DNA of 63,873 nt, from positions 163,397-227,269 of the forward strand of contig RDEW01000044.1 of the NCBI GenBank assembly GCA_011109175.1. The letters run 5' to 3'. Source of the DNA: Dicyema japonicum. Lineage: Eukaryota > Animalia > Dicyemida. The position numbers and the translations under genes were made by a program. Positions 1 through 63,873 of this stretch are shown piece by piece; the first letter of the stretch is position 1, and each line of letters begins with the position of its first letter. The notes beneath the pieces were generated by a model. That model was not told the DNA's origin and did no database searches. It was given only the letters and a program-made list of their open reading frames with translations.

Positions 1-1529
1 CTTTCTCCTTGACAAATCTGCAATCAGGAATAGTGAATATGTTTTCTTCGCCCTCTTTGATGTGGAATCTTATTATATCAATAATCTGTCGTAACGCGTA
101 AATTAAAAAATAAACCCACGTCTCTTAAATTCTGCCGAAAGAGGAGCGTCGTGGCCGACGTAACAGTGATAAGTCTAGGTTTCTCAAATTGGCGTGCTGA
201 AATAAAATGCGAATAAGCAGGAAAAAATCCAAGATGCAAACGCGTCCCTTAATTTTATGTTCATCATTTCATCGTGAAGACAATTGTATATTATGTTTTA
301 AACCAGGCATATCTAAAGATTTTTCTACAGTAGACGACATTTTGGAGGACCTCGTCATTAAAATTAAACTACTAGAGAAAGCAGTAGATTTCTGTCAATG
401 AAGTTATATCGACAGGTCGTGGTTGTGCGATTTCTGTTTAGTCAGGAGACGTTCATGAGCTTAAACCTTCTTTTAACTTTAGCAAATTTTATTATTAAAG
501 GAATGTAAAGAATGTATAATTTTAGGTTTCTTACCACCAGTCCTGCAATAGCTTGGACTCTCCTACTGCGACCTTAACGCTTCTATGGTTCATTCAGTTT
601 GAGACGTACAAGTCAATGATGACATCCCCTTTCGGTAGTTTGCCATTCTGTTATTTCTCTTATCGACACTAATAGAAAATCCTCGTCATCATATAAAGTC
701 TTGTAAGCAGTTTGTGACATTCTTGATCCCTGTAATCCGTGGTTTTTAAAAAGAAAGATGAAACACTTTTAGTATGCAATGTAATAGCACTATTCAAATC
801 CATAGAGAAGTGACAGAATGACCGTAAGTGAAAAAATAAACGAAAACATCCGTTTCGAGTTTGGTGTGCTTTTTACTTTCTGAGTTTAAAGTTTTTTAAA
901 AGCTGTTCCGAGATACTTCAGGCATTCCATACTATCGATTCCACATAGGGAGCCTTGCTGATTCCCTTTCCATTTCCGCTGAAGAATCTTGCATTAGATT
1001 TTTACTAACAACTTTTCCTTGGAGACCAAACGAGACTCACTTTGTCGAATTCAGTAACAAATTTCATTTTCTTGAAAATAATAATAAAAGTCGATTTCAG
1101 TAAAATTAAAAAATCAATAATTAAAAATCCTAAGCACAATTTAGCGATAGGTTGAGATCCACTGGTTTATACAATAATTGTATAAAGTATCTGACATAAA
1201 AATTTTCAAGCCTAAATAAAAAAGTAATTCTTGCAGTTATAGTTACCCCTCCAGTGGAATGGGGGAGACCTCATGATCATTTTTATAATAATAGTAATAA
1301 TTTTCGCGTCACCCTGGCAGATGAGAAAAGTGGATTAAATGGGACTATTCTAATAAAGCTGAATAAAAGAAAGAACAGAAGAATAGAAAAGAAATCTGAA
1401 CAAATTGCCAATGGAAAAAATCTAATCAACAGATTATTGTTTATGATGACATGAGAAGTACTAAAGACAACGAACTCAGCTTTATTTACTAGAAAAATAA
1501 TTTATTTAATATCTAGTATCACCGACAAA

Positions 1530-2120
1530 ATTTATTTATTTAACAACCTAAGACCACGGTAAACCAAACTAATTATCACGTGATCCAATGCATTCCAACA
1601 GCGACCTCATTTTTGGCCTGTTCGTTCCTTGCCCGCGCAAGACCATTCAGGATGGCTTATGGTTTAGTCGCATAAGGGCCTCCAGAGGCGTCGGTCCGGT
1701 AAGATGATTTCCACAAATCCAACGCTCAGTAAATCTGAAAGTCCTTTTTTTGCATTTCCTCGATATCTTCATATAAGACATGGACGATCCCCACGATGCG
1801 AATGATAAGCGTGGATCACTGTACTGTTTGTACACCGGGTGAGTACCAATCTTTCATATTGCCGATAAAATTTTTACTACGTTCAGTTTCTTTTCGCATT
1901 TCGAAAGAATGTTTTATACGTGTGGTGTCAGACATAGATTCACATCAAATGTCACAACCAAGATCGTATGAAATCAGTTGAAATGGATGTCTACCTTATT
2001 TAGCTTCAAGGTGACTGTCTTCTTTCCTAGTAATTCGTCAGAGGTTAAAAGGGACTTTTTACCATCTTTTCTAGTCCAGTCCAGGTAGTCCTATGTCCCC
2101 CATTATGATCGATTTCCGAA
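1530..2120 (-). mobile_element. Jockey/I-like LINE, decayed 3' part of ORF2 plus 3' UTR
   Basis: Minus strand reads VTFDVNLCLTPHV*NILSKCEKKLNVVK...YKQY...FASWG...RFTERWICG...TPLEAL. The 3' end (ggccaaaaatgaggt...ggatcacg...ccgtggt) matches 9728-9800. Confidence 0.75.
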
Positions 2121-2762
2121 TTACAAATAAAATAATCAAGCTTATTACAGAAATGTAAAAATGTAAAGGACATTCCTGACATATTCCTTCTCCCCTAGCA
2201 TGCCTGCCCATATAAGGTTCTCTCCAAGAATAATGACCCACTTTTGCTTTCCATCTCTACGTAAAAACGTCATAAACCAGACTTTAAGATCAGAAGAGGT
2301 AGTTCGTCCGAGTTTGAAGACACCCTCGCTGTCGTGGAGGTGTAGATTATGGATATAAAGTCAATATCTGTCCTCCCACTTAATCTGAAGTAGTAATATT
2401 CTGTCAATAACTATTATGCACAACAAAGCAAAGTCCGTAGTGGTTGCGAAATTGGTTTAGTAGAATAAGTCTAAACTCTCTGTAATTCTCTACTCCATCG
2501 TTCACTTTAGACTCCTGTATGTTTCACAATATAAGGTTAATCATTTATTAAATACGCCCTTTTCAGCTTTTCCTATAACTATCGAACATTGATTGACGCT
2601 AGTGTTATTAGATTATTAGATATGTGTGAAAAAATACATACTTTTTAAGAACCACGTCACAGGTTCAAACAAAAAAACCAGAATATATTAAGTTATTTAT
2701 TTTATTTTTATTAAATTAAATCAATCATTTTATTTAATATAACAAAAGAAACATATATGTTT

Positions 2763-2885
2763 AATCAACGAGAAAAGTTATGGCCAAGACAAAAGATCGG
2801 AATAGCCATACTCCGAGGGAACTCGTTCGCAATCCACGCAGCAGGCTTCCTCAACTGACATTTGTTTAATTGTTAAAAAAAATTT
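2763..2885 (+). mobile_element. CRE-like element, extreme 3' end (about 120 bp)
   Basis: Encodes QREKLWPRQKIGIAILRGNSFAIHAAGFLN*, homologous to the C-terminus ISLAILRGNSHAV of the CRE at 10335-11759. A-rich tail. Near-identical to 43075-43190. Confidence 0.8.
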
Positions 2886-2989
2886 TGTTAATAAAAAAAA
2901 TATATATATAACAAACAAAAAAATATAACAAACAAAAAATTTTTATATAGATATTAGCAAAATTACCAAGAATTAAACGTAATAAGCGA

Positions 2990-3265
2990 ATCCTTGTGAT
3001 GTCAACGTTATCCTGGTGACTACTCGATTAAACATTTATGTTTAATTCGTATGTTCTTCTTTTCCCTTCTTCTACTTGAGTTGCGTCATGCAATCTCTTA
3101 GTCTCAGGTGGTGCCCAATCCAGGGTAAATGAAAAAAGAGAATGTGTTTTCACAACTGCTCGGAATGGAAGTCTTGTGTGACATTATAAGGACTCTGTTT
3201 CTGTGAGTGAAAATTGATAATATTAATTAGTTGTTAACTTTTAACTTCTTTTTAGGTGTATCCGG
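2990..3265 (-). mobile_element. Fragments of the LINE family also at 22290-22890
   Basis: Blocks tgcgtcatg...ggtggtgc and ggactctgttt...taacttcttttt are shared with 22316-22600, in swapped order. Confidence 0.5.
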
Positions 3266-3749
3266 AGTTCATATTAGATGGGGATCCAAAGGAGAATACT
3301 ATAGGATTCTAAAATCAAACACTAAGATGACTCAAATTCTTTAGTCCTAACGCTCTAACTACCTAAAAATTATCTCTAACACTTACATTTACATCATTAA
3401 AATAAAACATAAAACAATTTATAAGTTTCATAATTTTTAATTGTAAAAAATGTTTCTTAGTTACATTGCTTATATTAAAGTCTACCATGTCTTTAACGAA
3501 GAGATACACAGTTGTGTAAGAGTTATCCTATAATGCCATTTTTCGATTGAATAAAAATTCTATTCTAGCCAAATGATTCAAGTTATGTTTTCCTTAATAT
3601 TAAGAAAACTCAATGTGTACGAGAATTGTTTGTCGTTTCAGTTCTTCTTCCTTATTTGAAAAAAATACGTGACCCCAGATTATGTCATTATGCAGTAAGC
3701 AAATTCTCGTACTTGCACGGATGTTAATTCGTCTTCCATCATCTTACAA

Positions 3750-5060
3750 CAAAGGATCCTAAATAAATCTTACTCTAATCTCTGGGCGACGTTCTTCATG
3801 GACTATCCTGATGAGAGTTCTAAGAATTCCCTCCAGACTAACACGATACAGGACTGGGTGACTCTGCTCAGTTTACGCCTTTCTTCGGCATTATCGAGAT
3901 TGTGATAGAAAGAGGTCTATTGCCGTTACCTTAAAACTAACATTCGCTCTTTTATAGAAGGAATTCACATTCTGGACTTCTTTTAACTGAATACGAGAGA
4001 TTCGAACTTTACAAAAGGAAGCTAAAGTTCTCCGCATTAAGAGAGCTGTTTGTTCGAGGTTATTCTAAGGTGAAACCCAAGCTGGCATTAAGGCACTTTC
4101 TTTTGGAGATCAATGATAAAATTAAATTACCTAAGTTACGAACGGGATTTCGTCTGGAAGACTTCCCTAAGTAGTCCACCACGTCTTGTTTTCGGCCAAA
4201 CCTTTTCGTTTTCGATTTGAATGTAATCTTAGTGAGCCAGATTGCGGTCGCGTTCGTCTTCAGGATGTTGGCTGCCAAAATTACCTCCCGATATTATATT
4301 CGTCTTGTAAAAAAGAGTTCGACTCAGATATCAAGTCACAATTCACTCCGTTCGAATATTTAAAAACCACAATATTTGCGAGGACAATTTCTTGTCAAAT
4401 TGGATTTTAGGAAAATTTTATTGGGAGAGATAACATTAAGGAGTTGTGTGCGGAAAAGTCTCTTAATATTTTCGAAACAGTCACCCATTCCTATAGTGAA
4501 CATTTATCTCTACTTTTAAACGACTACCAAATCCTCTTGTCCTCTAAGAGGTAGCAAGAATAATCCCCATTGATCTTTATTTTCTGCCTTACAATCGATA
4601 AAATCACTAAACTTTTTCGCTCGATCCTAAATCTATGGTATCTAAAGATCCAGTTCTCTGAGTATCCCCAAATATTGTCTTCCGATATTCGAAGGTATTG
4701 ATTCCAGCCTTGTCAGAAGCAAGTTTAGAATTTAACAAAAATAAATTCGAAATATTCAATTGTGGACTTTTCGATGATAAGGGAATTTTCATGATCTACA
4801 GTATTTTTACGACATTACTGGCAAGAAAAAATTCTACTACTGATAAAGACCTTTTGATTCTTGAATCTCTAATCACTAAGAGTGTGATGACGAGAAAAAT
4901 ATAACAAGTAACGCTTACTTGAAGGAATTCTCTTTCGATTATTTTTACTCTACTCACATTATTTCTTCAAGGAGCAGTCTCACTATACAGAGGATTGAAT
5001 ATATCCTCCTGAGCCCGACGGCTGTGTAGGCATAAAGCCAGAGATTTCCGAAAACGGTTG
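3750..5060 (+). mobile_element. Heavily decayed CRE-like RT
   Basis: Remnants of PIAV..VFRMLAAK (about 4238), KLDF (about 4397), LNLWYL.D (about 4628) and IPALSEASLEFNKNKFEIFNCGL, parallel to ORF 10335-11072. Confidence 0.7.
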
Positions 5061-5384
5061 GGTCCCTCGAAGAGCACAGGATAAAATGGCGAGAGTGATA
5101 AGATATCACCTGATTAGTTCGGTTATTATTAACTTCTATCTTTGTGTTTCTTGGGGTTATAAAGTCGAACACTGTTTTGGGACACGAATTTCTACCAATT
5201 TTTGAATATATGAGCAAACTTATTGACCCCGCTTTGGGGCATTATAATTTATTTAATTATTTTCGATTAAACAATTATTTTATTTATAATATACATTACA
5301 AATGTGCTTTTAATTATTTTTCATTGTTGTTACTGTTAGATGCTTGTTAAACTCAGTTTTGACACTAAAATTATATTTTCCTGG

Positions 5385-5895
5385 CCAACTTTTTGTCTGG
5401 AAGACGTGGAAGAGTAGTCAGTGGTGATCACGAATCTAGATCACGATTACTACCGAACGGGGTACCCAGGGGGTCTCCACTTTAACCAATTCTATTCAAC
5501 CTATTCCTACACGACCTACCTAATAATGGAGACCAAGATTCCCTGCTATTATTTTACGCAGACGATGTAGTCATTGCAATACAGAACCGCTCGACGCAAG
5601 TCGCATCCGTTAAAACTCAGACAAATTTGAATACTCTCCACGATTGGATTGTTGGCATCGACTAACGATTTCTGCAACCAAGTCTATCTGTTCCACATTC
5701 ACGTCGGACCGTCGTTCCATGGATGAACCGAGTCTTTTTATTGGTCCCACTCGGATTCCAGTGACAAGGTCCCACACTCCCCTTGGAGTCAAGTACGACA
5801 GCCTTCTCAATTTAACTCCCACGAAACAGACATGATTACCAGGGCCTCCAAAAAGTTAACGTTATACGCGCCCTTGTTCGGAGGATCTCAGGAAC
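5385..5895 (+). mobile_element. Jockey/I-like RT fragment
   Basis: GVPRGSPL*PILFNLFLHDLP...FYADDVVI, then LGVKYD. Close inverted homolog at 27657-27950. Confidence 0.8.
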
Positions 5896-6048
5896 ATGGA
5901 CATGTCGCCAACGTTCATTAAGGATGTTGTCCATTCTTTTGATTTCCGTTTTGGCCCGGTTAACGATGAGGAACCATTCCCCCAGTTTGTCCGGTGCATT
6001 TTCCAGCAGATGTGTGAGAGCTTCTGTATCCTTGGATATAAAATCCAC
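5895..6048 (-). mobile_element. RTE-type RT fragment (just after YADD), inverted relative to its neighbour
   Basis: ORF DFISKDTEALTHLLENAPDKLGEWFLIVNRAKTE..WRHV matches DLISEDKEVLENLLEKAPDVLGKWFLTVNREKTE in ORF 15395-15967. Confidence 0.85.
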
Positions 6049-6049
6049 A

Positions 6050-7425
6050 AAAAATCCTGAGGAACTGGATGACTTCTACTGTCAACTATTGAGGACGTAC
6101 TCGGAATACGAATCTTCGTCGTTGATATTTATTGCCTGGGACTTTAACGCTAATGTTGGGATGCGACGGAGTGGAGAGGAATCGTTCATCGGCAGGCATG
6201 GACGGGGGTGGAGAAACACCCCGGGAACACTACTGGCCAATTTCTGTCAAGCGAATGATCTTTAGGAAACACTGCCTTTATGAACCCAGCTCGCCACAGG
6301 AGCACATGGACTGGCCATAGAACGAACTCGGAAAACAAAAGTGTCAATATTTATAATCAAATTGATTACATCATTTGTCGGACCAAGGACAAACACCTAC
6401 TGAATGATGCCCGTTCTTATGGAGGGTCGATGATAAATAGTGACCATAAAATGGTTATTGGCAAGTTCTCCTTGAAGAAATACTACATTGGTAGGAAGAC
6501 TCCTTATTACTGGCAAAACAACAACGAGAAACATGGATACAGAGTCTAAACACGACGGATATACATATCAAAGACAAACTACGAACTGAACGAAATATTA
6601 TCAAGAGAAGAATCATGAAGCTTAATAATGAACACTCGAAGGATGTCTTCCTATCACATCTTAGAGAGCTGGAACAACTAAAGGACAATGCACAAATGTT
6701 CGCTGCAGTCCGACTAATGCGAGGAAAGAAAAAAGCGACAGTACATGTTATGGATGAGAAGGGGAAACTTATCTTAAAACCAGACGTACAGATCGAATTG
6801 ATTGCTGCCCATTTTGAAAAACTGTTCAATGCGAACGGCCAAGAACTGGCCCCTTTCATCGGAGAACCGCGGATGCTGGAAACAATTATCACATCTAAGG
6901 AAGTTCAGAGTGCGTGCAGTAAGCTAAAGAATCACAGGAGCGCTGGACCAGACAACATCCCTCCCGAACTGCTGAAATATGGACCTATGCGTCTATTCGA
7001 AACCATTGCGACATTGTTAAATGGAATGTTTACATCCAACTCTGTCCTACCACTGGGGAAAGGGACATTGATACCTATACAAAAGCCTAACAAACCAAAG
7101 GGACCACTAGAAAGCCTACGCCCAGTCATATTGTTAAACACATTACGAAAAGTTCTTGCATCTGTTGCTTTGGATCACTTAAAACATCCTGCAGGAAATT
7201 ACCTATCAGCATGCCATAGTTGATTTCGTGAAGGAAGGTCGACAGCGGACATTCTGTGGAGCCACAGGTGGCGGTGTGCAACGGCTCAAAGATACAAAAA
7301 TGCCACGACCATCCTGGGGATCGATATGTCAAGAGCTTTCGACACCATTAGCCGACACAAGCTAATGGTTGTCCTTCATCAATTTGTGACCAATCATTGC
7401 TACGGATAATCAGAGTACTTCTCTC
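6050..7425 (+). mobile_element. RTE-type LINE, APE endonuclease to N-terminal RT, disrupted
   Basis: DFNANVG, NQIDYI, SDHKMV (APE); SAGPDNIPPELLK, IPIQKPNK..LRPVILLNTLRK, GIDMSRAFDTI (RT); stops and frameshifts. Confidence 0.92.
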
Positions 7426-7429
7426 AAGT

Positions 7430-7830
7430 CTGAACTGTCAGTCCCATTTTGAGGAAGTTAGTTTTTCTCATTTTGAGGAAGTTTCGGCGACGTTCCTTAA
7501 GGTATTTCATGATTGGGGGACGATTAGTGTTCTCCGCAGTAACGAGGTAGACGTCTTTTTCGACTATTTCAATAGAATCCTGAGACATCGATTTTGTAAA
7601 ACCTTCAGTTTACTCTGTGCCTATATTGATAAAAGAGCAATCCATGCAGCACAGGCGTACTCGATACTAGGTAGAACACATTGTTTGTATAATTCTTTTT
7701 TGTGCTGAGGTAAACGCATTTCATGTGACTTTTCTGATGATACATTCAGACGGTTCTTCAGGAACCAAAGACCCATCAGGTTTAGTAGATCTTGCACGGA
7801 CCATGTCGCCTCCTTGATTCTTCGCTTTTC
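7430..7830 (-). mobile_element. Jockey/I-like RT C-terminal fragment
   Basis: Minus strand LYKQCVLPSIEYACAAW, homologous to LLKPTIEYTFASW in ORF 40826-41158. Confidence 0.7.
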
Positions 7831-8189
7831 GTTTAAAATAAGAATGAGTAAATTCTTAAATATTTATTTTATATTTTAAAATTTTTTTTAAATTGCTATT
7901 TTAATTGAAAAAAGATGTAAATAGTAAGCTGAACCAAGAAGGCGAATTAGGATACTTTAAGCTTATGCTATATACAACTTTCATGCTGTTCTGTCTAAAT
8001 AACATAATTACAGTATAACCCGATTCAGTATTATCTTCGCGATTATTTTTAGTAGTCTGTTACTCAAAGTAGAAGTTTTACTGTGCGTCGTAGGCTCTAG
8101 TCCATAGGACTAGATGAAATGTATCTCCCACGCTCACGATAAAAAAACTTTTCTGCGTTTATCAGACGTGAGTAATGAAAATCTCATTT

Positions 8190-9060
8190 CCGTTAAAACA
8201 GAAGTTAACCACAATTAAAAGCATCACCGTCACTCAAACTCAGTGATTGAAGTCGTCTTCCTCGTTGTTGGGCCGCCTTTTGTTGAACAAGTAGTTGTAC
8301 TGATAGTTGACGAAGTGGTACCTCATTTTCAACTTTTTAGCTTTTGAGTGAGTTCTCGTTTCTGATGTCTCACGTTTTGCAAAAAATCTAATTGCACGAG
8401 CATGTTTAGATTTTACTAAAAGTTGAAAGATTAAGCCTCTTCACAGTTCGAAATTCAAAAGATTCACTGAGCTGATGATTTGTAACAAAACTCAATTTGT
8501 TTTCCAAATTTGTTCCTAATCCTTGTTTTAAACAAAAAATACAATTCCATTCAAAATATCAAGTTCCATATAGAATTCCTATATCAAGGACTTTTTCATT
8601 GGGACACTCCTTCCTTGTGAAGTCGTCGAAATTGACACAAATATTCTACCGAATAATGTCTTTGAAATAATTTTGCTAAAATTTTAAAATACAACAAACT
8701 TTTTAAAATAATAAATTTAATCAAAATCTAAAACTTTAAGATAAAATTACATTGTTGTAAAGACTATGTAGCATCAAGGTTCCTTCAACCTTTAAATTCC
8801 CAACACATAGATTCTTTGTTAGTTTTAAATCCCTGAGGATAAGTAAGGATTCCAATTAGGATCTTCAACAATGAAGTTCTTTAACTGTTCCGATATATCG
8901 CAGCTAGTCTTTAACTGAGAATTTTATATTCTTAGAAATGGTTATTCTCATTGAAGCCATTAATCCACCATGGTAACCAAACAAATGTGAAATAGACCAT
9001 TAAACTTACATATTACATGCAATCGAGATATTTATTTCTGATCAGTAAGACAGTATATTA
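8190..9060 (-). pseudogene. Degenerate CUB-domain surface protein gene with Thr-rich stalk and hydrophobic C-terminus
   Basis: Minus strand GILTYPQGFKTNKESMCWEF (about 8810-8870), ICVNFDDFTRKECPNEKVLDI (about 8580-8645), TTSSTISTTTCSTKGGPTT, VTVMLLIVVNFCF. Candidate 23-nt intron gtaattttatcttaaagttttag. Confidence 0.55.
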
Positions 9061-9084
9061 GAAACAATGATTAACACACTAATC

Positions 9085-9237
9085 CAGTGGTTCCCAACCT
9101 TTTTGAGGGCACGTAACCCTATCGACATTTTTCATTTTATACCGAACACCTAAATATAGTTTTTAACAATTATCAGAATTTTACTAATATAAAAAAAGAA
9201 TCCCTAAGTGTCGCAGAACCCAGGTGGGAAAACACTG
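9085..9237. mobile_element. hAT-type MITE, 153 bp
   Basis: Imperfect TIRs CAGTGGTTCCCAACC / GGTGGGAAAACACTG. 8-bp TSD cactaatc (9077-9084) / ctctaatc (9238-9245), 7 of 8 match. Confidence 0.85.
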
Positions 9238-9289
9238 CTCTAATCTATTAAAGGTTGATCGGGCGATCCATGAACTTCCAAGATAATAG

Positions 9290-9815
9290 GAGAGATGTAA
9301 GAAAAAAATATTTTATGTCCATGTTAGCTGAGGCTTCCAAATACATTCTCAATACAGAGATAAAGAGAATTTAATGAGTTCCGAATTTCAGTAGAAGACA
9401 TGCTTGTTAAATAATAATTCACACAAAATATGAGAGATATTCTGAATTGTTATTCTAAATTAAGCTAGATGTGTTTTTAGTAAATTGAACCATGCATCTC
9501 TTACGCATGTGATATCTGGGGCCTTTAATCTTTTGGACAAATGTCTTGGAGATCGAGGCTATCCGAAAAAAGCCTCCAAAATCACGGAACTCTGGATTCT
9601 GAAGAGTTCCAGCTCCAATTCCTCTTGAAGCCATGAAATGAATTAATCATGGAACGCGTTGTCGTGACTACGAAGATCCAATCACTTGGCCGATACGTGC
9701 TTGTGTGGGGTCGAAGGAAAAGCATCGGGCCAAAATGAGGTGCCTGTTAGAGCATGCTGGGATCACGTTATTAGTTAGTTTGTGTAACCGTGGTTTCTGG
9801 TGTTATTATTATTTA
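9290..9815 (+). mobile_element. Jockey/I-like LINE 3' fragment
   Basis: IEPCISYACDIWG, KKASKITELWI, PIPLEAM, AKMRCLLEHAGIT. 3' UTR homologous to 1530-1640 on the minus strand. Confidence 0.7.
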
Positions 9816-10109
9816 GTAGGGTTTATACTAATATTAAACACAATCACATTAACTATTATCCCATGTGTGCAGCTTCAACAGATGATCCTTTGAGTTCTGT
9901 CAATTTTGGCCGGAACGAGATTCGAATTAGATCTTAAGCGCATCTGTCTTTGTGAAGAATTTTAGTTTCCAATGTTTCGAATCCGTCAGGTCGATCATCC
10001 CCAATGACAAAGACTTTTATCCTTAAATATAATCCGCGATAGAGGTACGTCACCAACTCGACTTTTCGACAAAATGACTAATGCTATTTAAAATTCTATT
10101 CATAACAAG

Positions 10110-10334
10110 TAGACCGCCGTATTCACGCTCTTCTGGTACTCGGATTGCTAAGAAGCATGACTTGGGTCTGAGACTGAAGAGGCCAAATTTTTCTGAGAGT
10201 ATGTATCAACACACGTAACGTCCTAAAACAGGTTATATTCATATTCCCGATAAAATTTTTTCTGCGTTCATTTTTTTACACTTCAAAAGCATATTTTATA
10301 CGTGTGGTGATAGACAAAGATACTTATCAAGTGT
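10110..10334 (-). mobile_element. Two abutting fragments: CRE RLE piece (10110-10235) and Jockey-like piece (10246-10334)
   Basis: Minus strand *DVTCVDTYSQKNL. 10246-10334 aligns with 1862-1952. Confidence 0.65.
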
Positions 10335-11759
10335 ATGGTAAAACTGGACATCAAGAACGCTTTTAACAGCTTAAGAAGAGACTGCATTCTGGAGGCCTGC
10401 AAGGAAAGATGTCCGTACATATTTGAACTGGTCAATTATTCATACGGAAAACCTTCATCACTATTGCACGGGGATTTCATAGTTCCATCGTCCTCAGGTG
10501 TTCAACAGGGCGACCCCTTCGGACCACTGCTGTTCTCCCTCGGCATTGAGAGGATCACGAAGCTCTCTAGATGCCCACTCAACATCTGGTACCTCGATGA
10601 CGCTGTCTTAGGAGGTCCCCCGGAAACGGTCTTCCAGGACTTAGAAGTACTCATCCCCGCGCTGTCCGAGGTGGGTCTTCAGTTGAATATAACGAAATGT
10701 GAAATAACAAACTGTGGTCTTGCTGACGATGACTTCTCTTCAATTGTTCAAAAATTTTACTCCTCGTTTCCCGGTGGGATTTCGACCCCTGAAAATGAAA
10801 TGATTTTTCTTGGATCCCCGATCACTAGTAATGCGATGAACCATGTCCTCCTTGACAAAAAACGACTCCTATGCGATTCGCTGGAAAGATTACAGCTGCT
10901 GGACTTGCACACAGCACTATTTCTATTGAAAAGAAGTCTCAACATCCAGAGAATCTCCTATCTACTAAAGACAGCTCCATATTATTCTGAACTGGAGCTG
11001 CTCGAGAATTTTGATTTGTCTCTCCTCAGCTCGACGGAGCTTTCGGGGGCTTCCACTGAGAGCGGAGCTTAGCTAAACGCCATCCCCAATGGAGCTTTGG
11101 GCACTTTTCTGGATGATGAATGCGTTAGAACTGGTATCTCTCTGCGGCTGGGACTAAAAGTTAGTGTACCTCACCCGTGCCGATGTGGCATCCTGATAGA
11201 CTGCTATGGCCTGCACCCTCTCGCCTGCAGGAGGAGCGCTGGCAGATCCCCAAGGCACAAGGCTCTGAATGAAATTGTCAGGCGAGCTATGGATGCTGCT
11301 GGATACTCGACCATTCTTGAACCGGTCGGGTTATGCAGAAGTGACGGGAAACGACCGGACGGGATGACCATATTTCCATTTGAGGCCGGGAAACCAATGG
11401 TTTGGGATGTGACATGTACAGACACGTTCGCCCAGAAAAATCTTCACGAGAGTGCTACTAGGGCCTGTTCAGCAACCCGTAAAGGCGGAGAAGGCCAAAT
11501 TCGTTAAATACGTCGACCTTCCCGATGATGTCAAATTTGTTCCCCTTGCTATGGAGACTTCCGGATCCTACTCCCCCTCTACACTCGAGTTTTTCGGACG
11601 TCTTGGAAACCGGATCACCTCGTGCACTGGAGATCTCCGTGAGCGCCGCTGGCTATTTGAGCGAATCTCGCTCGCAATTTTGAGAGGGAACAGCCACGCA
11701 GTGAGGGCGGCAACTACCTGACTTCTATTGTTTAATAATACTAAAAAGGAAAAAAAAAG
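10335..11759 (+). mobile_element. CRE-clade non-LTR retrotransposon (RT + CCHC + restriction-like endonuclease), 5'-truncated, internally deleted
   Basis: KLDIKNAFN, GVQQGDPFGPLLF, WYLDD; CRCG..HPLAC, RHKALN, RPDG, WDVT, K..KY, AILRGN; A-rich tail about 11742-11759. One stop and one frameshift. The post-RT region near 11040 appears shortened. Confidence 0.93.
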
Positions 11760-12189
11760 ATTCTCAACCAAAAAAGGCTGAAACAGTGCCCGGTAGCGCT
11801 ATTTCAGATATGTAATAGACGTTCTACACTAATTGTCATTACGGCCTGCGATGTGTCAAAGCAGAGACAATTCCGTTTAGCTAAGGAGTTGGATCTTCTG
11901 CTTCTTGGAAGACAGAATTAACTACATGATGCATAAAAGTTGCCGATCTAGTTTTTTTTAATGGCCTTTTCACGAAAGCCATAATATTTATAGCTCCGCA
12001 TAAGCAGGACACTCACTTTAATTAAGTAAAAAACAGTTTATTTTAACTAATCGCAGAACCAAGGAATGATCTTCACTTCTTTTTTCTTTTTCTTGTGTGT
12101 GGGTCCTTTACTGACAATCCAGTTCCGCAGTGAGTATCCACTAATGCCGATCTAGTCCGTTTAGAAGAATTCCATTATGGTCGTTGTTA

Positions 12190-12907
12190 AGCCCCACCAC
12201 GTTTATCGTTCATAGGAAGATGAGGTACCTTTGTGTAACTTTTAAATTTAAGTGTAGTTTCCTGTAGCGCGCTACCTGTGCAAAAGTAGAGAACTCTTTG
12301 AATTTTTAGCTGAGCCATGTTGCTTAAGACAAAGTCTTCAACTACATGGTTGAAAAAAAATTTATAGACTTCAAAGAGTTGGAGGAGGTGATCAAAAAGA
12401 TCCTGCGAAACTTCCAATTACTCAGTTTCAATACATTTGCATAAAGCATTGCAATTGATATAAGAGAGACATATTGTGAGACGGAAAATTAAATTATGAT
12501 TTCTGACCCACGTGGGCTGTTCCTCATTGGATCCATGTCTGGGAGCTTGTATTGATTTATAGAAAAGATATTGCAATTGATATAAGAGAGACATATTGTG
12601 AGACGGAAAATTAAATTATGATTTCTGACCCACGTGGGCTGTTCCTCATTGGATCCATGTCTGGGAGCTTGTATTAAATTATAGAAAATATAAAGTTGAA
12701 AGTTATTTGAAATTAGCAATGAGGTCACCCCACTTGACAGGCGTTATATTTATCAATAATTGCTAAAACTCGAATTCTGATTATCTGGTCTCTGGTGGAC
12801 CTAAGGTTTAGACAAGTATGCCAACTCTGAAGGTATACATGTGGGCAAGTGCGTACCCCAAAATAGTTTCGGAACGTTGGGTTAAATCTTAAGAGTCCGA
12901 TCCTCAA
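12190..12907 (-). pseudogene. Possible decayed C1 + RhoGAP-like gene
   Basis: Weak motifs only: F..TCPH...W..L (C1-like), LIFRL and FFFNHVVEDFVLSNM (RhoGAP-like). Contains a tandem duplication 12449-12690. Confidence 0.25.
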
Positions 12908-13089
12908 AAGCAGTAAGAAAAAGTACTTGTTTTAAAACAAAAACAGCAGTTGTAATAAATTGGTTTTAGAAATTTAAGCTATTTTTTAAATCTATTTAAC
13001 ACAATTATTAATATAATATTAATATTTAAATTATAAATAAAAAGTACTAAAAATTTAATTTTGATCCCCGATGACGTGTTGTATTTGAC

Positions 13090-14300
13090 AGAAGGGAGCT
13101 TAACGTTTCCTATCCATTTTTGATGGACTAACATAAAGAACTATGCTTATGTGGAGATGCTGAACCAAACCCTGCACCAACTAGGATAGTTTAACTAAAT
13201 GTAATTGGAACGAAGAATGAGATGACTGAACCTCTAAACTATATGGAGTTTTAGATCTATTTGATTGTAAATTGTCGTATTCTTTCTTGTTTTACTGAAT
13301 TTGATTGCCGATCAAATATATATGTCAGATAATTGGAAATTTGTTTTATTATTTCTAATTATTATAGCTTCCATTATTATTGTCGGTTGGATATCCTACA
13401 TTCGCCACAACAGAATTGGATCTGTTATTAAAGTCAAGAAATTATGAGTTTCTATAATTATCAACATTAGAAATAATTAGAAATAATCCACGCCATAGTT
13501 AATACTGAATCACTACATCATCTTATATTTGTGCATTTAATAGACTTTCCTCAATATCTGGTGATTCAACAGGGATTCTGAGATCTAACCCCCAAAAGAA
13601 ATTCTTTAATATTCCCTCCCTGAAGTATTATTATTAATTATTTTTAGGACATTTATATGTACAGAGGGTCTCATAATAAATTAGATTTGAACAAATTTGG
13701 ATTTTTAATCGAAAAAATTATTTTTTTTAAATTAAATTATTATTTACAAATCGGAATGAAAAAATACTTTATTTATTAAATTAAACACACTATTTGTATT
13801 TTAAAACAAAATATTAAATGTAACTCCTCAAGACTCCCCAAATTAAAGTTATCTATGACAAGTTTAGATGGATATTTTCGTGCTATTACCGCTAATGAAT
13901 TCTCTTTAATAACCAAAATAGTGGACACTCTGGCTCTTAAGGAAACTAAATTGGTTATGAACTGCTGACGAGTAATTACAGTATTAATTATAGATTAATA
14001 TCAGCCAATGTTTATTACTTTTAAACTATAATATTGACATTATATCACTTTTAGCGGCAAATATAATTGTTGGAAGAATATAAGTTATGAAACATAAATA
14101 ACAAGTAATAATAAACCGTAATAATTTCATTGTACAGGATGTCTTATTAGCTAATCATTATATAGACACTTCTTGGATCTATTTGTTTTTTTATTCCACT
14201 AATATTTGATTCTCTACTTAATGTATCTTATTATTGACATAATTATCCCTCAGACCTGAAGAGTACTAGTACTGGAGTATAAACTGCATTATATTTACAC
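13090..14300 (-). pseudogene. Degenerate type-I membrane protein gene, FN3-like
   Basis: SDSVLTMAW-like strand motif, C-terminal hydrophobic ILVGAGFG...ISIVLYV, many stops. Confidence 0.35.
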
Positions 14301-14596
14301 ATTCCACCACGTTTCGAGAAAACTCAAACTCTGAAAATCTTTGTCGAGATTTTATCATCATAAAAGTAATAAAGAATTTTTTAGTAAGAAAATACAAAAT
14401 CTGGAAAATTAGAACAAAATATTTATATATTTGTTTTTAAAATGTGTAAGCTTTTTCAATTTTACATTTATTGAACCAATAAACACCGTCATATCCAAAA
14501 TGAAAAAGTTCCACTGATATAAGAAAAAATTTGATGTAAAAATTTAAAATCGTGGCAAATTAAAAAATTGACATTTTTGAGAGGATTTATCGTATT

Positions 14597-15010
14597 TTAA
14601 TTTTTCAGGAGACAATGGGATTTCCTTGTTGCATTCTGGATTAGGTATTTCTCAAAGAGTAAGGATGAAGATGGATTATAGTATATATTTACAAATTCAA
14701 AAATATCAGGGAATCTCTCTATACACTCGAACAGGATACACTGTGACATGCTGAACTGGTTACCATCACTTTTCATTTGAAATCTGATAGCTATCATATT
14801 TAACCTACGTTCGTGCGATATTATTATTAAAGCACTCTCGAGAAAACATAAAATTTCCAAAAAAATTTTAAAACACAACAGACGGATCACCACATGTTAA
14901 CAAGCTCATGAAACAATACGCCATTATAAGTAACAAACCTTTCAAGAAAATGTATGGGCCTTCTCTATCCTCAATAAGACTGAAGAGAACATAGCCGATT
15001 AATTTAATCA
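14597..15010 (-). mobile_element. CRE-like RT fragment
   Basis: CILFECIERFPDIFEFVNIYYNPSSSLL parallels CILEACKERCPYIFELVNYSYGKPSSLL in ORF 10335. Confidence 0.75.
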
Positions 15011-15334
15011 CACATTCAGATGTCAGTGAGGGCTTAAAAAGGATGATCAAGTTATCATTGAAGGCTTTAACACAAATCCTCGTCACCTCAAAACAGTCAT
15101 TTGCTCTATCGATTTACAAAAAGCCTTCGACTCTGTCTCAAGGAAAATCACAACCGGAAATTGTTTTTTTCCCCGTCAATCCCAATATAATACTTTGGCT
15201 TGTTCACTTCGTCATGGAAGAAGGGCCCGTTGATACATGGATGAAACCAAATCAGTTTCAAGAATACTACACAATTGTGTCCCACAAAGTTCCTCTTTAT
15301 AACCTGCCTTATTTAACTTATACATGTCCGATTT

Positions 15335-16288
15335 GAAACAAATACGGGCAGTCCACAAGGAGACTCTCTTTCTCCTCTACTATTCACAATTTATTTGGAA
15401 GCCGCTATGAGGGAACTTAGACCGTCATACCAAGGAAAGACGGAAGAAGTAATCTACGCGGACGATGTAGACCTAATTTCTGAAGACAAAGAGGTCCTGG
15501 AAAACCTATTAGAAAAAGCACCAGATGTACTAGGGAAATGGTTTCTTACTGTGAACAGAGAAAAAACAGAACTCACAGAGATAAGAAGGATGAGTAACGT
15601 CCTAGAAGAGAAGTGGCGACAAGTAAAGAAACTCGGTTCACTTATGGGAGATAGCGAAGATATTTTACGTAGGAAAACTCTAGCCAATGCTGCGTTATAT
15701 AAACTGAAGAATTTATGGCTCAATCAAAAAGGCATTGACACGAAAATGAGAATCCTACTATACGACTCATTCATAATACCCGTACTTTTATATAACGCTG
15801 GAACTTGGGCGACCTCATCAGCGGATATGAAAAAACTAGACTCGTTCCACAGAGGTCAGCTGAGAAAAATAACAGGAACTACTTGGCCTACGAGAATATC
15901 TAGGAATGCCCTAACCCTAACCCTAAAAAAACCAATAAGCTTATTACTTGAAGACCTATCAGCTTAGAAGTACTGGAATCCCGATGGAGGCTCTTCGGAC
16001 ACGTGCTGAGGATTGAATTAACTTCCCCACCGAACATATCTATGGAAACATACTATGTTAGTCAAGAAGGCCGCTATCGGGGAAGACCAAGAACAACACT
16101 GCCAATAGTCTTACAAAAAGACCTGGTCAGTATAAAAAAAACCTAACAAATGCCGACGACCTGGACAGCATGAGAGCCTTGGCTAGGAACAGGGGAGCAT
16201 GGAAAAGGATGACATCTAACCTTGTTTCTTTTGCTGCACATGCGGGGCTATAATTAGTATGGCTCTTGTGAAGTGCTTAAATAAATAA
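15335..16288 (+). mobile_element. 5'-truncated RTE-type insertion with intact TSD
   Basis: PQGDSLSPLLF, YADD, LGS, LYNAGTW, RWRLFGH, GRPRTTLP; (TAAA)n tail; 15-bp TSD atacatgtccgattt at 15320-15334 and 16289-16303. Confidence 0.95.
15909..15926 (-). repeat. Interstitial telomere-type repeat (TTAGGG)3
   Basis: ccctaaccctaaccctaa inside the RTE ORF, replacing expected coding sequence. Confidence 0.75.
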
Positions 16289-16959
16289 ATACATGTCCGA
16301 TTTACCACGACCCATGATAAAGACGATTTTCTCCTATCATATGCTGATACCAATTAGTCGGATCCCACGATCAAGATATCTCCAAGGCATCAGAAAATCT
16401 GGGGATCACCTTCAACACACACATGTCGTTTGCATCTCACGTCGACGAAATCTCTGGAAATGTTCAAAAAAGCAAAGGATAATCAAAACTATTTTCGGTG
16501 GCTTTGAAATTGTTGTACAAACAATTCATTGAGCCATCTGTCTGCTATTCGTGTACGTCATGGGGAATCAATCTTCCTGTACGAACAATCAAAGAATTTG
16601 GTACATTCAGGCCTTAACAGTCACTACTACTAGTAAACTCGGAAAACTAGAAAAACCAATAAGCTTATTACTTGAAGACCTTTCCGACAAAATGGAAAGG
16701 GATTTGCTACTCTTTACAGGCAGTGCAACTCTAAACAATACATAACCACGACGTGTAGTATGAGAAGGGTATACATCATCCCTCTCCAATTCCTATCCCC
16801 GAAACCACCCTGCCCGCAGAGAAGTTGTTTTGGATCCCAGAAGGCGCACGATGAGAAAATGAGAAATCTGATTGAGGCCTTCGAGATCACTTAATTAATT
16901 TAGTAATTAAATTAACTATTGGTGTTCTATGGTTAATAATGAATATATCACTTTTCTCA

Positions 16960-17530
16960 AAAGATCAGACACTCTCGATTGGGTTGAACACTCAACTATA
17001 TGTTGCTAGTCACAAGATAACATGCCCCACAAATTCTGGTTCTTCAAATACGACTTTACTTTTTGAGTGTGATAGGGCATTATCAATTACAACCACTAAT
17101 AATCCGTCCTTAGTAAGCATTCCGTTCTTAGTAAGCTTAACTGAGTCATTCTNTTGGGATGAACACTCGACTATATGTTGCTAGTCAAAAGATAACATGC
17201 CCCACAAATTCTGGTTCTTCAAATACAACCTCACTTTTTGAGTGTGATAGGGCATTATCAATTACAAACACTAATTGTCCGTTCTTAGTAAGCTTAACTG
17301 AGTCATTCTGAATCAATTCCAAGCACTCTCCATTTTAAAAATATCTCTGCCAACATTGTTATGCAAGATTCCAAACTACCGATGCATCCAGTGATATGGA
17401 TACTTGCACCTTTGGACCTAGCAGATATCAGTTCCACGACGAAACCTTCATTCTGATTGAGCAGTATGGAAATTGTGATTACTATCATGCATAAACAGAC
17501 TAGCTGTATTGTTTGATTGCCGAAAGGGAA
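16960..17530 (-). mobile_element. Tc1/IS630-like DDE transposase pseudogene
   Basis: Minus strand SKGASIHITGCI, LVFVIDNALSHS, LATYS*VFNPIESV* (DNA..H and PYSP.LNPIE motifs). Partly duplicated around n17153. Confidence 0.8.
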
Positions 17531-17794
17531 GCTTTAGTGAAATTCTTTTCGTTTCTCCTCATTATCATCATCATTTTTTTCGAAATTTGTTCTTTTAAAT
17601 TCCTTAACCAAGTTACAAGTCTCTTTCTAAATCATAAAATTTTCAAATTCAATAAAAAGTAAAAATCAATATTCAAAACAAATTGTATAGTATAACTAAA
17701 CAGATTGGGACGACAGATCCATGAAATAAAGATTTCAGCTATGTTCTGAAAATTAATGTGATATATGTTATTTATTGTTTGATCCTCATATCCT

Positions 17795-18010
17795 CAAACA
17801 ATTCATTGAGCCATCTTTCATCTATGCTAATCCCATTTCACCCACATTGCTGTCAGCAATGCCAACACCATTTGACTCCATCTCTTTAGGATTGGACGCA
17901 TCTCGCCACAAAAAAGTGTGAACCACAAGAGAGGCTCTGGTTGAGGCAGAGGCTGGAAATGACGATTATCTGATGTAAAGCTTTCGCCATTCTGTCGTCC
18001 TAGTAAACTC
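17795..18010 (+). mobile_element. Jockey/I-like RT C-terminal fragment
   Basis: caaacaattcattgagccatct shared with 16518-16539 (KQFIEPS). Confidence 0.55.
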
Positions 18011-18749
18011 ACTAATAATGATTAACAAAGTAAATTGTCTAATTATCGGATTTTGATCAAGATTTCTGGTAATAACTCTCTTTCTATTAGAATAAGATTG
18101 TGCCGTCTTCTTGTTATTTCCCATCTAAACATCAGTTTAAATATCTCCGTTATAGTCTAATGGGATGTCTTCACGGCATGCCAGTTCCACATGTTGATAG
18201 GTAGCAGAGGTGTACTCTTCATCAGAAACCTTCTTCCCGTATTTGTGTTCAATTAGCATGGTTTCGAAAGTCAACATTGGGTTCTTCCATACATCTGAAG
18301 ACCACATAATTTATCTTTTTTGCAATTAGTTTTATCTAGCGATTATTGAGTATGAGTGGTCTTGAAAAACTGAATATCTATGTGTCCTTGTTGCTTATTC
18401 TATATTTTAGACGAGAATTCCTGGGATTGTAGCCAAATGCCATATCCTTGATTTAATTGCTCGTAGAATCCCCGACTTCAAGCCAACTGCCTTTCCAGAT
18501 TTTTATGGAACTAGAAGAGCATCAGTTCACTATTGAAGTGACTGAGGAAAGTCTTTTCCTAAAAGTCTTCCTGCATGAATATAACCTCCCTTAATTTGCA
18601 GGTTTGAGAGTCGTAAGCAGTTACTGTATTTTACGCTCAAAATTATCAAATTCATGAAGTTCAATATTAATTAGTCCAATATAATAGATATATTGGGAAA
18701 TTCGTTACAGGGGTATATCTAGTTACCACTGAATCAAAAAATATAGTTA

Positions 18750-19190
18750 CTGTCGAATTGGAACTAATCCTTCAAACATCATGTTTATTCGCATCCACAA
18801 TTGTGAGATGTTCTAGGAAAATTCATGACAGTAAATTCCGTAATCGTGATGCATTCCAAGTGACCTCATGTTCGACAGGTGTTCCTTCCGCGTGGGAGAG
18901 CATGATCGTACAGGACGACTTACTGAATTTACGGGACCACATTCAAAAATCTAGTTTCACAAGGGTCTCCAAAGAAGTTGCCCGGTTTGACTTTCCCCAC
19001 ACATCCACCGCTCCGTAACTCTGAAAGCCTTCTTCCATTTCCTAGATTTTACTCATAGTTGTCAAACATATCATCCCATGAGGCACATGCAAATGATAAA
19101 CATGGCTCGATTCACTGGGATGTCGATCTTTTTCAACTTCAAGGTGTATAATGGAACTTTTGAACTAATTCAAGAAATAAAAATTATTTG
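18750..19190 (-). mobile_element. Jockey/I-like ORF2 C-terminal fragment
   Basis: Minus strand IEPC..FACASW and FRVTERWMCG, homologous to 1640-1835. Confidence 0.6.
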
Positions 19191-20542
19191 TTAGAGATCA
19201 CCAGATATCTCTAATTTACTATCTTTATGTATCATTTAATATACTATATTGATTATATTTATTATTTAACCTCGTTTTAATGATTAAGTTTATTGACAAC
19301 AATACATCACGTACAATTTTGAAATTTTACTTTTTTAATTAATTGATATAAAATTTGATATTTACTATTAATTTCATAATTAAATATGGATTGATGAGTA
19401 ACGTCGTCATTAATAATTCATTACTGCGAACTATTTTTCCCGGGAACAATGTCGTTTCCTGGAGACAAGTTCTGAAATATTGGAACGAGTCATGGTCAAG
19501 AAGTTATTTAGTTTTGTTACCTTTGGTTTTTGGAATAATTTTAATTTTTAATCACCGCGAATCCGGATTGTCTCAAAAACTTAAAAAAACAAACTGCAAA
19601 GAACAAGATGCTAAAACTAATTTCGATGTCTTTGATTAATTAGCATGATGATTTACTTCTCAAATAAAGTGAGTTCTGCCTAATCTGAGATGAGTTAAGG
19701 AAACATTCTAATCCTTCACAAAGGGCTTAATTAAAGTATTATCAAGAACTCTCGAGATCTCATAACTTATTCCTATCATTCGTTTTTTACAGTTTCTTTT
19801 AAGAATAGCCTCCATTAAAAGTACGATCACTCTCTTTTGCCAAATAATAACAACATATTTCCTGTATTTCAGACAAGGCATAAAACATTGCCAATAGACG
19901 TGATAGTTCTGGGTAAATTGTTGAAGTTTGGATTACTAAGCAGAACTCAATCCAAGAAATTTCTGTACCTAAAAAATCGATAACATATTATCGTTCTGTT
20001 ATTTTGTTATTCGACAAATCATAAAAAACTGGAAATTCTCTAATTCCGTAATAGACAATTTAATAAGTTCTTTCACAAGATTTATCTTGGAACTAATATT
20101 CACGTATAGTCAAAAGACCAGATAAAGCGACGTTTCATATAAGCACGTGATTCTCTAAGGTTCATGATTTTTTCCAGATATTGGAGGAATAGAGGGTAAG
20201 TTCGTTATAAGTTCAGAGAAATCTACAGGTGAGATGGTGGACAATAGCGGCCATAAGAATGACAAAATGCAACTCCAATTGTGTGGAAACGGAGATACAA
20301 TAATCCATCCCCACAGATACTTTGAAAATGTTCAAAGCAGTCATTATGATTTTTTACTTTTTAGGAACAATGTAAGTAAACCCATTCAAGTTTGTAACAC
20401 TTAAATACATTTTATTGCATAAAATTGCTTAATGATCAATGAATAGTGTTAGAGATTTATTGAACAACTCTGTAATATATAATTCAAATAATGACAAACT
20501 TTATTAAACATAAAAATCAAAGAAAATGGTAAGAGTGGTGCA

Positions 20543-22130
20543 ATGCGGCATCCTAAATTGAATATTTTTGTTTGTTTCTTCTGTTCCTTCTCTTTCCTTT
20601 TGTCTCTAGGGAGATTAAATCGTTGTCGTGCGTCATGTGGTTCAGCAATGATCTTAAATTATATACAAAAAGACTGCACTTTCTTTAAGTCAGTGCGGCA
20701 TCCTAAATTGAATATTTTTGTTTGTTTCTTCTGTTCCTTCTCTTTCCTTTTGTCTCTAGGGAGATTAAATCGTTGTCGTGCGTCATGTGGTTCAGCAATG
20801 ATCTTAAATTACATACAAAAAGACTGCACTTTCTTTAAGTCAGAGCATGCGAAGACTGCTAGAAGAGACCGGGATAACCTGCATTTTTTCATTCGGATAT
20901 TACGGTGGTTTTTTAGTTTAATAAATTTAATAGTCAAAAATGATCTACGCCGACATAATCGACGTTGCGTTGTCTCTCATGATTCCACATAGATCAACTG
21001 GAGGCGTCACCGAGTGTCACATGCGTCGTAGCTTTTTAGTTTAGCAAGGCGTCCTAACTGAGGCTACCATTATACAGTTTTACCAGTCCTCCCGGTATAC
21101 TTATAGGTGAGTGTTTGAATAGGGCCGTGGAGATCTTGACTTGTCTCACTATCTGAGGCTACCGTTATACAGTTTTACCAGTCTTCCCGGTATACTTATA
21201 GGTGAGTGTTTGAATAGGGTCGTGGAGATTTTGACTTGTCTCACTATTCTTCAACTTGCGAATAGTAGCTAATACCTCTTTTATGACTTTAATCTGTAAA
21301 GCAGTGGGTTTTAACAGGCTCATAATCTCGGTGAGTAAATGTCGGTGATCAAGTCCGATGTCCCTGTGCACTCGCGGTAAACACAGCAAACCGTCCATCG
21401 GGGGAAAGGCAACGGCCATTTCGAAATAGTCCTCTCCACACCTCGTTTTGTTATGGTTAGGATTCGTCGACGTCTTAACGAAGAGTGCGAGTTTTCCAAG
21501 CAAGTAAAGTCTGCAGCAGCCGTATCCTTACACTTGGTCTCTTAAGAACCAAGACGTTCATCGATACGATGTTGACCACCATTTCCACACATTCTCCAAC
21601 TTGAAGCGCAAAGTGATTCACTAAGAGCATTAAGGTTTGAAGAACCAAAACCTTTCACCATGCGGGGGATATTGCTCACATTCCAGAGGAAGAGGACGCA
21701 GGCCTTCTCTCAAGTAGTACTTCATCCGGTGCTTTTTGATACAGGGGGCATCTTTATGGCTCAGCTTGTGTCCTTCATCTCCACAGTTCACGCATTTAAA
21801 GAGACCTGTCTTTTGACAAACAGGCTTCGAATGTGATCCCGCGAAATTAAGGCACTTCTAAGTGCATAGGGAGCTGGTGTGGCCGGATCCTTGGCAGCTG
21901 TAGCATCGGATTATGTGAGTAGCTCTCAAGCCACACCGGACCTAAAGTATCCAATCATTAACTTCTCAAGGCGGATCTTCAACCAAAGCAACAAGTTACA
22001 CTTAAAGACTCTACCACTTACTTATGCAGCAAAACGACATCATCTCCATCAGATTCTATGTACGACCCGTAATCTTCTAGACGAGCGGAGTCTTCGGGCC
22101 CTAGACGGTCTCTTTTCTACGATCTGTTAG
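20543..22130 (-). mobile_element. Jockey/I-like LINE relic with ORF1 zinc knuckles and deleted ORF2
   Basis: CLNFAGSHSKPVC..CVNCGDEGHK (about 21755-21855); APE-start remnants (N.NAL, ETK); EVLATIRKLK; local duplications 20543-20850 and 21058-21250. Confidence 0.7.
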
Positions 22131-22289
22131 ATAAATGATATCTTGAGTAATTAATGAGTATTATTTGATTATTTTTTTAAATTAGAAAATAAAAAATAAA
22201 TAAATTAATTAATTGTTAAATTAGTTAATCAATATTTAATTTAACTCTCGATCGTTTCTCCCCCACTCCACTGAAGGGGATTCCGAACT

Positions 22290-22890
22290 CCAAGTAATGG
22301 ATGTTTTGCTGATTCGGACTCTGTTTTTAGAAGTGGAAACTGGATGAACTTAACTAGTTGTTTAATTTAACTTCTTTTTTCGATGTATACACTATTAATA
22401 AGTTAAATTAACTTATTTGTTTAAATGATAACGTTAGTGTGGCGTCAAATGGCAACTTGAATTGGAATTTTTTTTAATTGTTTCTTCTGTTCTTCTTCAA
22501 ACCTTTTGTCTTCAGGTGGAGTTGAATTGTTATCGTGCGTCATGTGGCTCTCCATCTCTGGTGGCGCAAGATTTAATCCTAAACTAAATCCAAAAAAACC
22601 ATTAGTCAACCATGCAGTGGAGATCTCCTTGGAAGACAATTCCTTCGTGTCCAAGCATGCGAAAATTGCTGAGGAGGTCGGGATCACGTGAATTTTTTAA
22701 TTCTAGTTATTATGGTGTTTTTTGATACAATTTATTTAATTTGCTCAAAAACATTAAAATTAATCATAATCGATCCCCGCCGACATAATTGACGTTAAGT
22801 CGCTTTTCGCGATCATGGAAGAGATCAATTGGAGAACCTTTCAGTCTCACGTGCGTCTTGGCTATTTAGTGTATCAAGTCGTCCAAATTT
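22290..22890 (-). mobile_element. Same LINE family, probable APE-RT linker (also 20820-21055, 47570-47700, 58870-59020)
   Basis: Shared DNA blocks tcgtgcgtcatgtgg, agcatgc.aag/aaa.tgct, cgccgacataat.gacgtt; SPIDL-like motif. Confidence 0.6.
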
Positions 22891-24399
22891 TTTTAGGAAC
22901 GATGCGATTCCCGCTTCAACCGCGCTCCGATAATGTTGAAGAAGCGAAAAGGTTCGACACACGTAGGAACCCATACAAAGGTTTCAATTATTTGATCAAT
23001 CGAATTTTTATCTCAAAGGACGGAATATAAGAATTAATTTTGTATTAAAAACATTCTACAGAAAACCATTAGCTTGCTCGTCAGTGTGGCAGAAATATGA
23101 TAATTCGGAAAAATAAAATCCAAATAATTTGGTTATTAACAGAATTTGACAATATCGATTATCCCTAATAATTGTTACTTTTTGTAAGCTAAAGCGACTC
23201 GCTTTTAACGTGAAAATACATGATAATATGGTTAGTTAAGTAACCATGGCTTCACAAACTTGTAGAGGCCTGCTGCTATTAAATAAGACGCTGCAAATGC
23301 AGGTCGTTGCCATAGATTGGTCACTCCTTTCATTGTTGACTAACGTTGTTATAATTCATGACGTTCAAATATGTGATTTTCTGTCAACTCTGAGAGGTAA
23401 TAAAAATGTTTGGGCTAACCTAACTCGAATATCAAATATAATTAAGATAAAAATACATAAATCACACACTGGAGATTTCTGTGAACACTGTTTTATATTT
23501 GAGCGAATCTTGTTTACACTCATGTGAAGGAATGGCTAGTTAGTCAAGGGGATATATTATGACAGATTGATTGTTTCTTAATCTAAAAAATAAACTGTCA
23601 AACATGACAAATTTACTCTCTAAAGACTCCCAACCAACAGAGAGTAAGACAGCCACTGAGGAATCTAGAGGGCTATTTAATTCTAAGTTAGTTTTTATTT
23701 TAATATGTCCACTAGGGTCTGCAAGCTTTGAGCAAGCAATGGGAGTTACCCTTTTAATCCTGTGATTAATGCACTCTTTGGATTGTGACGTTTATACTAA
23801 TATAAACAATAGATTGTTAATAGTCGAAAGTATTAGTAATCAAACAAGGATTCATTGTCAAGCACAAATTAATTTATTGACGTTCCTCCCGCATTCTTCA
23901 ACATAAACGTCGGCTAGGTTGCAGTAAGGGTCATCAAGTCATAGCAACTTTCTTCATGATCAATTAATATTTGAAAAAATAAATATTAACTTTTTGGTGA
24001 AAACATAACTAGTAAAAGGAATAGCAGTTAAGCGATGAACGGTAAAATACTCGAGAAGGCCGTATTTAGTGTAATAAAAAATGTAATTTAAAAAACCACT
24101 AAATTATATTCTCAGGGAAGGAACATTTGAAGTATCATAAACCTTGCTTCGGAGACTCATACTTGGGTCTTTAATCAGTCATTCTTCAGTAGCATACCTT
24201 TTTCAGACATAGAATCGCCATAAAGGTTTTCTTATTATCTTCAACTTTGTAGACTTTATAGAGATACCGTTTGTAATGTAAATTCCGAATGGAATTTTTG
24301 AGATTATGACAGGTTCCTGAGTTACAATAGGTTCCAGGATAATATTTTCAGAGATATTAAAACTGTATTATCTTATTAAAATCTCCTCCACAAACATTT

Positions 24400-25571
24400 G
24401 ATCAAGCAATTCATGCAGCCAAATCTATCCGAAGCTGTTTCAGTAGGGTCACATGTCACTCTCTGTCAAAAGTCTCGAAAATGTAAAGACAAATGACACT
24501 GAAATGGCATTTATAAGCACGTGCCAACTATCTCAGAATTGATGTACAATAAGTTTCACCACAAACTATTCCTGGGATAAATATGTCCACGAAGTATATC
24601 TTGATAACGTCACTCTCTCATTATGTGAATTGAAGGAATTTGACAGTCTTCCTTAAAGATATCTTGGTCTAGGATCGAACTTCTAAAAATTATGTCAGGG
24701 GGTCCACGCCATGTACCTTGTTATAACTGAAAATAGTTGGTACTTCTCTCGTAAAACAATTCTTCACCCGCCTTTCTAAATTGGTAAATCTAGTACCTTG
24801 GCATATAATTTTTTGGTGACTTCCATAAGATTGAATTTCTTTTATCAAGTTTTTGATTTCATTCAACACATCAGTCAACAAACTCCGAGTAGGCGATGGT
24901 CAGCAAATTTGTGTTAGAAACCACTTGTTACCATAAGGATATCAACGAAGATCGATGCAGATACCCATGATTGGGTAATATTTATAAGATCAGTAATCAT
25001 GTTACATTTCCTCAGTTTTTGTAAGTTAAAGCGGTAAAAATTTCCATTTTACATAACATTCGCATGATTATTTAGTAATGTATTTGTTGGATACAAGTTT
25101 GGGCATTTTGTAAATCCAACATGGCCAATAGGTGTTCTTGAGACGATACCATTGCATTTTTCGAATTGGAGGAACAGACAACTGNACCATTTGTTACCAC
25201 AAGGATATCAACGAAGATCGATGCAGACACCCATGATTGGGTCATATTTATAAGAACAGTAATCACGTTACATTTCCTCAGTTTTTGTAAGTTAAAGCAG
25301 TATAAATTTCCATATTACATAACATTTGCATGATTATTTAGTAATGTATTTGTTGGATACAAGTTTGGGCATTTTTTAAATCCAACATGGCCAATAGGTG
25401 TTCTTGAGACGATACCAATGCATTTTTCGAATTGGAGGAACAGACAACTGTCCTGAGCGATCCATTACTATTAAGTAAAAACAGAACATCATTTAGCATA
25501 GATTCTGTATGGTCATACATAAAGGAAGACTCTATATTTTTATGGTTTAAGATTATACCACATTTATTCAT
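24400..25571 (-). pseudogene. Possible decayed PWWP/PHD chromatin-protein gene
   Basis: Minus strand HWYRLKNTYWPCWI (PWWP-like), Cys/His-rich remnants near 24480-24580, many stops. Confidence 0.3.
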
Positions 25572-26099
25572 GATGTCAACTAATCAAATAATATAAATAT
25601 ATTAATTTTTTTTAAGAATTAAAAAAATAACTTAAAAATAAAAATTTATTGAAATAATTATTTAATCTGTGGTGAGCGCATATCCAAACAAATATTTGGT
25701 AACGCATTTACAATCCTGACCTCTTAATTAAACGTTTTCATCGAAACCGGCATTAAAGAAAATGTGTAAAAATGATATACAAAACACGAACACTTATGTA
25801 GTTTTACCTATTGATCCCATCGTCACAATTCCGTGGTTTCGCTTCTCGTTATAGTAACAGAGATCAACTAGGAGACCCAGGTTTTTCACGGACGTCGCTA
25901 TGGTTTCTAACTTAAGCAAAATGGCTTAGTCTAACTTCTCCATTTATACCGTTTTTAAATTTCTAAATAAAAAATATTATTAAAAATTATATAACTGAGC
26001 TATTTTGAAAAAAGAATAGAACATTCATTTTGCCCATCATGCCTTTTTCAGTTAGACAAGATTTTCAACAGTTAGACCAGATTTTATATTGATTTTTGC

Positions 26100-26731
26100 A
26101 GAAACATTTCTCACTACACAGTTAACAGCGAGTCCTCCATTAGACCTCGAGTAGCATAAGAGATTTGTCTTTTATTAGACAAACAATATAATTGTTTATA
26201 CATCTTATCAGATTTCCATTGAAAGTTGGGAGCCTTCCCACATTGTTTATGACGTCCAGAATGTTAAAATTAGGTGTTGCACAGGAACAAGTCAAAAGCC
26301 TCTAAGAAATATGCTAGATCACTGCCAGGATAGTTATCGATCATCCTTCCGTGTGGTCCAATAAAATGTTCATATTCTTTTTGTACCCAAACATTCGCAT
26401 TCCAATTTCCAGTTATAAAAAGGAATGAGAAAGACTTTAGTTGAGATACAATTTTGGCAAGTTCTTCGTAGAAAGCGTTCAATTCCTCCGCGTCTTAGAA
26501 ACGCTATTTATTGCGTACACATTCACAAAAGTGACTAGCTGTCTAGATTTCCCTCTGGGTCCAATAAGTAAATGAATGACGCTAATCAGATCATTTATAT
26601 TCCAAAATCGAATACATCATGTAAGTAAATACTTATGCACAGCGAAAACCTGTCCATAGAATTTGCAGTCTGATACGAGTAGGATTACTCTATAATTTCC
26701 AGAACGTTCGTCAAATCCTCCCATGCCCTTC
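26100..26731 (-). mobile_element. RTE-type APE fragment (partial second copy at 27951-28230)
   Basis: VNVYA, FYEEL, ITGNWNANV, DLFLCNT. Confidence 0.8.
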
Positions 26732-27656
26732 NNNNNNNNNNNNNNNNNNNNNNNNNNNNNNNNNNNNNNNNNNNNNNNNNNNNNNNNNNNNNNNNNNNNN
26801 NNNNNNNNNNNNNNNNNNNNNNNNNNNNNNNNNNNNNNNNNNNNNNNNNNNNNNNNNNNNNNNNNNNNNNNNNNNNNNNNNNNNNNNNNNNNNNNNNNNN
26901 NNNNNNNNNNNNNNNNNNNNNNNNNNNNNNNNNNNNNNNNNNNNNNNNNNNNNNNNNNNNNNNNNNNNNNNNNNNNNNNNNNNNNNNNNNNNNNNNNNNN
27001 NNNNNNNNNNNNNNNNNNNNNNNNNNNNNNNNNNNNNNNNNNNNNNNNNNNNNNNNNNNNNNNNNNNNNNNNNNNNNNNNNNNNNNNNNNNNNNNNNNNN
27101 NNNNNNNNNNNNNNNNNNNNNNNNNNNNNNNNNNNNNNNNNNNNNNNNNNNNNNNNNNNNNNNNNNNNNNNNNNNNNNNNNNNNNNNNNNNNNNNNNNNN
27201 NNNNNNNNNNNNNNNNNNNNNNNNNNNNNNNNNNNNNNNNNNNNNNNNNNNNNNNNNNNNNNNNNNNNNNNNNNNNNNNNNNNNNNNNNNNNNNNNNNNN
27301 NNNNNNNNNNNNNNNNNNNNNNNNNNNNNNNNNNNNNNNNNNNNNNNNNNNNNNNNNNNNNNNNNNNNNNNNNNNNNNNNNNNNNNNNNNNNNNNNNNNN
27401 NNNNNNNNNNNNNNNNNNNNNNNNNNNNNNNNNNNNNNNNNNNNNNNNNNNNNNNNNNNNNNNNNNNNNNNNNNNNNNNNNNNNNNNNNNNNNNNNNNNN
27501 NNNNNNNNNNNNNNNNNNNNNNNNNNNNNNNNNNNNNNNNNNNNNNNNNNNNNNNNNNNNNNNNNNNNNNNNNNNNNNNNNNNNNNNNNNNNNNNNNNNN
27601 NNNNNNNNNNNNNNNNNNNNNNNNNNNNNNNNNNNNNNNNNNNNNNNNNNNNNNNN
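26732..27656. other. Assembly gap (925 N)
   Basis: Run of n. Confidence 1.
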
Positions 27657-27950
27657 GCATACTCAATGGCAGGCGCGATTGTTTGTTGGTAGAGTGTAGA
27701 AACGGAAAAGTTTATGTTCCTCGTGGTCCTCCGAACAAGGGCGCGTATAACGTTAACTTTTTGGAGGCCCCTGGTGATCATGTCTGTTGCGTGGGAGTTG
27801 AAGTTGAGAAGGCTGTCGTACTTGACTCAAGGACAATGGGGGACTTTGTCACTGGAATTCTAATGGGACCAATGAAAAGACTCGGTTCATCCTTGGAACG
27901 ACGGTCCGACGTGAATGTGGAACAGATAGACTTGGTTGCAGAAATCGTTA
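27657..27950 (-). mobile_element. Jockey/I-like RT fragment
   Basis: Reverse complement closely matches 5661-5890; LYQQTIAPAIEYA. Confidence 0.85.
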
Positions 27951-28399
27951 GACGTCCAGAATGTTAAAATTAGGTGTTGCACAGGAACAAGTCAAAAGCA
28001 TCTAAGAAATATGCTAGAGCACTGCCAGATAGTTCTTGATCACCCTTCCGTTGGTACAATAAAATGTTCATATTCTTTTCGTACCCAAACTTTCGCATTC
28101 CAATCTCCAATTATAAAGTCCATAGAATTTGCAGTCTGATACGAGTAGGATTACTCTATAATTTCCAGAACGTTCGTCAAATTTCCCCTGCCCTTCGTCT
28201 TTTGGAAATAGCAGAATGAACATCAAATCAGCAATATTCATATATTAATAACTATTTTAATAATCTTTGAGTTTTATTCTAAAGTAGTGATAAGATAAAT
28301 ATTATTAATATTATATTAATATTTAAAATATTAAATTTAAATAAATTAAATAGTGGGACACCAAGATTGATAGTTGGTAAAGGCAAAATCATGGAATTT

Positions 28400-30480
28400 A
28401 TTTGATAACAGCGATACGACTGTGAAGAAATACAAAAAATCAAAGAAGGAATGTTGGTTAATCAATATGAAGACTGTATAACATAAATTATTGAAAAGAG
28501 AGAAGCGAATGATGAGGATGGTCAACTTGTGCAATCAGTTGACCTTTACTTTGTGGAGAAGGATGGAAACAAATTTAAAGTATGTTGAATTATAATAAAA
28601 GCTAGCTATGCCCTATAATTCATATTTTTATGTTACGTGTTATGTTCTCATTGTATATAAGCATTCAGATGAGGATATATTTTTGAATAATTATAATTCT
28701 TCGGCTCTTCATTATGAATGGTATTTTATTGATGGAAATGTATCATATAAAAGTTATCATAGGGATTTCCAATTATGTGGTACCTCATGATGTTCAGGAT
28801 TGTGAGTAAATGCCCATTCCTGGGGTTGGTGGAAAGTTTACAATGATAAATCACCCATATGAAGTTATATTTAATTTAATAACAGAAATCTGTATTGATT
28901 ACTTTCTTGACCGTGACAAAATTTCAGTCAGATGTATTTGTCACATTTCAGATGCTATAGCTTCATTTTACAATATAACCATGTATGATGAGATTGGAGT
29001 AAAGAAGGATTTTCATGGAGATTAAATTCTTCGTTGTTCATGTAATGTGGGTAAGTTTATTCTTTTGTTATATTAGGTGAGTGAAAGGAGACGTTCATTT
29101 ACCAATTCAGGCATTTAAAGTAGTAACTGAACTAAATTAAATAATGAACTAGTTGAGATGGACCCTGAAGATAAGCGTTCTATGGTTGTAAGGAACCTCA
29201 AACCTTTGGAACTTACTCTGGTGCTATAGCTACTTATTATCTTTATATTAATTTTATTAACACTTATATATTCTCACTAATTTTTCCATAGTCATGATGA
29301 GGTTTGTATTACATTATATGTAAGGCTCTAGGAAAAGGACAGACACTCTCTGTGAGGTACTCTTATTGAAACAGGCTACTAAACCGTTATAATCAAACAT
29401 ATGGAATAGATTGTTCGAATATCCATGTCACATGCTCTGGAAAGTTATGGAAAACAAAAAATCAATAACTACAGTAAGCTTAGTTTATATTTATAAATTG
29501 TTAGATCTCTTCTGTCCCATGGTGGCTACGAGTCCTATACTGGTTACATGTCACCTTTCAATCGCAGTCAGATGCCATACTTAATGTGACTTTAATCATT
29601 TTTACTCATGTTGGAAATATATAATATATTTGCCGTTAAATATTCAACATGTGCTTTTATGGAATACCAAATCATCTTCAATTACAAATAATTAAATAAT
29701 AGTTTAATTTTTTCATGGGATCATAGAAAGGTTTCACCAAACTTCGACAATAAAATTTTCAATCAACTAAAAACAGTAAATATTAATTAAAGATAGTTTG
29801 TATATTACGATCATTCGCTATAAATGAAAATACATTTTTAAAATTTAGAGGAGTTTTTGGAATAAACACAGTCATTCGTCAGTATAAAAGTTCATTATTT
29901 TTTAAATTCATAGAAAGTGAGAGTTCGGATGATGTTTCTCCACGATCATCAGATANTTGTTTATTTTTTTCATGGGATCATAGAAAGGTTTCACCAAACT
30001 TCGACAATAAAATTTTTAATCAACTAAAAACAGAAAATATTAATTAAAGATAGTTAGTAGATTACGATCATTCGCTATAAATCAAAATCTATTTTTAAAA
30101 TTTAGAGGAGTTTTTGCAATAAACACAGTTATTCGTCAGTATAAAAGTTCATTATTATTTAATTTTATAGAAAGTGAGAGTTTGGATGATGTTTCTTCAC
30201 GATCATCAGATGATCTTAACGTTTCAAATGTTTCAGGTAATTATTGTATAATGTATGCATGAAAACTTAGATGCAGATCATTTTATCTGAAATTTTACCG
30301 GTAAATCTAAATATATCTTATTTTAAGTGGATGAAGAATAGAATTTATATTCATAAGTCAAAACATTATCTTTCACTTAAGAGTGAGGCATTATATTGAA
30401 TAATTTTAGATACGATTATTGAAGGATTATGGAACAAAACCATGGCTAAAGGTACACAGATTAGAATCTCCACATGAAGA
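28400..30480 (+). pseudogene. Degenerate multi-exon FN3 + EGF-like surface protein gene with tiny introns
   Basis: SMVVRNLKP/GTYSGAIAT (FN3, frameshifted, about 29175-29235); YGIDCS and GGYESYTGY (EGF-like). GT-AG introns 29051-29076 (26 nt), 29474-29504 (31 nt), 30237-30270 (34 nt). Confidence 0.6.
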
Positions 30481-30779
30481 ATAAAGTGAAATTACTCAAA
30501 TTTTGTCGAACAACAAAATAGAGTTTTGTTTAATACTGTGATAACATATCAAGGAACTATCAAGAGAATTAAAAATAGTCAACATGATTCATGTCTAGAA
30601 AATATATACTTTCAATAAGAACAAATTCTTTGATTTTTTATTAGAATCCGATTAAATATTTATTGAATGACAGGTGACATGTAACCAGCACAGAATGGGT
30701 GACCCATGCTGGACTCGACAATTTTAAGTGATTCTGACATTAGGAATGTTGTTGGTTGGAATCAATATATTGATCATTT

Positions 30780-31200
30780 TTAATTATTCCGGCCTTTTTA
30801 CAAGGAGTAGTTGTATTGATAATTTAGATTCACAATCCCGTCCCTAGAATCAGCCATCTTCATTGACTTCAAAATAAACTGTTGCAAATATATAACTATT
30901 ATTTTCATGTTATTTTGTTCTTTTTGCAGTGAATGCATAACAATACTTGAAATATGTATAGTTTAAGCACATTTTCAGTATTTCTTTTTGACGACATTAG
31001 GAAGCATTGTGAATGCACGCTCCGTATCCTTATGAAATCTTTATAATCTAAATGTTTTTTAAATGTCTCGCTGCCATCTTTATCACTGCTATGATCATCA
31101 CATTTTATTGTTGTTCATAGTGCTTTTGTTATGTTGGTTTATAGTGTCAAAGGAATTTTCTAAGCAAATTCGAATTACTGATTTATTTGTTTTGTTCCAG
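30780..31200 (-). mobile_element. hAT (Tip100/ZMYM-like) transposase N-terminal fragment; a possible further piece lies at 37830-38260 (+)
   Basis: Minus strand KDGSETFKKHLD...HKD..AFTMLP resembles the WK...FKKH..S..H motif. Confidence 0.4.
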
Positions 31201-31329
31201 GCTAATTTTGAAGAGATGCCATATTTCTCACAAATAAATGCTCTTACAGACCCGACTTTATATCCCTATCATAAATTTTAATTTGATTTACTTCTTTGTC
31301 CTACTCCTTCTAAATTTTGGAGGATAAAT

Positions 31330-31980
31330 TTAAAAATTAAGAATTGCAAGATCATTTACGAAATTGAACAAGCTTAAAAATAATCAATTTATTAACAAAA
31401 ATAATATGGAATAAGAATAACTAAGAAACTGAAGACCCATTCTGTACAATCTGTTGTCGAAAATGAATTTGTGGAGATTTCTGTAAACACGATGATCAGT
31501 ACGGTTACGGCTGTACGAATAACAAACCTTACACTAATCATAACGGAAAACCAATGAATGCTCTTCACTTCTTTTTTTCTTTTGTTTGCTGAAAACTCCA
31601 TCTATCAGATTCGAAACCAAGAAATTCAGATTGGATGTGATCATACGTTATGTTCAGTCAAAGTTCACTAAACTGAGTTTAAAACGGGCTAGTCACCCCT
31701 TTTGTCACGCCGTGGACGATTCCCTTCAAGACTCGGTACAGGACACCTTCAGAGTGGATGGTAACATTTTTAGTGTTTGAATCATGTTATTGACATTTGG
31801 ATTAAAGAAGATCACATCTATGGATCAACATTTTTTTGCTAATGGGGATCTTATTGACCACATATGGGTCCAAACTCCCTACAATATACTCCTTCATAGA
31901 TTTGATTCATCAAATATCATTATTTTTTATTTTATTCGTCAATACAGGTTCGAATCTTACCTATACTGAAATCCTGGAAA
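31330..31980 (-). pseudogene. Degenerate FN3 + transmembrane gene
   Basis: KEYIVGSLDPY (FN3 L.P..Y-like); hydrophobic FSVMISVRFVIRTAVTVLIIVF in ORF 31392-31601. Confidence 0.45.
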
Positions 31981-32689
31981 TATTGTGCTATAGAATCTGA
32001 GTCAAGGTACGTTCACTCTCTGACTCACCATGAGATTTCATTGTAAGACTGACTATTAGTACCAACTAAAATTTAATTATCTTAGGCTTTATAGTTATAA
32101 AACCTGAGTCTTCCAGTGATTCAACAAATATACTTTACAAAGGTGAATTGATATAATAAATATGGTGTTAATGATGGTGAGATTCTCAGCTTCCTATAAG
32201 CTAACAAAGCTGAGATTACAACTTAACTTGATGGCTGCTGTTGAGTAACTGGTCACCAAATTGAAATGGTTGTGTAGCACCACTTTGAACATTTATCTAA
32301 TGATGGAAGTAAGAGACATTTGAACTAAAAGCCATTACCTGCTTCCTAAAAAACTTTCAGTCGGAATGTGGATAAGTCACATAAGTCTCAAGTTTCAGGG
32401 GCACGGAAAGAAGTTACCAATCATGTTTGGAAGAGTCATTCTGGATTCTAACTTCCTCGTCCCTGATAGTGGGCCGATTATTTTGACGAACTCCGATTTC
32501 GTTGTGAACTAATTATGGGAAATGAAGTTTCGTCGTCGGTATATACCACTTCAGTCATCCTATAGTAGTTTCCTCAGATCTTTCAGTGACTAAGAGAGAT
32601 TATTAGAAAACAAGTGGCTAACTGGAAAGTAGCGAAAGCTATCAAATTGTGTTGATTTAGGTTTTTCTTTAGATCCAAGAATATGTCAT

Positions 32690-33170
32690 CGTTAATCGAG
32701 TAATGGAGTCTGCTGATAGTCCTTCATAATTGAAGCTGTTGTCCGGACAGAGATGGAAAACGACCGGAAGAAATCACAATTTTTCTATCGAAGATGAGAA
32801 GTATTTGGTATCGGATACTACGTGCGTCGACCCCTTTGCCTATCCAACATTGTCGGGAGCGCGGTAAACACACTGTATAAAGCGGAAAAAACATTGAAAT
32901 CAAAAAAGAAAAAATTCGAAGAGTTCTTGAATAGTTCTCGGTTCCATCGTAGTTAAGACAACAAGAGGAATAAGAGGGAAATAGCTTTTTTCATAAAAAA
33001 AAAAAGAGATTTTATGATTTTAGAAAAATANAATATTGAAATCAAAAAAGAAAAAATTCGAAGCGTTCTCGAATGGTTCTCGGTTCCATCGTAGTTAAGG
33101 CAACAAGAGGAATAAGAGGGAAATAGCTTCTTTCATAAAAAAAAAGAGATTTTATGATTTTAGAAAAATA
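32690..33170 (+). mobile_element. CRE-like RLE fragment
   Basis: RDGKRPEEITIF, VSDTTCVDPFA, IVVKTT. End duplicated around n33031. Confidence 0.75.
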
Positions 33171-33479
33171 TTTATGCGCAATTTATAATTTAAATATGGT
33201 TATGGACAAAAATTACTGATTACTTTTAACAATGATTTTTCCGTCAAATTCTAAAGATTTAATCAACCAAGTATATACATTATACAAACAATAATAACAA
33301 ATTTTTGTACAATTTTAGGAGTAACCTATATTTTTGGAACACTTGGTGTTCCAAATGAAGCTTAGACTGTACGAATAATCCCGTCAAACACATTGTTTTA
33401 GTGTGTATTGACAAAATGTATGTCGCAAGAATCGTAAAACAGTGACAAATCACAAGGAGACTCAATCTGTCAGGTATCG

Positions 33480-34010
33480 TTCATTGTATACTTTGAATCT
33501 GCTATACAAGATCTCGGGAAGTATTTTTTAAATAGAATTTTCACGAGAGCCATAATCGGAAGTATTTAATAGCTTTTTCACTAGAGCTGATCGACCAGTT
33601 CTTCTCTTCCACTTAAGATTGATCAGCATAATCGTTCTTTCCAGGGAATCAGAGCTGATAACATGCCCAAAAAACGCCAATCAGTGTTCTACGATTCTTC
33701 TTTCTAGCGGAATGTCTGTATCCACTTGTTCGAGTACATCGGTGTTTGTTATATTAGAAGTCCAAGAGATTCTTAGTAAACTCCTTCAGCACTAAAGTTC
33801 GAAAGCATCAATTTTTCGAGTACATCGGTGTTTGTTATATTAGAAGTCCAAGAGATTCTTAGTAAACTCCTTCAGCACTAAAGTTCGAAAGCATCAATTT
33901 TTCCTCTATCTCCTTTTTCAGTTTCCATGATTCTGCGCCGTATAGACAAACCAGGAACACGCTTGTATTAACCAGCTAACGCCTGATGCAAACTTGATCA
34001 TTTCTCTTTT
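33480..34010 (-). mobile_element. Second RTE family (BovB/RTE-1-like) 3' fragment
   Basis: LYGAESWKL, KIDAFEL*C*RSLLRISWT..TNTDVL, FFGHV..DSLERTIM. Confidence 0.85.
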
Positions 34011-34799
34011 TGTTGAACTGATTCTTAAATTATGTCTTTTTCACACATATCGAATTGACTTTATTAAAGACCCCATCAACCAGGACAATAAAGTTTGGTG
34101 TCATTTAAAGTAAAAAAGCCACATACTATTGAAGAGACTCTTACTAAGCCATGTGCATTCGAAATGATAAAAACAGTTCTGAATTCCAATAGCAAACAAA
34201 AACCCATATTTTATAATTAATTAAATCTAAAAGGCAAGAAAAGTCTTAAGGAACCTAACTAATTTTTTTTTATAAAATTCGAATTCTGTTATATTTCGTC
34301 TCAGTCACATAATAGTTCCCAATATAAGGCTATAGTTTAACAGAATCAGCAAACATCTTTCAAAAGTGAACATTTCAAAAAATCAAAATCACAAGATCAG
34401 TCCAAACATAATTAACGATACATAATGAATTAACATTTCACATTACAAAAAGGTCAAACCAACCATATGACAGTTTCTCGACNGAAGAGAATCTTACTAA
34501 GCCATGTGCATTCGAAATGATAAAAACAGTTCTGAATTCCAATAGCAAACAAAAACCCATATTTTATAATTAATTAAATCTAAAAGGCAAGAAAAGTCTT
34601 AAGGAACCTAACTAATTTTTTTTTATAAAATTCGAATTCTGTTATATTTCGTCTCAGTCACATAATAGTTCCCAATATAAGGATATAGTTTAACAGAATT
34701 AGCAAACACCTTTCAAAAGTGAACATTTCAAAAAATCAAAATCACAAGATCAGTCCAAACATAATTAACGACTAATCCAACATAATGAATTAACATTTC

Positions 34800-35520
34800 A
34801 CATTACAAAAAGGTCAAACCAACCAAATAACAGTTTCTCGACAATAGTTAAAGAATGCTAATTTGTAAATTAGGTCATAAATTTCCACAATATGATTTTC
34901 TTTAAAATCAATCCTTTCATCTTTAGAACATGTAAACTGATTTGAGTCCATATCGAGCTTGATTCGTCACACACCCTTTCGCCTCTACATCTTTTTAAAT
35001 ATGGATAACCAGGATCACAATGTCAGAGGAAATCTTGTTTCAGAATATCCAAATCCTTCTACGATCGTCCTTCATAGAATTGAACTTTTTTTGGTTCAAT
35101 AAGCCCTACATTCAATGAACAGTCTGAAGGGGACCGTTTGTGTATAATTCCGTCAATTTGGGTATTCTCCAACCCACGATTAGATGATGGATATCCAGAA
35201 ATTGTTTAATAATACGTCCCCCAACAACCATACAAGACGAATGCCTATTCTTAGAAAATTATAATTTTTAGCAAATCTGCATGAATAATCTCTGTATTTA
35301 CAAAAATAGCAGATTATCTTTTAAAAAGGCTAAATGATTCAAGAGTCTTCCAACAAAATTCACACAACTTAATAATAGCAAATCGTCTCCATAAGCAGAA
35401 CTGAGGTATACATTTTCTAAAGTTTATCAATTCAGGTTGATGGATTTGTTTTAAGAGCAGAATTTTTTCAAATTCAGCAATCTCTACATAATCAACATTT
35501 TCATTGACACAATTCATGAT
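34800..35520 (-). pseudogene. Decayed SET-domain (NSD/SET2-like) gene
   Basis: Across frameshifts and in correct order: SNRG(W), FIE-VG-LIE, VEAKGCVTNQARY, then a post-SET-like C..SRNC. Confidence 0.4.
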
Positions 35521-37329
35521 TTAACATCAAAATTATAATATAGAACGTTATTTTTTAAAGGATTGTCGACAAAATATATATATTTCAGATGTGTAGCACC
35601 TCTCACTTTTACATTCAGCTTCTAGGCAAGCCATAATGACACATTACGTAATATTTAAAATTATTAATAATTCATTGATTATATAATATTCTTCGACAAA
35701 GATTTTCTTAAATGGCCGTAATTCACCCATTTTTCCAATCATACGAGAATTAAAGTATTGTGATAAATTTACAGTATCATTTTAACAATCGTAGTGATAT
35801 GGAGAAATTCTTGTCATGGTTAAACATTACTAATTATCCAATAATATTCTATCTACAGGATCTGTCGAACACTCTGGGCCGTTATTGAAGGAATATCTTA
35901 TATAAACAATCAATTTTGAGATTTACTTGAATTCATTAGCTTTATCAAAAATCATTCTAACAAACTGATATACCAGCAACCCACGTGTTCCTAGTGATAT
36001 GGATTTATGCAGACTTTGCCATTCGTGGAGTCAAATGGGAAATCGCAGCAACAAATATCCTTTAAATCACCCAGTCGAGCATCTGGAATGCGAATGTGTA
36101 AACTGATATACCAGCAACCCACGTGTTCCTAGTGATATGGATTTATGCAGACTTTGCCATTCGTGGAGTCAAATGGGAAATCGCAGCAACAAATATCCTT
36201 TAAATCACCCAGTCGAGCATCTGGAATGCGAATGTGTCTTATTATATATTTGTGGGGGAATACCTCCGTTAGTGAGGTCTTTGAGCAAAATAGGCCGGGA
36301 GATACATTTAATTTAAAACGATAGATATCCTTATTTTCATCATTTTTGTTATCCTATTATCAATTTCATTCCTTATAATGTATCGAATTTAGTTAAATAT
36401 TTAATAATAAAACATTTTTATTTTAAATTAATCTTTATTATTTAAAAACAAGCAGTTAAAAATTACTAGAAGTTCCTTTCAGTTGATGCAGTCCGCTCTT
36501 AGAATTGAAAACCCATTTTTATGACGATTTGTAAAGAGATGCGTTCAAAATCCAATTTCTTCTCTCTAAAATCTTTCTTTCTTGCGGTTCAACGGCTTAT
36601 AATATAAACATCTGCATATAATATAAACAAGGTATTCTTCAATGTGCTTGCTCCATAACGGCAAAGTTTACAGGCTGATCTGGCGATTTACAGGATTAAA
36701 AAAAGATCCTAGTTGGCTCTTCACACGTTGGCTTTTCCATTACATTGGGATCGCATAGGGGTAATTCCATTGCATCCTAATGCTAGTAGGCCAGGATTGC
36801 CCTTATTATAAATTACTATAATTGATATTTATCTCTTCAATATTAACGTCAGTTTTTTCAAGCTAAATATTTGAAAAATATCAGTTTTGTAAATCGCATA
36901 TATGCATTCAAATAAATAGAGTCCTCGTCGAAATTAATAGCGAGAATGGTTGTGTTTATTCTAATTAAAGGATATCAGACTCAAATAAATTTAAAAGCCT
37001 GAATTAACACTAAATAAAATTATTTTAAAAAACAAGTGTTTAACGAAAAAACTAATTCATTTATCGTGACGCTTTCCGGCAGATCTTTCACCAATGAACA
37101 GTGATCCAGAGGACTTTCTCATGAATGCTGAGGTCGATTACAGAACTCTTCAACATTAAGTGAAATTTTCTATAAGTTCAATGAAGACAATTTCACTCTT
37201 ATTAAATGCCAGCTCGGTATTGGGCGTCTTCTGAATAAAGAGGATGCAATGACAAATCGAAGGGAAGGAAAATCTTTAACCAATTAGATTAATGTCGCCA
37301 CAAGGGTAAATAATAATGAATTAATTATG

Positions 37330-37790
37330 AATGTTTGTGTTGGACACAATTATGTAGCCAGCCTGGATACGATCGTGTCCAAGTTTATATTGTTCATCAT
37401 ATTTGTCATAGAAAAAGTATGACACAATATAATCACAACATATTTTGGCAAACAGTCTTGCAGTGTGTCCTTTTCTCTTCGATAATGTCCCACAGCATCA
37501 ATGATGGAGGCACCATTAGCTTCTAGACAACGTATAATTATTTTTGTATGGGTGGTATTACTAGGAATTGTTTCAGGGGTATTCTGAGAAAAGAGGGTTA
37601 GATCCCTTTCCTATTAATCATTATTGCTAATAAGCATAGATATTCAATAAATGAGATATGAATACCCAATGGCAAGGTTCTCTGTCTATAAAAATCCCAA
37701 CTTAAGAAATTGGGCATGGATTCATCCAAACCACAATCCTACATGCATGCCGATCAAAAACAAGCCAGACGATGACGGTTCGAATTATTC
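37330..37790 (-). pseudogene. Second decayed SET-like fragment
   Basis: DCGLD, TENLAIG, FIEY, NGASIIDAVG, then Cys cluster HCKTVC. Confidence 0.35.
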
Positions 37791-40489
37791 ATGAGCTCCA
37801 GAGATTGTGAAGTAATCGATTTTTCTTTTTGACCTCTTGTCTGTGGCAGAAAAATTAACTAACCTCTCCAATGCAATTCAGATTTTTGACAAAGATGTTT
37901 CGAAAATCTCCAAGCGTTGAGTAACTCTCTGACGATCGGAAAAACATGAATCACATAAAAAAAGAATACTAATGATGCAACATCTGCCGTAAATCAATTT
38001 TATAGAAAATGAGATTATTCGATTTTTAACATTTTTTCCCATATGAATTCAGAGATATCTGATAGATGCAAAAATCTATGAATTACAATAATATTTGTGG
38101 ATTTTACAAAATTAAACTCATCTCCAAATTACCACTTATTGGTGAAGAAGTTGAGTTCCAAAAAGTATGGTTAATAATCTGTTCTCCCACTTCAATGAAT
38201 ACCGTGTTTACATTCCTTATACAATCGTCTTGATTACATTGTTAGCTCAAATAATCTCAAATCTGATATATTTAGAAAAATCCCAAAAAGATACAAAGAA
38301 ATTATGGACTTTAACTAAAATGGTGAATTTATCTAAAATGGTGAAATTGGGGGATTACTAGTGTCTACAAAATGATTCTGCAGATGTTATGTAAATCAAC
38401 AAATCTTTTGGAAAGCGTTTCAGTTCAACTGGACTATTTTCTACCTACGCAGAAATGAATTGGGTACATGGTTAGGTTCTGCATCACCACCTCTGATTAA
38501 AGAAATCTGGTAACGGTAGCTTATCGATCATCCTAATGGCTAATTGATTGGTAAGGGAAATAAGTTGGGTCTGTTGTCAACAAATGTAGGCAATTTTCTC
38601 CACGAACAGGTGACATTCATACAACTTAATTTAATTTTATAAAAATAATAATTATTATTTTAATAATATTTAAATAATAATTATAATAATAAACTTTTGC
38701 TGGTGGAGTATTCGAAAAGAATTTGTAATTTGTTAAAAGCTTTGATCATCTAATTAGTTGTTTTTACATTTCTTTCTGTGTTCTTGGGGTTTATAAATAA
38801 CAATCATTGCTTTTTGTTCCTCTCGCATAATCACGAGATTTTATAAGGGCGTACAAAATTGTGGAATATATTCTATCCAAACATTAACTAATAATTCATA
38901 TAGAAATAGTAGCTACTAACTGAGTTATCATTGGTCATTGAGAATTGTCTGTGATAATTCTGATACTATAGGGTAATGCAATCTTTCGGCTGGAGCACTA
39001 TTTGCTCGCTGTTCTCCTATAGCTGTCGCCTTTGGTAGACTGCGTTCTATTGTGAATTCGATGCATGTACGACGGAATTTAAAAAGAATAGTTTACGTTC
39101 ATGTCACTAACTATGTGTGTGGAGTGCCCAATGTCATGGATTGTAAACAAGAGCCTCGTCAGACGATTCCTTCAAAAAACTCGACTTGGCTATTTGTTTA
39201 GTTAAGACTTATTATTAGTCTACTAGTACTGGACACAGAGGGCACGTAAAAACCTGTTGAACAATGCTTGTTTAGGAAAGTATATAATTTGAAATAACTT
39301 TATATGTGATATATACTATTACTAATATTTCCTTTCAAAATCTCCACATATTCCAAATTCGTTTATCATTTATATAAAAAGTAAGTTTGTGAGTCTGATA
39401 ATATCTCATAGTTTACGTTCATGGCTATAACCTTGTGTGTGGAGTGCCAATGTCATGTTTTCTAGTATAGTGAAAGAGATGTGTATGTAAACGAGTTTTC
39501 TAGTAAGGTGAAAGAGATGTGTATGTAAAATAAAATGACCATACAAGACTGTTGTATTGACTACATGATTCAGTTTTATTTCACGCATCAGATATGTTGT
39601 ATTTTGGGTTAGAATATCNTGTATTGACTATATGATTCAGTTTTATTTCCCGCATCAGATATGTTGTATTTTGGGTTAGAATATCGTCTGACCAAAATTG
39701 GAGAACATTGATGAGTCTACCAGAGGAGGAACAGAGTACTATTAGTATTAATTATCGAATGTTCTTTAATCCTCAAACTAGTTATTAAATAAAATTGTTG
39801 GGTTGTATCAAATGACAACTGATATGGAGGTACGTTCTTGGAGCAACACTGCCTCGCTTTTATCCTTGGTGATATTTTGGGTTATTGACTAGTCTGACAC
39901 ACTAGGCGACTGCTTGTGCTCCAAAGATTCCTGAAGTTTCACGTCGAAAGGGGTAGTTATCCACGTCCTTCAACTCATCGACCTGGAAAGGATTGGAACT
40001 GCACTATTCAATATTTAAAGGTAACAACGACATTTGAACCAGAATTGAAGGTGACGATCATTTATTCGTATAAAAAGAGTCAAGAATACAAATCCATTTT
40101 CCTTAATAATCAAAATGATTCATTAAAGAAGCTGACTAAAGAAGTCAAAAATCCCTGTCACCAATCTATCCAATACAACTATCAACAGACCATAAAGTAT
40201 CTGGGGAGACTGCATAACATTCAGATGACAAAAATGTAGTAAATATTCGACTATTTCATTACTCTTGCTTAGTAGCAGCTCACATATTATGTCATTTATG
40301 TAATCACATGCTTTTCTAAAACATATATTTTACGCTTTACTTGTTTATGGCGAATCCGCGAAATTTGAATTTTGAATCCAACGTGATGAACTCTTCTTGA
40401 ATATATTTTATTATTTTTTATTGAGCTCTTTTTCACTATATTTTGCTAATTTTTTTAATTTTAAGTTTTTATGAACTCTAACAAAGGAT

Positions 40490-41995
40490 TATAATATACG
40501 ACACTTTCTTCAAACCAATCCTGCAATACAACTCTGGGACCTCGGCCACCTCTAAATAAGAATTGGAGAGGTTAGACTCATTTCACAGTAATCATCTAAG
40601 AAACATAACTGGAATGTCCTGGCCATTTAAGATCTGCGGAATGGACTTATGCTGACACCTAATCATCTCTAGCAGGAACAAATACGTGGGTACAGCAAAA
40701 TCGAGCTTCAGTCACATATTGACGACCTGGGAGCCTAGTTAAAGTTGAAACGTCTCTCCAAATCCAAGGATAAATCAACGCATACAATCTTCACCACGGA
40801 CAGAAATTAAAAACATACACTGGATTTGAACATTTATAAAGACTCTTTACCACTACAAATTCGTCCAACTATCCTGGGAGTGACATTTGATCCTTGGATG
40901 ACATTTTCTCAACATGTGAAGAACGTTATGACAATGGTACCCAGGAAACTTAATATTATCAAACAGCTCTTGAAGTCCAGGCAGTCACAGAAATGCTCCC
41001 TTGTCCTGTTGAATCAACTCCTAAAACCGACGATTGAGTATACTTTTGCCTCATGGGCCTATGGAGCTTCTATATCAAATTCACTCAAGATCAATTCCCT
41101 TATTGGCAAACTAGCACGTCTAACTAATCTACTTCCAATCTTTTCCCCCAATGTTTGACCACGCTGCAAACAAAAATAATGGCTCGGCCTTCATTGGTCT
41201 GTGTGGCCAAGAAACAAGTCGTTTTTTCCATTCAAGGCTAGTAGCTTCAAATACACGAAATTTAAAGAAAAAAACCTCCCTTCTTCAAACTCTAGTGAAA
41301 TATGATTGTCTTTTATTCAGGAAAGTCGTGATTACTCTGGAGGATCACAGGAAAAACCTCTCATTCAGTTGAGGCTTAGCGAGATTACTTAATTAGTTGG
41401 TATACTCCTTCTTTCATTGTGTCCCCTTTTCGGGGTTATTAAATAATAAATAAATTTTCTTCCAACCTTGTTATGACAGCAACTATCCCAATCTCTGATT
41501 CGGAGAAAGTTGAGACGGATGATCTGGAAGAAAGGAAAAGCTAGTTCAAATCCAGAGAACTATAGGGCAATAAACATAACATCCAGTATATTGAAAATTA
41601 TTGAAAAAATCATTTTCAAAGATTATCAAATAAGTTAAAGACAACAAATTTCTTCACGATGATCAGTAGGTTTTTTGCCCCACTACTGGAGATTGTTTCT
41701 CAATATGATCAAATTTATATGTGTAGCTAAGAAGAATAGAGAATGTCTTACAGACGTATGTCTAGACATATCAAAAGCTTTTGATAGCGTTTGGCATGCT
41801 GGGTTGTTAAAAACTTTGTAAAACTTTAATGTTAGGAGCAAGGCTCCAGTGTGGATAAAGGATTTTCTTTCTAGTAGAGAATTTTCTACTCGTGTTGGAG
41901 TAGATATTTCGAAGAAACCTTGTTATAAGAGAGGTTCCACAAGGGTCTGTCTTAATTCCCTTCATATCAATTGCGTTATGTGTGACATCCCGAAG
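40490..41995 (+). mobile_element. Chain of LINE fragments: RTE (40490-40630), Jockey/I-like 3' end (40650-41455), RT N-terminal piece (41460-41995)
   Basis: YNSGT..RLDSFH; LGVTFDPWMTFSQHVKNV..IEY; YRAINITSSILKIIEK, LDISKAFDSVWHAGLL, GVPQGS-like. Confidence 0.85.
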
Positions 41996-42570
41996 TATTT
42001 CAATTTATTTTAAATATGTTTCAATTTAATTTTATCACATTTCGCGAAATATCTGTGTAGATGGAGTCGTGCAGTTCCTATTTCCACTTTCTCCAGCCAT
42101 TTAGAAATAGTATACACTCTGAAAAAAAATTCAATGAGATTATTAACTTTCTATATTCTGTGCATGGGCACAATCCTAGTATCTCCTTTTTGCATTTTTC
42201 GAGCGATGACTCCAAATCAGAATCACTATTTGAGCATAATTAAGCTTCATAAAATTATTATAATAAAGTCTAAAACAAATAAATTAACCCAATTTATCTC
42301 GAAGTTATCAAATGTACGATAGGACTAAATTTTTATTTTAATAACCTGGAATCATATTTGGTGATAAAGTTATACTTTAATATTTTATATTAAAATTTAA
42401 CAAATTCTGTTTTTTCATTAATTTCAAAACGTTCTCCCTTTATATTTAAAAAAAATTATAAAGTTAAAAAAATAAATCTTAAAGATAAATTTTTTTTAAC
42501 TTTATATTTTAATTCAAATACGTATAAGACATATGTGCTATAGAGGGACGTCACCACCTCAACCAAAAAA

Positions 42571-43035
42571 CGTGGACGTGGGACGTGGGGAATTTCGAAA
42601 ACGGACGAACAAAACCTTGACTCCTTTCACAGAAGGCAACTTCGGTCTCTCTTGGGACTAAAGTGGCCAATGCGTGTAGGGAGTGAAAATTTATATAGAA
42701 GATGCGGTTCCGGACCTCTGAGCACCATGATCATGAAGGCTCGCTGGAGATTGTTTGGCCATATTCTCAGATTGGAACAAGACACGCCAGCAAACGTCGT
42801 CATGGAAGAATACTTCGATACGTCAGGGGACAAGTTCAGAGGTCGTCCAAGAATAACTCTTCCGGAAGTCCTTAATGGTGACCTGAGATCAGTAAGCAGA
42901 CTACTAAAGGACGGTGAAGACCTTAGTAGTCTGCGGCACTTGGCTTCGGACAGGAGGGGATGGGAAAGGCTAATTAAGAGGATTGTTCAGAAGCGGCACG
43001 AATAGAATTATAGTTTATATGATTCTATGTAGTTG
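42571..43035 (+). mobile_element. RTE-type 3' fragment with (TAA)n tail
   Basis: GTWG..LDSFHRRQLR..RWRLFGHILRL..GRPRITLP; tail taataataataataat. Confidence 0.92.
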
Positions 43036-43074
43036 CTTATAATAATAATAATAATTTTAATTATTTCACTGGGA

Positions 43075-43190
43075 TCAACGAGAAGGGTTATGGCCAAGAC
43101 AAAAGATTGGAATAGCCATACTCCGAGGGAACTCGTTCGCAATCCACGCAGCAGGCTTCCTCAACTGACATTTGTTTAATTGTTAAAAAA
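43075..43190 (+). mobile_element. CRE-like extreme 3' end
   Basis: Near-identical to 2763-2880 (about 3 differences by eye). Confidence 0.8.
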
Positions 43191-43829
43191 CATTTTTGTG
43201 AAAAAAAATTACTTGTTTTCTTTCATTTTCTACAAAATTTTACAATGAAAATAATTCCAAACTAAAACTAAATTAGAATATTTTAATTCCATGTTTAATC
43301 CATTTATATTGTTCTTATTCGAAGGTTAGAGAAAAAAAAGTTCGCAGTAGTTCGTTCTTCGAAGTAACCTTAAAGTACTTGGTTGAATTAACTCCAAGTT
43401 TGCATACAATGAAATGAAAATGGAATATGACTATAGTAGAATCGAGTTACTGACTCAAACGTTGAATATAAAACTCATCGAAATTAGTATTTTTTTATCC
43501 AAAAGACGGGTGTTCTTCTGTACTCCGTTATTCTGAAAGATCTGCTAAAATTTCGTTTCATTAGCATAACTCAACAATTTTGTTTATTCTCTCATAAATC
43601 CAAACAAAATAGCGTGTATCATCCATTCAATTCAATAATGTGATATAAACGATTAATTGAATCATTCTAACACACTTGTCAATTTCCAATAGAATGAAAT
43701 AATTTATTAAACAAAACAGTAACATGGATAACAGACACTAATTATAACGCCCGTTATTCTGCTTTTTACAATTTTCCATGTATTTTTCTTAGTTAATCCA
43801 TCGAGGTTCTTATTGATTTTCTTATCCTC

Positions 43830-44030
43830 ATCAATTTCGTGATTGATGAATTTACACAATGCTCCATATTTACAGTAAAACTTTTTGTGGTAGACCCTGC
43901 AGAGATTTGTCTTTTATCCTGCTTTACGTGCTTTGTTCATTAACTCAGTTTTTTGATGAGAAAAGTAACAGTTTTCACAATGTATACACGTTCCAGTAGC
44001 TAAAAAGTTCTTGCAAACCTTTTTTTGTCC
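43830..44030 (-). pseudogene. TIS11/ZFP36-family tandem CCCH zinc finger pseudogene
   Basis: CKNFLATGTCIHCENCYFSH-QKTELMNKARKAG*KTNL-CRVYHKKFYCKYGALCKFINH: C-x8-C-x5-C-x3-H, exact 18-aa linker, (Y)KT.L lead-in with Tyr replaced by a TAA stop. Confidence 0.82.
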
Positions 44031-44723
44031 TTATTCAAATTGAGTCTCAGAAGAGTCGTCTTCAGTTTCTCTTAAAGACATGTAGCTGTTACCTAAATAT
44101 CGCGAACAAACCCTTGAATATAGTCAGCTTTACGTGTTTTATGAAATTCATTCAAAATAATTATGAAATTCTCAATTTAACTTTTAAAATAAATTAGACG
44201 TGTCATATTCATCCAAGACTATATTTGAAATATATGAAGGCTTTACTTCTCTTTTGGTAGTCCAACATCCTCCTCTCATTCTTGGAATTTCGTTTGGATC
44301 CGTGGCATTCGTTGGAATTGCTTCCGCTGTTATTTGGAAGTTTTTCTTCGCTAAGGTCTCGTCAAATATATTTAAATTTTAACACGTGACTGACTCACAT
44401 AAACTAACATGATATTCTCTTATTAATAATGTGATCCTTCAACCTCTTCTAAGTTTGAGACTAGTCACAAACTATGATGCGACGCTCCGGATTACGTTAC
44501 TGACTGTGATATTCGTGGACTATGACACTAGATGAGATAGTCCGTTTGTGGCTATCAAGAAAACAGGAAGATTATGTGTATTTATGCTCTTTAATACAAT
44601 CTTTTTTAATCATTGCTAATGTGGTTAACGTGGTGTCCTGTGGTTCACTCGATAAGGTGTCACCCATTCCGGAAAGGATTGAAAAGAGTCAATAACTTCT
44701 CCCCACCTCTTGGGGGTTCACGT

Positions 44724-47396
44724 AATTATTATTATTATTAATAGCACTTTCGAAGAACCAAAAATGTAATTTATTTAATTAAGCTTCCGCTTGTGCCGTA
44801 TTTTTCTTCAGGTTATTCTTTCTCCCACAAATCTCTTAACTAACTTCCTCCATGCTTCACGGTTTCTGGCAATTATTCTGAGCGTATTTAGATCATCTCC
44901 TGTTTTCAGTTTTCGTCCTACATTGGTCAGGTCCTTGTGTAGAACCTCTGGCAAAGTTATGCGAGGTCTTCTACGTAACGAGGTATTCACTTCTGGGCAG
45001 AAATATTTTTCCATTGCTATTTTAGCAGGCGTCATCTGGCTCATTTGAAGGATGTGACCAAATAGACGCCATCTTGATTCAAGGATATCCTGACTCGATG
45101 GTCTTGTATTACATACTTTGTATAGATTCTTGTTTGTAATTTTTTTTGGCCAGTTGATGCCAAGCAACAGTCGGAGTTGTTTACAATTGAAAGCATCTAG
45201 TTTATCCATTACCGTTGCAGCGCTGTATATTAAGACTGGTTTCACGAAGGCATTGTATACACGTAATTGTGTGCTAATTTGTTTAAGATGATTCCACACT
45301 ACTCCCATTTTTCTAAAGGTCGCGACGGCAAAAATCTTCCTGTTAGTGATATCCTCTGCGTCTCCGAGCAAGACCCTAATTTTTTACAATAACTCCATTT
45401 TTCATAAGTTCGTGGTAATTGGTAGTTGTCTCCGTCTTTTCCGTATTGATTTTGATGAACCATTTTTCTAGGACATTTGGCATCCTTGTCCGTATATAGT
45501 TTAATGTTTTCTCGTCGCTGGATATATAGTCGATATCATCTGCATAAATCACTTCAATTTGAGGTAAATCGCCAATTAATAGTCTGATGTCTCTGAGTGC
45601 CGCATCCAGAAAGTACCGATGACAAGGAATCTCCCTGCGGTACCCCGAACGTTGTCTCGAATGGGACAGACTCCAAATTTCCAAAACGTACACTTAGCTG
45701 CGCTTTTCCAAGTAATAGACGGATCATTCTGACACTAGTTTCGACAACCAACTTCTCCAAGATATCCAAAAGTCTCCCTCTGTGTATATAGTCAAAGGCT
45801 TGTACTTTTGATGTGTTGCACAAAGCCATCAATGTCCCAAGACCACATCAGCTGTAGATCTCCCTGTCCTGAATCCGCTTTGACCGTGAAAGAGAATGTT
45901 CTCAATGTCAGGTCCAATCGTGTTCAGCACTATAAGTGATAGTGTCTTGCGTAGTGTCGTTAATAGTACGATGGATATTAAATTCGTTAACGGGCCTTTA
46001 GCTTTGCCCGGTTTTGTAGTGCAATTAGTGTGGCATTACCCACATCCAGTGGTTAGTTGTATTTGAATGTTTTGTTGTATATCTGAGTTAATAGTTCAGA
46101 GATCTCGGTCGGTGCATATTTGAAAAGTTCTGCATTTATGTTGTCAGGGCCAGCAGCTCTATTGTTGTTCAGTTTGTCCAGGGCTTTTTTTGTTTCCAAA
46201 ATAGTTATCGGGATATGTAGTTCTCGTGCTTAATCATCGAATTGTTTTTATGTTTTCCCCGTGGATTGATTAAAGGCCTGCTGATAATGACTGGATATGG
46301 CCGATAAAATTTCTTTTTTGTTTAACATAGTCTTTCCAAACTGATAATGTTTTGTGATTTGTAATGAACGCGAGTCTCTATGTAATAGGTGAACAGCCTT
46401 GAACATCTGCGCTCCGTTTGTGAGCTTTTCTACTTCTTTACCCATTCCAAAAAGTTTATTTTCCTTTATTTCCCTCGTTTTTTTCTTTATTTTATACAGG
46501 GTTTCGCATGACTCTTAGAGAGTGTTCCTTTGCCTGCTCCTGACAGGTTTCGACCTGTAAACGTAGGTTCCTCTGCAATTTGGATAGTTCTTCAAGCTCG
46601 TGGTCATAGTGTCCGTTTAAATTGCTTCGATTTTACTCCAACTGTTGAGTGGGCCGTGCACTTTGATGTCTCGCCACAGCTCCCCAGGCATTTTTTTATT
46701 CCACTGTCTGATCTTTTCTCTCAATGTATTTTGATAGCTATCCCGAGTCGGTCCCACCATGCAGAGTTGCTCTACTGCGAACCTCCTCTCAGATATCCTC
46801 ATGCCAGCCGCTTGGAAACCCCTAAATATCGTTTGAAAAGGATACGTGCCACAACCAATCTGTGATCACTGTCTACTAGTGTCCCACTGTAGCTTCGAGA
46901 ATCTGTTAGCAGTGCCTTGTATGCAGATAATGTAATCTATTTGGTTATATATAGGCTTGATAATCCCAGATTTGTCCTTTTGGTAGCAGCTCCATGTCGT
47001 CTTATGTCTTCTGAGTTCCTGAAACCAGTATTGCATAGAAATAGTTTGAATCTATTGCAAAATTCGATTAGCGATTCTCCTGAATGGTTCCTGATCCCCC
47101 TTCCATGGCTTCCCAGTTCTTTTGAACTGCAAATCCCATGCCATAGTGTGGGTAATTCGAAAGATGCAGAATTAAGCGGAAATCATTGTTGATTTCATCT
47201 AGTCCGCCTTTTACTTTCGTTTCCTGTAAGCACGCCACGGTTACCTTGTACGATCCAAGATCCACGCATAAATTTCTTCTTTTAGTATCCGACTTTGATC
47301 CTCTTACATTGAACGAGCTAATAGTAAAAGATCCCGAAGAAAAGCACGAAAAAGACATGTGTGCAATAGAGTCACGTCACCAGCTCAACCAAAAAT
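44724..47396 (-). mobile_element. Near-full-length decayed RTE-type LINE
   Basis: SFNVRG, CLQETK, NQID, SDHRLV, AAGPDNI, GVPQGDSLS, YADD, RWRLFGH; (TAA)n tail at 44724-44742; multiple frameshifts. Confidence 0.95.
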
Positions 47397-48564
47397 TTCT
47401 TCATTAAAAACTTCAAAAATAACGGATAAGACAAGAAACTTTGTCACACAAAGTTTAAATTTAAATTATTTTTAAATTAATTTTAGTTTAGCTAAATTTT
47501 GTTTATTAAAATTTAAAGTAAGTCATAATAATAAATAATAATAATAAAAGTAAGTCTATTCTTAAGTCAAGTGATCGTGCGTCATGTGGTTCGCCCTGTC
47601 AGGTGGTGTCAGATACAAGCCAAAAGTGTATCCAAAAAGAACCATTTGTAAACTACCATCCAGAAGAGTTCCCCATTTTTGGTTCAATAAAATTAAATTC
47701 ATTAAAATTTTGTTAATCCGAACGAAAAACCAAATAAACTAGAATCTACTGTCCACGACATTCACGATAATTTAGTCTAGCGATTGCGGACATTCAGGAT
47801 GACAACCTCTGAAGGTATCATAAGTAAGGTAAAGGAGATGATCCTACAATTTAAGGAACTGTGATCGCTTGTAAAAGTAGATTTAAAGGAAATGTTGGCC
47901 GTGGAAATGGATAACCCAGGCCGCCTAAACACCATCTAAAATGAAGTTTAAAGATAGTGCTATTTAATGATTAATCTCTTGGGAAAAGGCGTCATTAACT
48001 GGAACTTCGACGTTCTAGTTTTTAATGGGACAAAAATGAAATGATATAACTCTGTGGATATACCATGGGAGGATGATGTGTAGCTGGTACTGGAACATCC
48101 GTCTTCTAAGGAACGATTTACATGTACGTAACCCCAACATCATCGCGAGTTCATATATACTGAAGTTCGCTGTTGTGGATTTTGAAATACAATCAGGAAT
48201 TTAAATTTGAAAAAAATAAGCAATTTTTCCACGGAGATTGCTAAGTTCTTTGAGAGGAAGTCGATGTCGCTCTTGGCGGGAGTTCTAACGCGAAGAACGT
48301 AAGGTAGGGATACTATAAAACAAAGCTAATGGACGACGGTAGATATAACCGGCAGAGAGATATCTGGTTTCAAGCTAACGTATTTATATTTGTTGGAAGG
48401 AGGATATTTTTTAGAGGAACTATTAAAAAGAAGAGCCATGAATGCCTAAGCCAAGTTGTTTCTAGCACTTAAAAGTTTTTATTACTGCTAAAAATTAATA
48501 ATCTTGCACTTATAAGAAAAATAGCAGTTAACGATAAAACTAGCATTTAAAAATATAAAATTTA

Positions 48565-48910
48565 ATGATCGGGAAACCACCAGATGAGATAACCATCTTC
48601 CCTTTTAAAGCCGAAATACCTCGTGCTTAGGACGTCACCTACACTGACACATTGTCTTCTTGCAATATACTACAGAGTGCCTTTAGACCCTGTTTTGCTA
48701 CTGAGGAAGCCAAAAGGTTGAAACGGGCAAAGTACGCTGTCCTACCCAATGATTTTTTGTTTTTTCCACTTTCGGTTAAGACGTCTGATTCCCTTTTGCT
48801 TGCGCTATACGGTCAGGAGACCCCCTGAGCGCTGCTGGTTATTTGAGCGATTCTCGCTCGCTATCCTGAGAAGGAGTAGCCATTCAGTCAGGGGCGGTCG
48901 TTATATGACC
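48565..48910 (+). mobile_element. CRE-like RLE 3' fragment
   Basis: PDEITIFPF, *DVTYTDT, K..KY, ERCWLFERFSLAILRRSSHSVR. Confidence 0.85.
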
Positions 48911-49299
48911 ATTTGCTCACTTTTCTGTAATATATCGTTCAAAGAAAAAAATCGATTATTAGTTCTGGTTGACCCTTAAAAAGATATGTTAAAAAATATA
49001 AATTATTTTTCACCGCTTAAAATAGTATTTATTTTTTTCTAGAACTTAAAAATAAAAAAAGACAAGTTGAAACTGTTATGGAATTGATAGAATGGCTCTC
49101 ATAAATTAAATTTAATTAAAATGATAAAATATGGGAGATGGTATTGGCGCAGAGATGGAGATACGAATCTTCAAAAGTGGACCACAAAAACCTATCATTT
49201 TAGGAAGAGCTATAAAAATCTTCCTATGACGGATGCAAATAAGATTTTCTTAAACAATTCAGATGGAGAGTATACTCATGGAGGATGTTCACAAAATAT

Positions 49300-49860
49300 T
49301 AAAGAATTATAGTGAGAAAATTCAAGGCGTTGATCTTATGAATTCAATCCCATTCAATCAGACAAAGGATTCACTTGAGCTTAATAAATATTCTTTGGAC
49401 GGACTCGAACTGTTGAGGAGATCACAGTGTGGGTGATCAAGATAAAAATTAAAGAATTCAAGGCCAATAAATAAGGTTTTGAATTCATTAGATATTCAAT
49501 GAAGGACCGGAGGAGTTACTATTTGTTCTACAACATCTATTTAACGCAACTATCAAGTGTGGGTATGTTTCGGATTGGTGGAAGAATTCTATAGTTAAGA
49601 TAGTCGGTCCTTAAACCTGCTTAACCCAGGAGAGACCTTCTGAGCTATTGACCGATAGTCTCATATCGAAGTCTGTTGTCACAGCTGGTGTCGGTAAATG
49701 CTCCGAATTACCTATTCATATTATAAAAAGAAGTCTTGACGTGAAAAAAGCCGAAATCGTGTACACAAGCCAACAAATGTGGACCAACTAAGGAAAAAGG
49801 GAACTGCGGAAATGTCCAGACCACGATGCAGTACTAAACATATGCCCTCCAACAAACTCC
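49300..49860 (+). mobile_element. LINE ORF1-like zinc-knuckle fragment
   Basis: CGKC..., NCGN..DHDAVLNICP (frameshifted). Confidence 0.5.
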
Positions 49861-49949
49861 AAATTGTGTTGATTAAGATAACTCATAGAAAACTCTAAAC
49901 TGTAACTAAAGTTAATAATAGGTTCCTTGTCGACTTCACAAGGAATGAC

Positions 49950-50927
49950 GATTTCATTTTCTTAGTGCATTTATATTTGAGTTATTTCTTCCCCATTAAT
50001 GAGTTCTTTCAGTTCTTTTCGGTACTTATTCAAAACAGGGTCTTGGATGAAATATTTATTAGCAAATGAATTAAGACATTTAATTTCCTCTGTACTATAA
50101 TGACTCCCTTTCCTGAATTCACAAAAAATTCTTTTTCCAAGTTAAGGGCTTCCAAATAATTCAAAATAAGCTTTTTTCTATAATAATTTTTAAATTTTTT
50201 GATTATGCTTGCATCTATTGGTAAAGATGAACAGTTGTGTTTTGGAAGGAATAAAATTTCAATTTTCACAAAAATTTCGTCAAAACGTAGAGCATTATCA
50301 ATCAGTGAAAGAAAAATAAAGATCTTTTAAACAATATGGTCTTTTACTATAACAAATAACAACAAGTTTAATTTTTATTGCTCCAGTTCCATTAGCAAAG
50401 AGTTACAGTAATCCTCAATATGTGTAGCCCTTACTAAATTCAGGTTCATCTTATCCAAGGATTTATAAAAAACCTTATTATATGAAATGATGATACCTTC
50501 ATTAATAAAACCATTAAATTCACCTATTCTTGAAATCTATTCTACAAATGAATTATTAAATTGAAGGTGTTTACCACTGTCTTTATTTGTTTACTCCAAT
50601 TTTTTACGGTTTTTTAGAATCTCTGAAATTGTCGAAATTCCCAAATAATGATTCATTTTTATTTTACTGAGAATCAATTTTGTTATTTTTATTTTACAAT
50701 TTTTTCTTTTCTGTTCAATAAAAATTTCGACCCTTTTTCTATCCACGTTGCACTGTAAGATTTATATGTAGAATAAACATAAAATAAATTAATCCGAAAT
50801 TTTTGATAAATGTCTCTCAGAATATGAAGTTTCGGTTTATTGAAGCCTGTTTTATCGAAACTTCCTAAATTTTTGCTGACTCGTCCAAAAAATGGATTAT
50901 TGAAGTTGAATTGATGGGGGTTTACTG
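49950..50927 (-). mobile_element. pogo/Tigger transposon relic with one terminus
   Basis: TA|CAGTAAACCCC terminus (50927, TA at 50928-50929); RKRV...GISTISEILKNRKK (CENP-B HTH); ILFLPK..SLPIDASIIKKFKNYYRK (DDE_1). Confidence 0.85.
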
Positions 50928-50949
50928 TAATATAAATTATGGTGTAACA

Positions 50950-51870
50950 TCAAAATTTGCACTCCTTCTAGTACTGTTTGTAATAGAATATGACCCACCT
51001 AATATTATTATAATAAATAACAACCATAGGAATAAAGAAGACATCGTTTTTTAAACGACAGGATTATTGTCCCCTTTCTCTACATAAACATAGCCAGTAG
51101 TAAGTAGTATAATAATAGTACTAATACTATTAATCCCCAAAGATACACCACATAATACTGTTGTAGGTTGTTTGAATGAGGTAGTATAATCAAATACCCT
51201 ATCTCATTAAATGATTCACCCTAATGCGAGTAGATTTTATACCAATCAAACTCACCCACGATTTCAGCCTATGATCGAACGCATACTAAATCAAAATAAT
51301 AGACTACCCTCTGTCATTTCCTCTCAAATCATTATTAAATTGGTTGTGTAGTTATTCTTTTGGACCATTTTTCTTAGTTGAAATTTTCTGAATAACAACT
51401 ATGATGATATGTGGATAAACTTGAAAATGGTGGCAGTGATATTCCCACAATCTCCAATCCATCTATATATTAATTGATAACAAACTCCCTCTATTCTCAT
51501 ACTCTATCTTTTGTCAATTAGACGTATCTAATTATACTACCCATACTCTTGTTAACCTTCCGCATCAAGCGGGTCCTCTCTTGATTACTATCAAATTTAT
51601 AACATGTTAACCTAACCTCCCCCGAATTCCCGATAAAACAATACCTATATAACACATACCCATACTCTTGTTAACTTTCCACATCAAGCGGGTCCTCTCT
51701 TGATTACTATCAAATTTATAACATGTTAACCTAACCTCCCCCGAATTCCCGATAAAACAAAACCTATATAACACAGACAACCTCATTTATTCCACGGAAT
51801 ATCTATACCATTTCATTATAGTCATCTAATATCGAAACATTCAAATTGAATAATTCACTTACAATGCACA
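50950..51870 (-). pseudogene. Degenerate multi-exon membrane protein gene with tiny introns
   Basis: Several short GT..AG segments (e.g. gttgttatttattatataataatattag); hydrophobic stretch about 51085-51160; stops. Confidence 0.4.
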
Positions 51871-52213
51871 CTATTTTGTCCGTTATTAGATTTTAATTAA
51901 AATATGAACAAACAAATTGAATTAATAAGTGTGAGATTATACATTAATATGTCAGTCATCACTAGTGTTTCTTTACGAGAAACACTACGGTTAGTTTATT
52001 TAATACATTTTCTTATACTTGGAAATATAGTGAACTGTTGACTCTTTAATAACATATGAGCTAATTGAGTGCAGCACTTCACCTTTGCTGCTCTTTTGCA
52101 TAATTATCCTATCGTTTTGACTATCCGGAGTTCCAACTTTCTTATAGGAACCACTAATATATCATCACTAACCCCCAGAGACAGTATAGTCATCCTCAAT
52201 ATTTTCCTAGCGT

Positions 52214-53646
52214 CCGGGCTGTTGATACTGTCCGGGTTGATAAGACAAATTTATCACTTGAAAACATTAACAACCACTAAGTTTTGCTTCGAAAGATCTG
52301 TCTCTTGTTCTCTCAAAAAACAAAAAAAAATTATTTTGAGTAAATAAAGCGATTCAGCGAGAAAAAGTCAAAAATAGAAGAGGTCGAAGGATCGGTCCCT
52401 TGTTCCCTCGAAAAACAAAAAAAATTTATTTTGAGTCAATAAAGCGATTAGCGTGAAAAGGGTTATTTGAATGTTATATAATATTTTCTAAATATTTCTA
52501 ATTTCTTTTTAAAAATATAAAATTGCACGCTTCAATTATGAATTATCTCGTATATAAACAGTATCCTGATGGATTTAATGAAAATCAAAAGCGGACATTA
52601 CGCAGAAGATGTTAGAATTTAAAACTGTTGAATGTAGAATTATTTTTTGGATTAAATGATAATCTTCGTACTGTTATTTGTACATTTCAAAAAGCTAGAA
52701 TTAACTCAATTTTAGCTAAGGAACATTCTATTGGACATCCTGGTGTTTTAAGATATAGAAATTAATTTGCGAAAAGTAAATTGGCATTATTCTTAATTTA
52801 AATTACTTAATTCAACCTTATCAGTTTAATGTTATAAAATATAAATATGTCAATAATATGGCATTACCTAAATATTTTCGGATTTTCTATAATATTCTTC
52901 GGATTTGCTATATGTGGAGCAAGATATTGGAAGCGACCATCTTCTACAAACTTTGGAAATAAGGATGGGCCTATATCTGTTGAAAGAACTTTTGTTGGCG
53001 ACAACCTTAATAATATCAACTGGGTTGATTTCGATTATTTTATACGGGTGATAGTGGGAAATGTCTGTGATCTATTGATCTTGGACACCTCAGAAATTGA
53101 TTACTTGGATGACAAAATTAAGACTTTGATAATGTGTTATTTGGACGTATATGGAAATCAAAATTTCCGTATGCTGCATGGATGCTTATCAATGAACTCA
53201 AAAGAAGTTTCTTTCCATCGTGTTTTGAGTCACTGGGTAGACCTATTAGACGATATCTTCCTTGGTTTTCATCGAGATAGTGCATAATTTTCGTATCTTG
53301 TATACAGCCAATAGAAACGTTATATATTTCTAGTTCATCACAGAGAGTATTTCTTGACTGAATTTTAGATATTCCTCTAGCATTGAATGTAAGAAAATTT
53401 AGGGCAAGCATATTCTTTTGTATCTTCTGCTTTCTAGCGATTTTTCTTTTCCGTTGTACAGAAAAGAAACGAGGCACGTCACCACCTAACCAAAATCTCT
53501 ACTTTAATCCGGGATTATACTTTTCTATTTTCCTTGGGGATTTAACTTCTTTCTATTTTGTTTCTCTTGAGACATAGCTTAGTGGTTGTTAATGTTTTCA
53601 AGTTATTAATTTGTCTCTTCAACCCGGACAGTATCAACGCCCCGGG
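52214..53646 (+). mobile_element. Ginger-like (Gypsy-integrase DNA transposon) relic with about 70-bp TIRs
   Basis: Inverted repeats 52214-52281 / 53578-53646. Internal YLVYKQYPDGFNENQKRTLRRRC*...ILAKEHSIGHPG (GIN/Ginger N-terminus, HH of the H2C2 motif). TSD not resolved. Confidence 0.7.
53100..53496 (-). mobile_element. RTE-type 5' fragment nested inside the Ginger-like element
   Basis: LTFNARG..GCIQDTK..YRLI; conserved 5' motif at 53475-53496. Confidence 0.8.
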
Positions 53647-54039
53647 TTCTTATGACATACGACAATAATTAACAACTATACGGGAACATCAGGCTTTTGT
53701 AACTATTTCAGACAATATCAGTTTAAAGTGAAAAGTAACTAAAAAAACGACAATTATTTTTTATCGCTTGTTGTAATATTCACATAGATCACCTCGTGGA
53801 GAAAAATGCACACAATTGTATCAACAGACTCACCTTCTCTCTCTCGTGCCAAACTACTATTTATTAGTTTGCCTGGCAGTGGCTACAAGATTGAATTTTT
53901 TTAGTACTTTTTTTTCAAAGTAATCCTGTTGATATAATTCTCTTTTAATATTTTAAAGTATTCGATCAGTTATCAAGTTTGACGATCGCTTGCTTTGCGA
54001 ATGATACAATAGCCTTAATGGCTTAATTTCACAAAGTAG

Positions 54040-55240
54040 TGTTGCACATTAAGCAATACGGCTGGAATAGACTGCATTTGGCTTATGAGTGGCAGTATTA
54101 TCCAGATGGGTCTAAACGACCAATGTCCCTCTAAACAAAATGCTTATACGGCACAGTTTTGATTATTGTCAAAGATTTTACCCAACTGAAGAATTTGAAG
54201 GCACTAAGAGAGGAGTTGAAATCTGCAGATAATCTAGAGTAATTGAAATCGCTAACTAATGCTCGAGAACAAGGAAGACAATGCTATCTAAAATTGTGTT
54301 TGTCCATCTTGCCAAGAATAAATATTGACCTGTCCTGGACCTATTTAACACAGTTGAATAGCTACGCCGTTTGAATCGGCTTGTGCCGAAGATGGTTATC
54401 CCACTCAGGATGCCAAGGTGCCTCCTGTCTTTCAAAGCTAATCACAGGGGTAGTCGGTGAAAATAATCAAGATGCTGATGTGGCTTCTATACTTTGCACC
54501 TCTTGTACTCGGATCATTTCCAACCGAACTGAAAGAAGGGAACATCAATTCAATTATCAAGAGAAATGCCTCTAAATACGAAACTGATTGGGATACCTCA
54601 TGGATGCGAGGCAGTAATCAACTCAATCCAGAACTTTCCTTTCAGTCCGCCAGCGACTAAAAATTCCATAATAGTCAATACTTTCAATAGCATTCGCAGA
54701 GATAAAATCATAGACGCTAGAATCTCCAGGATCCCAGAAATTAGCATAACGGCGAAACTCTCATATGGTTCTCAATGCACGCTGATCTTCATCAATACAT
54801 CATCGAATCCAAGACTGGAGTTCAACAAGGAGACCTCCTTGGCCTCATGCTCTCTGTCTTTGGCATTGATTGTACTGAATCAGTGATCATACCTCTACTG
54901 AACTTATGGTACCTGGATGATGATACCATCGGAGGGAATTGGGAAATTGTGGTGGAAGAAGTCTAGTCCGCCATCTTTGAAATTTCAGAATTTGGGTTGG
55001 AACAGAATCCGTATAATTGTGAAATCATTAACGTTTCTTGCGGAGAGGACGACGTAACCGTGCAGTGGCTACAATTTCTTCTTATCTCCAGGATGTGTCA
55101 GTCACGGACTCGTAAACGCAATTTTTCTCAGCTCTCCGTTATATGGCAATAATATTTTAATTCTCTTCGAAGAGAAAAATGCATCCGTTCAACTATTCAC
55201 ATCGAATTTTAAAACTCTAGACTACCCGATATTTTCAGTA
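54040..55240 (+). mobile_element. RTE 3' fragment (54040-54330) followed by CRE-like RT fragment (54350-55240)
   Basis: WNRLHL/RPMSL; IGIPHGCEAVI, FNSIRRD, GVQQGDLLG, LWYLDD. Confidence 0.8.
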
Positions 55241-55379
55241 ACTCATTCTTTATATCTGGTTCACTCACTTTTTCGACATTATTTTCATTTGTTCAAAACT
55301 TTTTTAAATTAAAATCCGTCTATTTTTCCGCGAGTTATGGTGGCACAAACATACAACATTTACGCTTTAATAAATATAT

Positions 55380-56600
55380 AGATTATGTACAGATTTGACA
55401 GATGGTCCTCTGAGTTCTATTATTTTTAGTCTAAACAAGATTTGAATATGTATTCTTCAGAATGTTACTTTGTTCAGAACTTCGGATTTCTAACGTCTCC
55501 CAAGTCTATTACCGTTTCCCAAAGCTAGAAAAAACGATACGAGCAAGTAACTACCCCAACCTTCTGGCCAATTAATCACTTACCTAAGTTGTCCTATATT
55601 ATCTCTTATTTTATGCTTTGGTTACCAAATCATCGAAACAAAAAAGCAAGAGTGTATCCTATCAAATTTACCAGAACGACGTGTCTTTGCATATACAAGT
55701 CAAATTTATTAATGTGTCAAATAAAACTTAAATAATTCACAAAAAATTACAAAATTAAATTTATCTGTTTTTTGTTTGATAGCTCCTGAGATTAACCGAA
55801 GGAGCCAATGGATTTCAAATTTCATGGCTTTTAAGAGTGGTTAAACATCCCAGATTTTTGAGGAAAGACAAAGACTTAAAATTGTTTCTACGGTAAATTC
55901 CATAATATATCCAGATTTAAGATCTAGAAAAATCATTTTATAATTTGACCTGGGTCCGAGAATGAAATGGCCAAATTTTTTGAATAGTATCTATCATCAC
56001 ATGTAGCATTTTAAACCAGGTTCCGATTATTAGGAAATTCAAAAAAATTCATTCAAAAATAAAATAGAATTCATTATATGTTTGAACTAAGTATTCCATT
56101 ATATGATCATAAAAATCCTCACACATATCTAGTGACTTTTCCTCAATTTTGAGAATCTCTAACCGAGGGACGTGACTGTTCAACTATGAAAATCCGGTTC
56201 TACGTTTTATTTGTGCTTTTGTGAGCACGAGGAAAGATCATTTTGCCATGATGATATCTCAGTTCGATAGTCTTGGAATCACGTATGTTGTTAGTTGGGT
56301 ATTACCGAAATCTCTAAAATTGATAAAATCCTCACTTGATCCAAAGTCTCAGGTGACCCCCAGAACCTCGTTTAAATTAAATCTATTTCTTCTATGAAAG
56401 AGCTCACGAATTTAGAATATCGTTATCCATCTCAACCAGAATATTCATAATTTCAAAGAATCAGCACAATTTCAAGGGTTTTATGGAGCTGTTAGTCAGA
56501 ATAGTTTAATATCTGGTATTTCTATTTATATACTGTTGTTATTACCTCATTTTTAGAAAATTATATATCAACACATCACTGGATTTTTGCTGTGTCGAGG
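55380..56600 (+). pseudogene. Degenerate FN3-repeat + transmembrane gene
   Basis: NGFQISW (about 55808), ITYVVSWVLP (about 56280), hydrophobic LISGISIYILLLL (about 56505). Confidence 0.4.
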
Positions 56601-58695
56601 GTGGTAATAAGAGATGCTTTTTATTAGACGTGTGCAACAGATTTTTTAAATATTAGTCTATAACTGCTAAAAGACATATTATTGAGCATATAACAGGTGG
56701 GAGTAAGATAAAAAATAACCCATTAGATGAGGAGTATTGTACTCAATTTGTGGGGAGATGGAACTTGAATACACGGCACGATGGAACACTTCCAAAACTT
56801 CATTTGAACTTTCTAATCTAAATTAGGAGGCAAAACAGTTTAAAAGATGATAGAGATAGCAATGGTCACAGAATCGTACGCTTTCTTTGCATCAATCCAA
56901 GAAGCGAATGGTTTGTTTTTAGATGACTGTTTATGCACTTGTTTATTAAAACTTGCTCCTTCCGATCCTTGGTTTACTTAGAAGCATAGCCTTGGTCCGA
57001 GACTTATGTGGTGGATGTGATGAAGGCTAAGCAAATAGAGTCACTGGGAAACATATCTCTAGTGCTGTATGCAGCACAGATCAGTTAGTGGAATTGACAG
57101 ACAAGCCCAGACCACCCAGTAAAAGAAGGGAGCAGATCTGTTCCAAGATTGCTTGGAGACAGACTTAGCTGGAAGCACTGGAAAGGTAAATAAGTATTGT
57201 GGCGAGATGGTTAGAGGAAAACACCGCCAATAGGTAAGGGGCTAATTTGGAGTTAGAGGAGGCAATAATGGTGTATAAGAAAAAACTCTATACACATGAA
57301 AGTCGATATAAGAAAAGGAGAAAAAATAATCTGTTTGAATTTAATTGCAGATTGTTTTACCGTCACCTACACGAAAATGGCCATAGTTTATGTTCCCAGC
57401 AGGACTCGGAAATGCTTTCCACATGAGGTAATATGTGGGAGGCAAAACCACGCTGACGAATTGCGTTGAATGTCCCGCATAGCGCCGCTCCTTTTTTGGC
57501 GGAATCTTGGGGAATTTTTGATTTTCACAAGAAATTTGAGGATGTCGTGAGACATCTCCCTGATTGGAAAACGACCTGGGTCGATAAAGTTTATAATTTT
57601 TTTTATCAAAAGATGACTTCATTGCACGAGTCTAAGTGTCGTGTAATACATAAAAGCATCACTACCCTGGAAACGATTCCTGATTAGGCATGTACAGGGA
57701 CAACTTATTTGATCCCGAAGCTGGACAACCCCCAGTCTGCTGCAGATTATCGACCGATAACCTGCATGCCAACCCTATATAAAGTGATGACCAAATTGGT
57801 GGCTAATGAGGTCAGGAGCTTTGTATAAGCAAATGGAATTCTCTCCGAAAATCAGTTGGGTACTATGCGAAATTGTCAGGGGCAAAAGAGCAGGCTTAGA
57901 TCAACAAATGCCTTTCTGTGTCTCACGGAGACTCACTTTTCTCTATGTGGGTGGATGTGAAGAAGGCTTACGATTCAGTTGATCATTCTTACCTTGTCGA
58001 GTGCCTACACAGTCTGTGTATGCCTGTGTGGTTCATCAGCTTTGTAGTGGCAGTGATGAATAGGTGGAATATTCATCTGAACTATAATAGGCACCGGATA
58101 AGAGAGGTAAAACTCAAGAGGGAGATCCTTCAGAGAGATAGCATGTCTCCGCTGCTCTTTGTTCTCTGTTTGGAGCCATTGAGTGGCCGCCTAAATGACC
58201 GGTTTGAGGAAACACCAGTTCATTGTGTGGGGGTTTGTTTCATTACAAATCAACTTCTTTTTATCGATGACTTGAAGATGTATGGTCGAACAGCCGAGGA
58301 GCTCTACTCCATGTAGGTCTGTGCTAGGAATTCTTTGAGAGTGTAGAATTAGATTTGAATTATTCAAAGTTTGCGACTAACACGCAAGTATGTAGCGAGT
58401 TAGTAATAGTCCTAGAGGAACACGAAGAATATAAGTATCTGGGTGACCGAATCTCCAAAGTCCCTTATAATACCTAAGACAAAGCAAGAAATTACTGAAG
58501 GTATCCGAAAAAGAGCAGCGTTATTGTGTAGGACGTTTCTAAATGCAAAGAAATTGTTCCTAGTATTAAATAAGTATGCTGTCTCGCTGCTAAACTACTA
58601 CATAGGTGTTTTAAAGTTTGAGCCCAAAGAGTATAATGAGATAAATGATATGATCCGTAGAGTACTCAGAGAAAACACACATAGTGCCATGCGGC
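56600..58695 (+). mobile_element. R4/Dong-like RT-RLE non-LTR element, 5' and RT part
   Basis: FE.N.R.FYR, TYLIPK..DYRPITCMPTLYK, WVDVKKAYDSVDH, ILQRDSMSPLLFVLCLEPLS, LLFIDDLK, YKYLG. Confidence 0.9.
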
Positions 58696-60094
58696 CTAAA
58701 CGTCAAATTAATTAATTAATTTTGTTGATTAATTATTAAAATTTATAGTTAAATTTTAATATCAACGAAAAATTTATGAAATTTTTTATTTTTAATTTTA
58801 TTTGCGAATAACAATTAATTTATTCGCGAATTAATTAATAGAATTTTAGAATTGTAATTAAAATAGCTTGAACCATCACAACCTTCAGAAGAGTTTTCCC
58901 TGGACTGCACTTCCTTCTAGTCCAAGCATGCCAAGACTGCTGAGGAAGGCCAGGATCACCTGAATTTTTTCATTCTGGCTAAAACGGTGTTTTTTTGGTT
59001 CAATAAATTTAATTTAATTCGGCGAAATAAATTATTTTTTATAAACTCACTAAAATTATCATCATTTTCATGATCTAGAAAGGAGTTGACTCTGCTTCAG
59101 TAGTAAATGGATAGGTTATTCATTAAATAATGCGAGCGTTCCCTCTGATTACTGCCATTTCCAGCCTCTATCTGCGTCAATAAAATATCAGTCGATAATT
59201 TTCAAATATTGATCGGATAATTATTTATTACAATAGAGTATGTCAAATTATTAATTAATTAACATACTTAAGGCCATACTTGACTGACAATAATTTGTTT
59301 TTTTAAATGTTCGTATGCCATTAATAAATGAAATTTTTCCAGACAAAGGGTAAAATTAAACTAACTAATAGTGTGATCCTGACGCAGTCGAGTAGAGCCT
59401 CATCTAGGTTTGTCAAAACCAGTCCTCCAGACCAGGAGCTAAACAGTCACCTGTTGGAATAAAATGGTGGATCGTTTTGAATCCCGATAAGGGATTGGGT
59501 GTCCCTGAGTAAGATGGATATAATAACGTCATTGGAAGAGCCATAGGTACTAAATCATTGAGAAGCTGAATTAAGTAACCACAAGTACTAATTCCAATAG
59601 TATCTAATTAAATATCAATTTTATTAAAAAAGGTGATGATGATCTTACCAATGATTTATTAGGTTTGTATCACTTTAAGGTACTTTATTAAATAAAATTC
59701 ACTCAGTATTAAGTAAGATGGAAAATAGTGCAATCTATGAGGTGTCAATGAATAAAATATCGTGATAAAGATTTTTTAATTCCCACAGAAACGGCAATGG
59801 ATATGTGAGATTTCCTATAGTAGAAAGACTCAGTAGGAAGATGAATTTTTCGTACTTCCTTAAAACGTCAAACGAAGTAACAAAATAGGAAGAACCATTT
59901 AAATATTATAGACCAAATTTCGTCTTCCTTTCACTTATAAAGTCAAAAGTAGTAAAATATAAAAACAGTAAAGTCTCTCGAATCCGCCAAATTCAAGGAT
60001 CGGCAAAATCTAGGTCAAGTGTGTCTGCTAGGAAGCACACCATAATAACTACCGAGAAAACACGGCAACCCACCTAGGCACTATCAGACCTTTT

Positions 60095-60845
60095 TTGTCT
60101 GCTAAGTATGGTGCTGATGATGGTGGGCTAGTAAATTTGAAGGCATTTATCAAATTACAATATAATATTTTAATGGAAAAGAACAACTTAAAAAGCCTAC
60201 ATAAGGTACTTTTCAGAGCATTGGACAACCCACATGTCGACCTTAAATCGTCGACCAAATGGCTAAAATACGGTGACAACTCACATCGATCGGAGACGTT
60301 TTATACGTATATGCAAGACCGCAATATTTTTTTGGGTCGATCAACAAATACATGTCCCCACTGTAAGTCAAGGAGCATGTCGGTTGATCATTTAGCCACT
60401 CGATGTGGATCCATTCTCTGCCACGACTATGTGTCGAGGTATAACGAGGAGGTGAGACATCTCTCGAGGTAATGAGTCATCATCTCTACCATGCAATAAG
60501 TATGGTATTCGCCACACAAGAAAGTTGTCGACTCATAAAGTGCAATCTGTATTAGAGAACAGCAGGATCCAAATTAAGTTAGACAGCGTTATCCGTTCCT
60601 CAGTGCTAGTCATGCAAAATGAACCAGACATTGTGGTATACGATAAGGAGTTTGGCCAAGACCTTATCATAGAGGTTACATCACGTCTCAAGACTGTTTG
60701 TAGACTGTGGAGGTGGAGGGAAAAAAAGTATGACTTTCTTGCAAACGAAATGGGGCAGATTCTTGGTTGCAAGTCCTCGTTTTTCCTATAGTAATGACGT
60801 GGGAAGGAATTGCAACAAAGTACCACAAGGGTTATCGGACGTCAA
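60095..60845 (+). mobile_element. R4/Dong-like element, CCHC + RLE part
   Basis: MQDRN, CPHCKSRSMSVDHLATRC, RYNEEV, NEPDIVVYDK, IIEV, KKYDFLANE, VMTWEGI. Confidence 0.9.
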
Positions 60846-61199
60846 GCTCTTTAAAGAAGAACTTGAGACGAGGTCGAACAATGGTATTCACAATGGAATC
60901 CAACAGAATGGTTGCTTGTCTTGTAATCGAAGTCTGAGTAACTATGCTACCCTTTGATCACATCTCCAAGCGGAGAGATAGGGTTAATGTCTATAATTTA
61001 ATGAAGGTCTGGTTTGATTAGAAATTAGTGCAAAATCAATTGGAGAAAAACATCAAGGTAGTCCTCGAATTTAACGAAGGTACTCTAAAGTCTGCCTTCA
61101 GTCTGAAGGACCACGAGAGTCAGATTTATATCAAAAATATTATGATGGGCAAAATAAAAAGGACGATTGTTTTTGCATGAAGTCAAATCTTATTCTAAT

Positions 61200-61700
61200 T
61201 TTATTTATAACAAATAACGAGAATCACCAACAAATACAAAACAGTAGGGGCCGTCAGGTAAATCCGGACACTTTAAACAGCCATTTCATCATTCTCAATG
61301 CTCTTCCGAGTCCCGATACACTTCCTGTATGGATGAATTATTTTTTAAAAGTATCTATGACATTCGATTTTTTCTTTAATCTCTATTTTTTTGAAAACAA
61401 TCTATCATTTCTTTTTCCTTTATAAGCTGCCCCCTGCAATAATTTCTATAATCAGTAATATAACCATTGATTGCATCTCTCCTTGAAATCTAATCAACAA
61501 GTGAATTATCACGTTGATAATATTTACACTTGGCTGTCAAAAGTTGTTAATTCAGTTTTCCCATATTCACGGATTTTAAGAATTATTAATGTATTTTTAT
61601 TTCAATCAATCGTTTCTGTGCAATGGAAATGTCCATCCTCTTCGAGGCATGTGCTACTGAGAAAATAAAATTTAGATTCGTTCAAAAGTCTAAATTAATG
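61200..61700 (-). pseudogene. Possible decayed tail-anchored, VAMP/R-SNARE-like gene
   Basis: GKRNDRLFSKK*RL..ALRMMKWLFKV..LYLLVILVICYK*; short GT-AG segments. Confidence 0.25.
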
Positions 61701-62389
61701 AACACATCACATTAATATCTGCCAGTGAGCGAACCAATCCACTGTTGTAAGAAAGCGTGCGATCCTTTTTAAAAGCCGTAGTGTTACTGGGCAATTTTCT
61801 CGATTCACGTGGATCCCTATTGATGCTTAAGGATTAGAGAAATCAAAAAAAGGAAAGAATCCTTGTTAATATAGGCGGAAGTGTAGGAATTAAACTAAGT
61901 CAATCGTGAGTGAAGCATTAACTAATTTATTATCATCTAACATCGAAAAAGGATACATCAAAAAAAGGAGTTAAACCATAAATTAAGAGATTTCGACAGG
62001 AATGAGAGGTTTTTGTTGTGTTCCTTCATAATAATAAAGCTTTTCTGACTCCAATCATTACTCTTTAATAAGAATTTGGAGAGACATGGTGTTTTCTTAA
62101 ATTTACGAGTTTTGCCGACTTTTATAGCTGATTAGTAGAAACGATAGGATTCGGAGCCGCATAGTGATACAGCTGGAATTATTGTTCAAGATTCTCACGT
62201 TGTCGAGTAATAAAGGAATAGTTAAGGAGAGAAATTGATAATGTTAACTATATTTTCAATAATTAAAGATATTTAATAAAAAATGGTAATGAAATATCTT
62301 TTATCATAGATATTTAATATATAATTATATCAAACAATTAAGATAAAAATTTAAATAAAATAAAATTTGACCTAATAAAATTTAGACTA

Positions 62390-63700
62390 CATGAACAGAA
62401 CTATTCATTAGATCATAATTATTCTGTTTAGCAAAATAGTCAGAATAAAATGTGATGAGAGATATATATTAATTGATTCATATGTAATTTAAAAGAACCC
62501 TTCTATACTATATATTTCGTAAACTTTAAAAATAAGGATTATCAAATTTACAATCCGAAGAACAAATAGATGTATGGGAAACTAATGGTACGGATTTGTT
62601 TTCTTTCACTAAATAAATTTAAACTTATTCCATACTTCAACAATGGGTTTATACTATTGACTTATTAACAGAAATTGATTATGGTACGTTTTTTGTTGTA
62701 CTTAAGCTGGTAAGCGATATACTAATATCACAAAGATTCGTAAAACTAAGTTTGGGGATTACTACCGATGTGGTTATGTTCATATTAGTTTTTCGAATAA
62801 TATATCTGTTACATTTTATTCAATCAAGTTGCAATATCACGCTAAAGGTTATTTGAATTATTTTACTGGAAAAGGTTTTTATTAAAATTTATTTAGCTAA
62901 TACTCTAACCAAAATAATGACCCAAATAAGCCGATTTGGTTTTTATATCACGAAAAGAGAATCCGAGCACTAATAAATGGAATTATCAAAATATCATATA
63001 TTGACAATTACAAAATTGTACACGTTTGCAATAATTCTTAGATAACAGATGAACATTTCAGTGATTATTACTATATTGTCTAAACACAAATTTATAGTGC
63101 CAATAAATATATATTGCGTGGTGATTATTCTAAAATATTTATTACGGCTTATAAACAAAATGAGAATGAATATCGTATTAATAGATTTTCTTTTTGTGTT
63201 GGTAATAAAAAAGATAAATGTGTTTCTCAAATAAAGCGATTTAAACAAATTAATATAGGAAGATATAATCACTGTGGATCCATCTCACAAAACTATACAA
63301 ATGTGTCTATCAAAATTTTATCTTTAAAATTACAATTTTCCAGTGATGATTTGATTTTTTATTTTATTAGAGATGGTAAATAAATCCGACTAAATATTAG
63401 ATGAAGGATGCTTTGAAACTCAATCATCTACTGAAATTAAACAATTAAAAAACAAGATTAAACATCATTATGTTGCAGATGGTTAGTATACTCGACTGAA
63501 ATTTAGATAAAATAAGTTTTGAAAAACTAATTTCGTTTGAAACTAAAGCCGTAAAAAAATTGACGAAAAATCAAATAATTGGAATCGTGTGTGGAGTTGT
63601 TGGAATATTATTCATATCTCTCACTGTCGCTATTTTTATCAAACTGAAATCACATACTGAAATACAGGAAAGCATTCCATTAATCTTTGTAACTAACTAA
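62390..63700 (+). CDS. Multi-exon type-I membrane protein gene; last three exons splice in frame
   Basis: Exons 63114-63375, 63401-63481 and 63507-63700 joined over two 25-nt phase-1 introns give an open frame ending NQIIGIVCGVVGILFISLTVAIFIKLKS...FVTN*. Upstream candidate introns 62684-62706 and 63018-63041. The 5' frame is not resolved. Confidence 0.6.
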
Positions 63701-63873
63701 TTTTAATTCGTAAACACTCTTCACTTTATTTGAATTTATTAAATTATTTGAACAACAGTCGATATTCGAAAAACTTACAAAATTTTGAAATTTGACAATT
63801 GTAAAAAAGTATACTAGATGATTTATGACTAAATTCGGCATCGGAAACCCCCTCGTTCGACATAAAAGATCCT

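Follow-up and report, generated by a model that had tools for sequence, protein, structure and literature searches.

Telomere repeats joined to a locally copied filler inside a young retrotransposon of the dicyemid Dicyema japonicum

Results

A young retrotransposon inserted in a host repeat

The window (the whole stretch of DNA analysed here, 63,873 nucleotides of a Dicyema japonicum contig) contains a 5′-truncated non-LTR retrotransposon, which is inserted in a host repeat element and carries an internal patch of foreign sequence (Table 1). The empty site was seen in a paralogue of the host repeat (L032), which is uninterrupted and has a single 15-bp sequence where the window has two. The open reading frame at 15395-15964 matches RVT_1, in the C-terminal part of the reverse-transcriptase domain, and an exact-product look-up with this frame, which ends in the patch, found nothing. 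The name RTE-like comes from an earlier reading; the element is known here from its reverse-transcriptase domain alone, and we use the name as a putative one.

When the patch is set aside, the copy shares 99-99.5% identity with its closest relatives; it differs by about 3-4 substitutions per 574 nt, three of which are private. This identity, together with the small number of private differences, marks the copy as young. An earlier note on this DNA had called the element young and flanked by target-site duplications (TSDs), and this description holds, with a TSD of 15 bp.

Table 1 Features of the patched locus in the window and of the four other telomere-repeat loci
Feature	Position	Strand	Remarks
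Host repeat element, upstream part	14941..15334	+	Colinear with paralogues L032-L034
TSD, left copy, 15 bp	15320..15334	.	Paralogue empty site has one copy
5′-truncated young non-LTR (RTE-like) retrotransposon, carrier of the patch	15335..16288	+	Homology to other copies over 15331-16288
(CCCTAA)3	15909..15926	+	G-rich strand is the minus strand; first C common to the retrotransposon
Filler, 25 nt, direct orientation	15927..15951	+	Copied from 16651-16675
AGACCT, 6-nt microhomology	15952..15957	+	Common to donor 16676-16681 and the R-P codons of the retrotransposon
TSD, right copy, 15 bp	16289..16303	.	Paralogue comparison
Host repeat element, downstream part, includes donor	16289..16896	+	Paralogue comparison
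Donor, CTAG then the 31 copied nt, in the flanking host element	16647..16681	+	Native to the host-element family
L063, second telomere-repeat patch, in another very young retrotransposon family	2456-2507 (C329:105155-105206)		
L062, (TTAGGG)5 then, within 20 nt, an 18-nt inverted copy	2492-2558 (C313:7991-8057)		
L064, (CCCTAA)3 between two 22-nt direct repeats	2415-2515 (C334:971414-971514)		
L061, (CCCTAA)2, CCTTAA, (CCCTAA)3	1847-1882 (C202:1847-1882)		Interstitial, 6.1-kb contig

Telomere repeats and a 31-nt copy replace codons of the element

In ordinary copies of the family, AATGC, a stretch of 22 nt and AGACCT follow one another and correspond to N-A-L-Y-K-R-C-S-T-R-P-I-S. We compared the patch site across 16 of 29 loci, namely those in which both anchors were readable by script. 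The 22-nt stretch (Y-K-R-C-S-T), with or without a point change, was present in all 16 copies and the patch in none, which confirms the earlier claim that the codons between N-A-L and R-P-I-S have been replaced. A subfamily origin of the patch was ruled out, as the other copies are all without it. In a crude and noisy screen of the last ~950 bp of 29 other copies, no comparable internal patch was found.

The replacing sequence begins with three perfect CCCTAA units at a non-terminal site, with chromosomal sequence on both sides, and continues directly with an exact 31-nt copy (15927-15957) of 16651-16681. A repeat finder returned the pair as a direct repeat to 16647-16684 with a spacing of 724, exact over 31 nt and 95% identical over 38 nt. 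Thus, the combination of (CCCTAA)3 with an exact 31-nt copy of sequence 724 bp downstream, as first noticed, was confirmed by both the window sequence and the repeat finder, and the family copies likewise confirmed that AGACCT is at once the end of the patch and the element's own R-P codons. The net change is a loss of 22 nt and a gain of 42 nt, of which 17 are telomeric (the C shared with the element not counted) and 25 come from the donor alone; it shifts the reading frame and then leads to a stop.

The homologies at the outer junctions of the patch are C (1 nt) on the left and AGACCT (6 nt) on the right. At the inner junction, between the telomere repeats and the filler, the donor reads CTAG and the patch CTAA. 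The earlier note placed the donor's CTA in the telomere register; three of these four positions match, but the junction base itself is mismatched. The pattern as a whole is not due to chance, since the 31-mer occurs exactly twice in 67.5 Mb, and since (CCCTAA)3 is found at five loci as against 0 matches for the reversed control pattern.

The filler was copied from local DNA

The whole assembly (67,542,437 bases in 377 pieces) was searched for the 31-mer, and its only two exact matches were the patch and 16651-16681. In paralogues of the host repeat, the donor stretch has one to four differences, with two in each of the two nearest. Since the exact 31-mer is confined to this locus and even the nearest paralogues differ from it at two positions, the template was local DNA, that is, the locus itself, its allele or its sister. 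We also considered the 31-mer as a mobile unit with a telomeric head; this was rejected, because there are only two copies and the sequence is native to the host family.

The donor and patch sites also resemble each other at the peptide level: 16653-16667 encodes K-P-I-S-L and 15952-15966 encodes R-P-I-S-L, with 12 of 15 nt matching by manual count. Judged from their sequences, both sites appear to encode one conserved C-terminal motif, each in a different non-LTR element. Such homeology may have aided the meeting of the donor and patch sites, although the register of the junction is different. Close to the donor, at 16598, the assembly has T. The only contigs of the public runs X1 and X2 that cover the position read C, as do the paralogues; either the two bases are allelic or the consensus is wrong here.

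Similar telomere-repeat loci elsewhere in the genome

Perfect (CCCTAA)3 was found at five loci in the whole assembly, none of them terminal. No terminal TTAGGG arrays were detected anywhere in the assembly, and the hexamer is consequently only putatively the telomere repeat of this organism. A search of the genome for the telomerase RBD family PF12009 gave no match, and the control genomes were equally silent.

In four of the five (CCCTAA)3 loci, the window included, the telomeric run is accompanied by short copies of nearby sequence. Set against seven paralogues, L063 has gained 52 nt cleanly and has lost 1 nt at most. The insert is made up of 28 telomeric nt and two 11-nt copies of sequence further downstream, one direct (from 31 nt away) and one inverted (from ~110 nt away). 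In L062, the source of the inverted copy lies ~200 nt upstream (L062:2311-2328), and the left flank has a tRNA-like B-box motif, by which it may be a SINE. The run in L064 is located at a sharp 5′ boundary of a repeat family, where 38 matches begin at one base, and no TSD enclosing the telomeric filler was found within 5 kb. A 500-nt stretch of L064 recurs at 97% identity at C334:947408-947906 with a (CCCTAA)2 match inside the copy, and the run thus appears old enough to have been duplicated with its surroundings. In L061, no local filler of ≥12 nt was found. Apart from the patch in the window, three loci (L062, L063 and L064) thus have this build.

Public contigs and assembly features around the patch

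We inspected the contigs of four public runs for the back-joint from 16681 to 15958. None was listed, which is a weak result because contigs break at repeats. The contigs of the four runs are 31-213 nt long in this repeat, those from paralogous copies swamp 15600-16290, and none of those listed resolves the patch. The X1 and X2 contigs pass straight through 16651-16681, which we did not count against the patch: a single-copy path between very high-copy repeat words would be expected, on reasoning only, to be dropped in graph clean-up. One 196-nt X1 contig fits 16519-16685, after which it has 29 nt that do not match the window; a circle or patch junction would place this departure at 16681 instead.

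Further downstream, 16973-17152 and 17154-17333 are tandem copies, 93% identical, with a single N (17153) between them, and the paralogues have only one copy. This tandem probably represents two haplotypes set one after the other by the scaffolder. Further single Ns are located at 25185, 29956, 33031, 34483 and 39619, and a gap of 925 Ns spans 26732-27656.

Discussion

We consider the chances about even that the patch is the scar of a single double-strand-break repair with template switching, dating from after the retrotransposon insertion. What is observed is a unique replacement with a local donor and microhomologies, and an architecture that recurs; for the break, the enzymes and the order of steps, we infer the following course. 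A double-strand break would have struck the inserted element in the 22 nt that separate its N-A-L codons from its R-P-I-S codons, and would have been closed by error-prone, microhomology-primed end joining with a template switch. One 3′ end would have copied 25-31 nt, with AGACCT as its point of entry or exit, from single-stranded DNA 724 bp downstream at the same locus. About three telomere repeats would have been added, through telomerase acting on the G-rich (minus) strand or through copying of a telomeric template, and the join to the remaining end would have been made through the single C. Such repair would leave templated filler beside a short interstitial telomeric sequence, as a one-off scar at the germline or population level that would have no function.

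The steps could have been taken in two orders. In order (a), the minus-strand 3′ end on the right side of the break (the complement of AGACCT) would pair at 16676-16681 and copy 25 nt; after its release, it would be extended with TTAGGG and joined to the left end by one G:C pair. In order (b), the left 3′ end (...AATGC) would copy a G-rich telomeric template, after which CTA would anneal to the resected right strand at 16647-16649 and be extended by 31 nt across one mismatch. Dissociation and re-annealing through AGACCT at 15952-15957 would complete this order. Both orders agree with the polarity of the repeats, which gives no choice between them. Order (b) would account for the CTA coincidence and would need only ~730 nt of resection, while order (a) would employ telomerase directly.

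The repair reading is strengthened by the three further loci in which a telomeric run stands with local copies. Templated end joining with telomere-repeat addition had been put forward in the earlier note as the alternative to a circle; given the local donor, the microhomologies and the three similar loci, it is now the best-supported reading. A family search showed that family-A polymerase domains are encoded in the genome, at C223:2123318-2124030, C334:273056 and C371:67354, and polymerase theta is only a candidate identity for them. Scars left by polymerase theta are characterised by priming from single nucleotides, reiterated cycles of priming, extension and dissociation, and errors close to where synthesis breaks off (PMC5068794, PMC4912351, PMC2943611). 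Telomeric insertions at breaks in vertebrates are accompanied by deletions, extra sequence, duplications and inversions (PMC7215372, PMC2246262); among the horse loci, 30% have deletions and 29% have complex changes (PMC7215372). The distance of the template counts against the repair reading: templated inserts in C. elegans derive mostly from within about 20 bp of the break, with 2-3% coming from distant sites (PMC5068794), so that 724 bp is unusually far. The telomerase search without a match, which carries little weight given its silent controls, and the lack of terminal arrays are further points against it.

The patch might instead have arisen during the insertion itself, by target-primed reverse transcription in which the cDNA (minus strand) switched templates, an origin that we hold to be rather unlikely. 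Target-primed reverse transcription of LINEs is known to involve template switching and extra nucleotides, as seen in chimeric retrocopies and 5′-junction filler. The cDNA would leave the element RNA at AGACCT, copy 25 nt locally, receive TTAGGG units from telomerase acting on its free 3′ end or through a jump to a CCCUAA-sense RNA, rejoin the element RNA 22 nt further upstream and continue to 15335. The two patches that lie in retrotransposons, one in the window and one in L063, do have their G-rich strand on the cDNA strand, and the order along cDNA synthesis is the same, from the 3′ part of the element through local filler and telomeric run to its 5′ part. Both retrotransposon copies are also very young. 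Two of the five (CCCTAA)3 loci fall in two families that had 652 and 173 first-look candidates and probably make up a few per cent of the genome. This is above expectation (roughly 0.01-0.03 by our own binomial estimate). However, the donor lies 363-393 bp past the 3′ junction of the element, in duplex flanking DNA outside the element RNA, and the cDNA would have to jump three times in succession and land almost exactly back on the RNA that it had left. Further points against this origin are the lack of anything comparable in the crude screen of other copies described above, and the polarity in L062, which is opposite relative to the SINE-like flank. A chimeric read, or a mis-fill made on closing a repeat-derived gap in a short-read, scaffolded and haplotype-merged assembly, is less probable still, and we regard it as improbable. 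The sample had a heterozygosity of 1.24%, and the published pipeline combined Platanus, SSPACE, GapCloser and HaploMerger (PMC6736024). The patch is situated inside a high-copy repeat, close to the expected meeting point of fills that start from the two unique flanks. The probable haplotype-redundancy artefact about 470 bp downstream of the donor, and the C read by contigs of two runs at 16598 against the T of the assembly, point in the same direction. On the other side, overlaps as short as 1 nt and 6 nt do not allow a k-mer or overlap assembler to make a join, which means that the junctions must be present in reads. The sole exact source of the filler is 724 bp away on the same contig, as would suit a local biological event, and a like architecture occurs on other contigs, with inverted copies included and one locus present as a 97% duplicate.

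The earlier note had preferred a circle of 724 bp (15958-16681) that was cut out through AGACCT and then opened and given a telomere cap at about 16650; a related version has a break at ~16650 healed with telomere repeats in programmed DNA elimination, and in either case a piece of that molecule would have re-entered the chromosome. We now consider such a history highly improbable. The joining of 16651-16681 to 15958 is formally a circle junction (or a tandem-duplication junction), and the repeats run in the direction expected if a telomere capped the left end of a fragment that began at 16651. Extrachromosomal circles of dicyemids are also established in the literature: there are many small ones, and the "long" circular contigs of Dicyema sp. 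have a median of 702 bp (PMC6543705). Their protein domains, however, are mitochondrial only (PMC6543705), whereas the segment here is retrotransposon coding sequence, which is retained and colinear in the chromosome. No third copy of the 31-mer, and hence no separate circle junction or capped end, exists in the whole assembly, and the 11-22-nt fillers at the other loci, some of them inverted, are unexplained by circles. Moreover, formation, opening and capping of a circle, a second break and re-integration would be required in place of one template switch. As a single microhomology-primed switch through AGACCT writes the identical string, a circle is not required, and the claim of a circle opened and capped at ~16650 is unsupported. 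The same final string would result from two events, namely a tandem duplication of 15958-16681 via AGACCT and a later deletion of ~715 bp sealed with telomere repeats, the deletion taking the 22 nt plus most of the first duplicate. Tandem duplications at short homologies are common, but two independent rare events would have to fall in a copy with so few substitutions, and similar small fillers elsewhere would be left without an account; we give this course very little credence.

The single-repair reading has close parallels in known systems. The patch is like the short interstitial telomeric sequences of primates, rodents and horse in being a short, perfect internal run of hexamers (PMC2246262, PMC7215372, PMC8537989), inserted at one point with a deletion, additions, nearby duplications or inversions and little junction homology. 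It is unlike them in that the empty state is known here from paralogous repeat copies rather than from orthologues, the source of the filler has been located 724 bp away, and the host is a spiralian parasite. With polymerase-theta end joining, or synthesis-dependent microhomology-mediated end joining (PMC5068794, PMC4912351, PMC2943611), it shares a deletion with an insert identical to nearby sequence, priming from one or a few nucleotides, a mismatch where the copy ends and signs of reiterated cycles, and the sister loci have both direct and inverted (snap-back) copies. As far as the sequence can tell, the differences from that system would be the far template, as against the usual ≤20 bp, and the telomeric run in the insert.

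The other systems resemble the patch in part. Like products of template switching in LINE target-primed reverse transcription, it belongs to a young TSD-flanked copy, its pieces are all in sense orientation, and its G-rich strand is the cDNA strand; unlike them, it lies inside the copy and would require the cDNA to come back to the same RNA, and its template was flanking genomic DNA rather than another abundant RNA. De novo telomere addition during the programmed DNA elimination of nematodes and ciliates also sets repeats against non-telomeric sequence with little homology, but here there are three internal repeats with chromosomal flanks on both sides and no terminal array. The spacing is near the size reported for dicyemid circles (PMC6543705), but the segment is retained in the chromosome. 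The patch is therefore best read as belonging to a known class, in which break repair leaves an interstitial telomeric sequence together with templated filler, and which is found here in a dicyemid and at several loci.

So read, these loci would mean that a highly reduced spiralian parasite closes breaks much as vertebrates, worms and flies do, with telomere repeats and template-switch filler, and that its 67.5-Mb genome has at least four such scars. They also carry a warning: strings that look like circle junctions are by themselves poor evidence for circles, because one template switch gives the same string. If the telomeric fillers arise in retrotransposition instead, they would point to crosstalk of telomerase or telomeric RNA with LINE cDNA. 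If the circle or healed-end history were true, telomere healing and circle formation would take place at ordinary repeat DNA and feed sequence into the germline.

Shorter telomere-like runs are more widespread. In the whole assembly, (CCCTAA)2 has 61 matches, compared with 17 for the control, and the (CCCTAA)2 loci number roughly 45. Clusters of such matches are located at C310:259820-261703, C316:65342-65566, C339:46433-46574, C246:187373-187459, C24:1209630-1209677 and C356:651904-651941, which suggests degenerate telomere-like arrays or satellites at these sites.
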